A stretch of DNA of 64,000 bases from Pseudobacteriovorax antillogorgiicola. Its GTDB lineage: Bacteria > Bdellovibrionota_B > Oligoflexia > Oligoflexales > RGVZ01. The position numbers and the translations under genes were made by a program. The stretch covers positions 329,201-393,200 of the forward strand of contig CAMBEK010000001.1 in the NCBI GenBank assembly GCA_945865565.1, given 5' to 3'. The notes below the pieces were generated by a model. The model was not told the origin of the DNA, did no database searches, and was given only the letters and a program-made list of their open reading frames with translations. Below, one piece after another: positions 1 to 64,000 of this stretch. The first letter of the stretch is position 1. The number at the start of each line of letters is the position of its first letter.

Positions 1-289
1 TGCCATGAATGCCGTGTCGCGCCGGAGAAGAACAAGTTGACGTTCCAGCGTGGCTCGAGGCTGTGATGGAGATCACATGCGCTTTGGTTTGCGGATAAAC
101 GTCGCCACCACTCCAAAGCGAGTGAAACCCCATGGGATTGGCTTCGGGGCGACCGACGTAGGACTCGAGTAATTGCGGCTGCAATCCGTCGATTGAGATG
201 AAGTACCCACGCTGGAGCGGAGCAGCTTGAAGCGTGAAGGTTGCAGCAAGAAGATAAATTGCCGGCAAGGTGATGGTGATTGCGCGCAT
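1..289 (-). CDS. Alkaline-phosphatase-superfamily (nucleotide pyrophosphatase/phosphodiesterase-like) secreted protein, N-terminal part, runs off window
   Basis: Manual translation from ATG at 289: signal peptide MRAITITLPAIYLLAATFTLQA, then FISIDGL and ITASSH...SPARHGI motifs. Not in the ORF track because it is truncated. Confidence 0.7.
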   Translation of the reverse strand, partial: MRAITITLPAIYLLAATFTLQAAPLQRGYFISIDGLQPQLLESYVGRPEANPMGFHSLWSGGDVYPQTKAHVISITASSHAGTSTCSSPARHGIHG

Positions 290-327
290 GGATATCCCGT
301 CAAAGAAGGCCCTTGGGATAAAGGGCG

Positions 328-1386
328 TCAAAGTGGAAATGGATCCCGGTATTGTACCTTGAAACCTGCCGCACGCGCAGCGGAAAGGATTCGCTCAAAA
401 TCGTGGGTTATCGTTGCGCCGGCTTTTTGAGTCACTTCGTCCTCGGTTGGGAGGTCGAAGTCATTGGCCCCGAATTTCAGGCCTTCAAGCCCCTTTTCAT
501 TCTGGGTCAGGACCGAGGTTCGGATGTTCTCGAAGTTATCGAGGAAGATCCGGCAGACGGCCAACCATCTCAGGTATTCCCGCGAACTGATTTCCGTGCC
601 GCCAAGTTCGTTGTTCCATGGTTTGTAAGTCCAGCACAGAAAGCTCGGGAGTTTCCGTGGGGCGCTGTCCTGAAAGGTACGCAAGGCTTCAAGGTGATTG
701 AGCCGCTCATCGAGTGATTCATCGAACCCAATGACTTGAGTCGCTGTTGAGCCAAGGCCAGCCCTCAAGATGGCGTTTTGGGCCTTGAAATAATCATCAA
801 CCTTGAACTTTCCGGGGCTATGACGCATGCGAAAGGCATCGTCCAGGATCTCGGCTCCCCCGCCGGTCACCCAGCGGGTGCCTGCGTCCCTGAGCATGGC
901 TGCTCCCTCATCATAGGTAAGTTTGCTCAGTTTGCAGGAGAACATGAATTCAGCGACGGTCATTTCAAAGAACTCCAGATCGCCGCGGTAGCGTTCTCGA
1001 ACCCGCGAAAAAAGCTCCGCATAGTCCTTGAGTTGAAGTTTTGGATGAAAGCCTCCGTTGAAGCTGACGAGGGTGCCGCCAAAAGCCCGCAGGGCATCGA
1101 TCCTTTCGCAAACTTGGTTGAAATTGAGCAGATAGGTCCCGGCTTGGTGAGGCAACCGGTAGAACGAGCAGTAATCGCATTTGGCGACACAGACGTTTGT
1201 ATAATTGACGATGGCCATGATCAGATAGGTTGCAACGTCGCCGGCATGGAACCTTTTTTTTGCCGCAGTGGCGAGTTCTGAAAGGAGCTGGTCGGATGCT
1301 TCGGTGAACAGGAATCTGGCGTCAGAACGGCTGATCCGCTCCTTGTTCCCGACCTTGCTGGCGATGCGATTAAGGTTTTTTTCCAT
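328..1386 (-). CDS. mqnC: Radical SAM CofH/MqnC family, probable cyclic dehypoxanthine futalosine synthase
   Basis: NYTNVCVAKCDYCSFY (CxxxCxxC), GGGAEIL, FGANDF motifs. Confidence 0.7.
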   Translation of the reverse strand: MEKNLNRIASKVGNKERISRSDARFLFTEASDQLLSELATAAKKRFHAGDVATYLIMAIVNYTNVCVAKCDYCSFYRLPHQAGTYLLNFNQVCERIDALRAFGGTLVSFNGGFHPKLQLKDYAELFSRVRERYRGDLEFFEMTVAEFMFSCKLSKLTYDEGAAMLRDAGTRWVTGGGAEILDDAFRMRHSPGKFKVDDYFKAQNAILRAGLGSTATQVIGFDESLDERLNHLEALRTFQDSAPRKLPSFLCWTYKPWNNELGGTEISSREYLRWLAVCRIFLDNFENIRTSVLTQNEKGLEGLKFGANDFDLPTEDEVTQKAGATITHDFERILSAARAAGFKVQYRDPFPL

Positions 1387-1497
1387 GAGTCACCTGTCTG
1401 TTGAGGCCGAATCTAGCCATTTTCCGGGGGAAATGTCGATCCAAAGGGGCTTGCAATTTGTGTCCATTGCCAATAAAGACCCGGCGACGGAGGCACG

Positions 1498-2040
1498 ATG
1501 GATATCTTGCAATGGTTGAAGTTGGATCACGAGGCGATGCTCCGATCGGTTGAAAAACTCGGGGATGGCAATCCCGATGACCGTGTGGTTGCGGCAAAGG
1601 GCCCGATCGGGAAGCTGGTAGCAGAGCTAGCCTTCGATCTCTTGGGGCATTTAAAGGCCGAAGAAGAATACCTTTTACCTGAACTTTCCCAGCGTTTTCC
1701 TGGCTCGGACCTGATTATGGACCTTTGCTCGGCAAATCAGAGTGTGATGCGTAAGCACGTTAAATCGCTGATAAAAGCCTCTTCGGGTCAAGACCAGGAG
1801 GCGATGGAAGGTGCGGTCGCGGGACTACGCAAGGCAGTCCAACAGCACCTTGAGGTTCAGGAAACGCAGCTGATGCCTAAGCTTCGCTTGCATGTCCCAA
1901 CCAGTGAGCGGGAGGACCTTGGGCTCCTGATGCAGGATATGATGGAAGACCTGCGCGGCGAAGGCCTCGATATCGCGGCGGAACTGAAAAATGCCTCTGT
2001 CCGTTCGAAACCCGCGTCCGGCGGCCATGCTCGGGCTTGA
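1498..2040 (+). CDS. Hemerythrin/HHE cation-binding domain protein
   Basis: LKLDH...HLKAEEEYLLP...HLEVQETQLMP pattern; GGAGG RBS upstream. Confidence 0.7.
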   Translation: MDILQWLKLDHEAMLRSVEKLGDGNPDDRVVAAKGPIGKLVAELAFDLLGHLKAEEEYLLPELSQRFPGSDLIMDLCSANQSVMRKHVKSLIKASSGQDQEAMEGAVAGLRKAVQQHLEVQETQLMPKLRLHVPTSEREDLGLLMQDMMEDLRGEGLDIAAELKNASVRSKPASGGHARA

Positions 2041-2123
2041 CGGTCTCCAGTATATTGGGTTAAGAGCGTTTGTTCGAAAGTTAAAGAAAACGTTACAGCA
2101 TCCTCATATAGGTTTCTGAAGCC

Positions 2124-2552
2124 ATGAAAAACAAACTGATTACCCAATTCGAAAAACGCGTATGGACTGGCGTCAAAAAGTTGGCCTCATTCCGCGCAGG
2201 CGATACCGTTCGCGTGCATTATAAAATCCAAGAAGGTGCGGACAAGACCAAGTTCCGGACGCAGCTTTTTGAAGGTGTTGTGATTCGGTTCCGTAACGGC
2301 ACCGCCGACGGAAGCTTCACGGTTCGCAAAATCAGCGCGGGCGGTGTTGGCGTTGAGCGCGTGTTCCCTATTTATAGCCCATACGTCGACAAGGTTGATG
2401 TTTTGGCTTCAGGTATCGTTCGTCGTGCACGCCTTTATTATCTTCGTGACCTTGCTGGCAAAGCTGCTCGCATCAGGACGAAGTACGTGGCCAAGAAGCT
2501 TGACGTTGTTGTTGCTGAGACCGCCAGCGAAGATCAGTCTGCTGAGGCATAG
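2124..2552 (+). CDS. rplS: 50S ribosomal protein L19
   Basis: [39 protein letters not shown]. Confidence 0.97.
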
Positions 2553-2569
2553 CCTTTGATGTCGATGGT

Positions 2570-2983
2570 TCAGGCGTCAATCGCCGGATACCACGTGATT
2601 TTGAATGGATATTTATCAAGGCCCTCCGGAATTTTTCCGGGGGGCTTTTTTCTTTCTGAAACATCAGAATGTGGCGTGACAATAGCCAGATCAATTCTGG
2701 TTTTAGCTGCGTTGATACCCAAATGCCGGATTGCTGCATTGAGCCCTTTTTTCAAGGCATGAACTTTGAGTCTTGGTAGTAATTCGCTGACAGACGTCAT
2801 GTCGTTGGTGAATCTTGTTCGGAACTTGACTTCGACGGCAACGAGTGAAGATCCCTTGGTAGCAAGGATGTCAATTTCAGTTCCAATCCAACGGTAATTG
2901 CGCGCGACGATTCGCCAGCTTTGAGAAATCAAAATATTGGCAACGTATTCTTCAGCCTGAGAGGCCAGCAATTTTTGCCGCAC
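2570..2983 (-). CDS. yraN: YraN/UPF0102 family putative endonuclease (start uncertain)
   Basis: AEE...IVARNYR..EIDI...LVAVEVK.R and RID motifs; follows rnhB. Confidence 0.8.
   Translation of the reverse strand: MRQKLLASQAEEYVANILISQSWRIVARNYRWIGTEIDILATKGSSLVAVEVKFRTRFTNDMTSVSELLPRLKVHALKKGLNAAIRHLGINAAKTRIDLAIVTPHSDVSERKKPPGKIPEGLDKYPFKITWYPAIDA
2621..2651 (+). terminator. Intrinsic terminator after rplS, lying inside the convergent yraN CDS
   Basis: GCCCTCCGGA-ATTTT-TCCGGGGGGC followed by TTTTTT. Confidence 0.7.
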
Positions 2984-3617
2984 AGATCGATTTAACTGGC
3001 TCGAATGTCCGCCGGTGCCAATCGCTGACGCCGTGGATTTTGAGATTTTCGATGTGCTCTCTTGTGCCATAACCAACATGCTTTCCAAAACCGTATGCAG
3101 GAAGGCTATTTCCCAGCTCGTGCATGAACTTGTCGCGGACCTCTTTTGCTATAATTGAGGCTGCAGCAATCGCAAAACACCAGTGGTCGCCCTTCACCAC
3201 AGTTTGTTGCGCAATTTTTCGACCGGCGAGAACAGGCTCTGGAATGGCCTGATTGCCATCCACCATCACAAGATCAAAATGAGCGTCGATGGCATTGAGC
3301 GCCCTGCGCATGGCAATGAATGTCGCGCCAAGAATTCCGTGAGTCTCGATCTCCTGAACGCTTGCACTTCCAGAGGCCCAGCCGCACGCTACGCTTTCAA
3401 TGATCGGCACAACCAATCCACGCTGACGCGCACTCAGTGTTTTGGAATCACGAATAAGCTGCAAAGATTTGTCGGGAAGTGCGAACAGTTTGCCGTAGTC
3501 GAGAACAACGGCAGATGTGACCACAGGACCCGCAATGCATCCGCGACCAACCTCATCAATTCCAACAGGGAATTGTCCCCGTGCCAAAGCGGCCCGTTCG
3601 AGGTCTCCGCGTTCCAT
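2952..3617 (-). CDS. rnhB: Ribonuclease HII
   Basis: GIDEVGRGCIAGPV, DSK, VDG, VKGD..IAAASIIAK, HVGYGT, HRRTF. Confidence 0.95.
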   Translation of the reverse strand: MERGDLERAALARGQFPVGIDEVGRGCIAGPVVTSAVVLDYGKLFALPDKSLQLIRDSKTLSARQRGLVVPIIESVACGWASGSASVQEIETHGILGATFIAMRRALNAIDAHFDLVMVDGNQAIPEPVLAGRKIAQQTVVKGDHWCFAIAAASIIAKEVRDKFMHELGNSLPAYGFGKHVGYGTREHIENLKIHGVSDWHRRTFEPVKSICAAKIAGLSG

Positions 3618-3649
3618 GCAAGTCCTGTAGCTTTAAAAGTGGCAGGGGA

Positions 3650-3976
3650 TCAAAGGACTTTCTTGATCATGTCGATGAGTTTTCCCTTTGGAACTGCACC
3701 AACAACCGAGTCAACCATTTGACCATTCTTGAATAAAGCCATGAATGGAATCGAACGGACACCAAAGGTCGCAGGCACATGAGCATTTTCATCGACATTC
3801 ATTTTCGCGATGGTGACCTTGCCTTTATATTCCTCGGCAATTGCATCGAGAACCGGCGCGATGGCTACGCACGGGCCACACCATGGGGCCCAGAAGTCCA
3901 CAAGCACGGGTTGCGTCGACTTTATTACTGAATTTTCAAAACTGTCGTCATTGATATCGATGGTGTGCTGTCCCAT
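3650..3976 (-). CDS. trxA: Thioredoxin
   Basis: VDFWAPWCGPC active site, VRSIP. Confidence 0.95.
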   Translation of the reverse strand: MGQHTIDINDDSFENSVIKSTQPVLVDFWAPWCGPCVAIAPVLDAIAEEYKGKVTIAKMNVDENAHVPATFGVRSIPFMALFKNGQMVDSVVGAVPKGKLIDMIKKVL

Positions 3977-4035
3977 GGCATGGACTCCCGAAAAAAATAC
4001 GGTTTCACCAGCAACTACTGGCATGTTTCCGGATC

Positions 4036-5049
4036 GTGACTCGGGGGCTTTCCTTTGTCAATCAGGTTGACCGGTATCCTCTTTTTTTTGTATCTCCCTG
4101 CCCGGCGGTTCTCCGGCATCCTGAAAAGGCTGCCAATATGTTTTTTTCCCAGGGCGTTGCACCTCTTTGGCCTTCCTTGGACTCATCCGCGGTCCTTCCG
4201 GTGGAGGTAGCGACCCTTTTTGACTCCACCGATCAGCTGCTGCGAACTGTGGCGGCATCATTTTTACGGACATGCTTAGCTCCCCCGGGCCAAGGCGAAA
4301 GACTTCTGATTTATTCAGTGCCTGGTGGAGGAGCCGCGGAGGTCTCTCGATATTTGGCGACCGTAGCTTGCCGCACCCGTCGCTGCCGGCTGTTGTCCGA
4401 AAATAGTGCTCAACCCCACAACATCAAAAACGCCGTTTACTATGGGCAATATGAGGGAGGGGGCTCAAATGAGCTCCCTTTGCGCGGGGGCCTGACCCTG
4501 CTCTTTTCCACAGCATTAGAAGCACCGCTCTTAGCCGCCAGGTCTGGTTTTGTAGTGTTACAAATTCCCCCGCTGGCATCTCGCCCAAAGGACGCGCTCA
4601 AGGCCGCTCTTTTTTTGACCAGATCAATGTTTCCCGCCGGCTCTTTTTTTACGGACGATGCCTGCGAATTGATTCGCGACTACTGCTGGCCGGGGGATTT
4701 GGCCCATATGCGCGTGACTTTGGGGTTAGTCGGCCAAAGGGCTTTTGTCACCAATACCGAAGCCATTGACGCCGAAACAATTCGCTTTGTGTTGAAACGC
4801 AAGGAACTCAATCTCGCAGAGCTCTGCCGCAGAGAAAAGACGGGCTGGGGAATTGCCCTTACTGGCCAAGACCTGCTTCACTTGGCCACATTTACAGGCT
4901 TTGCCAGAGTTCGCAAGGCACTTGAATTGCTGTTGATTGAAGGTGCCATGACTTCATTTGGAGGCAACACTGCTGATGCGGCCAAGTTTCTCGGCCTCCC
5001 CTACACGACCCTGGTTAGCCGCCAGAAAGCACTGAGGACGGAACATTGA
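4036..5049 (+). CDS. Degenerate sigma54-activator-like (bEBP) protein with C-terminal Fis-type HTH
   Basis: IPPLASRPKD, YCWPGD and GGNTADAAKFLGL..TTL retained; no intact Walker A, GAFTGA or Walker B. Confidence 0.6.
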   Translation: MTRGLSFVNQVDRYPLFFVSPCPAVLRHPEKAANMFFSQGVAPLWPSLDSSAVLPVEVATLFDSTDQLLRTVAASFLRTCLAPPGQGERLLIYSVPGGGAAEVSRYLATVACRTRRCRLLSENSAQPHNIKNAVYYGQYEGGGSNELPLRGGLTLLFSTALEAPLLAARSGFVVLQIPPLASRPKDALKAALFLTRSMFPAGSFFTDDACELIRDYCWPGDLAHMRVTLGLVGQRAFVTNTEAIDAETIRFVLKRKELNLAELCRREKTGWGIALTGQDLLHLATFTGFARVRKALELLLIEGAMTSFGGNTADAAKFLGLPYTTLVSRQKALRTEH

Positions 5050-5084
5050 TGGCTCGTCTAAATCTAAATGAATCCGATGGCCCG

Positions 5085-5615
5085 CTATTCGTTGATGGCT
5101 CTGGAACTTTTTACACTATCCGAAGTCGAAGCCGGCTGCTTCCGATTCTCCTTGCTCAGCTGCTCGGAAAGCTCGTTGAGGTCTTCAGCCATGTCAGTAA
5201 AGGCATCAGTGTCACGCACCGTAATTTTCTGACCATATTGTCCGTTGATCATGGCCCGGATTTGCCGCCTCATTGCCACCGTTGGACCAACAAGCCGGTG
5301 GGTAGTCACCAGAGAAACGGCGATGGAAACGAATACTTGGCTCACAAGTAACGTCAGGGCGGAGATCCGGATCCACTCGAACATTTGATAGGCATTGGTG
5401 ATGGTCTCGTCGTCGAGATGACCTATGTCAGCAAAGGCGTTGGAGATGCTACGCAGGGAATAATAGAACACCAAAGCGATTGCGAAACCGAAGATGGCAG
5501 AAGCGAAAGCCGACCATGCCGCAATCCTCAGTTGGATAACCGGCTGGAGCAGCAAATTTTTAAATCGATGCTTTTGTTTGGGGTCTTTTGAATTTGAATA
5601 GGTGGCTTTGGTCAT
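5085..5615 (-). CDS. Small two-TM membrane protein with HAMP-like C-terminus
   Basis: Two hydrophobic helices, then THRLVGP...VRDTDAFTDMAEDLNEL. Confidence 0.6.
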   Translation of the reverse strand: MTKATYSNSKDPKQKHRFKNLLLQPVIQLRIAAWSAFASAIFGFAIALVFYYSLRSISNAFADIGHLDDETITNAYQMFEWIRISALTLLVSQVFVSIAVSLVTTHRLVGPTVAMRRQIRAMINGQYGQKITVRDTDAFTDMAEDLNELSEQLSKENRKQPASTSDSVKSSRAINE

Positions 5616-5750
5616 TTTTTGCTCCTTTAAATTATGGGTCGGCAGCCCTATTAAAAGGTTAAACGAACGTGTGCAAGTAGCTGTTTTATTTAATTAAATA
5701 GTCGTGATATCGCGCGTGTTCCCAAGCGCCCTGGCTGGCGTCTAGTGGGG

Positions 5751-6836
5751 TCATTTTTTTTCTATGGGAATCAATTCTGTGTGGAGGCCGCGGTGAGCGA
5801 CCCCAGCGGCAAGAACGGTTCCCCCCGCCCCCTCAAGGGCCTTTCGGACACGATCCAGTGATCCAGATGGAGCCAGCACGGCCAACACACCACCACCCCC
5901 GGCTCCGCATACGCGTGCTGCTTTCGCCCCTGCAGCGATTGCGGCATCAGCCTGGCGCTTGGTTTCGTCCGTGTGGATATTGGGCCAAAGTTCGCAACGC
6001 AGTTTCCATTCCCTTGCGGAGGCAGCGACCATGCCATCGTAATCGCCTTGGCGGACAGCGTCTGCGCATTGCCGTGCAACAGAACCAATCGCAGATAGCT
6101 TTTTGATAAGCTCGCGGTCGCCGTCGAAAACCCGCTTGAAGATTTCCCAATTATTGATCGCCGACTGCCTGCTTTTTCCAGAGAAACAAAGAATCAGCTC
6201 ATCTTCCAGCCGTCGACTCACGGCTCCTGCAGGGGATTTATCAGCCCGGCCGTGGGTTTCGACGGTGACGCCCCCGGCCGGAAATTCGATGATGTTCAAT
6301 CCTCCGCGCACCGCCCCCCAATAGTCTTGGATCCCTGTTGGGGCGTGAATCAATTTGGCTTCAATATCTGAGGCTGTCTGAACCAGTCGCTGCTCGTCGA
6401 GTTTTTCTTGGTTCTTTGTGAGGATGGCTTTGGTGTTCATCAGTGCCCCCCCAAGGGTCACGGCAAGGCATGATGACCCCCCGAGCCCAGCTCCGGCCGG
6501 AGATTTGGCTTCCGTTCGGATGTGCAGGGGGGGCAGTTTTTTAGACCACCAGACCTGCAGAAACAATCCGAGTAGAGGCAGCTTTGTCGTGGCAACGCAT
6601 TCCTCAAAGGTGCCTCGCATTTCGATTTTTTGATCGACACTGTGCAGGGTGAAAAGGCCGTCTTCAGAAGGCGTGATGTCCACTTGGGCTGGCAAGGTAA
6701 CGGCGCAGTTGACGGTCGCCTTCTCGTCGAGAAGTTGATGGATTGGCCAAAGGTCAATCGTTCCGCCGGCAAGGTCAATGCGGGTAGGGGCTGAGGCCCG
6801 GATGTGAAACGGCTGATCGAATTGGAATATTGGCAT
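5751..6836 (-). CDS. GHMP-family sugar kinase (HddA-like)
   Basis: APTRIDLAGGTID, PAGAGLGGSS, GIQD, GAGGGG motifs. Confidence 0.8.
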   Translation of the reverse strand: MPIFQFDQPFHIRASAPTRIDLAGGTIDLWPIHQLLDEKATVNCAVTLPAQVDITPSEDGLFTLHSVDQKIEMRGTFEECVATTKLPLLGLFLQVWWSKKLPPLHIRTEAKSPAGAGLGGSSCLAVTLGGALMNTKAILTKNQEKLDEQRLVQTASDIEAKLIHAPTGIQDYWGAVRGGLNIIEFPAGGVTVETHGRADKSPAGAVSRRLEDELILCFSGKSRQSAINNWEIFKRVFDGDRELIKKLSAIGSVARQCADAVRQGDYDGMVAASAREWKLRCELWPNIHTDETKRQADAAIAAGAKAARVCGAGGGGVLAVLAPSGSLDRVRKALEGAGGTVLAAGVAHRGLHTELIPIEKK

Positions 6837-6904
6837 CTGAATTTTCCACGGGGTTGTCAGGTTTATGGGATAGAATAAACCCGCATTACCCAAGAAGGAA
6901 GACC

Positions 6905-7411
6905 ATGCGTACGAGAAGATCAAGAGCCTGCGTTCTGAATTTGGAGCCGAAGTTCGTTAACCTACCCAAACTCAAGCTTGAAATTGAGCTCAGGGCCATG
7001 GTTGACATCGAACTGGTGGAGATCAAAGGCCTTGATGACAGTGCCTTTCTGCCGTGTGACCTCTTGATCGTTGAAGCCCAAGGCGTTTCGATGGGCGACT
7101 TTCAATTGTGGATCAAAGCCTTTCAGGCGCGCCTGGTCACCCAAGCTGATATTTGGGTGCCTTCTTTGATCGTCGCCGAGTTGCCGGTTAATGAGGCGCG
7201 CTTGCTCATGGAACACGCTATCAAATCAAACTGGTATTTTGACGTGGTTCGCCCAGAACATCTGGACTCATTGCCTGTTCGAGTGGCTAATTTGCTCCGT
7301 ATTCACGACCACTTGCATGAACTAAGGCGCTATTCTGAAACGCTGGACCGGTTGCAGGATCGGGTCAACATGCTCGAGCATGAAGTCAATGCCTTGCGCG
7401 CCGGTGGATGA
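6905..7411 (+). CDS. Hypothetical protein, possible degenerate receiver-like fold plus coiled coil
   Basis: RBS-like AAGGAAG before ATG 6905; CDLLIV strand; heptad C-terminus. Confidence 0.45.
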   Translation: MRTRRSRACVLNLEPKFVNLPKLKLEIELRAMVDIELVEIKGLDDSAFLPCDLLIVEAQGVSMGDFQLWIKAFQARLVTQADIWVPSLIVAELPVNEARLLMEHAIKSNWYFDVVRPEHLDSLPVRVANLLRIHDHLHELRRYSETLDRLQDRVNMLEHEVNALRAGG

Positions 7412-7473
7412 TCGCGGTACATGTCTGGCTTCTACATGACCGCAAAAGATTTTAAAGACGTCAGGATCACGCC

Positions 7474-7734
7474 ATGAGTTTCATGGATCTCGGCAACGCC
7501 AAGCCACAAGAACTCATCAGCCAGTACCTGCTGGAGCTGAAGGGACAAGGCACAATGCTGTGCTATTCGGATCATGAAGTTGTCGAGGCTTGGATTGCAG
7601 TAGCTCCGAGTGTCGACGATTTGTTGGTCGTCCTGTCCGAACTTGCGCCGTCCTATCTTTCGAAAGATCCGAAGCCGAGGTCCCTTGGCGGACTTAAGAA
7701 CCGTGTTCTGAATCGTCTGGCTCAGATGCGCTAG
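7474..7734 (+). CDS. Hypothetical protein
   Basis: 86-aa ORF with AGGA upstream and natural composition. Confidence 0.45.
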   Translation: MSFMDLGNAKPQELISQYLLELKGQGTMLCYSDHEVVEAWIAVAPSVDDLLVVLSELAPSYLSKDPKPRSLGGLKNRVLNRLAQMR

Positions 7735-7933
7735 GACGTTCTTCCAACTCCTGCTGGGGATCAACCGGAGGTCCCGGGATGCGGTAATTGTCGGTAGCCC
7801 AGTTGGCCGTATCGAAGCTGCGGCAACGTTCGCTGCAAAATGGGCGGAATGGGTTTGTGTCGTCAAACCGACAAGTCGTTTTGCACTTGGGGCAAGGCCA
7901 TATCCTGGTTTTTGTTGGGCGCTTTTCAGTCAT
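7694..7933 (-). CDS. yacG: DNA gyrase inhibitor YacG (zinc-binding)
   Basis: CPKC...NPFRPFCSERCRSFD..NWA...YRIP. Confidence 0.9.
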   Translation of the reverse strand: MTEKRPTKTRIWPCPKCKTTCRFDDTNPFRPFCSERCRSFDTANWATDNYRIPGPPVDPQQELEERPSASEPDDSEHGS

Positions 7934-7943
7934 GCCAGTTCTT

Positions 7944-9173
7944 TTACTCCTGATCGGGGAGCGATCGCAAGCGCTCCGGCCAAAGGCGTCGCGGCAACTC
8001 ATCACAGCGACCAGTCATCAGCAGCTTGGCCAGGCAGAATCCCGAATAAAATCCGAGGGTCAGTCCCTGACCCATGAATCCTGTCGCGACCAGAATGCGT
8101 CCTTCTCCATACATTGGTCCAACAACCGGAAGTTCATCGCAAGGATGGCAGTCCAAGCCAGAGGCTTCCAGGATTGGCTCGCAATCCGCCCGCCAATTAG
8201 GGAAAGATTTTTTAGTTTGCTCAACAATGTACTTTGAAATTTTGGCCTCAACCTTGGACTCGGTGGCTTCAAAGCCAGCCCACTTTCTTAGAATTCGTCC
8301 GCCGCCAAGCAGTATTGTGCCGTTTGGTTGTGTGGCTCCCCATTCGTGATTGTGAAATGCAGACCAGGCAATCCCTGGGGTGTTCCAAGGACTTTGCGGA
8401 TCGATTGAATCCAGCGGTCCAGATGTGCTCAGCCACTGATCTGCAGATGACACCAAGGCCGACTTGAGAGAGGGAATCAGGTCACCAATGGCAAGGTGGC
8501 AGGCAGCTATCAGGGAGGAAGTTTTTATGGTTTGAAGTTTTTTGTCCCCGGATTGGGATTCGGGTCCCCTGATCGTCACGCTCAAATCAGGGTCGGCGTA
8601 GCCTGAAATATTTTCCACCGTGCCGTCAATGAATTGGACTGCTGGATTTGTCTCAGCCGCGAGGCGCAATTTACGGCACATGGTGTGTGTATCGATCCAG
8701 CCACCGCGTTCACCATCGTCTTGCACGGCCAGAATCCGCGGACCGAGGGCTCGTGCCCACGGGGATGCTGTAAGTTTCTTGTCGCTCAAGATTTGAGATG
8801 TGAAGCCAGCTGCATTCATCTCACGAACTGCGATGGTGGCTTCAGTCAGTTCCTCGGGTGTGGCAATCAGGCGCAGGCGCCTGCAGTTGGAGAAGGGAAC
8901 TCCTTGATTTCTTGCCCAGTTTGCCGTCAGGTCAAAGGCGCGGTCGCCGAATAGCCAGATTGTTTTTGCAAAATCGGTCTGATGCGCCGCGGCGACACGA
9001 GTGAAGTTGTCTCTTTGGCCACCGCTGAGCATGCCGGGAGCCGTCATGCTGGTTGGAATTGAGGAGCCCGTAACGATCAAAATTTTCTTAACGCCGGCTT
9101 CCGCAAGGTGCAATGCTGCAGAAAGGCCAGTTACGCCCGCGCCGGCAATGACGACTGGAATTTGATTTGACAT
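7944..9173 (-). CDS. FAD-dependent oxidoreductase, DAO/glycine oxidase family
   Basis: IAGAGVTGLSAALHL; DELPVVG...ATGFMGQGLTLG; GAGGAG RBS before ATG 9173. Confidence 0.85.
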   Translation of the reverse strand: MSNQIPVVIAGAGVTGLSAALHLAEAGVKKILIVTGSSIPTSMTAPGMLSGGQRDNFTRVAAAHQTDFAKTIWLFGDRAFDLTANWARNQGVPFSNCRRLRLIATPEELTEATIAVREMNAAGFTSQILSDKKLTASPWARALGPRILAVQDDGERGGWIDTHTMCRKLRLAAETNPAVQFIDGTVENISGYADPDLSVTIRGPESQSGDKKLQTIKTSSLIAACHLAIGDLIPSLKSALVSSADQWLSTSGPLDSIDPQSPWNTPGIAWSAFHNHEWGATQPNGTILLGGGRILRKWAGFEATESKVEAKISKYIVEQTKKSFPNWRADCEPILEASGLDCHPCDELPVVGPMYGEGRILVATGFMGQGLTLGFYSGFCLAKLLMTGRCDELPRRLWPERLRSLPDQE

Positions 9174-9212
9174 TGCCTCTCCTCGATCAATCTGAGTTAA
9201 TAATGCCATCCT

Positions 9213-10718
9213 GTGGAGCATGCGCAAGTGGTCAGATTCTTTTCGAAAAATCCCTTCAGACTTAAGGCGGCTGCCCTTGTCATCTCGGGTTGGCCGTTTG
9301 GTTTTCCCGGTGATCCGGCAACGGGCTACGTCCCTTCGGGAGATGATGCAGCCTTTGGGCGTCTGGCTTGTCCGTCCCTGACCCGCCTTAACCTGCAGCA
9401 AAAAAAATCAGAACCGTTGCTGCTTCGCAGCGTCGAAGTGGAATCACCAAAACACTGGAAATTTACGCTTAAATCAGACTTGTTCTGGTGGAGCGGTAAA
9501 CCTGTTTCTAGCGACGATCTAGCGACGTTTTTGCGCAATCAGATTTGCCCGGCGGCGGCCGGAGCGCTTGGAACGGATGCCTCCTGTCCGAAGTTTGAGG
9601 TGAAGGAAATAAATGAGGGCAAGGGTGCCGTTCAAACAGCGACCGTGGTTTGGCAATCTCAACCTGGATTCGGGCCATACGTTTTAAACGACAGAGCATT
9701 TTTTCGTCGATCCGGATCTGCTGCAATCGAGTGCGCGGGATTATACCGGTATCGCAGTACCAGTGCGGGTGAAATGGAATTTTTGCCCGCCCCAGGCTAT
9801 CCGCAAAAGCGTCCAGAGCTGCAATTCAAGGCACCACGAGAAGGCAAGCAGGGTCGCAGATCGCGCCTCGAATTTACGTTTGCCTCCGGAATGCAAAAGG
9901 GTCAGACCTGTTCCAAAGAAGGCTTGTTTCCAGCCGTTGCTGGCATACTTTGGAATGATCGGGCGGACGGCAGCCTCGCCACGTCACCACAGGCTCGAAA
10001 GGCGTTGACGCAGATCCTCCCGCGAGGCGAGCTGCTTCGGGCCGGAGCCTTGGGGCTAGGTGAGCTTGTCACCTCATTCATTCCGCGACAGCACCCGGGT
10101 TACAACCACAGCCTGCGAATCCGTCCCTACAGCGTGGACGATGCGTCGACGGCCTTGGAGAAGATCGGATGGCAGCGCGCAAGGGCCGATGCCCCGCGGA
10201 TTGATCGCAAGACTGGCAATCCGGTGGCTCTTCGAATTCTGATCCTCGATCCAGACTCAGCGGGGAGTGACCTGGTGCAAAAAGTTCTTGGAGATAGCCT
10301 TGCACTGCTCGGAATTCAGACAGAATTTATCGCAGATTCCGCCAATCTGGCCCAGGCTGGCAGCGCCAAATCCTCAACGGAATCAGCCGCCTTTGATGGA
10401 GTAATGGGTGTCTTTGCGGCAGATTGGCCAGCGGTGAATTTCATCCGGTCTGGTGAGTCAAGCCAGATGCTGGCGAAATTTATGCAATCCAATTTTTATC
10501 GCCAGTCCGACAACCTGCGTCTTGCCAGGAATTACGCCACATCATTGACAAATGCGTCACCGGACTTTATGGCACTGCAGCGGTTTCATGAAAAACTGTA
10601 CGAAGCAGAGTTATTCTCTCCGGTCATCCAATTGGGTACCTGCTTGGACCGCTCGGCCTCGTCACCCGCAAAGCTTGATTTTACGGACCCGGATTGGCTC
10701 AGGCTTCTCTTACTTTAA
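9213..10718 (+). CDS. Divergent ABC substrate-binding protein, family 5 (peptide/nickel type)
   Basis: WKFTLKSDLFWWSGKPVSSDD matches the family F.LR...W.DG.P.TA.D motif; YSVDDASTALEKIGW. Confidence 0.6.
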   Translation: MEHAQVVRFFSKNPFRLKAAALVISGWPFGFPGDPATGYVPSGDDAAFGRLACPSLTRLNLQQKKSEPLLLRSVEVESPKHWKFTLKSDLFWWSGKPVSSDDLATFLRNQICPAAAGALGTDASCPKFEVKEINEGKGAVQTATVVWQSQPGFGPYVLNDRAFFRRSGSAAIECAGLYRYRSTSAGEMEFLPAPGYPQKRPELQFKAPREGKQGRRSRLEFTFASGMQKGQTCSKEGLFPAVAGILWNDRADGSLATSPQARKALTQILPRGELLRAGALGLGELVTSFIPRQHPGYNHSLRIRPYSVDDASTALEKIGWQRARADAPRIDRKTGNPVALRILILDPDSAGSDLVQKVLGDSLALLGIQTEFIADSANLAQAGSAKSSTESAAFDGVMGVFAADWPAVNFIRSGESSQMLAKFMQSNFYRQSDNLRLARNYATSLTNASPDFMALQRFHEKLYEAELFSPVIQLGTCLDRSASSPAKLDFTDPDWLRLLLL

Positions 10719-10732
10719 CTTCAGGTGAACCT

Positions 10733-11491
10733 GTGATTGTTCTCAAAAGTGACCAGGAAATTGATGCAATGAAGGCCAGCTGTCAATTGGCGGCACAGTG
10801 CCTGGTCATGATTCAACCCCATGTGAAGCCAGGGATTACGACCCTCGAGCTGAACGATCTATGCCATGAATTCATCACTAGCCACGGAGCCATTGCGGCT
10901 CCATTGAATTACAAGGGATTTCCCAAGTCGGTCTGCACTTCGGTCAATGAAGTTGTCTGTCATGGAATTCCCAATGCACGGCAGATCCTTAAGGACGGTG
11001 ACATCATCAATGTCGATGTCACGACAATTTTGGACGAATATCATGGGGATACGTCAAAAACATTTTTGGTCGGGCAAGGCCACAAACCCGTTGTTGCCAA
11101 GATCGTGAAGTGTGCGGAAGAGGCCATGTATGCCGGTATTTCAGCGGTTCGGGCCGGCGGACGAATCGGTGACATTGGTGCCGCCATCATGGAGCGTTGC
11201 GATCGGGATGGTTTCAGTGTGGTTCGAGAATTTGTTGGTCACGGCATTGGCAAAGGATTTCATGAAGATCCGCAGGTCCCTCACTACGGGCTGCGTGGCA
11301 AGGGTGCGCGTCTTGAGCCAGGGATGACCTTTACGATCGAGCCGATGGTCAACGAAGGGCATTGGAAAACCAAGGTCTTGGGAGATGGCTGGACGGCAGT
11401 GACGATTGATCGAAAGTTGTCGGCGCAATTTGAGCACACGATTGCAATCCGGAGTGATGGTAGCGTCGAAATCCTAACCGTTCCCAGGTAA
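10733..11491 (+). CDS. map: Methionine aminopeptidase type I
   Basis: CTSVNEVVCHGIP, NVDVT, HGDTS, GHGIG..FHE, TIEPM, SAQFEHT. Confidence 0.96.
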   Translation: MIVLKSDQEIDAMKASCQLAAQCLVMIQPHVKPGITTLELNDLCHEFITSHGAIAAPLNYKGFPKSVCTSVNEVVCHGIPNARQILKDGDIINVDVTTILDEYHGDTSKTFLVGQGHKPVVAKIVKCAEEAMYAGISAVRAGGRIGDIGAAIMERCDRDGFSVVREFVGHGIGKGFHEDPQVPHYGLRGKGARLEPGMTFTIEPMVNEGHWKTKVLGDGWTAVTIDRKLSAQFEHTIAIRSDGSVEILTVPR

Positions 11492-11497
11492 GTCCGG

Positions 11498-11785
11498 TTA
11501 CTCAGGGTTGGCGAGAAGTTCCATATAGAGTTCTAGTTCGTCGGCAAAGATCCGGTCTGGATTTTCCATTCTGGATTTCAGGTCCTCGATACGACCCTCA
11601 ATATCCAGCTGCAGCGCCCGCACTTGGGTTCCCGCTGCTCCTAATGCTGCCGCAGTTTTTGTAAGATTTGCGAGCATGTGTTCCAAATTTCCGAGTCGGA
11701 TTTCACGGAGCTCGTTGAGCGCGGCAATCGTATCGGGGTGGAAATTTTCCTGAAAAACCAATTCGGTGGCGTTTGTTCCGGGCAT
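11498..11785 (-). CDS. Hypothetical coiled-coil protein
   Basis: 95-aa helical ORF with AGAGGAGGG RBS. Confidence 0.55.
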   Translation of the reverse strand: MPGTNATELVFQENFHPDTIAALNELREIRLGNLEHMLANLTKTAAALGAAGTQVRALQLDIEGRIEDLKSRMENPDRIFADELELYMELLANPE

Positions 11786-12074
11786 TGATGGCCCTCCTCT
11801 GCCGTTGACTTAGCAATCTGATGGCCAAGAGTCGGGCCATTCGATTTTAAAAAATAAACAATAAAAACGAGCCGTTGAGATCTAGTTTTGCTGCTTTTCT
11901 GGAGTAGACGGACGGTAAGGTTCCGCCACCTGTCAATCGGTTGGGCAGTCGACGATGAATTTACAAAAGTTGAGATCAATCTTTATGTTGGCTTAACCAG
12001 GCAAGGCTAAGCTTGCAACGAGACAAAAGCTTTGAAATAAAGCCATTCTATGGATCGGGTGTCCGGAGGTTTTT

Positions 12075-12908
12075 ATGCTTTCACAAAGAATCATTCAGAC
12101 TATGCCCGCACTTCGTCGTGCGCCATCCTTTAAAGCCGCCGAACAGGGTGGCAAACTAATTCCTCTGGTTGAGTTCTCGCGTGGCGATTTTCTAGTGAAA
12201 ACCGTTCGGTCCAAGCGCGACCTGCGTCAGGTTCAAAGCCTGCGCTACGATGTGTTCCACCGTGAGTACAAGCAGAAGAAATTTCCGTTTGGTTTGGATC
12301 TGGATCGGTTCGACGCCTGGAGCGATCATCTCGTGATCATGGATCAGCGCACAGGATGTTTTGTCGGTACCTACCGCCTCCTGCTTGAGGGTCGCGCTCC
12401 CTATTTTTATTCTGAGACTGAGTTTGACATGAGCCCGCTCATGGCTATTTCTGGCAGAAAGCTCGAACTTTCGCGGGCCTGTATCCACAAGGACTATCGC
12501 AACGGCGTTGTGATCGGCCTTTTGTGGCGCGGATTGGTTCAGTACGTCCAGGCCAGCGGTGCTGATTACCTGTTCGGAATGAGCAGTTTCAAGTCGACGA
12601 ATCCGGCAGAAATCGCCCTTCTTTATCAGCAATTGCGTGCAGAGGGATCTGTCGATGAAAGCCTGCCGTGCATGCCGGCTGGTGATTACAAGATCCCAGG
12701 TTTTCACAGTTATTTACAGAACCCGGCAAATCCAGATGTTCCAGCTCCAGACTTGGTCCCGCCATTGTTGAAGTCATACCTTCGTGCGGGAGCCAAGGTC
12801 ATTGGCGAGCCGGCATTGGATGAAGACTTTAGGTGCGCTGATTTTTTGACCCTTCTTGACATGAAAAAATTGGGCAAGGCTTACGAGAGAAAGTTCAAAC
12901 TTTGCTGA
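12075..12908 (+). CDS. olsB: OlsB-like GNAT N-acyltransferase (ornithine/amino-lipid synthesis)
   Basis: LRYDVF, DLDRFD..DHL, VGTYRL, FYSETEFD, LELSRACIH.DYR, PPLLKSYLRAGA, PALDEDF..AD. Confidence 0.8.
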   Translation: MLSQRIIQTMPALRRAPSFKAAEQGGKLIPLVEFSRGDFLVKTVRSKRDLRQVQSLRYDVFHREYKQKKFPFGLDLDRFDAWSDHLVIMDQRTGCFVGTYRLLLEGRAPYFYSETEFDMSPLMAISGRKLELSRACIHKDYRNGVVIGLLWRGLVQYVQASGADYLFGMSSFKSTNPAEIALLYQQLRAEGSVDESLPCMPAGDYKIPGFHSYLQNPANPDVPAPDLVPPLLKSYLRAGAKVIGEPALDEDFRCADFLTLLDMKKLGKAYERKFKLC

Positions 12909-13690
12909 TTGGTTACATTCGTTTCGTTACATTGTTCTTTTTCATCGGTGTTTTTGTTGCTGGTGCCATTATCCTGCGACTTCTCTTTGGTGACACCTTA
13001 CGCGCCCGGCGTTTTGCGGCGCATTGGGTGCATATCAACTGCAGAATTGGCCTCAAAACTTTAGGGGTCAAGGTCGATCAAATTGATGCAACCGGCGGAA
13101 TTCGCAATGGAATTCCTGCAGGGGAAGGTCATTTGATCGTGGCCAATCATTTGTCATACCTCGACATTTTGGTTGTCGCCTCGCTTCGGCCAATGCTTTT
13201 TGTGACATCGAATGAGATTCGCGATTCTGGGTTTCTCGGTTATTTGGCTAAGGCCGGCGGGTGTCACTTTGTCGAGCGCCGCAATCGCGACCAGATCCAG
13301 CGCGAAGTCGCCGAGATCGCGGGGTCTTTATCTCAAGGCTTGAGTGTCGTCGTATTCCCGGAGGCAACATCAACCAATGGTGCCCAAGTTTTGCCCTTCA
13401 AGGTTGCGCTCATGGATGCCGCAATCGTATCGGGCCGCCCCCTACTGCCACTCTGTTTGAATTACCGGGAGATTGCGGGCCAGCCCGTAGGGGTATCAAA
13501 CCGCGATGAAATTTGCTGGTACGGCGATATGACCTTTCTCAATCACATCATCAATGTGGCCCGGCGCGGGGATATTGTGGTAGCGGTTACGAAGCTTCGC
13601 GAAGTTGGTATAAGACCCGAATCTGACAGGAAAAGTTTAGCGTCAGAGGCCTATGCCCAGATCGTCGGACATTACGTCCAAATCGTCTGA
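12902..13690 (+). CDS. olsA: PlsC/OlsA-family lyso-lipid O-acyltransferase
   Basis: ANHLSYLDI and FPEATS motifs; overlaps the olsB-like gene. Confidence 0.75.
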   Translation: MLIGYIRFVTLFFFIGVFVAGAIILRLLFGDTLRARRFAAHWVHINCRIGLKTLGVKVDQIDATGGIRNGIPAGEGHLIVANHLSYLDILVVASLRPMLFVTSNEIRDSGFLGYLAKAGGCHFVERRNRDQIQREVAEIAGSLSQGLSVVVFPEATSTNGAQVLPFKVALMDAAIVSGRPLLPLCLNYREIAGQPVGVSNRDEICWYGDMTFLNHIINVARRGDIVVAVTKLREVGIRPESDRKSLASEAYAQIVGHYVQIV

Positions 13691-13757
13691 TCCGTCGGCG
13701 TGAGTTACAGGTTTCCCCGTTTTTTCCGAAGGCCCAGGTACATCCTGAGGGTTTTCA

Positions 13758-14840
13758 ATGGATCTCGTACACCTTTCCAGAAATGTCCCTGAACTGATCG
13801 AAATCGATCGCCTTGCGGGTGATTTGCCCCGTGGCATGCGGGTGCGTGTTTTGGATTCTGTTATCCACCACGGCGTCGAGTTGCCAATCCACTGTTTCGA
13901 GGCTGGGCCGGACGATCCAGAGACTCCGGTCTTCCTGTTGACGGGTGGGGTCCATGGACTCGAACGCATCGGGACCCATGTCGTTATTGCTTACATGAAG
14001 ACCCTGTTTAGTCACATGGCATGGGATGAGGCGCAGCACGACCACTTCAAGAAGGCCAGACTGATCATTGTGCCCCTGGTGAATCCTGCGGGAATGCTAC
14101 TCCGCAGTCGTTCGAATGGTCGTGGTGTTGACCTCATGCGAAATGCCCCGGTTGAGGCGGTCCACAACAACTCCTGGGTTCCCTTTGTGGGCGGTCACCG
14201 GCTTGGACCCTTTATGGCATGGTACCGCGGTGCTGGAGCCGACGAGGGTGCCATGGAAAAAGAATCTCAGGCGCTTGAGGAACTTGTTAGGGGGAAGTTA
14301 TTTCCAGCTAAAGCTGCCATCTCGTTGGATGTGCACTCAGGATTTGGCACGGTGGATCGCCTTTGGTTCCCTTATGCGAAATCCAGGGACCCTTTTCCTT
14401 CCCTGGCTGAGATTTATCGTCTGAACGCCCTGTTGGATAGTTCATATCCAAACCATATTTACAAAGTGGAACCCCAGTCGCTTAACTATACAACCCACGG
14501 GGATCTTTGGGATTATTTTTATGATCAGCATTCGGCATCCAAGTTCCGGGGGGGAACATACCTGCCCCTTGCCTTGGAATTGGGGTCGTGGCTTTGGGTT
14601 AAAAAAAACCCCCTTCAGATCTTTTCCCTCCTTGGGGCATTCAACCCGATCATCCGCCATCGCTACCAGAGGATCTTGCGCCGCCACCTTGCTTTGCTCG
14701 ACTTCATGACGCGGGCAGCAGCAAGCCACGGGGTCTGGAGCAGGTTCTCTGAAACAGAGCGCAAAGAAATCAACGAGAAAGCCCATGACAGGTGGTATTC
14801 AGAATTCGATGCCGGCCTTCCTTCGTTCGCTGGAAAATAA
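13758..14840 (+). CDS. M14-family zinc carboxypeptidase-like protein
   Basis: GGVHGLE (HxxE), VNPAG, RSNGRGVDLMRN, LDVHSG. Confidence 0.8.
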   Translation: MDLVHLSRNVPELIEIDRLAGDLPRGMRVRVLDSVIHHGVELPIHCFEAGPDDPETPVFLLTGGVHGLERIGTHVVIAYMKTLFSHMAWDEAQHDHFKKARLIIVPLVNPAGMLLRSRSNGRGVDLMRNAPVEAVHNNSWVPFVGGHRLGPFMAWYRGAGADEGAMEKESQALEELVRGKLFPAKAAISLDVHSGFGTVDRLWFPYAKSRDPFPSLAEIYRLNALLDSSYPNHIYKVEPQSLNYTTHGDLWDYFYDQHSASKFRGGTYLPLALELGSWLWVKKNPLQIFSLLGAFNPIIRHRYQRILRRHLALLDFMTRAAASHGVWSRFSETERKEINEKAHDRWYSEFDAGLPSFAGK

Positions 14841-14855
14841 ATTCCCTCATTTTAC

Positions 14856-14885
14856 TTGACAGGTTCAGCCATCAAAGTTTAGAAC
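14856..14885 (+). promoter_or_regulatory. Candidate sigma70 promoter of the S10 operon
   Basis: Perfect TTGACA at 14856-14861; imperfect -10 TAGAAC 18 nt downstream; about 185-nt leader to rpsJ. Confidence 0.35.
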
Positions 14886-15071
14886 CTCGCGACTCGGGTA
14901 AGCCTGCTTAACAGCAAGCCAATGCCGTCGATCAGAGAGAACCTCTGCGAATATCGGTGATCAAACAGGTCACAAATCTCCGCAAAAGACCCCTCCGGCC
15001 GTGGCTCGACTTACCCAAGCAAGTTGTTTCAAAAATGTAAACGAACAACGAATGCAGTAGGTTGCTAGAGC

Positions 15072-15383
15072 ATGCAAAGTCAAAAAATCAGAATCCGTTT
15101 GAGAGGTTACGACTATCGTCTGCTGGACCAAGCTGCCGCAGACATCGTCGAACGTGCCAAGCGCACCGGCGCCCGCGTAGCAGGCCCGATTCCACTTCCG
15201 ACTGCGATTAACCGGTATACGGTACTTCGTAGTCCACACGTCGACAAGAAGTCTCGGGAGCAATTCGAGGTACGCACTCACAAGCGCGTTCTCGATATCC
15301 TCGAGCCCAAGCAACAAACCATCGACGCGCTCATGAAGCTCGACCTGGCATCCGGTGTGGATGTTGAGATCAAGTTGTACTGA
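15072..15383 (+). CDS. rpsJ: 30S ribosomal protein S10
   Basis: [27 protein letters not shown]. Confidence 0.98.
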
Positions 15384-15460
15384 ATGAGCCTCCGTCCATA
15401 GATCAGTCACTGAGAATCCTCTAAAGACTCCAGTCACGAACTGAATAGCAGGTTGCGAGA

Positions 15461-16099
15461 ATGAATGTGAAAGCTTTGGTAGCAAAAAAAATCGGAATGA
15501 CGCGGATGATGAATCCCGAAGGCCACATGGTCGCGGTAACACTCCTCCAAATCGAAGAGCAAAAGATCACCAAGATCCTCACCTCGGATCGTGATGGTTA
15601 CAGCGCTGTTCAGGTCGGATACTTCACGAAACGTGATACCCGCTTGACCAAGGCTGATCACGCCCGACTGCGCAAGGTCAACGTGGCTGAGAACTTTGCT
15701 CGTTTCAAGGAATTTCGCTCGGTTCAACCCATTGAAGGGATCGAAGCCGGGGCGAGTTTAACTGCAGCAATTCTTGAAGGCGTGAAAGCCGTTGACGTCA
15801 CCGGCTTCACCAAGGGTCGTGGATTCACGGGTTCAGTAAAACGCTGGAGCGTGGCTTGCGGTCGTATGACCCACGGATCGCGCTTTCACCGTCGCCCTGG
15901 TTCCCTCGGTACGCGCACGACGCCGGGCCGGGTATTCAAGGGTAAGCCCCAGCCTGGCCAATATGGCGACGAGCAGCGCACGATTCAGAATCTTCGGCTT
16001 CTGGATGTGGACACCAAAAACAATGTGATCGCGGTCTACGGTTCCGTCCCGGGTCATCAGAACAATTATCTGTTCGTTAAGCCTTCGATCAAGGCCTAG
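15461..16099 (+). CDS. rplC: 50S ribosomal protein L3
   Basis: KIGMT, DGYSAVQ, HGSRFHRRPGS, GSVPG; operon position. Confidence 0.97.
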   Translation: MNVKALVAKKIGMTRMMNPEGHMVAVTLLQIEEQKITKILTSDRDGYSAVQVGYFTKRDTRLTKADHARLRKVNVAENFARFKEFRSVQPIEGIEAGASLTAAILEGVKAVDVTGFTKGRGFTGSVKRWSVACGRMTHGSRFHRRPGSLGTRTTPGRVFKGKPQPGQYGDEQRTIQNLRLLDVDTKNNVIAVYGSVPGHQNNYLFVKPSIKA

Positions 16100-16110
16100 A
16101 GGTACAGACC

Positions 16111-16749
16111 ATGGAAATTCAAATCAAAGACATCAAGGGCAAGGCAGTAAAGTCAGTCAAGCTGCCCGAAGCTATCTACGGCGTTCCAATGAACGAGCAC
16201 GTACTTCATCTTGTGGTGAAGAGCTACCAGGCGGCTCGCCGTCAAGGTACCCATTGCACCAAGACAAGAGCCTACGTTTCCGGCGGCGGCAAGAAGCCCT
16301 TCAAGCAAAAAGGTACGGGTGGAGCCCGTCAGGGTACCAACCGTTCACCTCTTATGCCGGGTGGAGCTGTGGTCTTCGGTCCTCGTCCACGGGATTACCG
16401 TGAAAAGACCAACCAAAAGCTTCGCCAATTGGCACTTCGGGTGGCTTTGTCGGACAAGGTTCGTCACGGCAAACTTGTTGTAGTTAATGATTTTGCCCTC
16501 AGTAAATACAGCACCAAGCATCTCCTTGGCGCGCTGAGTGCTCTGGGTGTTGGTAAGGCCCTGTTTTCGGATGAGCGCAAGGACGACCTCCTTTACAAGT
16601 CAGCGCGTAATATCCACGGGGCAACGTCAGTTGCACCTGCGGAACTGAATGCAGAGCATGTGCTTCGTTACGAGTCGCTTGTGATCAGTGAAACCGCTCT
16701 CAACTCGCTTCACCAGCGTTTCGAGGAGAACCACAGTGAATCTGTATAA
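16111..16749 (+). CDS. rplD: 50S ribosomal protein L4
   Basis: RQGTH.TKTR..VSGGGKKP.KQKGTG.AR.G. Confidence 0.97.
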   Translation: MEIQIKDIKGKAVKSVKLPEAIYGVPMNEHVLHLVVKSYQAARRQGTHCTKTRAYVSGGGKKPFKQKGTGGARQGTNRSPLMPGGAVVFGPRPRDYREKTNQKLRQLALRVALSDKVRHGKLVVVNDFALSKYSTKHLLGALSALGVGKALFSDERKDDLLYKSARNIHGATSVAPAELNAEHVLRYESLVISETALNSLHQRFEENHSESV

Positions 16750-17023
16750 CGTTTTGGTCAGACCCGTGCTCTCTGAAAAGAGCAATGAGGCACGCGAGCA
16801 TGGTGGAAAATACACCTTCGAAGTGGCTATGAAGTCGACGAAGGATGATGTTCAGCGCGCCATCGAAAAGATATACAACGTTAAGGTTGCTGGCGTTCAG
16901 ACCATGGTAACACGTGGCAAGATTCGTCGTCGTGGCTTGCATCTCTCTCTCGAGAGCAAATGCAAAAAAGCCATTGTGACGCTGGCGGCAGGGGCCAAGC
17001 TCCCACTGTTTGAAGAGCAGTAA
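16736..17023 (+). CDS. rplW: 50S ribosomal protein L23
   Basis: GTG start after GAGGAG; RPVLSEK, KYTFEV, KKAIVTL. Confidence 0.95.
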   Translation: MNLYNVLVRPVLSEKSNEAREHGGKYTFEVAMKSTKDDVQRAIEKIYNVKVAGVQTMVTRGKIRRRGLHLSLESKCKKAIVTLAAGAKLPLFEEQ

Positions 17024-17072
17024 TCGTTGAAACGATGTTCCGCGCAGGCGGAATGAAGAGGGAAGAATAGTT

Positions 17073-17900
17073 ATGGCAGTCAAAATCCTCAAGCCAACGA
17101 CCCCAGGCCGCCGCGGCGCCTCAGTTGTTGACTACAGCTCAATCGACAAGGTTGAGCCGTGCGCGTCCCTTCTGGTCGCATTGAAGAAGCACTCTGGCCG
17201 CAACAACACGGGTCGGATCATGGTTCGTCACCAGGGTGGCGGCGTTCGTCGGCACTACCGCATCATCGACTGGCGTCGTGACAAACGCGGAATCCCGGGT
17301 AAAGTCGAGTACATTGAATACGATCCGAACCGTACGGCATTCATTGCCCGCGTAGTTTATTCGGACGGCGAGCGTCGCTATATTCTTGCGCCCGAGGGCT
17401 TGAAAAAAGGCGCAAGTGTTGTTGCTGATGAGACAGCCGACGTGAAGGTTGGCAATGCGATGCCATTGCGTTCCATTCCACTCGGTACTTTTGTCCACAA
17501 CATTGAGATGCGTCCGGGCAAGGGCGGCCAAATGGCACGCAGTGCCGGTACGTACGCCCAGTTGATCGGTCGCCTTGACGGTTATGCTCAGCTCCGTATG
17601 CCGAGTGGTGAAATGCGCCGGATCAACGATAGCTGTTTTGCCGTAATCGGCCAGGTCAGCAATCCAGACAACTTCAACGTTACGATCGGTAAAGCCGGTC
17701 GGAGTCGTTGGATGGGTATTCGTCCAACCGTTCGCGGTATGACGATGAACCCCTGCGATCACCCTCACGGTGGTGGTGAAGGTCGTGCGAAAGGTGGCCG
17801 TCACCCGGTAAGCCCATGGGCTCAGCCGGCTAAGGGTTACAAGACACGTAAGAACAAGCGGACCGCAAAAGATATTATTCGGGACCGTCGTCAAAAATAG
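17073..17900 (+). CDS. rplB: 50S ribosomal protein L2
   Basis: [27 protein letters not shown]. Confidence 0.98.
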
Positions 17901-17925
17901 TTGAACGAATAGGAGAATGCCCCAG

Positions 17926-18210
17926 ATGGCGCGTTCAATTAAAAAAGGCCCTTTTGTAGACGGATACCTCTTCGGCAAAGCCGAGAAGGCTCGTCAAGAT
18001 CGCAAACCAATAAAGACTTGGAGCCGTCGCTCCACGATCTTGCCTGACTTTGTTGGGCTGACGTTTGCGGTGCACAATGGCAACAAGTTTATTCCGGTTT
18101 TCGTCACCGAGAACATGGTTGGTCACAAGCTGGGTGAATTTTCCCAGACTCGGACCTTCCACGGTCACGGCAGTGAGAAAAAAGGCGCCAAGCCCGGCGC
18201 AGGCGCATGA
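17926..18210 (+). CDS. rpsS: 30S ribosomal protein S19
   Basis: [26 protein letters not shown]. Confidence 0.98.
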
Positions 18211-18222
18211 GGTTGACAGGAC

Positions 18223-18561
18223 ATGTCTGAACAATACAAAGCAGTTCTGAGAAACGTTCGCATTGCCCCCCGAAAAGTTCGCCTGGTGGCGGATCTGGTT
18301 CGCGGCAAGCAGGTTCAAGATGCCTTGGATCTTCTGAAGGTGACGACCAAGCGGTCGGCTCCGGTGGTGTCAGGTCTTCTGACATCAGCGATTGCCAACG
18401 CTACGTCGAAAGCAACAGTGGATGTCGATCGGTTAGTTATTAGTGAGCTGATGGTGGACGGTGGATCTGTGTTGAAGCGCTTCATGCCTCGCGCTCAGGG
18501 TCGTGCTACCCAGATTCGCAAACGCACGTCGCACATCACGATGAAGCTCAAAGAAATCTAA
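18223..18561 (+). CDS. rplV: 50S ribosomal protein L22
   Basis: [30 protein letters not shown]. Confidence 0.98.
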
Positions 18562-18575
18562 AGGAAGGATACTTC

Positions 18576-19238
18576 GTGGGACAGAAAGTACACCCAATCG
18601 GTTTCCGTCTCGGTGTGATCAAGGGTTGGAGCTCGCGCTGGTACTCGAAAAATGAGTACGCCAAGTTCCTCCAGGAAGACATCCGGATCCGTGCATACAT
18701 CGAGAAGAAATTCAAGGCAGCTGGCGTTGCAACGGTTGAAATCGAGCGCGCCGCTAAAAACTTGAAGATCAATATTCACAGTAGCCGGCCCGGCATCATC
18801 ATCGGGAAAAAAGGCGCTGGAGCAGAAACACTAAAGGACGAGCTTGTCCGCCACTGCAAAATCACCTCTGGCGAGCCAACGCTGAATGTCTTTGAAGTAA
18901 AAAAGCCAGACATGGATGCCAAGCTTGTGGCTGAAAGTATCCGTGAGCAGCTGGAGCGCCGGGTTTCGTTTCGCCGCGCCATGAAGAAGTCTATTGGACA
19001 GACCATGAAGGCCGGAGCGAAAGGTATCAAGGTTCAGTTGTGTGGCCGCTTGGGCGGCGCCGACATGTCCCGGATGGAGCGTTACATGGAAGGCCGTGTT
19101 CCGCTGCATACCCTACGCGCAGATATTGATTACGGAACTGCAGAAGCCTTGACGACCTTTGGTCTGATTGGCGTAAAAATTTGGATTTTCAAAGGGGAAA
19201 TTCTCTCCCGCGATGAATTCAGCAGCAAGCAGAACTAA
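18576..19238 (+). CDS. rpsC: 30S ribosomal protein S3
   Basis: [26 protein letters not shown]. Confidence 0.98.
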
Positions 19239-19271
19239 CACCCGCAGAGACCGACGAGCGAGGACTGAGAC

Positions 19272-19694
19272 ATGCTGGCTCCAAAGAGAATGAAATACCG
19301 GAAGGCCCACAAGGGCCGGGTCAAAGGCAAAGCCAAGGCCGGCACTGAGCTGACCAAAGGCGAATTTGGCCTGATGGCTATGGAAAGCGGAAAGATAACG
19401 GCGCGCCAAATTGAGGCAGCCCGTATCGCCATGACCCGTCACTGTAAAAGGGGCGGTTTTGTGTGGATTAAGATCTTCCCGGCCAAGCCGATCACCAAGA
19501 AACCAGCCGAAACCCGGATGGGTAGCGGAAAAGGTGGCGTAGAGTACTACGTTGCGGTTGTAAAACCCGGCAGAATCCTTTATGAGATGCAGGGCGTTGA
19601 GAAGGCAGTTGCTGAAGAAGCTCTGACGCTTGCTGCTTCCAAGCTCCCGATTAAAACCAAACTAATCCTCCGGTCAGAAGACCCTTGGGCATAA
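19272..19694 (+). CDS. rplP: 50S ribosomal protein L16
   Basis: [24 protein letters not shown]. Confidence 0.98.
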
Positions 19695-19703
19695 GGTTAA
19701 GTC

Positions 19704-19925
19704 ATGGATTTGCATAAATTAAAATCTGAGGAAATTCGCGGCTTTGACACCGTACGCTCCGTCGAGTTGGAGCACCAGGTTCGCCGGGAGCTGCACGACG
19801 CGCGGATGGACATATATAACCCGGCCGCCCGTGCTGGTGGTCGGATTCGGGGATTGAAGCGGACATTGGCTCGCTTGTTGACCCTTCGAGCTCCGGTGAC
19901 TAGTTCAGTAGTCAAGCGTAAGTAA
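19704..19925 (+). CDS. rpmC: 50S ribosomal protein L29 (divergent)
   Basis: Position between rplP and rpsQ; IRGLKRTLARLLT matches the L29 C-terminal helix. Confidence 0.85.
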   Translation: MDLHKLKSEEIRGFDTVRSVELEHQVRRELHDARMDIYNPAARAGGRIRGLKRTLARLLTLRAPVTSSVVKRK

Positions 19926-19961
19926 TTGTTTTTGCAACGTTCTTAGTAGAGAGAGCGAACT

Positions 19962-20237
19962 GTGAGTGAAGTAAATAAAATAGAAGACAGCGTAGGCCGC
20001 ACAATCCGGTGCACCGTGACCAGCGACAAGATGGAAAAGTCTCGCGTGGCTGTGGTAGAGCGTCTGGTAAAGCACCCCATGTTTGGCAAGTACATCCGTC
20101 GGCGTACAAAGCTGATGTTTCACGATGCCACTAACGTGACCAAGACCGGGGATGAAGTCCTCGTTCGGCAGACGCGCCCTCTGAGTGCACGCAAAAAGTT
20201 TGAATTGGTCAAAGTTGTCCGGGAAGCCCGCCGCTAA
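19962..20237 (+). CDS. rpsQ: 30S ribosomal protein S17
   Basis: SDKMEK, KHP..GKY, GDEV...TRPLS..K. Confidence 0.97.
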
Positions 20238-20275
20238 GCGGCCTAACCCTAAGACGTTGTGATACAGGTGATTTC

Positions 20276-20647
20276 ATGATCCAGATGGAAACAGTACTGA
20301 AAAGTGGCGACAACTCGGGCGCAAAGCGCCTGAAGTGTTTCAAAGTTCTTGGCGGAAGCCGCAAGCGCTTTGCAACTGTCGGAGACATCATTGTCGTCTC
20401 GATCAAGGAAGCCTTGCCTAACAGCAAGGTGGAAAAAGGAACCGTCCACAAGGCGGTTGTGGTTCGCACCGCGAAGGAAATCAAGCGCGCCGATGGGACG
20501 ACCATCCGCTTTGATGAAAACGCAGCTGTGTTGATCAAGGGCAAGGAAAACGAACCAGTCGGTACCCGTATCTTCGGACCGGTGGCGCGTGAGGTGAGGC
20601 AGAAGGGCTTCTCTCGCATCGCATCACTGGCACCGGAAGTTCTGTAG
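20276..20647 (+). CDS. rplN: 50S ribosomal protein L14
   Basis: [24 protein letters not shown]. Confidence 0.98.
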
Positions 20648-20728
20648 GCAGCGCCCCACAAGGTGATGCCCGGCAGGCCTCCGGAAGGGAAGGAAGCGGG
20701 TCCATTATGAAGGAAGAGAGAAAGTAGA

Positions 20729-21298
20729 ATGGCAAGCAAGACACCAAAAGAAAAACGCGATATGCCGCGCCTCCAGGCACAATTCGGCGAGTTCCGCGTG
20801 CAATTGCAAAAAGAGTTGGGTTTGAAGAACCCGATGCAAGTGCCCCATATCAAGAAGATCGTCGTTAATATCGGCGAGGGCGATGCTGTTGAAAACCGTA
20901 AGGCCCTCGAGGGCGCTGTGTCGGACATGACGTTGATCACCGGTCAGAAGCCGATCATGACCCGCGCAAAGAAGAGTATCGCAACTTTTAAATTGCGTCA
21001 GGGCATGCCGATTGGCTGCGCAGTGACGCTGCGCCGTCAGCGCATGTATGAATTTTTAGACCGGTTCATTAACGTTGCCGTTCCCCGCATTCGGGACTTC
21101 CGCGGATTTTCCCCAAAGGCATTTGACGGCCGCGGCTGCTACACGCTCGGCGTCAAGGAACAGATCATTTTCCCAGAAATCGACTATGACAAGGTGGACA
21201 AGATCCGCGGCATGGGTATCACGATTGTGACGTCTGCCAGGACCGACGTTGAAGCTAAGGCGCTTCTCGAGAAGTTCAACTTTCCATTCCGGAAATAA
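20729..21298 (+). CDS. rplE: 50S ribosomal protein L5
   Basis: [31 protein letters not shown]. Confidence 0.98.
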
Positions 21299-21337
21299 AG
21301 TACGAAGTCAGCGAGAGCTGAAAGGAGCATAGGAACA

Positions 21338-21523
21338 ATGGCCAAGAAAGCCATGATTGAAAAGTGCAACCGCGAACCAAAGTTCGCCGTGAGGGCTTAC
21401 ACCCGTTGCACGAAGTGCGGTCGACCGAAGGCTGTGTACCGCAAATTCGGCATTTGCCGGATCTGTTTCCGTACGATGGCGCTTAAGGGCCAGCTGCCCG
21501 GCGTACTTAAAGCTTCCTGGTAA
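21338..21523 (+). CDS. rpsN: 30S ribosomal protein S14, zinc-binding short type
   Basis: 61 aa; RCTKCGR...CRICFR, LPGV.KASW. Confidence 0.97.
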
Positions 21524-21560
21524 TTCAGCACACGAGAAGGCTCTGCCTTAGGAGATATCG

Positions 21561-21959
21561 ATGAACGTATGTGACCCAATTTCTGATCTGCTCGCAAGGA
21601 TCCGCAACGGCCAAAAGGCCGGACACGAAGTGGTGTCGGTCCCTGCTTCAGCAATGAAAATTGCTATCACGCACCTTCTGAAAGAAGAAGGTTTTGTCCG
21701 GAATTACAAATGTATCCGCGATCGCAAGCAAGGCATGATCAAGATTGCCTTGAACTACCGCGAAGACGGTGACGGAGTGATCCTGGGTATCAAACGCATC
21801 AGCAAGCCGAGCCGCCGCGTGTATGTCGGCACGGATAAGATTCCGTTTGTAAAGAACGGTTTTGGAACTGCGATCTTGTCGACTTCGCGTGGAGTCATGA
21901 CGTGTCGTGAGGCCCGCAAGCAGCGTTTGGGTGGCGAGCATCTCTGCTCTATATTCTAA
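21561..21959 (+). CDS. rpsH: 30S ribosomal protein S8
   Basis: DPISDLL.RIRN, RISKP.RRVY, STSRGVMT. Confidence 0.97.
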   Translation: MNVCDPISDLLARIRNGQKAGHEVVSVPASAMKIAITHLLKEEGFVRNYKCIRDRKQGMIKIALNYREDGDGVILGIKRISKPSRRVYVGTDKIPFVKNGFGTAILSTSRGVMTCREARKQRLGGEHLCSIF

Positions 21960-22015
21960 AATTGGCCTCAGGCGCGTGCCTTGGGGTTTGAGTAAAGTTT
22001 GAAGGGGACTTCAAA

Positions 22016-22558
22016 ATGTCTCGTATCGGTAAAAAGCCAATCGCCTTGCCAAAAGGCGTTGAAGTAAAAATCGACGGCAGCCTGATTCAGGTCAAGGGGC
22101 CAAAGGGTCAGTTGAGCCATAAGGTCCATGACACCATGTCAGTCGTCGTTGATGGCGGTGTGGTTACGGTTGTTCCGAAAAGTGGCCGCAACGATATCGG
22201 TCAGTTCCACGGATTGACCCGCACCCTAGTCACGAACATGGTGACTGGTGTGTCTGATGGATTCTCAAAAACGCTTACCTTGGTGGGCGTTGGCTATCGC
22301 GCGGCAGTAAAAGGAAAGGGAATATCCCTGAACCTTGGGCACAGCCACCCGATTGACTTCGATGCTCCTGCTGGAATCGACATAAAAGTCGATAAGTTGA
22401 CGACGATTATCGTATCCGGTGCTGACAAAGAGTTGGTTGGTCGCGTTTCGGCAACCTTGCGGGGATTGCGCGCTCCTGAGCCATACCATGGTAAAGGCGC
22501 CCGGTACGCGGATGAAGTTATTGCTACGAAGGTTGGTAAGGCTGCTGGTAAGAAGTAA
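22016..22558 (+). CDS. rplF: 50S ribosomal protein L6
   Basis: MSRIGK, VKGPKG, GVGYRA, PEPY.GKG. Confidence 0.98.
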   Translation: MSRIGKKPIALPKGVEVKIDGSLIQVKGPKGQLSHKVHDTMSVVVDGGVVTVVPKSGRNDIGQFHGLTRTLVTNMVTGVSDGFSKTLTLVGVGYRAAVKGKGISLNLGHSHPIDFDAPAGIDIKVDKLTTIIVSGADKELVGRVSATLRGLRAPEPYHGKGARYADEVIATKVGKAAGKK

Positions 22559-22599
22559 CCAGTCTCGGATCCAGCGGCGGTCACGATAAGGAAGTATCT

Positions 22600-22956
22600 A
22601 TGAGTTCGATGAATGTTAAGTCAGCAATGCGCGCCCGCAGGAAGCTTCGCGGTCGCAAGAAAATCTCTGGCACTCCAGAGCGCCCCCGGATGTCGGTATT
22701 CCGCTCCGCGCGCCATGTTTTCGTGCAGGTTGTCGATGACAACACTGGCAAGACCTTGGTTTCCGTCGGTACCTTTGCAAAAGGCAAGGCCGAGCGTGCT
22801 AATAAAGATGTCTGCGCAGAAGTCGGCAAAACAGTTGCGGCCAAGTGCAAAGAAAAGAACATAACCAAAGTCGTCTTCGACAAGAACGGTTACACATACC
22901 ACGGCCGCATCAAGGCCTTGGCAGATGGTGCCCGCGAAGCTGGTCTGGATTTCTAA
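22600..22956 (+). CDS. rplR: 50S ribosomal protein L18
   Basis: GTPERPR, VVFD...YHGRIKALADGAREAGL. Confidence 0.97.
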   Translation: MSSMNVKSAMRARRKLRGRKKISGTPERPRMSVFRSARHVFVQVVDDNTGKTLVSVGTFAKGKAERANKDVCAEVGKTVAAKCKEKNITKVVFDKNGYTYHGRIKALADGAREAGLDF

Positions 22957-22977
22957 AGGACTCCCGAGAGGTAACCT

Positions 22978-23580
22978 GTGTCAAAAGAAACCAAAGAGCC
23001 AAGAAAAGTAGATGAACGGGACAACGATGGTCTTCAGGATCGGGTTGTTCACATTGCTCGCGTTGCGAAGGTCGTGAAGGGCGGTCGCCGCTTCAGCTTC
23101 AGTGCGCTGGTGGTGGTGGGCGATGGCCGCGAGAAGGTCGGTTTCGGACTGGGTAAAGCCAGCGAAGTGCCGGACGCGATTCGCAAGGCGTCGGAACAGG
23201 CAAAAAAGAACATGACCAAAATCCCGATGGTCGACGGAACGATTCCGTTTGATGTAACGGGTAAGTTCGGTTCCGCTCGCGTTATCATGTTCCCAGCCAA
23301 AAAAGGTAAAGGGATCATTGCCGGTGGTGCAGTTCGGATTCTGGTTGAACTTGGTGGTGTTCAAGACATCATCTGCAAAGTTCACGGAACAAAAAACCAC
23401 CAAAACGTGGTTCGCGCGGCAATGGACGGCCTGAAACAACTGATGCTTCCGGAGCAGTACGCCGCCTACCGCGGCAAGGTTGCGGAAGAAACCAGGCAGA
23501 TTCGCCAAAGCAAGTCTGAAATCCGTCGCTCAACCAAGGTTGCTGCCAGCAAATCTGGTACGGCCAAGGCGAAGAAGTAA
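22978..23580 (+). CDS. rpsE: 30S ribosomal protein S5
   Basis: RVAKVVKGGRRFSFSALVVVGD; basic C-terminal extension. Confidence 0.98.
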   Translation: MSKETKEPRKVDERDNDGLQDRVVHIARVAKVVKGGRRFSFSALVVVGDGREKVGFGLGKASEVPDAIRKASEQAKKNMTKIPMVDGTIPFDVTGKFGSARVIMFPAKKGKGIIAGGAVRILVELGGVQDIICKVHGTKNHQNVVRAAMDGLKQLMLPEQYAAYRGKVAEETRQIRQSKSEIRRSTKVAASKSGTAKAKK

Positions 23581-23601
23581 GGTCTGAAAGGGAACTGGGA
23601 A

Positions 23602-23784
23602 ATGTCAGAGATCGTCGTTAAGCAACATCGCAGCCTGATTGGTCAGTCGGAAGCCAACAGGAAAGTTGTCAAAGCCCTTGGTTTAGGCCGTATCGGTCGT
23701 ACCAAGATTCACAAGGACAATAACTGCATCCGTGGAATGATCAACAAGGTGAAGCACCTTGTTACGTATGAGCTGAAGGGTTGA
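23602..23784 (+). CDS. rpmD: 50S ribosomal protein L30
   Basis: RSLIG...ALGL...IRGMINKVKHLV. Confidence 0.96.
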   Translation: MSEIVVKQHRSLIGQSEANRKVVKALGLGRIGRTKIHKDNNCIRGMINKVKHLVTYELKG

Positions 23785-23786
23785 AC

Positions 23787-24260
23787 ATGCCAACCAAAAA
23801 ACCTGAAACAGCAGTGATGAAAACTCTTGGAAACGTGGCTCCAGCGAAGGGCTCCAACACCAAGATCAAGCGTATCGGACGCGGTATTGGTAGCGGTTTG
23901 GGCAAAACGTCTGCCCATGGCGGTAAAGGCCAGACGGCTCGCGCCGGTGGTGGCATCCGGGCCGGTTTTGAAGGTGGCCAAATGCCTCTTTATCGCCGTC
24001 TTCCAAAGCGTGGATTCACCAATTTGTTCGCTAGACGTTTTAATGCGATCAATGTTTCTGACTTGAATCGTTTTGAATCCGGCGCACGTGTTGATCGTGA
24101 GGCTCTTGCCAAGGCTGGACTCGTCAGATTTGATGATCTCCCGATGAAGCTGCTGGGTAATGGCAAGCTGGAGAAGAAGCTGACGGTTTTGGTCAATAAG
24201 GCGAGTGCATCGGCCAAGCAGGCCGTTGAAAAATTGGGCGGTAAAGTCGAGGAGATCTAA
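23787..24260 (+). CDS. rplO: 50S ribosomal protein L15
   Basis: GRGIGSG.GKT..G.KGQ, FEGGQMPL.RRLPKRGF. Confidence 0.97.
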   Translation: MPTKKPETAVMKTLGNVAPAKGSNTKIKRIGRGIGSGLGKTSAHGGKGQTARAGGGIRAGFEGGQMPLYRRLPKRGFTNLFARRFNAINVSDLNRFESGARVDREALAKAGLVRFDDLPMKLLGNGKLEKKLTVLVNKASASAKQAVEKLGGKVEEI

Positions 24261-24262
24261 GA

Positions 24263-25585
24263 GTGGCCCAGGCGATTTCGAAGCTACCGGAAGGCACGCT
24301 GAACCACCTGCAGAAGAAAATCCTGTACACACTGGGATTTCTTGCGATCTACCGAATTGGGGTGCATGTCCCGATTCCCGGCGTAGATACTGAGGCTCTT
24401 AGTGAGTTTTTCAAGACACAAGGCGCGAACCTGTTCGGCATGTTCAACATGTTTTCAGGTGGGGCCCTCGAGAGGTTCTCGGTCTTCGCCCTTGGGGTGA
24501 TGCCTTACATTTCGGCGTCTATTATTGCGCAGTTGCTGACTGTGGTTGTTCCGCACCTTGAGGCCCTATCCAAAGAGGGTGAAGCCGGGCGCCGGAAAAT
24601 CACCCAGTACACCCGGTACGGCACTATCGTTCTGGCCTTCGTTCAAGGCTATATGATCGCGACCACATTAGAAGCGGCGCCTTTTCAGGGCAGCTCGCTT
24701 GTGCTTGCGGGTGGTATGGGTTGGAGAATCATGACCACGCTTTCCCTGACGGCAGGAACAGCATTCGTTATGTGGCTTGGGGAGCAGATCACCGAACGCG
24801 GTGTTGGCAACGGCATGTCTTTGATCATTTTCGCTGGCATCGTTGCGGGACTGCCTGGCGTTATCGGCTCGACATATAGCCAATTTGCTCATGCTCAACT
24901 CGATCTTGCGCGCATCGCCCTTCTCGGTGGGGTGATTATCTGTGTAATTGCTGGCGTTGTTTTCCTTGAAAACGGCGTTCGACAGGTGCCGATTCAGTAC
25001 GCAAAGCGTCAGGTTGGCGGGCGAATCTACGGTGGTCAAAATTCCCATCTTCCGATCCGTATCAACGCAGCTGGCGTTATCCCTCCGATTTTCGCAAGTT
25101 CGCTTTTACAGTTTCCTTTGACCATTTCAGCGGTTGCTCCAAATTCCAAGATCGCTGGTTTCATTTCTACGAACCTGAATCCGGGCGGCTGGCTGTACAA
25201 CAGCGTGTATGTAGCGATGATTATTTTCTTTGCTTACTTCTATACGTCCATCACGTTCAAACCGGATGAAATTGCCGAGAATCTGAAGAAACACGGTGGG
25301 TTCGTCCCAGGCATCCGTCCTGGTACGAAAACGGCAGAGTTTATGGAACGTATTGTGAGTCGCCTGACGCTTTCTGGGGCGCTTTACCTTTCTGCGATTT
25401 GCGTCCTTCCCACCATTCTGACCGGAAATTTCAACGTTCAGTTCTACTTTGGCGGAACGAGCCTTCTGATTGTTGTTGGTACGGCTCTTGAAACCTTTCG
25501 CCAGATCGAAGCGCACCGGCAGAGCCTGCGTTATGATTCATTTTTGAAGCGCGGTGCGATTCGTCCCCGTCGGGGAACGGTATGA
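24263..25585 (+). CDS. secY: Preprotein translocase subunit SecY
   Basis: FSVFALGVMPYISASII, GVGNG.SLIIF, IPPIFA, PGIRPG, GGTSLLIVV. Confidence 0.98.
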   Translation: MAQAISKLPEGTLNHLQKKILYTLGFLAIYRIGVHVPIPGVDTEALSEFFKTQGANLFGMFNMFSGGALERFSVFALGVMPYISASIIAQLLTVVVPHLEALSKEGEAGRRKITQYTRYGTIVLAFVQGYMIATTLEAAPFQGSSLVLAGGMGWRIMTTLSLTAGTAFVMWLGEQITERGVGNGMSLIIFAGIVAGLPGVIGSTYSQFAHAQLDLARIALLGGVIICVIAGVVFLENGVRQVPIQYAKRQVGGRIYGGQNSHLPIRINAAGVIPPIFASSLLQFPLTISAVAPNSKIAGFISTNLNPGGWLYNSVYVAMIIFFAYFYTSITFKPDEIAENLKKHGGFVPGIRPGTKTAEFMERIVSRLTLSGALYLSAICVLPTILTGNFNVQFYFGGTSLLIVVGTALETFRQIEAHRQSLRYDSFLKRGAIRPRRGTV

Positions 25586-26229
25586 TCGTTGTTCTCACGG
25601 GAGCTCCCGGGGCCGGAAAAGGCACCCAAGCCGACATGATTGCTTCTCGCGCGGGCTTCCGGAAGGTTTCTACGGGCGACGCACTTCGCAAGCACGTTCA
25701 GATCAAGTCGCTAATCGGTCAGCAGGCTGAGGCCGTGATGGCCAGGGGCGAGCTAGTTTCCGACGAGATTCTGTTTGAGATTTTACGTGAGGAACTAGGA
25801 CCTAACCCAGAAGAGAAAATCCTTCTGGATGGCTATCCACGGAATGTGGCTCAGGCCAAGACTTTGAATTCTTTGGGTAAAGTTCATCCGGTTGTATTGG
25901 CGATCCATCTCGATGTCGATGCCAGCGAGTTGGTTACCCGGTTGAGTGGTCGTCGGGTCTGTGGGAATTGCGGCGCGACCTTCCATGTGAGATTGACCCC
26001 AACCAAGGCCAGCGGCATTTGCGATAAGTGTGGGGGAAGTTTGCAGCAGCGGACGGATGATCGCGAAGAGAGCGTCCGGACGAGGTTGTCTGTCTATGAT
26101 TCAACGACAAAGCCAGTTCTCGAATATTACAGGGAAAAAGGGCTTTACGACCGAGTTGATGGCAAGGGTACTACAGAAGAGGTTTTTAGTAAGTTGAATG
26201 CCAGTCTTAATCGGCTTGGTCTCACTTAA
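25582..26229 (+). CDS. adk: Adenylate kinase with zinc-type LID
   Basis: GAPGAGKGTQ, LDGYPRN, CGNC...CDKC. Confidence 0.97.
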   Translation: MIVVLTGAPGAGKGTQADMIASRAGFRKVSTGDALRKHVQIKSLIGQQAEAVMARGELVSDEILFEILREELGPNPEEKILLDGYPRNVAQAKTLNSLGKVHPVVLAIHLDVDASELVTRLSGRRVCGNCGATFHVRLTPTKASGICDKCGGSLQQRTDDREESVRTRLSVYDSTTKPVLEYYREKGLYDRVDGKGTTEEVFSKLNASLNRLGLT

Positions 26230-26323
26230 GTCTTCAAGCCTAAAAAGCTTGCAGGTGAAGTTGCTTTAGGTTAGTTTGCCGCACCTTTGTGTCCACAGGG
26301 GTGCGCCTATTTGAAAGAGCTTG

Positions 26324-26542
26324 ATGTCAAAAGAAGAAGTCATTGAAGTCGAAGGCGTTGTTAAAGAACCGCTCCCGAACGCTATGTTTCGGGTACGGCT
26401 TGAGAACGGACATGAGGTTCTCGCTCACATCAGCGGAAAGATGAGGATGCACTTCATCAAGATTCTTCCTGGGGACAAGGTGAAGTTGGAAATTTCGCCC
26501 TACGATTTGACTCGTGGGCGGATTACATATCGCGCGAAGTAG
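26324..26542 (+). CDS. infA: Translation initiation factor IF-1
   Basis: [26 protein letters not shown]. Confidence 0.98.
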
Positions 26543-26580
26543 CACCAGTATTCGGCAGTTTTAAAAGGGAATGGTGGGTT

Positions 26581-26694
26581 ATGAAAGTTAGAGCAAGCGT
26601 GAAGCCAATTTGTGAGAAGTGCAAGGTTATCCGCCGCAAGAACGTCGTGCGGGTGATTTGCTCGGTTGGCAAGCACAAGCAGAAGCAGGGGTAA
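26581..26694 (+). CDS. rpmJ: 50S ribosomal protein L36 (zinc type); below ORF-track cutoff
   Basis: Manual translation [37 protein letters not shown]. Confidence 0.97.
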
Positions 26695-26700
26695 GGATCC

Positions 26701-27078
26701 ATGGCACGTATTGCAGGTGTTGACCTTCCAGGTCAAAAACGCATCGAAATCGCTCTCACGAGCATCTTTGGAATCGGCCGCAAGACCGCTCAGCAGGTCG
26801 TTCGCGAGGCAGGGCTCAAGCCTGAAGTCCGCGCTGCTGATCTTGATTCCAATGAAGTCAACGCACTCCGCAAAGTCATCGACAGCAAGTTGGTTGTCGA
26901 AGGTGATTTGCGTCGTGAAATCGCCTTGTCGGTAAAGCGCCTCATGGACTTGAACTGCACGCGTGGCATTCGCCATCGCAAAGGTTTGCCAGTCCGCGGT
27001 CAGCGCACTAAGACGAATGCCCGTACCCGTAAGGGTCCGCGCAAAACGATCGCCGGCAAGAAAAAAGCTCCTACTTGA
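26701..27078 (+). CDS. rpsM: 30S ribosomal protein S13
   Basis: [26 protein letters not shown]. Confidence 0.98.
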
Positions 27079-27098
27079 TAGAAAGGTAGCAAATAGTC

Positions 27099-27497
27099 AT
27101 GGCAACTAAACCAGCAGCAACTGGTCTTAAGAAGAAGAAAGTCAAGCGCAACGTCCCAGCGGGAGTTGTGCACATAAAGGCTAGCTTCAACAACACACTC
27201 ATTACATTCACCGACGTCAATGGCGATGTGGTGGCTTGGTCGAGTTCGGGTAGCAAGGGTTTTAAGGGGTCGCGTAAAAGCACACCATTTGCAGCGCAAA
27301 TGGCGGCTGAGGAAGCGTCTCGCAAGGCAATGGATTCCGGCATGCGTACGGTGTCTGTTCTCGTCAGCGGTCCCGGTTCGGGCCGTGAGAGTGCAGTTCG
27401 TGCAGTTGCAGCTGCTGGGATGCGTGTGGCCATGATCAAGGATGTCACCCCGATCCCGCACAACGGCTGCCGCCCATCGAAACGCCGTCGGGTTTAA
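27099..27497 (+). CDS. rpsK: 30S ribosomal protein S11
   Basis: [25 protein letters not shown]. Confidence 0.98.
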
Positions 27498-27525
27498 TCA
27501 ACAGCATTGAAGAAGGGGTAATCCA

Positions 27526-28152
27526 GTGGCCCGATATACCGGTCCAGTTTGCAGGCTCTGTCGTCGTGAAGGCGAGAAGCTCTTTTTGAAGGGCGATCGT
27601 TGCTTCACCGACCGTTGTTCGTTTGAGCGTCGTGGATACGCACCTGGCCAGCATGGTCAGCGTCGCACGAAGCTCTCGGAATTTGGCGTGCAGATGCGCG
27701 AAAAGCAGAAAGTTAAGAGGGTGTACGGCCTTCTTGAACGTCCACTTCGCAACCTGTTTGCTAAGTCGGACAAAGAACGCGGCGTGACGTCGGAAATATT
27801 TTTCCGCAACCTCGAACTCCGTTTGGACAACGTCGTCTACCGTATGGGCTTTGCCCGTAGCCGTAACGAGGCCAAACAAATCGTTCGGCACAACCACATC
27901 CTTGTCAATGGCAAGCGTTGCAACATTCCAAGTGCACGTATGAGCGTTGGAGATGAGGTCAGTTTGGAAGCAGTCAGCCAGAAGCAAGCACGTTTCACCT
28001 TGGCTTCGGATCTGTTCTCTAGGCGCGCTGCTCTTGCTTGGTTCCAAGTGGACCATGCCAAATTTAGTGGCAAAGTGACTGCCGAACCGACGCGTGCAGA
28101 CATTCATATGAATGTGAAAGAGCGTCTCATCGTTGAACTGTACAACAAATAA
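27526..28152 (+). CDS. rpsD: 30S ribosomal protein S4 (zinc-ribbon type)
   Basis: MARYTGPVCRLCRREG, LELRLDNVVYR. Confidence 0.98.
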   Translation: MARYTGPVCRLCRREGEKLFLKGDRCFTDRCSFERRGYAPGQHGQRRTKLSEFGVQMREKQKVKRVYGLLERPLRNLFAKSDKERGVTSEIFFRNLELRLDNVVYRMGFARSRNEAKQIVRHNHILVNGKRCNIPSARMSVGDEVSLEAVSQKQARFTLASDLFSRRAALAWFQVDHAKFSGKVTAEPTRADIHMNVKERLIVELYNK

Positions 28153-28187
28153 TTTTGTTGTCCTGATACTGTCGGGAGAAAAGCGCC

Positions 28188-29198
28188 ATGCATCGTAATT
28201 GGCAAGGGTTGATCAAACCAAAGAATATTGAGACGGAAGCGCTCACTGATACCTACGGCAAGTTCGTGGCAAAGCCGCTCGAGCGTGGTTACGGCCTTAC
28301 GCTCGGCAATTCGCTCCGCCGCGCACTTCTCGCAAGTCTTAACGGCGCCGCGATTGTTGCCGTTCGCATTGCTGGTGTGGAGCACGAGTTTTCGACCATT
28401 CAGGGAGTCAAAGAAGATGTAACAGACATCATTTTGAACCTGAAGCAGGTCAATCTCCGTTACTTGGGCGAGAAAGACAGCCGCATTTCAATCAAAGCAT
28501 CTTCTGAAGGTGTCGTGCGGGCGAAGGACATCATCACCAGTGGTGATGTTGAAATTCTTAACCCGGAGCAGATTATCGCAACCGTCGGTCACGACGGTTC
28601 CTTGGACATGGAAATGGTTGTTCGCCATGGACGTGGCTACGTTTCTGCGGAAGACAACAGATCTGATGATTTCCCAGCGGATTTCATCGCGATTGATTCG
28701 ATTTTTGCGCCGGTTCGTCGTGTATCGTACAACGTATCAAACGCCCGCGTGGGACAGATGACGGATTACGACAAACTGAGCATTGAAATTTGGACCAACG
28801 GCGCAGTTCGTCCTGATGACGCACTTGCCTATTCAGCAAAGATCATCAAAGAGCAGCTCACCATTTTCGTCAACTTTGACGAGGATGAAGAGGAAGAGCA
28901 GCGTCGCGCCGAAGAGACCAAGCCAGTCAACGCCTCGTTGAACGACAATTTGTTCAAGACGGTTGATTCTCTTGAGTTGAGCGTTCGCGCAGCCAACTGT
29001 CTCGAGAATGCCAATATCAAGTTCATTGGCGAACTCGTGACGAAGTCAGAGAACGAAATGTTGAAGACAAAGAACTTTGGCCGCAAGTCCCTGAACGAAA
29101 TCAAGGATATCTTGGCTGAAATGGGTCTGTCGCTGGGCATGAAGATTGATGGGTTTGACCCGTCGACCCTGCGTTCAAAAGACCAGGAACACAACTAG
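28188..29198 (+). CDS. rpoA: RNA polymerase alpha subunit
   Basis: PLERGYG.TLGNSLRR, LELSVRA.NCL, NFGRKSL.EIK. Confidence 0.98.
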   Translation: MHRNWQGLIKPKNIETEALTDTYGKFVAKPLERGYGLTLGNSLRRALLASLNGAAIVAVRIAGVEHEFSTIQGVKEDVTDIILNLKQVNLRYLGEKDSRISIKASSEGVVRAKDIITSGDVEILNPEQIIATVGHDGSLDMEMVVRHGRGYVSAEDNRSDDFPADFIAIDSIFAPVRRVSYNVSNARVGQMTDYDKLSIEIWTNGAVRPDDALAYSAKIIKEQLTIFVNFDEDEEEEQRRAEETKPVNASLNDNLFKTVDSLELSVRAANCLENANIKFIGELVTKSENEMLKTKNFGRKSLNEIKDILAEMGLSLGMKIDGFDPSTLRSKDQEHN

Positions 29199-29216
29199 GA
29201 TCACGGAGCACGTGTT

Positions 29217-29594
29217 ATGAACCACGGTTTTGGATATCGTAAACTTGGCCGCAAAACGGCTCACCGCAAGGCACTTTTGCGCAACATGGCGACCTCAATG
29301 GTCCTTCATGAGCGCATTGAGACCACCCTGCACAAAGCAAAAGAACTCAGCAGTGTCGTCGAGAAATTGGTCACACTTGGGAAGCGGGGCGACCTACACG
29401 CCCGCCGCCAGGCCGCCAGCTTTTTCTTTGATGACGCCGCCGTGTCAAAGGTTTTTTCCGACTTGGGCCCCCGTTTCAAGGATCGTTCCGGTGGTTACAC
29501 CAGAATTCTCCGCCGCGGGAACCGTGCTGGTGACAACGCAGAACTTGCTACGATTGAGTTCGTAGACTTTAAGTTTGTCGCAGCCGCCAAGTAG
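29217..29594 (+). CDS. rplQ: 50S ribosomal protein L17
   Basis: [31 protein letters not shown]. Confidence 0.98.
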
Positions 29595-29633
29595 GCTCCG
29601 TTCCGGCTTGAACTGATAAGCGCTCTGAATGTC

Positions 29634-29669
29634 AAACCTTCCCCAGAAATACTGGGGAAGGTTTTTTTT
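29634..29669 (+). terminator. Intrinsic terminator of the ribosomal superoperon
   Basis: AAACCTTCCCCAG-AAATA-CTGGGGAAGGTTT, with the T run extending to 8 Ts. Confidence 0.9.
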
Positions 29670-29729
29670 ATGGCTCCATATTTGGTAGATTAAGTAGAGA
29701 TAAAATCGCGACAGATTGAGGGGTTGAGA

Positions 29730-30164
29730 ATGACGAGAGCAGGCCTTTTCCTGGCCATGGTTTTGCTGTCCCTGACGGCATCGTGTATCGGTGATGAGTC
29801 CCTGGTTAATTCTTTGGACCGCGCCGTATTCAGTCGTTCCGGGAAGTTTTTATTTTCGTCCTATGCGCCCATAACCCTAAAAGAGATACACCTCGGTCTT
29901 GAGGAGTTGCGGGGGAAGAAGGTTCTGATTGAGGGAAAGGTTGTGGAGGCCGGCAAGCATCACACCTTTTTTGTCATGGAGGACGACTCTGCGCGAATGC
30001 TCGTTGTTTTAACCCGCTTTCCAAATATTCTGCCTGATCTTGGTACGAGACAGGGTAAGAATGTGAGGGTTTTAGGTATCGTGGGTAACGGGAAAAAAGG
30101 GCTTCCGGTAGTGATGGCGTCAGCCATCCGGACGTCTCCAGAGCCCGAGCCAGGGAAATCCTGA
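29730..30164 (+). CDS. Hypothetical lipoprotein, OB-fold-like
   Basis: Signal peptide with LTASC lipobox-like motif; GKKVLIEGKV...F.MED beta pattern. Confidence 0.5.
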   Translation: MTRAGLFLAMVLLSLTASCIGDESLVNSLDRAVFSRSGKFLFSSYAPITLKEIHLGLEELRGKKVLIEGKVVEAGKHHTFFVMEDDSARMLVVLTRFPNILPDLGTRQGKNVRVLGIVGNGKKGLPVVMASAIRTSPEPEPGKS

Positions 30165-30187
30165 ACACAAATTAAACTTCGGTTGGC

Positions 30188-31288
30188 GTGGCATTGCGTC
30201 TTTTCAACTATATTCTTAGAGATTTTTTCAAGTACGTCGCTGGGGCGATGTTCCTGACATTATTCTTATTTATTTTATTCGATTTCATACACCGAACGAC
30301 GCGCTATTTTCCTCGCTACAAGCCATCAGCTGCTTTGATTTTGAAAATGTATTTTTATCAGATGCCGGGACATGTCTTGCAGGCTATGCCTATCGCCGCA
30401 CTTTTGGCTTCTGTCACCTGTATGCTTTTGCTTGGTCGTACCAATGAGCTGACTGCGATGCGGGCCGTTGGAATGGGGCCACTGCGAATTGGCGCGCCCC
30501 TTTTTGCTGGTGGTTTGGTGCTCACCTTGGCCGGTTGGGTGCTTAACGAATATGTCATTCCAGTGACTGCCGGGCGGGTTCATTATGTTCAGGAGGTTCA
30601 GATTGAGGGCGAGCCCTCCTTTGAAATCGCGCAGGGCGTGAGTTGGTTGCGCCAGGGCAACATGATTTATAATTTTGGTAAATATGATCCGGAATTGCAG
30701 GCTTTTCAGCAGCTGCGGGTTTCACGAATTCGCCATGACTTTACCCCAGACCAGGCCATGGAAGCAGCGTCGGCAAAAAATACAGGCAAGGATTCGCAGT
30801 GGTTGCTTAGCGATGTTTCAATCATGGATTTTGATAACGAGGGCAATATCAGGCAGCATGCCCATCAGGATCATTTGCTCATAAAGATCCCAGTCGATGT
30901 TCACAAACTACAAAAAGAACGACGCATGCCGAGTGAGATGAGTCGGCGGGAACTGCAGTCACGGATAAATGGTGAGGAAAATTCAGGACGCGACATTTTG
31001 CCGCTGAAGGTTGATTACCATGTGAAGTTGGCTTTCCCTTTCGCCTGCCTCGTGGTGAGCCTTCTTGGACTTAAATTCATCTTTAGTTCGGAGCGCTCTG
31101 CTGAAACGGCGAAGAGCACTCTATTGGCCATTGGCATCGGGATGAGCTACTGGGTCCTTCTCAATTCTTTTCTTGCCTTGGGGCGGCGCGGAAACCTGTC
31201 GCCTCTCCTTAGTGCCTGGGCTGCAAACATTGTTTTGCTAGCTATCGTGCTCTGGGATGGTTGGCGCGCCAAGACTACTTCGCGATAA
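30188..31288 (+). CDS. LPS export permease, LptF/LptG family
   Basis: NELTAMRAVG, KLAFPF, LSAWAAN; 3TM-periplasmic-3TM topology. Confidence 0.85.
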   Translation: MALRLFNYILRDFFKYVAGAMFLTLFLFILFDFIHRTTRYFPRYKPSAALILKMYFYQMPGHVLQAMPIAALLASVTCMLLLGRTNELTAMRAVGMGPLRIGAPLFAGGLVLTLAGWVLNEYVIPVTAGRVHYVQEVQIEGEPSFEIAQGVSWLRQGNMIYNFGKYDPELQAFQQLRVSRIRHDFTPDQAMEAASAKNTGKDSQWLLSDVSIMDFDNEGNIRQHAHQDHLLIKIPVDVHKLQKERRMPSEMSRRELQSRINGEENSGRDILPLKVDYHVKLAFPFACLVVSLLGLKFIFSSERSAETAKSTLLAIGIGMSYWVLLNSFLALGRRGNLSPLLSAWAANIVLLAIVLWDGWRAKTTSR

Positions 31289-32270
31289 TTTCAATTTTTG
31301 ACCTTTGACGCTGCTCTGAAAGCCAGCGACGTGTTTGATTTGCCAGTTCCGCATTGCGAATCTCGGCCTCGAGTTCGGCTCTTTTTTTCTGCATGTCCTT
31401 GCCCAAAGACACTTTCCGGTCTTCGATCTTAAAAATCAGGATACTGGATGAAATCTCAAGTGGGGGCGTTACTCCCCCAGTGTCAAGTCGTTCAATTTCC
31501 TTGCGAATGGCTGGGGCTAGATCTTTTAGGCGGACAGGTTCCAACAATCCGCCATTGGCAGCCTTCTGGCGATCATCAGAATAGAGCTTTACGGCGTCTT
31601 CAAACGCCACACCGCCCTCGATCTTACTGCGGGCCTCGCGGGCAAGAGCGCGCTTCGCCTCCGATATGACTTGGCCGGATCCGTCAGGGATCTGAATGGA
31701 AATTTGTCGCAGGGTGATTTCAACTAGATCCGATGCCGCCCCAGAGCGCTTCATATATGCCGTCTCGAGGTCTCTATCAGTAACTTTGATCAATGGTGCA
31801 ATAACCCGGCGTTGGAAGCGTCCCAAGATGATTTGATTGCGGAAATCCTGCTTGTACTCTTCGTAGCTTTTATTTTCTTTTGCTAGAAAAGACTGCAGGC
31901 CGCGTTTATCGAGACCCTTGCTGCCCAAAAAGTCTGCGATCTCTGATTCGAGTTCATCGTTAGATACATCAAGTTCTAGTTCTTTCGCCTTTTGCTGGAT
32001 CAGCTGGAAATTGATGATGTCCTGCATCGCCTTTTCAAAAGGAGGCGACTGCTCCGTTGCCGGAAACTCAGAAACCGTAATGAGAGGCCCGCTTTGGACC
32101 TTGTTGGCGACATCACTGTAAAGAAAGGGTTGGCCATTTACCGATCCCAAGACCCGATCTACCAATACTTCAGCTGCCGTAGCAAAAGAGGCGTGGAATA
32201 ACAGGCAGGTGCCAACAATTATGATCGAGGGGATGTGATGGGGATTGAGTTGAGTGCGGCCTCGAGCCAT
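31275..32270 (-). CDS. surA: SurA-like parvulin PPIase chaperone
   Basis: VDRVLGSVNG, FEDAVKLYSDD..NGGLL; start uncertain. Confidence 0.75.
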   Translation of the reverse strand: MARGRTQLNPHHIPSIIIVGTCLLFHASFATAAEVLVDRVLGSVNGQPFLYSDVANKVQSGPLITVSEFPATEQSPPFEKAMQDIINFQLIQQKAKELELDVSNDELESEIADFLGSKGLDKRGLQSFLAKENKSYEEYKQDFRNQIILGRFQRRVIAPLIKVTDRDLETAYMKRSGAASDLVEITLRQISIQIPDGSGQVISEAKRALAREARSKIEGGVAFEDAVKLYSDDRQKAANGGLLEPVRLKDLAPAIRKEIERLDTGGVTPPLEISSSILIFKIEDRKVSLGKDMQKKRAELEAEIRNAELANQTRRWLSEQRQRSKIEIIAK

Positions 32271-33229
32271 TTGCGGTATTCCTCTTCCTTGCGTTTTGCG
32301 GTCACGATCGCCCGGATTTTCGGGGTGGCTTCTTTTAGACTTAACTCGTGCCTCGGCCGCTTGTCTTGGAGCATAATTATGTGGAATCCGTATGTCGACT
32401 TGAGAATCTCACTGATTTGACCAGGCTGCATCTCAAACGAGACGTCAAACACAGCCGGGACCTCGCCCTTTGCAAAAGGTCCAACCCGGCCGCCATCGCC
32501 AGCGCCCTCTGGAGTGATGGAATGCTGTCGTGCCATCTCCTGGAAGTTACGCTGGTTGATCTCCCGCTTGATCTTCTTGGCGGTCCCTTCGTCAGCTAAA
32601 ACCACCTGCCTTATTGTTGCTCTCGGCGGATGTCTAAATTCAGGCTGATGATTTTTGTAATATTCGGTGATTTGTCCGTCAGTAGCCGTCGCCAATGGAA
32701 AGATTCTGGCTTCAGTGTATTGCAGGATAATTGAACGTTCGCAGAGGCGATTCTTGAGTAGTTCTTTGGAATGATTTGTCTGGAATAGTTCTGGGCTTGA
32801 TTCAAGGGCAGTTTGCCATTCCTTCAGGCAGGATGTGAAACGCGAAGGATCCTCCAAGTCAAATTTACGGTCCTGCTGGAGATATTTGAACAGCAGTTTT
32901 CGTTCGATCATTCCTGCCAAAAGGCTCTGTTTGAGTGGACTCAGTTCCTTTTCAAGCTTGCTCCCCAGATCAGGGATTGGCGTCATTTCGCCCGTTCCGG
33001 TCATTCCCTTGGTGTGAAGGTTGTATTCCCATTCAAGGTCATCGCTATTGATCGGTGTGTCCGCAACCTCGACCAGAATCGATCCGCGGTTGAGGTTGTC
33101 AAAGGAGGGGACGTCACGCTCTCTCACTTCAGAAATTTTGTGGCCGTTGAGGGCCAGCCACACGGCGATTCCCCCGGTGAAACAAATGCCCCCGGTGATC
33201 AGGCGCCGTTTCATTATGCTTCCGCCCAT
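32219..33229 (-). CDS. Parvulin (PpiC-type) PPIase, PrsA/PpiD-like
   Basis: FQEMARQHS.TPE..GG.VG.F, STYGFHII. Confidence 0.85.
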   Translation of the reverse strand: MGGSIMKRRLITGGICFTGGIAVWLALNGHKISEVRERDVPSFDNLNRGSILVEVADTPINSDDLEWEYNLHTKGMTGTGEMTPIPDLGSKLEKELSPLKQSLLAGMIERKLLFKYLQQDRKFDLEDPSRFTSCLKEWQTALESSPELFQTNHSKELLKNRLCERSIILQYTEARIFPLATATDGQITEYYKNHQPEFRHPPRATIRQVVLADEGTAKKIKREINQRNFQEMARQHSITPEGAGDGGRVGPFAKGEVPAVFDVSFEMQPGQISEILKSTYGFHIIMLQDKRPRHELSLKEATPKIRAIVTAKRKEEEYRKWLEAALNSIPITSPRS

Positions 33230-33232
33230 AGG

Positions 33233-36200
33233 TTAGTTCCTTTGTGAGATGGCTTCAGCCAACGGATCCACTAATGTTACCAGCTCCGCGATCATTTGGT
33301 CCTGCTGTGCAGGTGCCGGCTGAGCAAAAGTCTGGGCATAGAGGAATAGTTTCCCGTCGGGGGTCAGTCGGTACTTGTCGGGGTGGGTGCGGACGGCATC
33401 CAAAATGGCATCAATCTGTGCCTCGTTCAGGGTGCCAAATTTAAGTTCGTAGAAGTTTCGTCCACCGACAGCCAGAGAGGTCATTTTGGCTTGGGACAGG
33501 CACCGTTTCAACGTGGCAACACGGAAAAGGCGGGCCAGATCGTCAGGCAGTGGACCGAACCGGTCAATTGTCTCGCGTTTCAAACGCAGTAAATCTTCCT
33601 CGGTAGTGGCAGAGAAGAGTGACTTGTAAAGTGGCAGGCGGAGGTTTTCGGCTTCGATATAACTTGCCGGAATTAAAGCGGTAACCGGAAGCTTTATTTC
33701 CGTATCGATTTTTTCAACGACCTCCTGCCCGCGTAGCTCTGCAATCGCCGTTTCCAGCATATCCGTGTACAGCTCAAGGCCAATTTCGCTGATTTTGCCC
33801 GATTGGTCACCGCCAAGAAGGTTCCCGGCTCCACGGATTTCAAGGTCGTAGCTGGCAATCTGGAAGCCGGCTCCAAGTTCCTGATGAGCGCTCAAAACCT
33901 CGAGTCTTTTTTTGGCGTCATCGGTCAACGTGTCTTCCGCAGCAGTAAGGAAATAGGCGTAGGCCTGCATCGAAGACCGTCCCACCCGTCCGCGGATCTG
34001 GTAGAGTTGGGCCAATCCAAAATTTTCCGCACGATTGACGATCAGGGTATTTACGTTTGGCATGTCAATGCCGGACTCAATGATTGTCGTGCAAATCAGG
34101 ACAGGAAATTTCTGCTCCATAAAATCAATAATGACTTCTTCAAGTTGATGCTCCTTCATTTGCCCATGGGCAGTCCGGACGTCGATGCCGGGTACGAGGC
34201 TCTTGATGAAAAGGCGCATTTCCTCGATGTCTTCAACACGGTTGTGCAGGAAGAAAACTTGTCCGCCACGGGCTACCTCATTCAAGATCGCGTCGCGGAT
34301 GAGGCTCTCGTCAAAGCGGCAGATGTAGGTCTTTACTGACAGGCGCTCTTGCGGCGGAGTCGCAATGATTGAAATATCCCGAAGGCCAAGCATGGACATG
34401 TGAAGGGTTCGCGGAATTGGTGTCGCGGTCAGGGTCAGGACGTGCGCATTGGCCCGCAACTGTTTCAGCTTTTCTTTATGAACCACGCCAAAGCGTTGCT
34501 CTTCATCGATCACCAGCAATCCAAGTCGTTTTGGTTTTATGTCTTTGGACAGAAGGCGATGCGTTCCGACAAGAATATCGAGGTCGCCACGGGAGAGTGC
34601 ATCAAGATTGGCCTTTGTCGTCTTTGCATCGACAAAGCGATTCACCTGGCCGACCTTTACACCATGGCGCGAAAGTCGATCGGAGAATGTCCTGAAGTGC
34701 TGGTAGCAAAGGATTGTCGTGGGCACCAGGATCAAAACCTGGTCTCCTTCCAAGACGGCTCTCATCGCAGCACGGAGGGCCACCTCAGTTTTTCCAAAGC
34801 CAACATCGCCACAAACCAGGCGGTCCATTGATTTTTCGCCGACGATATCAGCAAAAACATCATCGATGGCTTTTTGCTGGTCTTCAGTTTCCTCATAGGG
34901 AAATTCAGCTTCGAGTTTGAAGTAATCGTCTCCCGGGGGATTGTAGCGATGGGCCCCTGCAAGTTCGCGGGCAGCCTGGAGTTTAAGAAGCGATTCTGCC
35001 ATATCTTTGATTTCTGACTTGATGCGGGATTTTTTCTTTTCCCAGACTTGGCTACCGAGGCGGTCCACCGTGCCACGTCCACCCTCACCGCCAGAGCTAT
35101 AGCGCTGCAGGAGGTTCAGGCGATCCACCGGCATGTAGATCTTGTCGTTTCCGGAATATTCGAGCACTAGAAAATCATTGGTCAGGCCGGCAACGTTCAT
35201 AGTCATCATGCCTGTGTAGCGGCCAATTCCGTGCTGCACGTGAACCACGAGATCGCCAGGTTTTAAGTCCCGAAACGAACTCAGGTAGTTTTGAAGCTTG
35301 GCAGATGGCGGCTTAGGCCTGCGTTTTTTTACCCCGAACATGGCATGTTCCGGCAGGACGAGCGTGTTGGTGTCTTGCAGCCAGACATGAGATTGCATAT
35401 CGCCCAGGCCAAGGGCGATGCTGCCAGATTCCATCTTGCCGGCAAGGACATCGCGAAGCAGTGATTCTCGCCGTTGAGGGGCAAGTCCCCTGTGGCTCAG
35501 GAGGTTGGAAATCCGGTCGAGTTGTTCTTCATGGTGCGCCAGAATGGCCACAGACCCTTCCTCTTTTTTCAGAACCGAGCGGATGGCATCTACCCATTGG
35601 TCAAAAAGCTCGACCGGATTTTCCTTCGAAAAAACCGGCGAGCCTTCGAGGACCATGCGCGATTCAAAACGCAGGGTTATGGCCGCGGGATCAGAAAAAG
35701 GATTTCCAAATTCAATCAGTGATAAATTTTCAAAAGACATTTTTTCGAGGGGCGTAAAATGCTGCTCGGGCTCCATGGACGGGCGCTTGGCCTCGATGTC
35801 ACGCTGCCACGCTTCAGCAATTTCTTCGAAAAAATCTTTGTACGATGAGTAGCAACTGCTACGTGGACGCGGGAAGACAAGAAGATCGTTTTGCTGAATG
35901 TAGTCAACGGCTGTGGCGCGCCGGTTTCGCCGCATCAGTGGAGCAAACATGTCAAAGCCCGATGGCCTTATACCCAAAGCAAAGCTTTGCATGATTCCGT
36001 CGCGGTCACTGGTCGCAACCGGCTGATCAACAAGGCAGTTGTAGAGGTCCTGAGTTTGTTCCCGTTTCTTGTTTACCGGTGTTGTGAATTCTGCGGTTGG
36101 ACGGATGATCAAAGCGGTCATGGAACCAGTGGATTTTTGGTCCTTGGCATCAAAGTGACGCATGGAAACGATCGTATCGCCCAAGAATTCAAGGCGCGCA

Positions 36201-36835
36201 GGATTGTCCTCATTCGGTGGATAGATGTCGATGATGGCGCCGCGTGGTGCGTAGGTGCCCTCCTCCTCGACAGAATGAACCTTGCGGTAGCCAAGGTCTT
36301 CGAGCTTGCTAAAGAGTTCGTCTTGGTCGACCTCTTGATTGAGCTTTAACTCAACGGAGGCTTCGCGAAACTCTCCTGGCGAGATTGTTGATTGGGCAAG
36401 GGCCTGAAGGGTTGTGACGAGGATCGATGGGATATCTGTCCGCGCCAGCAGGTCCATTGCATAGACTCTCTGTCGACGGGACAAGTCCGGATTGATGTAG
36501 CGGTCTGCGCCCCAGCCCGAGAAATACGGCAGGACTGCCGCCCGAAGTGTGGGTGATGAACTCGCATCTCGCTTTGCATTGAGTGCTCCCACGGCCTGGT
36601 CCAGAAATTGGGACCACTGGCCGACGTCCTTAGATTCCGGCACGACCACGATCAGACGACGGTCTTTTGGATGCTGGCAAATAAGCCCAAGCACGGCCAG
36701 TTGGATCAAACTGTCCGATGCGCCCGTCACTTGAATGATGGGAGAATGCTGTGCCACGGCTTTGGCGTCAGAGGTGGGCGCAAGTCCCATTTCTGCATGC
36801 GTTAAAAACGAGTGAAGGCCGTAGACTGCGGTCAA
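33233..36835 (-). CDS. mfd: Transcription-repair coupling factor
   Basis: CarD-like RID (VVHVQHGIGRY), CGDVGFGKTEVA, IDEEQRFGV, TATPIPRTL, QLYQIRGRVGR, DLEIRGAGNLLG. Confidence 0.97.
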   Translation of the reverse strand: MTAVYGLHSFLTHAEMGLAPTSDAKAVAQHSPIIQVTGASDSLIQLAVLGLICQHPKDRRLIVVVPESKDVGQWSQFLDQAVGALNAKRDASSSPTLRAAVLPYFSGWGADRYINPDLSRRQRVYAMDLLARTDIPSILVTTLQALAQSTISPGEFREASVELKLNQEVDQDELFSKLEDLGYRKVHSVEEEGTYAPRGAIIDIYPPNEDNPARLEFLGDTIVSMRHFDAKDQKSTGSMTALIIRPTAEFTTPVNKKREQTQDLYNCLVDQPVATSDRDGIMQSFALGIRPSGFDMFAPLMRRNRRATAVDYIQQNDLLVFPRPRSSCYSSYKDFFEEIAEAWQRDIEAKRPSMEPEQHFTPLEKMSFENLSLIEFGNPFSDPAAITLRFESRMVLEGSPVFSKENPVELFDQWVDAIRSVLKKEEGSVAILAHHEEQLDRISNLLSHRGLAPQRRESLLRDVLAGKMESGSIALGLGDMQSHVWLQDTNTLVLPEHAMFGVKKRRPKPPSAKLQNYLSSFRDLKPGDLVVHVQHGIGRYTGMMTMNVAGLTNDFLVLEYSGNDKIYMPVDRLNLLQRYSSGGEGGRGTVDRLGSQVWEKKKSRIKSEIKDMAESLLKLQAARELAGAHRYNPPGDDYFKLEAEFPYEETEDQQKAIDDVFADIVGEKSMDRLVCGDVGFGKTEVALRAAMRAVLEGDQVLILVPTTILCYQHFRTFSDRLSRHGVKVGQVNRFVDAKTTKANLDALSRGDLDILVGTHRLLSKDIKPKRLGLLVIDEEQRFGVVHKEKLKQLRANAHVLTLTATPIPRTLHMSMLGLRDISIIATPPQERLSVKTYICRFDESLIRDAILNEVARGGQVFFLHNRVEDIEEMRLFIKSLVPGIDVRTAHGQMKEHQLEEVIIDFMEQKFPVLICTTIIESGIDMPNVNTLIVNRAENFGLAQLYQIRGRVGRSSMQAYAYFLTAAEDTLTDDAKKRLEVLSAHQELGAGFQIASYDLEIRGAGNLLGGDQSGKISEIGLELYTDMLETAIAELRGQEVVEKIDTEIKLPVTALIPASYIEAENLRLPLYKSLFSATTEEDLLRLKRETIDRFGPLPDDLARLFRVATLKRCLSQAKMTSLAVGGRNFYELKFGTLNEAQIDAILDAVRTHPDKYRLTPDGKLFLYAQTFAQPAPAQQDQMIAELVTLVDPLAEAISQRN

Positions 36836-38013
36836 ACGTAATGTCCCTTGTTGATCTTTTCGAGGATGATCTTTTCTGCCATTTGCGGGTCGCGAGGATC
36901 AACTGAATAGAAGGCCTGCTGTTCGCATCGTCTCTTGTTGTTGATCAGCCAATGCAAAATCTCGGCAAGACCCTTGTTCTTTTTATCCTTGAAGAACGGA
37001 TCGTTTGCGAGGGCGTCACGCGCCTTTTTTAGAGCCCGAATTTCATGGGGGTCTCTTTCATTCACCGGGTAGTCGTTGAGGTCATATTTTTTGATGTCCT
37101 GAGGCAACACTCCCAGAAACCGAACGTCTGGCGCTGAAAAATCCGAATTCCGGATCAATGATGCTGCGGACCCAGCCTTCAGCGTGCGGAAGATGTTTTG
37201 CATCGTATAAGCGTCAAGGTCGCCGAAAAAGTAGATTGGCACTGCCAGCTGATCTTGAATGCGTTTGACCCAGCCGCGCACGGCGTTAGAGGGAACGCCC
37301 TGGGCACCAACGACAATCGAGTTGTGGCGCTTTACGAAACCATTGGCGACCAAGGTGTTTGCAGTGCCCTCGGATTCCACGACAAGGCAGAAGTCGATTT
37401 TTTTCTTGGCCTTGAGCGTCAGGTTCTGCGGACGGTTTTTTGGTTGAAAGGGCGAAGTTCCAAGTTGGGAAAGGTCAATCACGGCCTCCGTGCCATCTGG
37501 CATCCGCTCGGTCACGATAAGATTTTGGCTGTAAGTCTGACCGCCGCGGTCGTTGGCAAAGCAGTTCATCTCTTCACGGTAGCATTCAAGCATTTCACAG
37601 ATAAAATCCACGACGGAATCAGACTCGTCCTGATCTGTAAAATCCAGAGCCTTCAGATTTTTACTGTGTTTTACCTCACCCTTGCTGATGTAGTAGAGCT
37701 CGCGTTTGGTGTTGACGTTTCCGGTCTCGATGTTGCGCAGTAGAATTTCCAGCATAAACACGGCGCGCGACATTTTTTTGACAGAACTGACATTGAGCTC
37801 GGTCGAGACCCGTTTGGATCCCGGCGTGAGAAAGCCGACTTTGCTGTTGTAGATGGAATTATCGAGGGCGCATTTTGTCGCAGTAAGTTTGGGACGCCTG
37901 CCGCTCTCAAGATCTTTCAGCATTTTTTCGCACAGCTCAAGGCTGTGTTCGAGAATGACTTTGTCTTCTTTACTTTTGCGGTGGGGGTTGCCGCCAGTCG
38001 TGCGTGTGGCCAT
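36832..38013 (-). CDS. top6A: DNA topoisomerase VI subunit A (Spo11-like)
   Basis: TKRELYY catalytic-Tyr motif, TOPRIM VVESEG and FGDLDAY. Confidence 0.92.
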   Translation of the reverse strand: MATRTTGGNPHRKSKEDKVILEHSLELCEKMLKDLESGRRPKLTATKCALDNSIYNSKVGFLTPGSKRVSTELNVSSVKKMSRAVFMLEILLRNIETGNVNTKRELYYISKGEVKHSKNLKALDFTDQDESDSVVDFICEMLECYREEMNCFANDRGGQTYSQNLIVTERMPDGTEAVIDLSQLGTSPFQPKNRPQNLTLKAKKKIDFCLVVESEGTANTLVANGFVKRHNSIVVGAQGVPSNAVRGWVKRIQDQLAVPIYFFGDLDAYTMQNIFRTLKAGSAASLIRNSDFSAPDVRFLGVLPQDIKKYDLNDYPVNERDPHEIRALKKARDALANDPFFKDKKNKGLAEILHWLINNKRRCEQQAFYSVDPRDPQMAEKIILEKINKGHYV

Positions 38014-38025
38014 AGGTGACTCCTG

Positions 38026-39867
38026 TTACTTCTTGGCGGTTTTTTTAACCGGCTTGGCAGCGGGTTTTGTTTTGTTTTTAGCTGTGGTTTTTGTCTTGGA
38101 AGTCACGACGGCAATATCACCATCGGTGTCCTCTGCGATGGCGTCTCCGGCGGCTTCGGCCTCCGCAGCGGCGATTTTTTGCGCCTCGCGCGATTCCATC
38201 TCCATGTCTTCTTCGCGGAACATTTTGATCCTGTGGCGTTTTGCGTCCAAAGCATCGCTTTGCTCTCTTGCGACCTTGAGGGCCTTTTCGCTGTCAATGG
38301 CATCGCGACCCAAAAGTTTACGCAGGCCTTCTGTGGCGTCAACGCGGCGCTTTTCATCGGCTTTGGTCAGGCGAATGAGCCCGTCGATCAGGATCGGACC
38401 AAACTGCTCGATGTGGGCGATTTTCGTTTCGTGATCGTTGGCGCGGCTTTCGCGGTTGATGTGTCGGGATAGCTTCTGGCCGGCTTGCATCAATGCCCGC
38501 CGAATTTCCTCAACGAGTTCATCCGAGGCATCGATGGTTTCTTTGGATGCGTTCTTGAACTTGATGAAAGGGGAAACCATGCTGACTGCCACGATGTATG
38601 GACCCTGGGGCAGCGCGTCTCGTGGCTGCTTGATTCCATAGGAGCGCCAGTTGACGGTCGTGATTGCTTTCACGATGGCGCAGGCCGCCTTGTCAAACTG
38701 CAGGGGCACGCGGTTGGCAAAGCGAAGAACCTGAACTGATTCGTCGTTGTTTTCTCCGCGGCGGTCTTTCAAACGTGCAACAGCCACTTCAATCTGAACT
38801 GGCTTGAAGTCGCAGATGCAAGGTTTGCGGCTGATGACTGAAAAGAAATCTACGTCACCAAGGCGTTGGATGCTGAGTGACAGGGCTTCCTCACCAATGG
38901 ACATGACCGACTGGGTCGAGGGTGGCTGGAGCTGGGCGTTTTGGATTGCCGCGTAAATTCCGCTCAGATCTTTTTCATTCAGTCCGTCGGCACTTTTGTC
39001 GAGAAGTGCCTTCGGGAGTTTTTGTCCTTTCCAGATCTCGGCGATTGACTTGTCGTTCAGGCGAGAGAAGCCTTGTTTTAGCCAATTTCCGGTTTTTATT
39101 TTCCCAAAGAGTCGGGCATGGGAAATGAATTCGCCGAGTTTCATGGTGTGCGGGTGTGGTTCGATGGCTTCCGGGATTTCTGGGACGTCCTTCGTGACCC
39201 GCTCAATCCTGGTCGTGCCGCTTTCAGGCAGCGTGTAGGTAATGCTCATGTGCGGGTTGACCAAGACATTGCCCCGCAAGTAGTTCACGAGACCAGCCTC
39301 ACCGTTGAGTTGAACGCGGCCATCAATCAGAAATTCGACGGCAGTCCCCGAAGGGCGGTCCCAGTCGACTGTTTCTTTTTCACGGATGATGCCTTTGTTG
39401 TGTTTGATGTCGACTTCGACCAGGCACTTTACGGCCTTTTTCTGGCCCTTGGTTTTCGTGGTTACGGAGACACCTCTGGCCGTAGTTTGAATGGCCCATG
39501 TCGTTGCCGCCGAAATGCCGATGCCCTGTTGCCCGCGGGAGCAACGCCCCCGGCCAAATTTTGACGATGCCAGGTATTCGCCAAAGACCTTCGCAATGTC
39601 GCCGGGGTCTATCCCAGGCCCATTGTCCTCGACCCGTATCCGGATGCGGTCCGTGTTTTTCAGTGAGCCATTGCCGACTTTTTCCACGGAGACGTTCAAG
39701 TCGGGGGCGATGCCGTGGTCCTCACAGGCGTCGAGGGCGTTGTCCAGCGCCTCTTTGACGGTGGTCAAAACGGCCTTGGTCGGCGATGAAAAACCAACCT
39801 GCTGCAGGTTTTTGGAAAAATATTCAGCGGTGCTGCTGGTGGTGATTTGTCTGGTTGGCTTTGCCAT
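38026..39867 (-). CDS. top6B: DNA topoisomerase VI subunit B
   Basis: GHKL KEALDNALDA, EDNGPGI, SSKF..SRGQQGIGISAA; transducer RFANRVPL. Confidence 0.95.
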   Translation of the reverse strand: MAKPTRQITTSSTAEYFSKNLQQVGFSSPTKAVLTTVKEALDNALDACEDHGIAPDLNVSVEKVGNGSLKNTDRIRIRVEDNGPGIDPGDIAKVFGEYLASSKFGRGRCSRGQQGIGISAATTWAIQTTARGVSVTTKTKGQKKAVKCLVEVDIKHNKGIIREKETVDWDRPSGTAVEFLIDGRVQLNGEAGLVNYLRGNVLVNPHMSITYTLPESGTTRIERVTKDVPEIPEAIEPHPHTMKLGEFISHARLFGKIKTGNWLKQGFSRLNDKSIAEIWKGQKLPKALLDKSADGLNEKDLSGIYAAIQNAQLQPPSTQSVMSIGEEALSLSIQRLGDVDFFSVISRKPCICDFKPVQIEVAVARLKDRRGENNDESVQVLRFANRVPLQFDKAACAIVKAITTVNWRSYGIKQPRDALPQGPYIVAVSMVSPFIKFKNASKETIDASDELVEEIRRALMQAGQKLSRHINRESRANDHETKIAHIEQFGPILIDGLIRLTKADEKRRVDATEGLRKLLGRDAIDSEKALKVAREQSDALDAKRHRIKMFREEDMEMESREAQKIAAAEAEAAGDAIAEDTDGDIAVVTSKTKTTAKNKTKPAAKPVKKTAKK

Positions 39868-39913
39868 AAAGTTCCTCGTACTCGTAAAATGCTTCCGACC
39901 CGGTACACTGGAA

Positions 39914-39944
39914 TGAAGGTGGCGTGATTAGTGCGCCACCTTCA
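39914..39944. other. 11-bp perfect inverted repeat in the divergent intergenic region
   Basis: TGAAGGTGGCG-N9-CGCCACCTTCA; no poly-T on either side. Confidence 0.7.
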
Positions 39945-39973
39945 ATGTCCGGGGGACGGGAGACTACCAAACC

Positions 39974-40972
39974 ATGTTGGACCAAAAAACCGTTAATCTT
40001 GAAACTGATTTTACCCGCGATGCAAAGATAGCCTACCCGATTATTTGCGGAGCCATGTACCCCTGCAGCAATCCAGAGCTCGTTGCAGCCGCTTCCGAGG
40101 CGGGTGGAATCGGTATTATCCAACCGATATCATTGGTTTATGTGCACGGATGGGATTTTCGCGAAGGCGTCCGCCACATCCGTTCCTTGACCTCGAAACC
40201 CGTCGGGTTCAACCTTCTGATCGAAAAATCGTCCAAGCGCTATGAAGACCGGATGAAGGCCTGGTTGGATATCGCCCTAGAAGAAGGTGTTCGTTTTTTC
40301 ATCACCGCCCTTGGCAATCCACGCTGGGTGGTTGACCGGGTGAAGCCCTTGGGTGGAGTCGTCTACCACGATGTCGTCAACCGGAAGTGGGCCGAGAAGG
40401 CCCTCGAGGGCGGAATCGACGGGCTCATCTGTGTGAACGATCGCGCCGGTGGGCACCTGGGCGCGGAAAGTCCCGAACGGCTCGTGGAGACGCTTCGTGA
40501 TTTCGGCAAGCCCCTGATCTGTGCAGGAGGCATTGGCAACGAACAGGACTTCGCCAGGGCCCTTAAAATGGGTTACGCCGGGGTTCAGATGGGGACCCGG
40601 TTCATTGCTGTGACCGAATGCAAGACCCACCAGGACTACAAAGACGCGATTCTGAAGGCGACTTCCGCCGACATTGTGGCCACCGACAAGATCAGCGGCG
40701 TGCCAGTATCGGTCATCAATACGCCCTTTATCGCTCGTATGGGCCTTCGTGCTGGTCCGGTTGCGCGGTGGTTGCTCAAAAACTCGCGCACCAAGCACTG
40801 GATGCGCATGTTTTACACGTTGAAGTCGATCTGGCAGCTGAAGCGTTCTCTGCAAAAAGGTTCGGCCTACAAGGACTTTTGGCAGGCAGGAAAAAGCGTC
40901 GACGGCATCGATAAAATCGAGACTGCCGGCGCCATCATTGCGCGGTTCGTGGAGTTTGCAAAAAAGGGGTAG
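39974..40972 (+). CDS. Nitronate monooxygenase / FabK-like flavin oxidoreductase
   Basis: PII.GAM, LVAAASEAGGIG, AGGH, AGGIG, GVQMGTRF. Confidence 0.85.
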   Translation: MLDQKTVNLETDFTRDAKIAYPIICGAMYPCSNPELVAAASEAGGIGIIQPISLVYVHGWDFREGVRHIRSLTSKPVGFNLLIEKSSKRYEDRMKAWLDIALEEGVRFFITALGNPRWVVDRVKPLGGVVYHDVVNRKWAEKALEGGIDGLICVNDRAGGHLGAESPERLVETLRDFGKPLICAGGIGNEQDFARALKMGYAGVQMGTRFIAVTECKTHQDYKDAILKATSADIVATDKISGVPVSVINTPFIARMGLRAGPVARWLLKNSRTKHWMRMFYTLKSIWQLKRSLQKGSAYKDFWQAGKSVDGIDKIETAGAIIARFVEFAKKG

Positions 40973-41026
40973 ATGGTTTTGGGCCTAACCCCGACGAATG
41001 CGGCGCAAAGTCACGCCCAATGAACT

Positions 41027-43240
41027 TCAGCGTGATTTGTTCATCAGGGATTCAAGGCGATTGCCTGCCGCACGGCAGCGCAGCATTTGTTCGACCTTTT
41101 CAACAATGACGCTGCCGGCTTCGACCGCCGGAGTTCCCGCCTCGTAGATGTTTGACAGGACGGAATATTCGAACTGTATGTCAACGTTACCGCTAAACTT
41201 GGCCGCCTGAAGCTGATCGTCTTTATCAAGCAGATGATAAACCAGATAGGCAGACAAACTTCGTGAGGCAAGGGCGCTTCCGCCGGGCCTTTCCCCAATT
41301 AAAAGGATCACACAACGCGCGCCGAGAGCCTTGGCAATGGGCTCAGCTAGTTTCACCCGGCCGTATGGCGCAAGGATATGCCGGCCGAGCTTAAAGCCAT
41401 GGGCCTTCAAACCTGAAAGGAGTACGGGGAAAATGTCCTCGAGATTGTGATGCACCGCATCGGCGCTGAGTCCATCGGAAACGACAATTTGAATATCGGT
41501 ATGTTCTGGAGTCAACTGCACTGCATTTTCGCTGTCGATGGCAAGTCCCGGTTCGGCACCGAAATCCGGATGATTCAGATGACTAGCCTTGTCGAGGGCT
41601 TTGGTTTTTACGATGCGAAAGTCAGCGACGCTGCTTAAACGGGCGAGATCGAGTTCGCTTTGAATGGCCTCGCGTCCGACAGCTTGATGCCGACGAATTT
41701 CCCGAGTTATGTCATTCGTCGGTCGCGGCCCCGCATGGTCCTTGGGTAGAAAGCCGGGAACGCTCGGTGTTACCCGAAGTAGATCGTCGAGTTCTGCGTT
41801 TGATTGACAGAACATGCGCGGGTTACCCCAGTTTTCGCCGCGCACGAGATGGCCATCGGCATTACGCCGGAAGATTCCGCGATCCAACGCCCAAACAAGA
41901 TAGTCGGGAGCAGGCTCCTTGTCGTAAATTTCGCGCAGGGTCTGGTTGTCGTGACCGCTCGTATCAAAATAGGCGAGCATGCGGTCCGTATTCAAACAAA
42001 CGTCCATGAAAAAATTGGCGCCCGCTGCGGTCAGCATTTCAGTTGCCATCTGCTGGCCTTCGAGTCCGATTTTAGAATGGAGCGTGTAGCAGGGAGCCAT
42101 TCCCATCGGCAGCCCAAGAAGCTTGCCCATGAAATGATCCTGCAGGTTGGCGGCGATCATTTCGAAGTTATCAAGGTGTGTTTCTGGTCCGATGAATCCA
42201 GTTACATTGTTGACCATGAAGGGATCGTAGCGCCGAGCAAGTCCGTAACACAGCGCTTCGGCGGTTGTCATGTCCATGCCGTTGTGTTTTCCGTAAGTAA
42301 ATTCGCTGCCTTGCCCCGTCTCAAGATACATGAATTGCTTGGCCTCGGACCCCAAGGCACCTTTTTTCTGCATGGCCCCCCACGCGAGATCCAGCAGTTC
42401 CACCGAGATGTCAAATTCGGTGAGATTACTGCGTTCCGTTCCAGCAAGGCTTTGAAACATGATTTCAACCGGCGCGCCGCGTTCCAAACATGCCATCTGT
42501 GTTTTTAAATGCCCGAGCACGCAAATCTGTGTCGGTGCCTTTGTATGGCGGCGGATCTTGTCCAGATGAACGAGAATGGCAGAAATATTTTCGACGGTAT
42601 CAACGGCCGGGTTGACCCCAATCAGGGCGTCCCCAGAGCCTACCGAAAGACCCAAGTAAGTCAGGCAGGTGATCCCGCGCAAATCATCGGTTGGGTGATT
42701 GGGTTGCAGGCGCGAGGCCAAGGTCTTGCGAAGCCCAATCCGGGTGCGTGCCTTGGTGATGTGTTCAATTTTTCGCGCAACGTAAATCAACTCATGGATG
42801 TCCATGATTTTTGCCAAGGCGGCAGCCATAACGCCGGTCAAGCCGCGGCCAATGCGTTTAATCGCAGCACCCTCGCTGCGAAGCAGGAGGTTTTTAACGT
42901 CACCAATACTAAGGGCCGCAATTTCGGCAAAGGCATCAGGGTCGATGGCGTAGTTGACCCGCATGACCGAATCGACCAGACCCGCATCGTCGGTCAACGG
43001 GCGATCAAAAAGATGTTGCACGGTCAATGAGGACAAAATGGTGCGCGCCGCCTCGCGTTCGACCTCCGATGGCGCCGCCAGTCCGGCATTGCGATCTCCG
43101 GCCTTGCTGATGTCGGCAGCACCGAGAAGTTTTTTGAGTCCAAGAAAGCTGTGCTCCAAACCGTTGAAGTTCAAACGATACCATTCGTCTGGTTTCGGCG
43201 TTGGAACCTGAATTTCCGCAAGGGGCGTCAATTTTATCAT
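41027..43240 (-). CDS. eutBC: Fused ethanolamine ammonia-lyase-like protein, EutB (large) plus EutC (small) in one ORF
   Basis: EutB motifs SRLQPNHPTDD, GDALIGVNP, YLETGQGS, GFIGPE, DHFMGKL; EutC motifs VVSDGLS, GRV, LIGERPG, SLSAY, SNI..GTP..EA; no stop between them. Confidence 0.9.
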   Translation of the reverse strand: MIKLTPLAEIQVPTPKPDEWYRLNFNGLEHSFLGLKKLLGAADISKAGDRNAGLAAPSEVEREAARTILSSLTVQHLFDRPLTDDAGLVDSVMRVNYAIDPDAFAEIAALSIGDVKNLLLRSEGAAIKRIGRGLTGVMAAALAKIMDIHELIYVARKIEHITKARTRIGLRKTLASRLQPNHPTDDLRGITCLTYLGLSVGSGDALIGVNPAVDTVENISAILVHLDKIRRHTKAPTQICVLGHLKTQMACLERGAPVEIMFQSLAGTERSNLTEFDISVELLDLAWGAMQKKGALGSEAKQFMYLETGQGSEFTYGKHNGMDMTTAEALCYGLARRYDPFMVNNVTGFIGPETHLDNFEMIAANLQDHFMGKLLGLPMGMAPCYTLHSKIGLEGQQMATEMLTAAGANFFMDVCLNTDRMLAYFDTSGHDNQTLREIYDKEPAPDYLVWALDRGIFRRNADGHLVRGENWGNPRMFCQSNAELDDLLRVTPSVPGFLPKDHAGPRPTNDITREIRRHQAVGREAIQSELDLARLSSVADFRIVKTKALDKASHLNHPDFGAEPGLAIDSENAVQLTPEHTDIQIVVSDGLSADAVHHNLEDIFPVLLSGLKAHGFKLGRHILAPYGRVKLAEPIAKALGARCVILLIGERPGGSALASRSLSAYLVYHLLDKDDQLQAAKFSGNVDIQFEYSVLSNIYEAGTPAVEAGSVIVEKVEQMLRCRAAGNRLESLMNKSR

Positions 43241-43250
43241 GAATGATTTC

Positions 43251-44669
43251 CTACATTCCGTAAAAGGAGACCGGAATAATCTGATGGGTGATCCTGCCGA
43301 TGTTGACGAAGTTTGCGGCGCGCAGAGAAACTTCATCGATAACAACGAGACGGAATGGGTCGCGCCCCCAGGAGGTGATGAGTGCACCTAGGGATTTGCC
43401 GACATTTCCATTTAACAATAGCACTAGGGTCCTGTCGCGAGGATAGCCCGAATTCCGAAGTGCATTTGTAATAACTGTGCTGAACCTTTGAACCTCTTCA
43501 GCACCAGTTATCTTGCCATCGACTTGAATGGCGCAGCCGATGCTTGATTTTGCCGCAAGTTCCAGAAGTTTGATGATGGAGGCAGCGGTCGTGTCCGGAG
43601 AAATCCGCCCGACCACAGGTAAGTCCCTGAGGGGCAGGATTGATTCGTCTGGAAGGTAAACCGTAGTCCCGGAGACTTCGGTGTTGTAAAGGGCCAACCC
43701 AAAGGCAGTGGCCCGGCCCATGTTTTTTGGGACATGGTTTTTTAGCGAGGATGAAATCCAGTCGTCCGCAACGAGCTTAAGCGCCAAATCCCAACCCAGA
43801 TCGCCAAAGGGTGTGACTGCAGCAGGTGATTCGCCTGCCATCGCCCGGTAAACCAGCTCACCGACACCACCCGAGACTGTGATGGTCACTGCCGCTTGGT
43901 TTGCCGTATTGAACAGATCAGGGGGCAGCGAAAAAGGGACCTGTTCGTGGAGTGCCTCGCAATCATTGCGATCAAGGGATTTTCCTGCGAGCGTCTGGTG
44001 GATCAGAGCCAGATAAAAATCAACGATGCTGTCGACCTCTGGCCTTGAAAGGCTGTCGCCAATACTTTTTGCCAATCCAAGATGGGAAAAAAGATGCTTC
44101 GCATAGGGTGACAGGGCCTCGATCCGGTAGGTGCCTGGCGTCACTCGCACATGGCGCGCACCGACAAATAAACAACCCGTACCGCGAACTTCGCCGTTCA
44201 CGCCAAAAGCCATGTTGGTGGTGCCACCGCCAATGTCCAGGTTGATGATGGCCTGGTCAGTAAGCTCTCGGGACAATTCTCGTGCACTTCCCATAAATGC
44301 CAGCCAGGATTCAAGAGATGGATCGTTGGCCGTTGCAACCACCGCATCGCCAATGCGTGCGCGAATCAGGGATGCAATCGCACTGGCATTTTCTTTTTGG
44401 GCTGCAAGGCCAGTGATAATGGCGCCTCCGGCCGAGGCATCTTCTGGGTGGATGTTCGCGGCCACGAGCCAGGCGTCGATGTACCCGGCAAGTGCGGCTT
44501 CATCGATGCGGTCGCCAACGTAGGGTGTGTATCTTGGTTCAGCGGCAAAAAACACTACGGGCGAGGCATATTCCATCACGCCCGTGATCCCATTCTTTAC
44601 GACCTTTGCGCGCGCAAACACGGCGCTGCTCGTGGTCGTTCCGAAATCGAATCCTGCCATGATGATCAT
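43251..44669 (-). CDS. eutA: Ethanolamine ammonia-lyase reactivating factor EutA
   Basis: GFDFGTTT, GAIITG.AAQKENA, V.ATA.P.LES, NLDIGGGTTN, CLFVGAR, SGGV, FGDLG, RAT, IDE. Confidence 0.9.
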   Translation of the reverse strand: MIIMAGFDFGTTTSSAVFARAKVVKNGITGVMEYASPVVFFAAEPRYTPYVGDRIDEAALAGYIDAWLVAANIHPEDASAGGAIITGLAAQKENASAIASLIRARIGDAVVATANDPSLESWLAFMGSARELSRELTDQAIINLDIGGGTTNMAFGVNGEVRGTGCLFVGARHVRVTPGTYRIEALSPYAKHLFSHLGLAKSIGDSLSRPEVDSIVDFYLALIHQTLAGKSLDRNDCEALHEQVPFSLPPDLFNTANQAAVTITVSGGVGELVYRAMAGESPAAVTPFGDLGWDLALKLVADDWISSSLKNHVPKNMGRATAFGLALYNTEVSGTTVYLPDESILPLRDLPVVGRISPDTTAASIIKLLELAAKSSIGCAIQVDGKITGAEEVQRFSTVITNALRNSGYPRDRTLVLLLNGNVGKSLGALITSWGRDPFRLVVIDEVSLRAANFVNIGRITHQIIPVSFYGM

Positions 44670-44675
44670 TGGTGC

Positions 44676-45494
44676 TCAGGCCTTTGGCGGTTCATGGTCA
44701 GCGACGGTAGAGGTGTCGTTCGGATTGAGGTTGGGATCATCTAGGCTTGTTTCAGTCAGCGCCTCGTCAATGGTCCGGCGCTGGTCGAAGACAAAGCAAC
44801 TGCCCTGGTAGAGGGACTTGCCACTTGGTGTCCCATCCGCATTTTTGTGATGCTTAAGGTATTTGATGATGCCGCCATCGATTTGGAACACGTTTTTGAA
44901 ACCGCGGGCGTTTGCCCAAGGGACCGCCTTTTCGCAGCGGATTCCGCCGGTGCAGAAAAAAACGTAAGTCTGGTCTTGATCTTCGCCAAAGCGGTTTAGA
45001 AAAGCCTCGGGGAAATCCTTGAAGCGCTTGAGACCCAGGTCAACAGCCCCTTCGAAGTGGCCGCATTCGTATTCGTAGTCGTTGCGGGTATCGACCAAGA
45101 CCACGTTTTTGCCTTTCTCGGTCATGAAAAGATCAAATTCGGCAGGGCTCAGGCGTGGGGCTGCGAGAATCTCGTTGATGTCCGGGTCGTCTTCGCCAGC
45201 GAACGTCACCACTGATTTTTTTACTTTAACTTCCAGCCACTTGTAGGGAAGGCTTGTGCCCGTGGTCCATTTTGCTTCGAGGTTGCTCAAGCCGGGGTGG
45301 ATCACCCCCAAGGAGGTAATAAATTTGGCCAGGGATTCGGGGCAGGTGCCAGCCAAGCCAGCGTTGATGCCTTCATGACCGAGCAAAACGGTGCCACTCA
45401 GGCCAAGGGCACTGGCTCCTGCTTCAATAGCAGCTTTGACCTCCGCCGGGTTTTCCAGGCGGACAAACCGGTAAAAATTGGCGATGGTAATCAT
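44676..45494 (-). CDS. trhO: TrhO/UPF0176 rhodanese-domain protein (tRNA U34 hydroxylase-like)
   Basis: FYRF, G.VLL..EGIN, DTRNDYE...GHF.GA, CTGGIRCEKA, GGIIKY, G.CFVFD.R. Confidence 0.8.
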   Translation of the reverse strand: MITIANFYRFVRLENPAEVKAAIEAGASALGLSGTVLLGHEGINAGLAGTCPESLAKFITSLGVIHPGLSNLEAKWTTGTSLPYKWLEVKVKKSVVTFAGEDDPDINEILAAPRLSPAEFDLFMTEKGKNVVLVDTRNDYEYECGHFEGAVDLGLKRFKDFPEAFLNRFGEDQDQTYVFFCTGGIRCEKAVPWANARGFKNVFQIDGGIIKYLKHHKNADGTPSGKSLYQGSCFVFDQRRTIDEALTETSLDDPNLNPNDTSTVADHEPPKA

Positions 45495-45495
45495 G

Positions 45496-45545
45496 GGCTG
45501 AGTCCCCCTTCCGAGGCCATTCGGGGGGAAAACTCCCCGTCAGCC
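45496..45545 (-). promoter_or_regulatory. Structured 5' leader overlapping the RBS of the trhO-eutA-eutBC run
   Basis: mRNA GGCUGA-C-GGGGA-GUUU-UCCCC-CCGA-AUGGCC-UCGG-AAGGGGGAC-UCAGCC-C-AUG can form alternative stems. Confidence 0.35.
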
Positions 45546-45665
45546 GCCACATACCGCGGTTGCGCCAATAGTTCTAGTCCGTTATGACATGAGAGTCGTC
45601 GTTCGCGCCCCGCCATCGAATATGGGGCGGGGGCTGAGTCCACACCGCTGTTGCAGGAGTCCCTT

Positions 45666-46376
45666 GTGAATCTGTCGATTTTCGGAAACGTCGGAATTTA
45701 CTATCTGGTCAAATGGTTCCATTTCATTTTCGGGATCATTTGGATCGGTCATCTTTACTACTTTAATTTCACCCAGATGCCGTCTTTTGCCGAGATGGAT
45801 GGGCCGACCAAGTCCAACAACATTCAAAAGCTCGTGCCCCGTGCCCTCTGGTGGTTTCGTTGGGGCGCCATGTTTACCTTTATTACCGGCGTGATCATGC
45901 TCGGCATGTACGGCCACATGAACGGCCACGAGGTTTACAAGACGTCTTGGGGCGTAAACATCATGACCGGATCGGCCTTGGGCACCCTGATGTTCCTGAA
46001 TGTCTGGCTGGTGATCTGGCCCGCGCAGCAAGTCGTGATTGCTTCGACCACCGCCGTGGCCAAGGGGCAGCCGGCATTACCTGAGGCAGCCGCAGCCGGT
46101 GCTCGCGCCATGCTGGCATCACGCACGAACACCCTGTTTTCTATTCCAATGCTCTTTTTCATGGGTGCCGCATCGCATTTACCCCTTCAGGTCGGCCCTG
46201 ACGCAAGCCTCGGCTTGCTGACGTTGGTTTTGGCACTGGTTCTTGGCGCGATCGAATGGAATGCAGTCAAGGGCTCAAAGCTTGGCCCATTGGCAACAGT
46301 CAAGGGCGTGATTCATGTTGGTGTTGTTCTGACCGTGGTGTTGTACCTCCTGGTCGAGGTCATGGTGCGTGTCTGA
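45666..46376 (+). CDS. PuuD-like (Urate_ox_N family) integral membrane protein without a fused cytochrome c
   Basis: KWFH..GIIWIG.LYYFNF, ALWWFRWGA.FT..TG, NVWLVIWP.Q, ASRTN..FSIPMLFFM; AGGAG RBS before GTG 45666. Confidence 0.75.
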   Translation: MNLSIFGNVGIYYLVKWFHFIFGIIWIGHLYYFNFTQMPSFAEMDGPTKSNNIQKLVPRALWWFRWGAMFTFITGVIMLGMYGHMNGHEVYKTSWGVNIMTGSALGTLMFLNVWLVIWPAQQVVIASTTAVAKGQPALPEAAAAGARAMLASRTNTLFSIPMLFFMGAASHLPLQVGPDASLGLLTLVLALVLGAIEWNAVKGSKLGPLATVKGVIHVGVVLTVVLYLLVEVMVRV

Positions 46377-46749
46377 TCGCCGATTTATTTTAGCAGTTTT
46401 GACAGCGGTGGTTGGCCTTGCGGCTGGCTGCCGCTGTTCTTCGTCGAATCCGACTTCGGCATCTGTTTCGATTCCGCCTTCGAGCCCAAACTCGATTTCG
46501 ACTCTGATTTCCCGCGGAAAATCTGTTTACGCAGGAAATTGCATCGCCTGCCACAATCCAAATCCAAAATTGGCTGGAACCGTCGGCCCGGAAATTTATG
46601 GAAGTTCTATCGAGCTCCTCGAGGTAAAACTGGTAAAGGGGACCTACCCCGAGGGTTATAAACCCAAGCGCCCCGGTGCGGGGATGCCTGTTTTTCCACA
46701 TCTCGCCGGCGATATCGCGGCCCTTCACGCTTTCTTGAACGCGCCCTGA
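46369..46749 (+). CDS. Monoheme cytochrome c lipoprotein
   Basis: LAAGC lipobox, RGKSVY..NCIACH, distal MP; overlaps the upstream gene. Confidence 0.85.
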   Translation: MSDRRFILAVLTAVVGLAAGCRCSSSNPTSASVSIPPSSPNSISTLISRGKSVYAGNCIACHNPNPKLAGTVGPEIYGSSIELLEVKLVKGTYPEGYKPKRPGAGMPVFPHLAGDIAALHAFLNAP

Positions 46750-46783
46750 ATTCAACCTGTCTACTTACGATTCGGCGTAGCAG

Positions 46784-47989
46784 TTAGAGTAAAGCTGCAA
46801 GGTCGATCAGAACGCGCTCGCTCAGAAGCAGACGTGTTCTGTTTATTTGAAGCGCGTCGTTGGCGGCGGGAAGTTGGTCGGATGGATACGTCCGCTTGAT
46901 TGACTGGCTTTTGGACGTCAAGGTCATGGTTGGTACGCCGGCGTCGTGGCGCAGAAGGATATCAATGCAGTCTTTGGGAGAGGGGAGAGGATTCTTCGGC
47001 TGCGCCTCAGAATGACGGGGCTGCTCAGGATGACGGGGCTGCTCAGAATGACGGGGCTGAGCCTCACGAGGGAGGAATTCGGAAGTCAAAGAAAACGGAA
47101 TTCCCAGGGGGCGCAGCAATTCTGCAAGACGCCCGGCGAGGATGCCGGCCGTGATGGAGTCATGCAGCGTGATGTTCATGGCGGTGCGGTTTGTGCTTAA
47201 ATTGGCCTTCAGCGCCATCAGTGGGTCAGCGCCGCCGCGCGCAATGCAAACAGGATCGAGAGCCTTGTCGAGTCGATCTAAAAACGGCCGGGATTTTACT
47301 TCGTGGCCTTTTGGTACCCATACTTTCACATGAACGATTGGAGCCGAGGCGCGGTAGCCAAGCAGGAGTTGGCTGCCTTTCATGATGGTTTCCACTTGCT
47401 CGGCGAGGGTGGATTCGGGAACCCCAAGGCACGCCCAAGTGTGCAGTCCTGGTTTTCCACTTTCTAACGCGAGATCCTGGAATTCTTTTTGAAGGTGATC
47501 ATTCCAAATGCCCTGCAGTTCTCGCGGTGGTCCGGGAAGGACCGTAATCTGTGCGTTGCGGACGGTTAGGGAGAATCCGTTGGCAGAACCCTGCGAATTC
47601 AGAAGGATGCGCGAGCCTTGCGGGAAAAAGCATTGTTGACGGTTTGATTCTGGGGCCGCGCGCCCCATGTTCTGAAACCGTTCGGCAATCCGGTCCCACG
47701 ATGGCTGGTCAAAGAAAGTTTTTAACTCCGCCCATTCTGTGATGACGTCACGGGTAAAATCGTCCGTCGTTGGCCCGAGTCCGCCGATGGTCAAAATAAA
47801 ATTGGCGCGGGCCGTGGCAAAGTCGAGGGCATCCGAAATGGCCGTGCGTTCGTCGGGGACTGCCAGATGCAAGAGCACTTCAATGCCGCAGGCGTCGAGG
47901 TTCGCGGCAAGCCAGGAGGCGTTGGTGTTGAGGATCTCGCCGCTGGCGACTTCACTGCCAATGGCGATTATGGCTACCTTTGGTGTCAT
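46784..47989 (-). CDS. cinA: CinA-like protein: intact MoCF-type N-terminal domain, degenerate PncC C-terminal domain
   Basis: IGSEV..G.ILNTNA, GGLGPTTDDFTR, LPGPPREL, GVPES; C-terminal DSITAG replaces ESCTGG. Confidence 0.8.
   Translation of the reverse strand: MTPKVAIIAIGSEVASGEILNTNASWLAANLDACGIEVLLHLAVPDERTAISDALDFATARANFILTIGGLGPTTDDFTRDVITEWAELKTFFDQPSWDRIAERFQNMGRAAPESNRQQCFFPQGSRILLNSQGSANGFSLTVRNAQITVLPGPPRELQGIWNDHLQKEFQDLALESGKPGLHTWACLGVPESTLAEQVETIMKGSQLLLGYRASAPIVHVKVWVPKGHEVKSRPFLDRLDKALDPVCIARGGADPLMALKANLSTNRTAMNITLHDSITAGILAGRLAELLRPLGIPFSLTSEFLPREAQPRHSEQPRHPEQPRHSEAQPKNPLPSPKDCIDILLRHDAGVPTMTLTSKSQSIKRTYPSDQLPAANDALQINRTRLLLSERVLIDLAALL
46989..47059 (-). repeat. CGTC-tagged REP-like palindrome plus 3x18-bp tandem repeat, in frame within cinA
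   Basis: CTCAG(A/G)ATGACGGGGCTG at 47006, 47024 and 47042; minus strand CGTCATTCTGAGGCGCAGCCGAAGAATCC; encodes QPRHSE-QPRHPE-QPRHSE-AQPKNP. Confidence 0.8.
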
Positions 47990-49023
47990 GTGGGGCTGTC
48001 GAGCTCCGGTTTGGCATCGCGGGTTAAAAGGCCCATGACGGCTTGGGCGATTGGACGGGATTCATAGAGAACCTGATAGGCGGCCTCAGTGATCGGGGCA
48101 TCGACGCCAAGCCTGTGGGCGAGGTCGCGGGCGGCCAGGGTGGTGGCGTAGCCCTCAGAAACGGAGCCAAGGCTGTCGAGAATGGCCTGGATCCTTTCGC
48201 CCCGGCCCAGGCGAAGGCCCACTTGGAAGTTACGACTTTTTTCAGACGTGCAGGTCAGGAACAGGTCGCCGACTCCGGCGAGGCCCTCAAAAGTCATCGG
48301 GTTTGCGCCCATGGCAACCCCGATGCGGCGCATTTCGGCCAGCCCACGGGTGATCAAGGCAGCACGCGAATTCATTTGAAAGCCAAGCCCAACAGCGGCT
48401 CCTGCCGCGATGGCAATCACATTCTTTAAAGCGCCGGCAAGCTCGACGCCGATTGGATCATCGCTCGTGTAGACACGGAATTGCGGTGCGTGGAAAAGGG
48501 TCTGTACCAGTTGGGCGCGCGACGCATCGTGGCTCGCAGCCACGACGGCCGTTGGTTGATGGGTCGCGACTTCGGAAGCAAAGCTGGGACCTGATAGAAA
48601 GACCGCTTTTTTTCCAGCATCACTGCCCAATAAATCCGCAATGATGGCCCCGGGCAGGCGGGTGGTCGATATTTCGATTCCTTTGACGGCACAAATCACG
48701 ACGTGATCTGGAGAGATACCAAAATCTGCTAATTTTTTAAGCACCTGGGACAGGGCTTGCGCGGCAGTTGCCAGGACGATGATGCGATGTTCGGCGAGCA
48801 AGTCATCAGTGATGTTGTTGATCGCGCCAATTCGCGGTGATAAGGTAAGCGCGTTCAAGTATTTGGGATTTTTCCGGTTTTGGTTGATGCCGGCAGCGAT
48901 TTCAGGCGATCTTGCCCAAAGCGTCACGTGGTGGCCTTTTTCAGCAAGGTGCTGGGCCAGGCAGGTTCCGAAATTGCCTGCGCCCAAGACCAGAATGCGG
49001 TCGCCGGTTACAGAAGTGGCCAT
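47986..49023 (-). CDS. gpsA: NAD(P)H-dependent glycerol-3-phosphate dehydrogenase
   Basis: GAGNFGT, KGIE, LSGPSFA, GALKNVIAI, GLAGVGDL..TCTS..SRN. Confidence 0.96.
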   Translation of the reverse strand: MATSVTGDRILVLGAGNFGTCLAQHLAEKGHHVTLWARSPEIAAGINQNRKNPKYLNALTLSPRIGAINNITDDLLAEHRIIVLATAAQALSQVLKKLADFGISPDHVVICAVKGIEISTTRLPGAIIADLLGSDAGKKAVFLSGPSFASEVATHQPTAVVAASHDASRAQLVQTLFHAPQFRVYTSDDPIGVELAGALKNVIAIAAGAAVGLGFQMNSRAALITRGLAEMRRIGVAMGANPMTFEGLAGVGDLFLTCTSEKSRNFQVGLRLGRGERIQAILDSLGSVSEGYATTLAARDLAHRLGVDAPITEAAYQVLYESRPIAQAVMGLLTRDAKPELDSPT

Positions 49024-49049
49024 CAAGTTCTCCTTCAAGGTAGAAGGTT

Positions 49050-49403
49050 ATGAATCCATATATACCAGTAATCGTCGTTTTAATCTTTGGTGTTGTCCTA
49101 GGCGGGATTCTTTCCGGCCTTGCGGCCTTTTTGGGTCCAAAGAAGTACTCCAGGGAAAAGATGGATCCCTACGAGTGCGGGGTGCCGAAGGTCACGGCTG
49201 GCTCGGAAAAAATGAGCGTCAAGTTCTACCTGACCGCAATCCTTTTCATCCTGTTCGATATTGAGACGGTTTTCCTTTATTTGTGGGCCCGCACATTCAA
49301 AGAGTTGGGATGGCTGGGCATCATCGAAATTGCAGTATTCGTTTTAATCCTTGTGGTTGGTTACATCTACGTTGTCAGGCGCGGTGCGCTGGAGTGGGAT
49401 TGA
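49050..49403 (+). CDS. nuoA: NADH-quinone oxidoreductase subunit A
   Basis: PYECG, FYLTAILFILFDIE, GALEW. Confidence 0.95.
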   Translation: MNPYIPVIVVLIFGVVLGGILSGLAAFLGPKKYSREKMDPYECGVPKVTAGSEKMSVKFYLTAILFILFDIETVFLYLWARTFKELGWLGIIEIAVFVLILVVGYIYVVRRGALEWD

Positions 49404-49407
49404 TCGG

Positions 49408-50520
49408 ATGGGAATGAATCTTGGTATAGACTTTTCGTCACTTCTACAGTGGAACGACTTCACGGTTGATCTGGCGGCCTTTGCTGTGAAGTTTGCCATC
49501 CTTGTCGGTGGCTTGCTCCAGTTGCCGCCGCTTCTCGTTTGGATCGAGCGCCGGGTGCCGGCATTGATGCAGCGACGCAGGGGTCCCAACCGGGTCGGGA
49601 TTTTCAAGTGGCGCCTCTACGGCCTCCTTCAGTCCTTGGCCGATACGGTTAAGCTGATTTTTAAAGAAGAAGTCGTCCCCGATGGTGCGCACAAGGTCTT
49701 CTACCATCTTGCCCCGGTATTTTGTGTGTTTCCGGCCTTCCTCGTGGCGTGCGCCATTCCTTATGGCCCTGACTTGGCCATTTATGGTTACAAGATCCCC
49801 TTAAGCGTCGTGCGGATGGACGTCGGCTTTTTATTTATTTTTGCAATTTCGAGTTTAGCTGTTTACGGCGTCGCTCTGGCTGGTTGGGCCAGTAACAATA
49901 AGTATTCGCTGATGGGCTCATTACGCGCCTCAGCTCAAATGATCAGCTATGAGATTCCTCTCGGAATGTCCCTCATCCCGATTGTTTTAATCTACGGGAC
50001 TTTGGATTTAGGCAAGATCGTGGAGGCCCAGAACTCGTTCTTTCAGTGGGGGGTGTTTACCGCGCCCGTGTCTTTACTGATTTTCGTGATTTGCATGTTC
50101 GCCGAAACCAACCGGGCTCCCTTCGATCTGGCTGAAGCCGAGGGCGAACTGGTGGCTGGTTTTCACACGGAATACAACTCAGCAAAATTCGCGGCGTTTT
50201 TCTTGGGCGAATACGTATCGATGTTCGTCCTGTCTTGTCTGGCCTCGACCGTGTTCTTTGGTGGCTGGCAGGTGCCTTTTGTTTCCTATGACGCCCTAGT
50301 GACCATGCTGGGCTCACCCAACTTCGTGGCCCCGATCGGCATTTTGATGCTGCTCCTCAAGGCCGCTTTTTTCATGTGGGTTTATATCTGGGTCCGCTGG
50401 ACATTGCCCCGGTTCCGGTACGACCAGTTAATGTCTCTTGGATGGAAATTTATGCTGCCGATCGGGTTGGCCAATGTGGTCGTCACCGCTATCGTGCTGG
50501 CTGTGTTGAGGTTCAAATAG
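49408..50520 (+). CDS. nuoH: NADH-quinone oxidoreductase subunit H
   Basis: MQRRRGPNRVG, AETNRAPFDLAEAEGELVAG, PRFRYDQLM. Confidence 0.96.
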   Translation: MGMNLGIDFSSLLQWNDFTVDLAAFAVKFAILVGGLLQLPPLLVWIERRVPALMQRRRGPNRVGIFKWRLYGLLQSLADTVKLIFKEEVVPDGAHKVFYHLAPVFCVFPAFLVACAIPYGPDLAIYGYKIPLSVVRMDVGFLFIFAISSLAVYGVALAGWASNNKYSLMGSLRASAQMISYEIPLGMSLIPIVLIYGTLDLGKIVEAQNSFFQWGVFTAPVSLLIFVICMFAETNRAPFDLAEAEGELVAGFHTEYNSAKFAAFFLGEYVSMFVLSCLASTVFFGGWQVPFVSYDALVTMLGSPNFVAPIGILMLLLKAAFFMWVYIWVRWTLPRFRYDQLMSLGWKFMLPIGLANVVVTAIVLAVLRFK

Positions 50521-51068
50521 TGGAAGCGCTGTACTTTGTTCCGGAAATGCTTTTTTACGTCATCTCCGGGCTGATCCTGTTGTCGTCTATCATGGTCGTT
50601 GCGGCACGCAATCCAGTGACAAGTGCCATCTTTCTGGTGGTCGATTTGTTTTTCGTTGCAGCACTCTATGCGCAGCTTGATGCTCATTTTACCGCCGCGA
50701 TTCAGGTTCTGGTCTATGCCGGGGCGATTGTGGTGTTGTTTGTCTTTGTGATCATGATCCTCAACTTGAAGCCTGACGCACTTCGCGGGATTCGATTTTC
50801 CCTCGGTGAGGCTCTGGTGCTTTTGATTACACTAGCCGGGTTCGTCATCGTCGGGTCGGAACTGGCGCGCACGGCACCTGATCTCACAACACCGGGAAAT
50901 CTTGGTAGCGCAGCAATTGAAATGGCGGGCGGTAATACCTATGTCGTTGCAATGCGGATGTTTACGGCGTTCCTCTGGCCCTTTGAAATGGCTTCTGTCC
51001 TGATCCTTCTTGCAATCGTTGCCTGTGTCATGATTGCCAAAAAGGACAAGAGGGTAACAAAATCATGA
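50520..51068 (+). CDS. nuoJ: NADH-quinone oxidoreductase subunit J
   Basis: NPV.SA, QVLVYAGAIVVLF.FVIM, PFE; GTG overlaps the nuoH stop. Confidence 0.93.
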   Translation: MEALYFVPEMLFYVISGLILLSSIMVVAARNPVTSAIFLVVDLFFVAALYAQLDAHFTAAIQVLVYAGAIVVLFVFVIMILNLKPDALRGIRFSLGEALVLLITLAGFVIVGSELARTAPDLTTPGNLGSAAIEMAGGNTYVVAMRMFTAFLWPFEMASVLILLAIVACVMIAKKDKRVTKS

Positions 51069-51367
51069 TCCCTGTTGAAAACTACTTTGTCCTTTCATCT
51101 CTCGTGTTCCTGTGCGGTCTGGCAGGCGTGATGTTCCGCCGGAATCTCATCATGGTCCTCATGTCCATTGAACTCATGCTCAACGCGGTGAACATAATCT
51201 TCGTGGCGGCATCGCGTCATTTGGCGCAGGTGGACGGACAGATCATGGTCCTTTTCGTAATCACGGTGGCAGCATGTGAGGCCGCCGTTGGTTTGGCGAT
51301 GGTGATTGCCCTGTTCCGTCGTTACGGCACTGTAAATACTGAATTCCTACGCCTGTTGCGCGGCTGA
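51065..51367 (+). CDS. nuoK: NADH-quinone oxidoreductase subunit K
   Basis: RRN...MSIELMLNAVN, VAACEAAVGLA. Confidence 0.96.
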   Translation: MIPVENYFVLSSLVFLCGLAGVMFRRNLIMVLMSIELMLNAVNIIFVAASRHLAQVDGQIMVLFVITVAACEAAVGLAMVIALFRRYGTVNTEFLRLLRG

Positions 51368-51383
51368 AACAGCCCCCGAGGAG

Positions 51384-53315
51384 ATGCTGCAAATGATCTG
51401 GTTGATGATTCTTTTCCCGTTGCTTGGCGCATTCATCAACGGTCTTGTTCTGCGCAAGGCCTCAAAATCCGTGTCCCATGCCGTGGCTGTTGGTGCGATG
51501 CTGGCATCGTTTGCGTGCGCCGCGGCTACCTTCTGGCAGCTGATGGGATCGGGTGGTGATGCCAAGGTTATCCAGGGATTTCCGTGGATATCCGCAGGCG
51601 GCTTTTCAGCCCCTTTCAACCTGATTCTTGACCGCCTTTCCGGGCTCATGATTTTAATTGTCACTGGCATTGGATCCCTGATCCATATCTACGCCGGCGG
51701 CTACATGCATGAAGAGAAGAGCACGAGCCGGTTCTTTTCATACCTGAATCTTTTTGTATTCATGATGCTCCTCCTCGTGCTGGGCGATAACATGTTGGTC
51801 ATGTTTGTTGGTTGGGAGGGTGTTGGCCTCTGCAGCTACCTGCTCATTGGATACTGGTTCGAAGACGATGCGAACGCCGCAGCAGGGATGAAGGCTTTCA
51901 TTGTGAACCGGATTGGTGACATTGGATTTCTTGTCGCCATTTTTCTGACCTTCAAGCACTTCGGCACGGTTTCGTTCAGTGAACTGCGTGACATGGTTGG
52001 CAGCGGAACTTTAGATGCGATCAAGGTCGGCGCTGTCGGCTGGATTACGATTTGCCTGTTCATCGGTGCCTGTGGCAAGTCGGCCCAATTGCCCTTGTTT
52101 GTCTGGTTGCCCGATGCCATGGCTGGCCCAACGCCGGTTTCAGCTTTGATCCACGCAGCGACAATGGTTACGGCCGGAATCTACATGATGACTCGTGTAA
52201 ATTTTCTCTTCTATTTGGCTCCGTCAACCATGACCGCTGTAGCCGTCATTGGTGGCCTTACCGCTTTTTTCGCTGCCACCATCGCCCTCGTTCAAAATGA
52301 CATCAAAAAGGTACTGGCATACTCAACCGTGAGCCAGCTCGGATATATGGTGATGGCGTGCGGTGTTGGTGCCTTCGACGCCGGTGTCTTTCATCTTCTG
52401 ACCCACGCTTGCTTCAAGGCCTTGTTGTTCCTTGGCGCAGGAAGCGTCATCGTCGCCATGCACCACAAACAGGACATGCGGGAGATGGGTGGCCTGTCAA
52501 AGTACATGCCCGTCACCCACGCCGTCTTTCTGGTCGGGGTTCTTGCCATCATCGGATTTCCGGGTTTGGCCGGATTTTTCTCCAAAGATGAGATCCTTTG
52601 GAAGGCATTCACTGGGGGCGGACCCGCACTTTGGATTGTCGGAACAGTGACCGCTGGGATGACGGCGTTTTACATGGTTCGTTTGCTTTGCATGACTTTC
52701 TACGGTCCAAATCGAAGCGACCATCACACCAGGGAGCACCTCCACGAGACTCCGGTTATGATGTGGGCACCCCTGGTTATCCTTGCCCTGCTTAGTGCCA
52801 CGGTTGGCTACCTCGGTGTGCCCGAAGTTCTGGGTGGTCATAATATTTTTCATCACTACTTGGATCCAGTATTGATGATTCCGGCCCAAGTTTCAGAAAA
52901 TTGGGCATTCCTGTCGGCCCATCATGAGCACTCACTGGAATTAGGGCTGATGGCAGCATCTGTCGGCGTGATGTTTATTGCGTCTGGTCTGGCAGTTGCT
53001 CTTTATGCAAAGGGGCCGGCTCCTGTTCTCGCCACATGGGCCAACAGCTTCCGCCGTACCTACGATGTCTTGTCCAACAAGTATTATGTCGACGAATTCT
53101 ACGACGCATGGATTGTGCGGCCACTGCATGACATGTCGGAGTTTCTTTGGGCAATTTTTGATGTCGTGTTGATTGACGGCATCGTTAACGGGGTTGGTCA
53201 GGTGTGCGCTCTCGCCGGTGGACTTGCCAGTTTCCGGATGACTGGAAGCGTCCATCGTCACAGCATGGTTTTGGTCCTGGGCTTAGTTGTACTCCTATTT
53301 ATTTTGGTAGTTTAA
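51384..53315 (+). CDS. nuoL: NADH-quinone oxidoreductase subunit L
   Basis: GKSAQLPL.VWLPDAMAGPTPVSALIHAATMV, HACFKALLF, FFSKDEI. Confidence 0.96.
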   Translation: MLQMIWLMILFPLLGAFINGLVLRKASKSVSHAVAVGAMLASFACAAATFWQLMGSGGDAKVIQGFPWISAGGFSAPFNLILDRLSGLMILIVTGIGSLIHIYAGGYMHEEKSTSRFFSYLNLFVFMMLLLVLGDNMLVMFVGWEGVGLCSYLLIGYWFEDDANAAAGMKAFIVNRIGDIGFLVAIFLTFKHFGTVSFSELRDMVGSGTLDAIKVGAVGWITICLFIGACGKSAQLPLFVWLPDAMAGPTPVSALIHAATMVTAGIYMMTRVNFLFYLAPSTMTAVAVIGGLTAFFAATIALVQNDIKKVLAYSTVSQLGYMVMACGVGAFDAGVFHLLTHACFKALLFLGAGSVIVAMHHKQDMREMGGLSKYMPVTHAVFLVGVLAIIGFPGLAGFFSKDEILWKAFTGGGPALWIVGTVTAGMTAFYMVRLLCMTFYGPNRSDHHTREHLHETPVMMWAPLVILALLSATVGYLGVPEVLGGHNIFHHYLDPVLMIPAQVSENWAFLSAHHEHSLELGLMAASVGVMFIASGLAVALYAKGPAPVLATWANSFRRTYDVLSNKYYVDEFYDAWIVRPLHDMSEFLWAIFDVVLIDGIVNGVGQVCALAGGLASFRMTGSVHRHSMVLVLGLVVLLFILVV

Positions 53316-53371
53316 CGCGGTTGCGGCTTGTGATTGCAGGCGGCGATTGCATTTTAGGTGCAGGTCTTTAG

Positions 53372-54898
53372 ATGGAATTTTTCAACTCGCATGTTTTGAG
53401 CATCATGACGTTTCTTCCACTCATGGTGGCAGCAGTAATTTTTATCGTACCAGATGATAAATTTGCTCGTGTTGCAGCCCTCGGCGGATCAATCCTCACC
53501 TTTTTTGTCAGCCTTCACGTATGGCACTACTTCAATTCTGGTTCGGCAAAGATCCAGTTTGTTGAAAGTTATGTGTGGATGCCTGAGTTTGGAATCAGGG
53601 CTATTTTTGGTGTCGACGGGATCAGTCTTTTGCTGGTGATGCTCACCACTGCCCTGACACCACTGGTGATACTGAGCCTTTGGAACAGTCATGTTGCAAA
53701 TTTGCGTTATTTTTTCGGCGCGCTGCTGGCTCTGCAAACCGGCATGCTGGGCGCGCTGGTCGCCCTCGACCTGGTTTTCTTTTACGTATTTTGGGAAGTC
53801 ATGCTGATCCCGATGTATTTTATCATCGGAATTTGGGGTGGGGCCCGCCGTATCTACGCAACGACCAAGTTTATCCTTTATACGGTGGTCGGTTCGCTTT
53901 TGATGCTTGCTGCGGCAATCGTCCTTTACATCAGCTACCACAGGCAAACAGGCATTTACTCCACGAGCATTCTGGACCTGTACAATGCGTCCCTTGATCC
54001 CACGACCCAACTCTGGTTGTTCGGTTGTTTTGCCCTGGCCTTTGCCATCAAGGTTCCGATGTGGCCCTTTCATACTTGGTTGCCCGACGCCCATGTCGAG
54101 GCCCCAACAGCTGGTTCCGTCATCCTGGCAGGCGTGCTGCTAAAAATGGGAACCTATGGTTTCCTGCGTTTTGCGATTCCCATGTTTCCCCTGGCAGTCA
54201 AATCCTTTGCTCCCATTCTGGTTTTCCTTGGTGTGGTCGGGATCATCTACGGAGCCCTGACAGCTTGGGTTCAACAAGATGCCAAGAAGCTGGTTGCTTA
54301 CTCCTCGGTTTCGCACCTTGGATTTGTCGTTGTTGGTTCCGTAGCCCTGCTGGCTGATGGGAGCCTTTCTGTCGAGGCGTTGACCGGCGCCCTTTACCAG
54401 ATGATCAATCACGGGGTTTCCACCGGCGCATTATTCTTTCTAGTTGGTGTCATTTATGAACGCCGGCATACCCGTATGCTCGCCGACTTTGGGGGGCTCG
54501 CCTCGGTGATGCCCTGGTTCGCTGTGATTTTGATTATTGCGACACTTGGCTCAGTAGGCCTACCGGGAACAGGTGGTTTTGTTGGAGAGTTTTTGATCCT
54601 CCTCGGAACCTACCAGTCGTCTCCAGTTGCCGCAGTGATGAGCGCCACCGGCGTGCTGCTGGGAGCGATTTACATGCTGACCCTCTGCCGCAAACTTTTG
54701 TTTGGCCCGGTGACACACGAGGAAAATAAAAAGCTGAAGGATCTTTCCCCGCTGGAATTTAGCTATCTGGTTCCATTGGCCTTGCTCGTGATTATCATGG
54801 GCGTGTTTCCAGAATTTTTCCTGGCGAAGTCCAAAGCATCAATTGAACACCTTGCAAAGAATTATCGCAGCTATAGCCTTGCGATTGATTCCCACTGA
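53372..54898 (+). CDS. nuoM: NADH-quinone oxidoreductase subunit M
   Basis: FYVFWE, KVP..PFHTWLPDAHVEAP, KLVAYSSVSH, GLPG..GFVGE. Confidence 0.96.
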   Translation: MEFFNSHVLSIMTFLPLMVAAVIFIVPDDKFARVAALGGSILTFFVSLHVWHYFNSGSAKIQFVESYVWMPEFGIRAIFGVDGISLLLVMLTTALTPLVILSLWNSHVANLRYFFGALLALQTGMLGALVALDLVFFYVFWEVMLIPMYFIIGIWGGARRIYATTKFILYTVVGSLLMLAAAIVLYISYHRQTGIYSTSILDLYNASLDPTTQLWLFGCFALAFAIKVPMWPFHTWLPDAHVEAPTAGSVILAGVLLKMGTYGFLRFAIPMFPLAVKSFAPILVFLGVVGIIYGALTAWVQQDAKKLVAYSSVSHLGFVVVGSVALLADGSLSVEALTGALYQMINHGVSTGALFFLVGVIYERRHTRMLADFGGLASVMPWFAVILIIATLGSVGLPGTGGFVGEFLILLGTYQSSPVAAVMSATGVLLGAIYMLTLCRKLLFGPVTHEENKKLKDLSPLEFSYLVPLALLVIIMGVFPEFFLAKSKASIEHLAKNYRSYSLAIDSH

Positions 54899-54918
54899 TT
54901 TTTGAAGAGAGGTTCCCA

Positions 54919-56406
54919 GTGTTCAGTTTTCCGGAAATCACGTCAGCATTTTATTACACCGCTGCGCCAGTCTTGATCCTTGTTGCGGGCAGCATGATTG
55001 CTCTGCTGCAAGGCGTTTCAACGGGGTATTCTTCCCGGCGCGCGATTGAGACTGTGGCATGGATAACTACGTTTGCTGCGATTGTGGCGGCCGCGGCTAT
55101 GCCTACTGAGCATGCAGACTATCTTGCGGGCGGTCTCCTTAGCGGTACATTGGCGAGGGTAGGTCAATTGGCGATCCTCATGATTTCCGCAGCAGTCATG
55201 ATGATGATGCGCGAACATCATACGGCCCAAAGTTTTTTCCGTGGTGAGGTCATCAGCATATTTTTGATGTTGATCTCGGGCATGTTGGTCTTGGTGTCGA
55301 GTGATGATCTTGTCACTCTGTTTGTCGGGTTGGAATTGGCATCGATTGGGCTTTATGTGATTTTAGGCTACGTCCAGCCAAACCGGCGAAGCCAAGAGGG
55401 GGCAATCAAGTATTTCATTCTTGGTTCTGTCGCGGCAGCTATTTTGCTTTTTGGATTCGCACTTCTTTACGCCTCGTGCGGGACGATGCGTCTCAGTGGC
55501 ATTGTTGCAGCTCTTCCGCCAATTGCTGGCCATGGATGGGTACACCTTGGAGCGTTGCTGACATTAGTAGGGCTTGGCTTCAAGTTGGCACTCGTGCCTT
55601 TCCACATGTGGGCACCGGATGCTTACGAATCTGCCCCCACTGGAATTACCGCTTTCATGGCAACAACAGTGAAGGTCATGATCTTGACGGTTGCGCTCCG
55701 TTTGTTTGCCGGCGCCTTCTCGAGTTTGAGTGATGTCTGGTACCCGGCGCTTATCATCCTGGCGGTTCTTTCTGTGATCGCGGGCAACATCATGGCCCTC
55801 GTCCAGTCGAACCTGAAGCGCATGCTCGCCTATTCCTCTATTGCGCACAGTGGCTACATGGCAGTCGCTATTTGTGCCCTTTCAGCAACCGATACCAGCC
55901 TGCCGGTCAGGGCAATTCTGTTCTATCTCCTGACCTACGTCATCGTTTCGCTCGGTGCCTTTGCTGTGGTCATGTCCTTGGAAACTCCGGACAATGATCA
56001 GCTGACTATTGACGACCTGTCTGGATTGGCAAAAAAACGGCCCGGGTTGGCCTTCGCCATGACAGTATTTATGCTTAGCTTTGGAGGTATGCCTCCAACT
56101 GCGGGTTTCATTGGAAAGTTTTTCGTCTTTAACGCAGCCCTGAACAACCATCTGTACGGGCTTGTATTCGTCGGCATCATCGGCAGCACGATTTCCCTGT
56201 TCTATTACCTTCGGCTCGTGGTCCGCATGTACATGGCACAGCCTGTCGCGCCGTTTGGTGCCGTCAACACGGCCAACGGACGGTTCAGTCTGACCAACTT
56301 GGTTCTTGGTTTTGCGGTCGTGAGTACGCTCCTTCTTGGAACCGTTCTCCCGGCGGAGATCATGGACCGCTTGGCTGGATCGGCAACCGAGGTTGCCCGG
56401 AAATAA
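54919..56406 (+). CDS. nuoN: NADH-quinone oxidoreductase subunit N
   Basis: EGAIKYF, FKLALVPFHMWAPDAYE.AP, KRMLAYSSIAH, GFIGKF. Confidence 0.96.
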   Translation: MFSFPEITSAFYYTAAPVLILVAGSMIALLQGVSTGYSSRRAIETVAWITTFAAIVAAAAMPTEHADYLAGGLLSGTLARVGQLAILMISAAVMMMMREHHTAQSFFRGEVISIFLMLISGMLVLVSSDDLVTLFVGLELASIGLYVILGYVQPNRRSQEGAIKYFILGSVAAAILLFGFALLYASCGTMRLSGIVAALPPIAGHGWVHLGALLTLVGLGFKLALVPFHMWAPDAYESAPTGITAFMATTVKVMILTVALRLFAGAFSSLSDVWYPALIILAVLSVIAGNIMALVQSNLKRMLAYSSIAHSGYMAVAICALSATDTSLPVRAILFYLLTYVIVSLGAFAVVMSLETPDNDQLTIDDLSGLAKKRPGLAFAMTVFMLSFGGMPPTAGFIGKFFVFNAALNNHLYGLVFVGIIGSTISLFYYLRLVVRMYMAQPVAPFGAVNTANGRFSLTNLVLGFAVVSTLLLGTVLPAEIMDRLAGSATEVARK

Positions 56407-56419
56407 GCCTGGAGGAAGT

Positions 56420-57202
56420 GTGAGGCCTTTGCTGTTTCACTTTCTTGGCATTCCCGTGCCTGCTTGGCATTTCTTCTTTGCGGTCGCCGCTTTGGCGGCC
56501 TTTTTTTTGTTTCGTAGCGCCATGTGTAAGTCACACAGCGGGATTTCCAAGAAGTCACTGAGCGTCATTTTCTCGGCAGGTTATTTTGGCGTCATCGTTG
56601 GCGCGATGGTCTGGTCCAAAGTGATTGAGGGATCCGGATTATACCCCGCCGGCTTGCCGGCGCACTTTGCGATGTCATCTTCCGGTGGAATTATTGGCGG
56701 CGCGATCTGCGCATCCATCGCAGCCAGTTTTTTTCGTATTCCGATTGCGATCGTAGGTGACGCGGCAGCGGCCCCTGTACTCTTGGCGTTTGCGATTGGG
56801 CGGATTGGATGTTTTTTGAATGGTGACGACTATGGTGTCGCCGTTTTGCCAGACCTGAGGTGGCTGGGAGTGATTTTTCCGAACCTTCATGACGGCGGAG
56901 TTCTACGTCACCCAGTCCAATTGTATGAGTCGGCAGGCTGTCTTGTCGGTATCGTCTTGAGTTTGGCTGTTAGATCAAAGGCGACTTTACGAGGTCAGCC
57001 TTTAGAAGCCGGGGTGATCGGGAGCTTAACGCTGATCTGGTATGCTACCTTGAGATTTATGTTGGAGGATCTGCGGGATGATTGGCGCGGATTGCCTGCA
57101 CACTTTTCTGAAGTATTTTTGTTTTCTCCCCCTCAAGTCCTGGCGTTGGCGATGTTCGCGCTGGGAATATTTTTTTTATTAAGGCTGAAGGTCAATGAAT
57201 AG
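56420..57202 (+). CDS. lgt: Lgt-like prolipoprotein diacylglyceryl transferase (divergent)
   Basis: AIGRIGCFLNGDDYG, HPVQLYE, RF.LE.LR; GGAGG RBS before GTG 56420. Confidence 0.75.
   Translation: MRPLLFHFLGIPVPAWHFFFAVAALAAFFLFRSAMCKSHSGISKKSLSVIFSAGYFGVIVGAMVWSKVIEGSGLYPAGLPAHFAMSSSGGIIGGAICASIAASFFRIPIAIVGDAAAAPVLLAFAIGRIGCFLNGDDYGVAVLPDLRWLGVIFPNLHDGGVLRHPVQLYESAGCLVGIVLSLAVRSKATLRGQPLEAGVIGSLTLIWYATLRFMLEDLRDDWRGLPAHFSEVFLFSPPQVLALAMFALGIFFLLRLKVNE
56482..56508 (+). terminator. Terminator-like hairpin inside the 5' end of the lgt-like gene; probable nuo operon terminator
   Basis: GGTCGCC-GCTTT-GGCGGCC followed by T8. Confidence 0.55.
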
Positions 57203-58139
57203 CGGAATGGCTCTCAGTTTAATCACGGCTTTCATGTGGGGGATCCTGCCAGTTGCACTTAAGCGCGTTCTGCAGCATTTGGATCCTGTTACGATCACGT
57301 GGGTCCGTCTGGTGTTCGCGACGGTATTTGTCGGCAGCTACTATGTTTGGTCTGGCAAATGGCCTGCTCCGGCAAAATTCACACGACGAAACGTGATATG
57401 GCTTTCAGGGGTGGCTGTTTCCATGGCAGCCAATTATTGGTTGTTCCTTGCGGGCCTTCATCTTGTGTCTCCGCCCGTCGCGCAATTGACCATTCAGACT
57501 GGGCCACTTTTTCTGGCACTTGGTAGCTGGTATTTTTTTTCGGAGAAACTTCGACGGAGGCAGCTCGCTGGTTTCGCTGTGATGCTTTTGGGCTTTTGGT
57601 TTTTTTATTCAGGAAATTTGGGAGCCGGCATGGGGCCTCCAAATTCAGCGGCAGAATTTACAGGAGTCATCCTCGTAGTTTTAGCCGCCATAGCCTGGAC
57701 GATTTACGCCCTGATTCAAAAACTTTTGGGAGCTCATTTCCCAAGTTCCTTCATTCTGCTGGCAGGTTATGCAGGCGCCGGCATTTTTCTTGGGCCGGTG
57801 TCGTCCCCAGGAACAACAGCGAGCTTAAGTCCGTCTCAGGGTTGGTACCTTCTTTTTTGTTGTGTGAACACCGTCGTCGCCTACGGTTGCTTTGCTGAAG
57901 CAGTCCGGCGATGGGAGGCTCCGCGGGTCAGCGCAATCCTCGCCATCACTCCGATTATCACGTTCGCGGCATCCATGGTGGAGGCACAGATTTTTCATGG
58001 TGAAATTCCTGCCGCCTTGATCGCGAGCTCTACTCAATTACTTGGCGCAGGGCTCGTCGTTGGGGGCTCGATGGCAGCTTCTTTGGGTTCAGGTGGCCAG
58101 TTCAAAAAGAAGGGGCGAGAGAAGCCTCTCGCCCCTTGA
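57195..58139 (+). CDS. DMT/EamA family transporter
   Basis: About 10 TM helices in two EamA repeats; WGILP..LK, FFSEKL. Confidence 0.88.
   Translation: MNSGMALSLITAFMWGILPVALKRVLQHLDPVTITWVRLVFATVFVGSYYVWSGKWPAPAKFTRRNVIWLSGVAVSMAANYWLFLAGLHLVSPPVAQLTIQTGPLFLALGSWYFFSEKLRRRQLAGFAVMLLGFWFFYSGNLGAGMGPPNSAAEFTGVILVVLAAIAWTIYALIQKLLGAHFPSSFILLAGYAGAGIFLGPVSSPGTTASLSPSQGWYLLFCCVNTVVAYGCFAEAVRRWEAPRVSAILAITPIITFAASMVEAQIFHGEIPAALIASSTQLLGAGLVVGGSMAASLGSGGQFKKKGREKPLAP
58104..58137 (-). terminator. Intrinsic terminator of the minus-strand ABC/DUF4340 operon, within the EamA 3' end
   Basis: AAGGGGCGAGAG-AAGC-CTCTCGCCCCTT with a 5' A-run (U tract on the minus strand). Confidence 0.75.
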
Positions 58140-58146
58140 GGGTGCA

Positions 58147-59493
58147 TCAGTCGTGACCAAGTGTCGGAGTCGTCGGAGGCTGTTTGGTTGCCTCAATTGC
58201 AGAGAGAGAAGTTTTGCCGATGACGTAAACCGTCTTTGCTGCATTGGCCTCGGTTTGGGTCAGAATCCATGACTCTGGTGTTCCCTTCTTTTCCCAGATG
58301 TTGATCTCCAACGCCGGCACACTGCCGTCAAAAGAGATCTTCAAGGTATGGGCTGGGGGCGTTTCCCGCGAGTCGGTGACGATCTTATCTTTTAGCCCCA
58401 GAACCTCCGTGGCCTTTGCAAACTCAAGGTCAACCAAAAGAGAACGGATTTGGGGGACGCCCTTTGTGGCATCGTCGGCGCTGAACCAATCTCCGTTTTG
58501 CTTTTTGAAAACCTTGCCATCGAGGGTGACTTCGTTGGCCTTGTCGCCGCTAAAACTGAAGATCTTCCGGTCTCGAAAGTCTGATGCGGTTTTCGCCAGC
58601 TTCCCCTTGATGTCATCATTTAGCTCTGCAATCGCCTCTGCGCCGCCTAGCCAAGCTTGGATTTTTTTATCCTTCTCGATGAATTTCAGGTTAGTCACGG
58701 GATCATCAGCGGATTTCAATCGGACTTCAGCTAGAACTTTACCGTTGAAGGCCTTTTTTAACTTCTCATCAGGATTGTCAAAAAAGGCGGTGGCGTTGGC
58801 CCGGCCAATGTCATCCAGAAAGACCCTGACGGCAGTTTGATCTGCAGGCAAAACCTCTGGGCGAACAATGGAGAACACATTGTCTTTCTTCTCGATCTTC
58901 AAGGCAGGGTGGCCCGGTCGAATCAGCTCGATCTGTGAAACCTTCGTCGAGTCGACTGACAGGACCGCCTTGTCCCGGAAATCATGAAGAGACTTTCCGG
59001 TCGAAACAGCAAGATGTTGGCTGCCGACATGAACCTTTCCGGAGCCCTCGATCATCGCATATACGGAGTATCCAACCGGAGCGTTTGTCCCAACCAGAAG
59101 GGTCGTAGAACCCTTTTCGGTTTTCAGCTGAATCACCCGCCTTGGCTTGTCCAGGCCGAAGCTCGCAAGGTCCGGGTCGGACTCACTGACGACCTTTTCG
59201 TATTTGTAATCCCGCAAGGTTGTTAACAGGTTATCCACAGCAGGTTGATCAGCCAGAACCTTTATCGGACGGGTGATGCGCCATTTCCCGAGGGATCTCT
59301 CCATTGAGATGTCCACAGGTTCCTTGGGTTCTTTGTTGGAGAACTCAATACCTATGATTTTATCGACTTCTAAGGAAAGAAGAAGATTCTCAGTTTCCTT
59401 CTTCTTGTCGTCACGTTTGGTTTGCCATTCATCCCACGTTGCAAGGCCACCAAGAGCTAATAAGACTGTCGCTAGAATTCCGGCGGTTCTCAT
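58147..59493 (-). CDS. DUF4340-like periplasmic protein
   Basis: N-terminal TM; repeated W.I..P...AD...V..LL, FGLDKP and D.RDK units; follows the GldG-like gene. Confidence 0.75.
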   Translation of the reverse strand: MRTAGILATVLLALGGLATWDEWQTKRDDKKKETENLLLSLEVDKIIGIEFSNKEPKEPVDISMERSLGKWRITRPIKVLADQPAVDNLLTTLRDYKYEKVVSESDPDLASFGLDKPRRVIQLKTEKGSTTLLVGTNAPVGYSVYAMIEGSGKVHVGSQHLAVSTGKSLHDFRDKAVLSVDSTKVSQIELIRPGHPALKIEKKDNVFSIVRPEVLPADQTAVRVFLDDIGRANATAFFDNPDEKLKKAFNGKVLAEVRLKSADDPVTNLKFIEKDKKIQAWLGGAEAIAELNDDIKGKLAKTASDFRDRKIFSFSGDKANEVTLDGKVFKKQNGDWFSADDATKGVPQIRSLLVDLEFAKATEVLGLKDKIVTDSRETPPAHTLKISFDGSVPALEINIWEKKGTPESWILTQTEANAAKTVYVIGKTSLSAIEATKQPPTTPTLGHD

Positions 59494-59507
59494 TTGATTG
59501 CTGGTTC

Positions 59508-61142
59508 TCACGCCTGCCGCCTCCTCATCCAGACAAAGAGTCCGCCAGCCAAGAACAGGAACGGATAGATCCACGCCAGTCCCAACAACAACAGTTGGCT
59601 AAAGCCAGACGTGATATTGAGGGTGCTTTTGGCTGCGTCCTTGGGTCTGATCGAGATGAAGTCGTCATCTTGAAGCAGATAGCTGATTGCGTTGAGAAAG
59701 AGATCGCGGTTCTCTTGGCCGTTGACCGATTGATTGGTGGCAAATTGTGAGGAACCCACGACCACCAGTCGTATTTCCTTGCCGCCGGACGCCAGAGGTT
59801 CTTTGGCATCCTTGTTATCCGGTTTTTCTGCGTTGGCCGTTTCCGGAGCTGCTGATTTTCCGGTGGAGACCGCCATGACCGGGAATGTGCCCGTTTCAAT
59901 CCTGTCGTTGCTGATGTTGCCACCAACATCGCCACGGCCATTGACGTTTTTGACTTTGATAATCACTGGTGCCGTCTTGGCAACTAATGACACTTTCATG
60001 CCAGCTGCATTGTTCGCAACTTCTTTGACAGATCTACTGCCCGGCATGATCACAGCGACTTTTGATTGGGCAGCAAAATCCTTCGTGACCGGACTTAAAT
60101 CGTCAAAATCGCTGACGATAGCGTTATTTTGGCCAAGAAATACGGTTCTGGGGTCATCCGGTCTCAGAATCAAAAGGTCGTTGGACAACAGAACACCGTA
60201 TTTCTCAAGCAAACCGTTTAACGTCGGAACTGGGACCATGGCTTCCACCATTACCATCAGTCCGCCGCCATGCTTTAAGTGATCCTCAAGCAAACGGGTT
60301 TCTTCGACCTTGAAGTCATACTTTGGGCCGGCAATGACGACAAGGTCAGCATTTTCAGGGACTCTGGCCTCTTCAAGCAAGGACAGTTCCTTCAAGTCAT
60401 ATCGATTGCCTTCCAGTTCTACCGCCATCACATTCAGGCCGGCTGCATCGGTGCCGCGCAGCGCGCTTTCACCGTGGCCCTTGGTGAAGAAGATTTGCTT
60501 TGCCTTGTCTTTGAGAACTTTCACCAGCCCGTTGGTGATCTTTTCTTCATTGAAGGTTGTGATCCGGGCTTCTTGCTTGGTGCCCCCTGATTCAGCCTTG
60601 AAGATGACAGTGTTGCCGGACGTTAATTTTTCGCCGATCGCTTTGGTCGGTTCGCGGTTCGGGTCGATGTATTCAATTTTGAGGTTGGCGCCTTTGCTCG
60701 TATAGAGCCCGATCAGATCCTGAAACTGTTTTTTAGTTTCCTGATCCTGGAAAAAAGCGAGAACATCAATCTCGACGTGTCGTTTTTCAATGGTCTCAAT
60801 CGCTTTGAGTGACTGCTCGGCCAGAGTGTTGCTTTGAGAACGAGTAAGGTCGAGGTTCTTGTCGAAACGCGGACGTGACGTCAAAACTGCGATTGCAGTA
60901 ATCACAGCAACGGTCATCAAGACTACGAATCCAGAACTCGCACCATATTTCGCACCCTTGCGAGCGAACATCGCCTTGAAGTTTGCGAGGTCGAGTGCCA
61001 CCCAGAGGACAATCAACGCGAGAGCGGAAAGCCAGCCCCCGTATTTGATCCAAATAATAGCAGGAAATGCCTTGGCGACGGCGCTTGAGATGGCAGCCAC
61101 CAGGACGGATGCAAATGGAATTAAAAGTAGATCAGGTCTCAT
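59508..61142 (-). CDS. GldG-like ABC auxiliary protein
   Basis: DLT...TL, YIDP, FTKGHGE, LVVIAGP, NRDLFLNAI..L; C-terminal TM plus RRR. Confidence 0.85.
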   Translation of the reverse strand: MRPDLLLIPFASVLVAAISSAVAKAFPAIIWIKYGGWLSALALIVLWVALDLANFKAMFARKGAKYGASSGFVVLMTVAVITAIAVLTSRPRFDKNLDLTRSQSNTLAEQSLKAIETIEKRHVEIDVLAFFQDQETKKQFQDLIGLYTSKGANLKIEYIDPNREPTKAIGEKLTSGNTVIFKAESGGTKQEARITTFNEEKITNGLVKVLKDKAKQIFFTKGHGESALRGTDAAGLNVMAVELEGNRYDLKELSLLEEARVPENADLVVIAGPKYDFKVEETRLLEDHLKHGGGLMVMVEAMVPVPTLNGLLEKYGVLLSNDLLILRPDDPRTVFLGQNNAIVSDFDDLSPVTKDFAAQSKVAVIMPGSRSVKEVANNAAGMKVSLVAKTAPVIIKVKNVNGRGDVGGNISNDRIETGTFPVMAVSTGKSAAPETANAEKPDNKDAKEPLASGGKEIRLVVVGSSQFATNQSVNGQENRDLFLNAISYLLQDDDFISIRPKDAAKSTLNITSGFSQLLLLGLAWIYPFLFLAGGLFVWMRRRQA

Positions 61143-61148
61143 GGATGA

Positions 61149-61913
61149 TTACCTCCACCGCTCAGAATCAAGTGAAACATTCGTAAGGAACAAGAACAGG
61201 GCTGTGAAGCACAGAAAATAAGCCAGGTTGCTGACCGAAATCATGCCTTTCAAAAAGACATCGAGATGGTCTGTTGAGGCGATGTACTTGATGATTTTTT
61301 CGGCGACGCCACCACCACTCAAAGAAGGTGCCAGCCAGTTCAAAACGAGAAGAAGAAACAGGCCGAACATTGTGAAAAGAAAGGCCATGAACTGGTTGTT
61401 CGTCATGGACGAAATCCAGAGCCCAAAAGCAAGCTGCGAACACATTAAAAGAAACATGCCGAGCAGCGATGCGATGATCACGCCGCCGTCCGGATTGCCG
61501 TACTTCACAAGGAAAAGCGGATAAACTGACGAGGCAAGTAATACGATGCCCATCACTCCTGCAGTGGCAATGAACTTCCCGAGAACGATCTCGATCGCTT
61601 TGACCGGTGCAGTCTGAAGGAGTCGAAGGGAGGAATTCCGTTTTTCTTCCGAGAAGGAAGCCATCGTGACGGCGGGGACTATCAGGACGAGAATGAAGTT
61701 CAAATTATAGAAAAAAGCCCGCAGCAGTTGTTCTAGGGTTGGGGCTTGGCCTCCCATCGTCGATGCGCGTTGCTCGTATTCAATATAGCTCACGACAAAA
61801 TTCTGGAAGAAAGATCCCATGAGGATCAGAAAGAAAAACAAGATGGCTCCGCCTTTTGGTGAGGCGAAGTAGGATTTAATGTCTCGTTTGGCGATGGTAA
61901 ATACGACACTCAT
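61149..61913 (-). CDS. GldF-like ABC-2 permease
   Basis: IAKRD..SYF.SP, P.VTM.SFSEEKR....LL.TAP, IVLGKF. Confidence 0.88.
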   Translation of the reverse strand: MSVVFTIAKRDIKSYFASPKGGAILFFFLILMGSFFQNFVVSYIEYEQRASTMGGQAPTLEQLLRAFFYNLNFILVLIVPAVTMASFSEEKRNSSLRLLQTAPVKAIEIVLGKFIATAGVMGIVLLASSVYPLFLVKYGNPDGGVIIASLLGMFLLMCSQLAFGLWISSMTNNQFMAFLFTMFGLFLLLVLNWLAPSLSGGGVAEKIIKYIASTDHLDVFLKGMISVSNLAYFLCFTALFLFLTNVSLDSERWR

Positions 61914-61930
61914 TGTATTCACAGCCTCCT

Positions 61931-62860
61931 TTACTTGGTGACTTGGAAGAAGACTTCTTCCAGTGATTTTGTTTTTTGACGCAGTTCACGGAATCCGAAG
62001 CCACCGTCCATCACGGCACGGGCGACATCTTCCGGGGCATTTTCGCTTGCCGATTTTTCAACTCCAAATTCGATGGTGTCCTCCCCGTGATCGTCTTCGA
62101 TTTTGGCGTGGACGATACCAGGCATGCCCTTTAACCGGGATAGGGCATCTTTTGCTGAATGGGCAACACGCAGCCGGAAGACTTTACCTTGCGACAGGTC
62201 GCGGGTTAGTTCCTCGTAGGTGCCTTGGGTCACGATGTGGCCCTTGTTGATGATCACAATCCGGTCACAGGTGTTTTGCACTTCTGAAAGTATATGTGAA
62301 CTCAACAGGATGGTGTGCTTTCCGCCGAGGGAGCGGATCAATTCGCGGATCTGAACAATTTGTCCCGGGTCGAGGCCCTCAGTCGGCTCATCAAGAACAA
62401 GAACCTCAGGATCGTGCACGATCGCCTGCGCCATGGCAACGCGTTGCCGAAAACCTTTCGATAGATTTCCAACCAGACGATTCCGAACTTCAAACAGCGA
62501 AAGGCGCTGCAACGTGTCGTTGACCCTGGTGTTTAGAGCATTGGTTGGAACCTTGTGGAGCTTTGCCGCATAGGTGACAAAATCTTCGACCGTCATTTCT
62601 CCGTGGAGCGGTGGAACGTCAGGAAGGTAACCCAATCTTTTCTTGGCTTCGATTGGCTGTTCCGTGATGTCGTATCCAGCAATGACTGCAGATCCGCTGT
62701 CCGCGCCGCTACACCCACAAAGGATATCCATGGTGGTTGTCTTTCCGGCACCGTTTGCGCCCAGGAATCCGACGATTTGGCCCTTTTCGACCGTAAACGA
62801 AACATCGTCCAGAGCCTTAAGTTGTCCATAGCGCTTGGACAGACCTTTCACCTCAATCAT
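61931..62860 (-). CDS. GldA-like ABC transporter ATP-binding protein
   Basis: GANGAGKTT, LSKGFRQR, LDEPT.GLDP, SSHIL. Confidence 0.93.
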   Translation of the reverse strand: MIEVKGLSKRYGQLKALDDVSFTVEKGQIVGFLGANGAGKTTTMDILCGCSGADSGSAVIAGYDITEQPIEAKKRLGYLPDVPPLHGEMTVEDFVTYAAKLHKVPTNALNTRVNDTLQRLSLFEVRNRLVGNLSKGFRQRVAMAQAIVHDPEVLVLDEPTEGLDPGQIVQIRELIRSLGGKHTILLSSHILSEVQNTCDRIVIINKGHIVTQGTYEELTRDLSQGKVFRLRVAHSAKDALSRLKGMPGIVHAKIEDDHGEDTIEFGVEKSASENAPEDVARAVMDGGFGFRELRQKTKSLEEVFFQVTK

Positions 62861-62929
62861 AAGTTTCCTCCCTGCATTTCAAACTGTTTCTGATCGCATT
62901 ATAATCATGCTTCGCTGTCCGGCAAGGAA

Positions 62930-64000
62930 CTAAAATGCCTCGGGCATGATTTTCATCATCCCTCCCGCCGCCCATCTTTTTTGAAGATCGGAATAGTGAC
63001 TGGACCCTATATGGCCCGATTGCCCCACCGGGAACATCCAGACACTTTCCTTTGGTTGGGCAAGGTTCCAGATTATTCGCACCGATGGTCCGTGATCTGG
63101 TTTTTCTGCTCGGACGAGATCGGCATAACCAAACTGGGCTTGGCTTCCAACTTTAAAAAACCAGCCAATAAAAGGAACATTTTTGACGAATGGGTGTTGT
63201 CCATTCCATTTGTTGCGCTCTTGATAGGATACTTTTTCGGGATTCGCCGCAACCTGTTGCAGGATTGCTGTGGCCAGGTCGGAATCATTTAAACCAAAGG
63301 CCGTGAAACTATTCTTTTTCGCGATCAAGGCGACCAGCCATGCGCGTTCTAGTTTCCAGTGATATTTTTCATTTTCGCCGAGTTCTGGCTTGTAGTGATC
63401 TTTGAGGCGCCCCAGCAAGGCCTTGTACATCAGGTGTTCTGAAGTGATGCTTTCGTCGAAAGTGCTTGGCTCGCTCTGACCCGAGCCGTCCCAACGCAGC
63501 CACTTTTGTTGCATGTTCTTTTCCGCTTCGGTCGAAGAGACCGAATGGACAGCCAGCCAATAAAGCAGCTCGCGGCGGAATCGAGAGGTGGTATCCAGCT
63601 GCAGGTCCAGCATTTGTTCTTGGAGGTGATTGTTTCGGCTGGCCAGAACCGACGTGATTCGTTCCTGCCGGTCCTCGCCGTACCATCCATGTCCAAATCG
63701 ATCGACCCACATCCGCTGGTTTGCGGTTGCCATGGATGTCGGTTTGAAATTTTTCTCTGCCTCGATCCATAATCTCGGGCGTTCTGCCGGCGCTGCAAAA
63801 TTGCGCCATTCTCCGACATTTGCAGGCTGCGGAATGCGGCCCGTAACTTCCCTGACAACACCAGTTCCTGAGGCGCGGTAACCGATGTTGCCCTTTCGGT
63901 CCATGATCAAGATATTCTGGGCGGGGGCTGCGAAACGGTCAGCAGCGGCATTGAGATCGTTCCAGTTTTTTGCGCGGTTCAGATCCAAGGTGGGCAGCCC
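62930..64000 (-). CDS. Penicillin acylase family (peptidase S45), C-terminal part; 5' end outside window
   Basis: PAQN...D..GNIGY, TANQR, GPSVR, GQSGH..S.HY.D. Confidence 0.85.
   Translation of the reverse strand, partial: GLPTLDLNRAKNWNDLNAAADRFAAPAQNILIMDRKGNIGYRASGTGVVREVTGRIPQPANVGEWRNFAAPAERPRLWIEAEKNFKPTSMATANQRMWVDRFGHGWYGEDRQERITSVLASRNNHLQEQMLDLQLDTTSRFRRELLYWLAVHSVSSTEAEKNMQQKWLRWDGSGQSEPSTFDESITSEHLMYKALLGRLKDHYKPELGENEKYHWKLERAWLVALIAKKNSFTAFGLNDSDLATAILQQVAANPEKVSYQERNKWNGQHPFVKNVPFIGWFFKVGSQAQFGYADLVRAEKPDHGPSVRIIWNLAQPKESVWMFPVGQSGHIGSSHYSDLQKRWAAGGMMKIMPEAF

Follow-up and report, generated by a model that had tools for sequence, protein, structure and literature searches.

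What does an ethanolamine ammonia-lyase (EAL)-type enzyme act on when the residue that contacts the substrate amine has been replaced? This question is raised by eutBC*, a gene on the minus strand of the 64,000-nucleotide stretch of Pseudobacteriovorax antillogorgiicola DNA analyzed here (the window). The initial annotation had aligned its product with E. coli EutB, placed Ala at position 362 and Asp at position 393, and proposed that either the amine-binding carboxylate has migrated or the protein represents a distinct AdoCbl-dependent lyase subfamily acting on another substrate. By sequence comparison, the window protein is no one-off but a member of a large, uncharacterized, monophyletic subfamily, denoted class B.

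A fused EutB-EutC protein with the EAL fold

eutBC* (41027..43240, minus strand, stop codon included) encodes a 737-aa EutB-EutC fusion, an EAL-type AdoCbl enzyme. It is enclosed by a 786-aa open reading frame (41027..43387, minus strand), in which the ATG at 43240 is the likely start because it lies 10 nt past the eutA* stop and is preceded by AGGAAA, and because the homologues among the matches listed are 724-746 aa long. Pfam models identified EutB (PF06751, 456 bits) followed by a C-terminally fused EutC (PF05985, 149 bits) in one polypeptide. The EutB domain, the TIM-barrel with the substrate and adenosyl site, spans 41861..43150 on the minus strand (residues ~31-460 of the protein, P0001; 80-509 of the 786-aa frame) and was matched to 3abo_A and 2qez_A by phmmer. 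The EutC domain, which provides the cobalamin lower face, spans 41054..41737 on the minus strand (residues ~502-729; 551-778 of the 786-aa frame). It aligns to residues 46-259 of the crystallized E. coli EutC chain 3any_B (phmmer against the PDB, E 2.4e-30) and has no counterpart of the N-terminal stretch before residue 46 of that chain.

The EutB part aligns without gaps through the pocket region to E. coli EutB (3abo_A, E 2.2e-87), with 171 of 426 aligned columns identical (40%, hmmalign). Both domains fall below the curated NCBIfam cut-offs, EutB scoring 439.2 bits where NF011649 sets 554 and EutC 140.9 bits where NF003971 sets 230. An AF2 model of the product had a pLDDT of 89 and a pTM of 0.87, with the pocket segments at pLDDT 72-81, the lowest confidence within the EutB part. 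Foldseek superposed the model on 3abo_A with a TM of 0.95 and an rmsd of 1.9 A, and on 3abo_B with a TM of 0.79. The EAL fold, the fusion of the two subunits, and the retained residues described below are established for the window protein. An Rfam scan of 39500-46500 found no riboswitch or other RNA, and a promoter and terminator scan gave nothing above shuffled expectation.

Pocket residues of the window protein

In E. coli EAL, the substrate hydroxyl and carbon skeleton are held, and the radical chemistry is driven, by Arg160, Asn193, Glu287, Gln162, Phe329, Met392, and Leu402. Arg160, Asn193, and Glu287 bind the hydroxyl, while Phe329, Met392, and Leu402 pack against the two substrate carbons. 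In E. coli EutB, the amine is reportedly bound by Asp362 (Shibata et al. 2010; Mori et al. 2014); two papers from the Warncke laboratory name no residues of the pocket.

Residue equivalences were assigned by hmmalign against E. coli K-12 EutB and are given with the E. coli residue first. All seven residues of the hydroxyl and skeleton side were found to be kept (R160=R177, Q162=Q179, N193=N210, E287=E307, F329=F349, M392=M412, L402=L422), including the four substrate ligands Arg160, Gln162, Asn193, and Glu287 that the initial annotation had listed; R177, N210, E307, and Q179 are invariant in two homologue alignments. Changes were found at 334-336 (Y334->T354, L335->H355, Y336->L356), which reproduces the noted shift from GPEYLY to GPETHL, at 361-367 (C361->M381, D362->A382, C363->P383, N367->L387), and at 391-406 (I391->F411, G393->D413, N403->A423, Q405->F425, T406->D426). 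Both assignments, Ala for 362 and Asp for 393, thus held in the phmmer alignment to 3abo_A and in the hmmalign alignment to E. coli EutB. The register is gapless, and no Asp362 conserved in a shifted register was found.

The codons named for these two residues were also right. Ala382 (GCT, 42095..42097, minus strand) is the first residue after barrel strand 379-381, as assigned by DSSP of the AF2 model. Asp413 (GAC, 42002..42004, minus strand) is the last residue of barrel strand 410-413, beside the retained Met412 (Met392). Asp426 (GAT, 41963..41965, minus strand) lies in the loop after strand 410-413, the Thr354-His355-Leu356 codons occupy 42173..42181, and the Leu387 codon, replacing polar Asn367 with a hydrophobic residue, is at 42080..42082, all on the minus strand. 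Asp426 (E. coli 406) and Thr354/His355, whose importance had not been flagged before, were found to be members of the same conserved constellation.

A conserved pocket type across five phyla

Across the whole of class B, one wall of the pocket, made of barrel strands 6-8, has been rebuilt in a coordinated manner: Asp362 is replaced by Ala; positions 393 and 406 have gained Asp, and 335 has gained His; Leu, Ala, and Phe stand in for Asn367, Asn403, and Gln405; and Ile391 becomes aromatic. The class B signature, in E. coli numbering, is T334-H335, M-A-P at 361-363, L367, D393, F405, and D406. Members were found in Bdellovibrionota, Planctomycetota, Myxococcota, Proteobacteria, and Desulfobacterota, and conservation over these five phyla extends to the equivalents of the catalytic residues Glu287 and Arg160, to the barrel, and to the EutC domain.

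We scanned for the motifs in the query and 120 homologues among the matches listed (121 proteins of about 5,500). M-A-P...T-L was matched by 104 of the 121, with M-G-P in 1 and 16 failing the regular expression; positions 392-393 read M-D in 114 and M-E in 2, with 5 failing the pattern. At these frequencies the pocket pattern is not a matter of chance. Residue combinations at 334/362/393/406 were then counted in 401 unique sequences, a targeted rather than random sample, and were T-A-D-D in 160, T-A-G-D in 126, and Y-D-G-S/T/C in 74. The initial annotation had raised covariation of Ala362 with Asp393. The two do occur together within class B (T-A-D-D), but the T-A-G-D proteins, denoted class D, combine Ala362 and Asp406 with Gly393, and the closest covariation partners of position 362 are 334 and 406: Ala occurs with Thr and Asp, and Asp with Tyr (or Val) and Thr, Ser, or Cys. 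If a carboxylate has migrated, 406 is therefore no worse a candidate than the 393 originally favored.

Class D, found in Clostridia and Desulfobacterota (Desulfosporosinus, Sporomusa, Thermincola, and Clostridium bowmanii are among the protein names), shares with class B Thr334, M/I-A-P at 361-363, and Asp406. It differs from class B in keeping Gly393, Asn367, and Gln405, in lacking His335, and in having EutB and EutC split; Asp393, His335, and Leu367 are specific to class B. Class D loci encode BMC shell proteins, EutQ, EutP, EutH, EutA, and an ANTAR/histidine-kinase two-component pair, whereas class B loci have no shell genes. In the tree, class D does not group with class B but is placed as a basal branch of the canonical clade. 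The idea that Ala362 is unique to class B was accordingly dropped. Its presence in class D, in BMC-type eut loci, means that Asp362 does not define the whole EAL family and that its loss alone is no argument for a new substrate. The proposal of a distinct subfamily stood in that class B is discrete, conserved, and monophyletic, but not in so far as it leaned on the loss of Asp362. The EutB of Clostridium butyricum turned out to be canonical, with an eat permease.

Class B remained monophyletic on a long stem even with the pocket columns masked. TRAP transporters are linked to one subclade, that with Ser362/His404/Val406 (loci L018 and L031), so that residues 362, 404, and 406 change together with transporter class. 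By these data, the EutB family comprises at least four conserved pocket types. Every source that names class B proteins labels them ethanolamine ammonia-lyase, and a literature search found no described variant, fusion, or altered specificity for class B, which also goes unmentioned in passages of an mBio review and of Ravcheev 2019. Among 401 Planctomycetota genomes sampled for further contexts there were only 2 matches, one of them already known, and named plasmids gave one class B hit, in Methylocystis sp. MJC1, with neither EutA nor informative neighbors.

Genomic context of class B

In the window, the only context is eutA* (43251..44669, minus strand), which ends 10 nt before the eutBC* start and encodes a divergent EutA-type reactivase of 472 aa (Pfam EutA 218.7 bits), far under the NCBIfam EutA cut-off (175 bits, cut-off 598). 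The EutA proteins adjoining class B form their own separate clade. EutA was present at 24 of 30 class B loci as against 15 of 57 canonical loci. BMC-domain ORFs occurred at none of the 30, and PF00936 had no match in the window's genome (90% complete). No encapsulation peptide of a Eut metabolosome was recognized on the EutC part either, its alignment to the E. coli chain beginning only at residue 46.

The adjacent APC permeases also differed. Beside class B, the best match was TIGR00907 (amino acid/choline transporter family) in 8 of 8 cases and the ethanolamine permease TIGR00908 in none, whereas canonical EutB genes adjoined 11 TIGR00908, 3 TIGR00907, and 1 GadC-like permease (Fisher p = 0.001; 0.011 with the Burkholderiales loci collapsed). 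Genes resembling glutamine synthetase (GS) were found at 6 of 30 class B loci and 0 of 57 canonical ones, but in no more than two independent lineages (p = 0.096 when collapsed). The eutBC* of a Hyphomicrobium MAG begins ~12 nt downstream of the gene for a TIGR03105-type ligase, which scores 664.8 bits, over the cut-off, and is itself preceded by a separate Glu_synthase-domain gene; we take this arrangement to be the N-methylglutamate/methylamine pathway. The Burkholderiales cluster contains a GS-like ligase, an Fe-ADH, a Peptidase_C26 hydrolase, an aldehyde dehydrogenase, an FGGY kinase resembling glycerol kinase, and a flavoprotein resembling glycerol-3-phosphate oxidase. In Desulfospira joergensenii DSM 10085, eutA*-eutBC* is immediately preceded, on its upstream side, by an ABC transporter of the OpuAC (betaine/choline) type. 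EutH, of the ethanolamine facilitator family, adjoins class B at L022 and at the metagenome locus L025, where Aldedh-EutH-EutA-EutBC(class B)-EutB(canonical)-EutC form a single operon flanked by an aldehyde dehydrogenase and a sigma-54 activator.

Canonical EutB was found in 5 of 16 class B genomes (G000, G011, G012, G014, and, partially, G013); G000 is the genome of the window, and its canonical eutB/eutC, which are split, lie on a different contig (C3). A canonical paralogue is not a constant companion of class B, as 11 of the 16 genomes have no other EutB. The window's genome also encodes a PduO-type adenosyltransferase; no TIGR03105-type ligase scored above cut-off in it (90% complete). 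Several class B hosts belong to predatory lineages, which would presumably meet phosphatidylethanolamine.

Candidate substrates and alternative explanations

We consider it an even question whether the physiological specificity of class B differs from that of canonical EAL. A difference is favored by the monophyly of class B on a long stem with a matching, separate EutA clade, and by a pocket in which the hydroxyl-side and skeleton residues are all kept while the changes cluster around 362. It is further favored by the co-resident canonical EutB, once in the same operon (L025), by the permease contrast, and by the joint change of 362/404/406 with transporter class in the TRAP-linked subclade. 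The GS-like genes, the neighbors of methylamine-pathway type, and the OpuAC-type transporter favor it as well. Within altered specificity, action specifically on N-substituted ethanolamines is the leading, though less than even, reading. Several observations pull the other way. Ala362 and Asp406 also occur in class D, at apparently ordinary ethanolamine loci; EutH stands beside class B at two loci; and class B could simply be the host's ethanolamine lyase in most hosts, since 11 of 16 genomes have no other EutB. The case is also weakened by the TIGR00907-type permeases beside three canonical EutB genes, by the restriction of the GS-like link to two lineages and of the window's context to eutA*, and by the lack of a TIGR03105-type ligase above cut-off in the window's genome.

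A strong rival, if less than even, is an orthodox ethanolamine ammonia-lyase (EC 4.3.1.7), fused, microcompartment-free, and EutA-dependent, whose carboxylate would have moved from 362 to 406 and/or 393, the other changes being the drift of an old lineage. It fits the retention of every first-shell residue except 362, the A362/D406 pair held in common with class D, the EutH neighbors, the status of class B as sole EutB homologue in most of the genomes, and the name that all sources give it. Acetaldehyde disposal would also be expected, and there is an aldehyde dehydrogenase at L025, and an Fe-ADH with an aldehyde dehydrogenase in Burkholderiales. It sits badly with the co-resident canonical EutBC, which is hard to explain if the two are isofunctional, with the complete absence of TIGR00908 beside class B, with the class-specific Asp393, His335, and polar-to-hydrophobic changes that class D lacks, and with scores below the curated EutB and EutC cut-offs. 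The amino alcohol might instead be substituted on carbon, with an AdoCbl lyase releasing ammonia and a ketone or longer aldehyde from a vicinal substrate such as 1-amino-2-propanol, 3-amino-1,2-propanediol/serinol, 2-hydroxyputrescine, 5-hydroxylysine, or 4-amino-3-hydroxybutyrate/carnitine-type acids. The diverse transporters (TRAP at L018 and L031, OpuAC-type ABC at L012) agree with this, TRAP systems usually carrying acids, as do the FGGY kinase and glycerol-3-phosphate-oxidase-like flavoprotein of the Burkholderiales cluster, whose Puu-like gamma-glutamylation set would suit a hydroxylated di-amine. But the equivalents of Phe329, Met392, Leu402, Arg160, Asn193, and Glu287 are all retained, the replacements cluster around the position of the amine ligand, and no context is common to more than two lineages, so that we find carbon substitution improbable. 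The loss of a substrate ligand, Asp362, could finally point to a catalytically dead or regulatory protein. Conservation of the Glu287 and Arg160 equivalents, barrel, and EutC domain across five phyla speaks strongly against it, as do the reactivase at 24 of 30 loci, which makes sense only for an enzyme turning over AdoCbl, and the PduO-type adenosyltransferase in the genome; we hardly believe it.

In our best explanation, eutA* and eutBC* form a cytosolic two-gene module unlinked to a microcompartment, with a dedicated reactivase and a fused AdoCbl-dependent amino-alcohol lyase of the EAL fold. Its chemistry would not differ from that of EAL: a hydrogen is taken off the carbinol carbon by the adenosyl radical, the adjacent carbon's protonated amine migrates or is eliminated, and an aldehyde is released. 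The leaving-group subsite would have been refitted for an amine with fewer hydrogen bonds, offering it more room and electrostatic or cation-pi contacts. Our best guess is that an N-substituted 2-aminoethanol would yield acetaldehyde and, in place of ammonia, the matching amine. The substrate might be N-methyl- or N,N-dimethyl-ethanolamine, choline, or a hydroxyethyl-amine (diethanolamine, for instance), and ethanolamine may stay a side substrate.

The most specific form of this proposal, that class B is an oxygen-tolerant coenzyme-B12 lyase converting N-alkylated ethanolamines to acetaldehyde and a methylated or substituted amine, is a possibility that we rate below even. If true, it would provide a second route, independent of radical-SAM/glycyl-radical enzymes, from phospholipid head groups to methylamines/TMA in aerobic soil and freshwater bacteria, and subclades such as the TRAP-linked Ser362/His404 group would be tuned to other N-substituents. 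Release of substituted amines would be a new reaction for B12 enzymology, would correct a widespread annotation, and would change metagenome-based inference of methylamine production and of the turnover of choline/methyl-ethanolamine head groups. Should class B prove to be an ordinary EAL, it would be a natural experiment showing that the carboxylate for the amine can shift from one barrel strand to another, useful for mechanistic work.

Comparison with known systems

EAL is a textbook B12 radical enzyme, and to our knowledge only the enterobacterial form has had its active-site residues defined; thousands of "ethanolamine ammonia-lyase" annotations belong to pocket types that nobody has assayed. 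Class B shares with EutBC of E. coli and Salmonella (EC 4.3.1.7; PDB 3ABO and related) the two domains, the fold, the seven pocket residues, and an EutA-family reactivase partner, but differs in its fused subunits, its lack of a microcompartment context, and the separate clade of its EutA. Diol/glycerol dehydratase (PduCDE/DhaB) is, like class B, an AdoCbl eliminase with a TIM-barrel large subunit and a dedicated reactivase. It was recovered by Foldseek as a distant structural match (E ~1e-9, TM 0.37-0.39 on the query, identity 15-18%) and, unlike class B, is built from other subunits, has a Ca/K-dependent diol site, and performs no amine chemistry. For the N-substituted-ethanolamine reading, corrinoid-dependent cleavage of triethanolamine, reported from an Acetobacterium strain, offers an analogue only, and we know of no enzyme identified for it. 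Choline trimethylamine-lyase CutC is likewise an analogue: it is an oxygen-sensitive glycyl radical enzyme, unrelated to class B in fold and cofactor, yet the net reaction would be the same if the N-substituted-ethanolamine reading is right.

A fused lyase gene beside a reactivase gene

We found that eutBC* (41027-43240, minus strand, 2.2 kb) encodes a single 737-aa chain whose Pfam domains are EutB (456 bits) and, after it, EutC (149 bits). The mechanical ORF extends as far as a GTG at 43387. Translation probably begins at the ATG at 43240, because this codon lies 10 nt past the stop of the upstream gene, is preceded by AGGAAA, and gives a protein that fits the length of the homologues (724-746 aa). 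Upstream lies eutA* (43251-44669, minus strand), which belongs to the EutA reactivase family (Pfam, 219 bits) and is the sole contextual clue for eutBC* within the window; the flanks hold a rhodanese/UPF0176 gene upstream and a convergent NMO-family gene downstream. The curated NCBIfam models for EutB, EutC, and EutA all matched well below their cut-offs (439, 141, and 175 bits against 554, 230, and 598, respectively).

Elsewhere in the window, adjacent genes (36832-39867, minus strand) encode the A (TP6A_N and Toprim) and B (HATPase and Topo-VIb transducer) subunits of topoisomerase VI, which is seldom seen in bacteria; the C-terminal tail of the B subunit is rich in lysine and alanine. A CinA/MoCF_biosynth-domain protein (46784-47989, minus strand) carries a short proline/histidine/glutamine-rich tandem repeat at residues ~300-330.

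The host genome (2.5 Mb, 90% complete) has a PduO-type adenosyltransferase gene 24 kb from eutBC*, and no BMC-domain gene was found in it. It also encodes a second lyase, a canonical split pair on contig C3 (L003:8902-13606; eutB 474 aa, 704 bits; eutC 255 aa). Ahead of this pair are msrA, a small ORF of no known family, and an APC permease whose best NCBIfam match is an L-type amino-acid transporter, not an ethanolamine permease. No eutA was found in the 20-kb stretch around the pair.

The substrate pocket of EutBC*

The AlphaFold2 model of EutBC*, based on an alignment of 36 sequences, was confident (pLDDT 89, pTM 0.87). It superposed on chains A and B of E. coli ethanolamine ammonia-lyase (EAL) with TM-scores of 0.95 (3abo_A, rmsd 1.9 A) and 0.79 (3abo_B), and diol and glycerol dehydratases were distant structural matches. 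A phmmer search against PDB sequences aligned EutBC* with E. coli EutB without gaps across the pocket region, and we repeated the residue mapping with E. coli K-12 EutB from the annotated genome as the reference. Both bore out the initial annotation, which had placed Ala at the equivalent of Asp362 and a new Asp at the equivalent of Gly393. The two codons cited for these residues were right when checked on the window sequence, and the alignments to E. coli EutB did not preserve Asp362 in another register.

In E. coli EutB, Asp362 is reported to contact the substrate amine, and Arg160, Asn193, and Glu287 to hold the substrate hydroxyl (Shibata and colleagues, 2010; Mori and colleagues, 2014). 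Arg160, Gln162, Asn193, Glu287, Phe329, Met392, and Leu402 are unchanged in EutBC*. The replacements are Tyr334-Leu335-Tyr336 to Thr-His-Leu, Cys361-Asp362-Cys363 to Met-Ala-Pro, Asn367 to Leu, Ile391 to Phe, Gly393 to Asp, Asn403 to Ala, Gln405 to Phe, and Thr406 to Asp. In the EutBC* model, Thr354 and His355 lie in the loop past strand 342-346, Ala382 directly past strand 379-381, Asp413 at the end of strand 410-413, and Asp426 in the loop after it. From these positions, all four sites are predicted to lie at the catalytic face, on three adjacent barrel strands, in segments that are the least confident stretch of the model's EutB part (72-81).

Four classes of EutB pocket

The best 120 homologues were 64-99% identical to EutBC*, and all were EutB-EutC fusions with the same motifs. 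We surveyed the best 150 of 1,324 matches (50%-identity cluster representatives, E <= 0.001) together with 95 genomic and metagenomic loci, and resolved four conserved pocket classes. Written as E. coli positions 334-336 / 361-363 / 367 / 393 / 403-406, they are class A, the canonical form (Y-L-Y / C/V-D-x / N / G / N-Y-Q-T/S); class B, which includes EutBC* (T-H-x / M-A-P / L / D / A-Y-F-D); class C (V-F-K/R / L-D-I/V / x / A / S/G-Y-L-T); and class D (T-L/I-Y / M/I-A-P / N / G / S/N-Y-Q-D). The nearest class B relatives of EutBC* come from Oligoflexales and Pseudobacteriovorax MAGs. Three class B loci (L018, L031, and L033) form a Ser362/His404/Val406 subclade that keeps Asp393.

We compared 401 unique sequences that have a residue at each of 334/362/393/406. 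They came from searches targeting classes B and D, so their proportions are meaningless; the combinations were T-A-D-D (160), T-A-G-D (126), Y-D-G-S/T/C (74), V-D-A-T (10), T-S-D-V (4), and scattered others. The proposed co-variation of Ala362 with Asp393 therefore holds inside class B, but not in class D, which has Ala362 without Asp393. Across classes, residue 362 is instead tracked by 334 and 406: Ala362 pairs with Thr334 and Asp406, and Asp362 with Tyr or Val334 and a non-acidic 406. The two class B sequences that retain Asp362 (P0125 from Pelomyxa schiedti and L032) have Asn or Ser at 406.

The EutB family does not share Asp362 throughout, because class D (Thr334, Ala362, Gly393, Asp406) is without it. 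Class D loci, exemplified by metagenome loci L035, L037, L038, L039, L043, L044, L053, and L072 and proteins P0274-P0393, carry BMC shell proteins, EutQ, EutP, EutH, EutA, and an ANTAR response regulator paired with its kinase. The relatives that have names belong to the Clostridia and Desulfobacterota and include Desulfosporosinus, Sporomusa, Thermincola, Clostridium bowmanii, and Desulfoluna. We know of no assayed class D member. In one class D BMC locus (L037:5226-8018), an APH-family phosphotransferase gene and an MttB-family (trimethylamine-methyltransferase-like) gene come after eutA, which hints at a link to methylated amines.

Phylogeny of the lyase and its reactivase

We masked the 15 pocket columns for the EutB tree and placed its root at the midpoint. 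Class C fell outside all others, class D formed a grade basal to the canonical clade, and class B was one long-stemmed clade with the Pelomyxa protein basal. In the EutA tree, the proteins adjacent to class B also formed one clade, split at the root from the EutA of canonical and class D neighbors, including E. coli EutA. With the class B lyases in one clade and their EutA partners in another, lyase and reactivase have evidently diverged jointly, as a module.

The Pelomyxa protein (P0125, 1144 aa, named ethanolamine ammonia-lyase at NCBI) is attributed to an anaerobic amoeba. It keeps Asp362 while Asp393 is already present, and has ~470 additional N-terminal residues without a Pfam match. The class C proteins (P0179, P0189, P0201, P0211, P0217, P0224, P0227, and P0237) are a third clade of long EutB-EutC fusions (690-1110 aa) with Val334-Phe335, Asp362, and Ala393; one has a pair of C2 domains, suggestive of eukaryotic origin.

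Genomic neighborhoods of class B

We tallied neighbors with local HMMs built from Pfam-verified seeds and applied Fisher tests to 30 class B loci (29 plus L025, which has both lyase forms) and 57 canonical loci; flank lengths vary among loci, which makes absences soft. EutA was a neighbor in 24/30 class B loci versus 15/57 canonical loci (p = 3e-6), and BMC shell proteins in 0/30 versus 10/57 (p = 0.013). The corresponding counts were 2/30 and 5/57 for EutH and 6/30 and 3/57 for aldehyde dehydrogenase. A GS-like ligase was found in 6/30 versus 0/57 (p = 0.001, or 0.096 once five Burkholderiales loci are collapsed). All eight APC permeases adjacent to class B matched TIGR00907 best, below its cut-off, and none matched TIGR00908, the ethanolamine permease model; TIGR00907 is the amino acid/choline transporter family. 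Those adjacent to canonical EutB comprised 11 of TIGR00908 type (7 above cut-off), 3 of TIGR00907 type, and one GadC-like (p = 0.001; 0.011 collapsed).

The five Burkholderiales loci (L008-L011 and L027) share a conserved ten-gene cluster: permease, G3P-oxidase-like flavoprotein, Pyr_redox_2 protein, glycerol-kinase-like FGGY kinase, EutA, EutBC*, GS-like ligase, Fe-ADH, Peptidase_C26 hydrolase, and aldehyde dehydrogenase. The last four make up a complete Puu-like gamma-glutamylation set; none of the genes in the cluster reaches the curated cut-off of its nearest NCBIfam model. The order in a Hyphomicrobium MAG is a Glu_synthase-domain gene, a TIGR03105 ligase gene (665 bits, above cut-off) and, ~12 nt downstream, EutBC*; no EutA was found on this short contig. 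Desulfospira joergensenii DSM 10085 has an OpuAC-type ABC transporter directly upstream of the class B module. A Desulfopila MAG and L031, whose lyases belong to the Ser362 subclade, have TRAP DctPQM and a GntR regulator downstream, and L031 adds ornithine-cyclodeaminase-family and octopine-dehydrogenase-family genes. Within the subclade, TRAP transporters with the GntR regulator occur at L018 and L031. The order at L022 is EutH, EutA, EutBC*. A single operon at L025 (3531-12475) reads Aldedh-EutH-EutA-EutBC*(class B)-EutB(canonical)-EutC, with a divergent sigma-54 activator upstream.

Substrate specificity of class B

EutBC* is firmly established as an EAL-fold, EutA-serviced, non-compartmentalized enzyme; the subfamily to which it belongs is old and widespread, and one wall of the pocket is rebuilt. 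Because the hydroxyl- and radical-side residues are all intact, it very probably shares the chemistry of EAL; that class B is a non-enzyme is highly improbable. We put at about even the chance that its physiological specificity differs from that of canonical EAL. Canonical EutB is co-resident in 5 of 16 class B genomes, and in L025 both lie in one operon. Ethanolamine-type permeases are consistently absent near class B and the transporters are diverse, amine-conjugating genes lie close by in two lineages, and residues 362/404/406 shift together with the transporter class. Class B loses the hydrogen-bonding side chains of Asp362, Asn367, Asn403, and Gln405 and gains two carboxylates, one histidine, and side chains that are aromatic or hydrophobic, as expected for a bulkier cationic leaving group with fewer hydrogen bonds.

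Against altered specificity, class D has Ala362 and Asp406 in apparently ordinary ethanolamine metabolosome loci, and EutH adjoins class B twice. Most class B hosts (11 of 16) lack another EutB, some of which MAG gaps may hide. Few independent lineages lie behind each context association, and no methylamine-type ligase was found in the window's own genome (90% complete). That class B is an orthodox EAL in which the carboxylate has moved is a serious possibility, if one we hold to be somewhat doubtful. Within the even chance of altered specificity, action on N-substituted ethanolamines, the novel case, is our best guess, a tentative one and on its own less likely than not. A carbon-substituted amino alcohol as the substrate is improbable.

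Relation to known enzymes

In the main texts of open-access papers we found no description of the fused subfamily, its pocket, or an EutB homologue of other specificity, and passages of the mBio review and of Ravcheev 2019 make no mention of it. The main interest of class B is that a clear, cheap biochemical test becomes possible and that thousands of database entries carry an inherited, putative ethanolamine ammonia-lyase name. The closest characterized system is enterobacterial EutBC, of which EutBC* is a homologue and, judging by sequence, would work in the same way. It differs in scoring below the curated NCBIfam cut-offs and in being without Asp362, a residue that fails as a family-wide membership criterion because class D lacks it.
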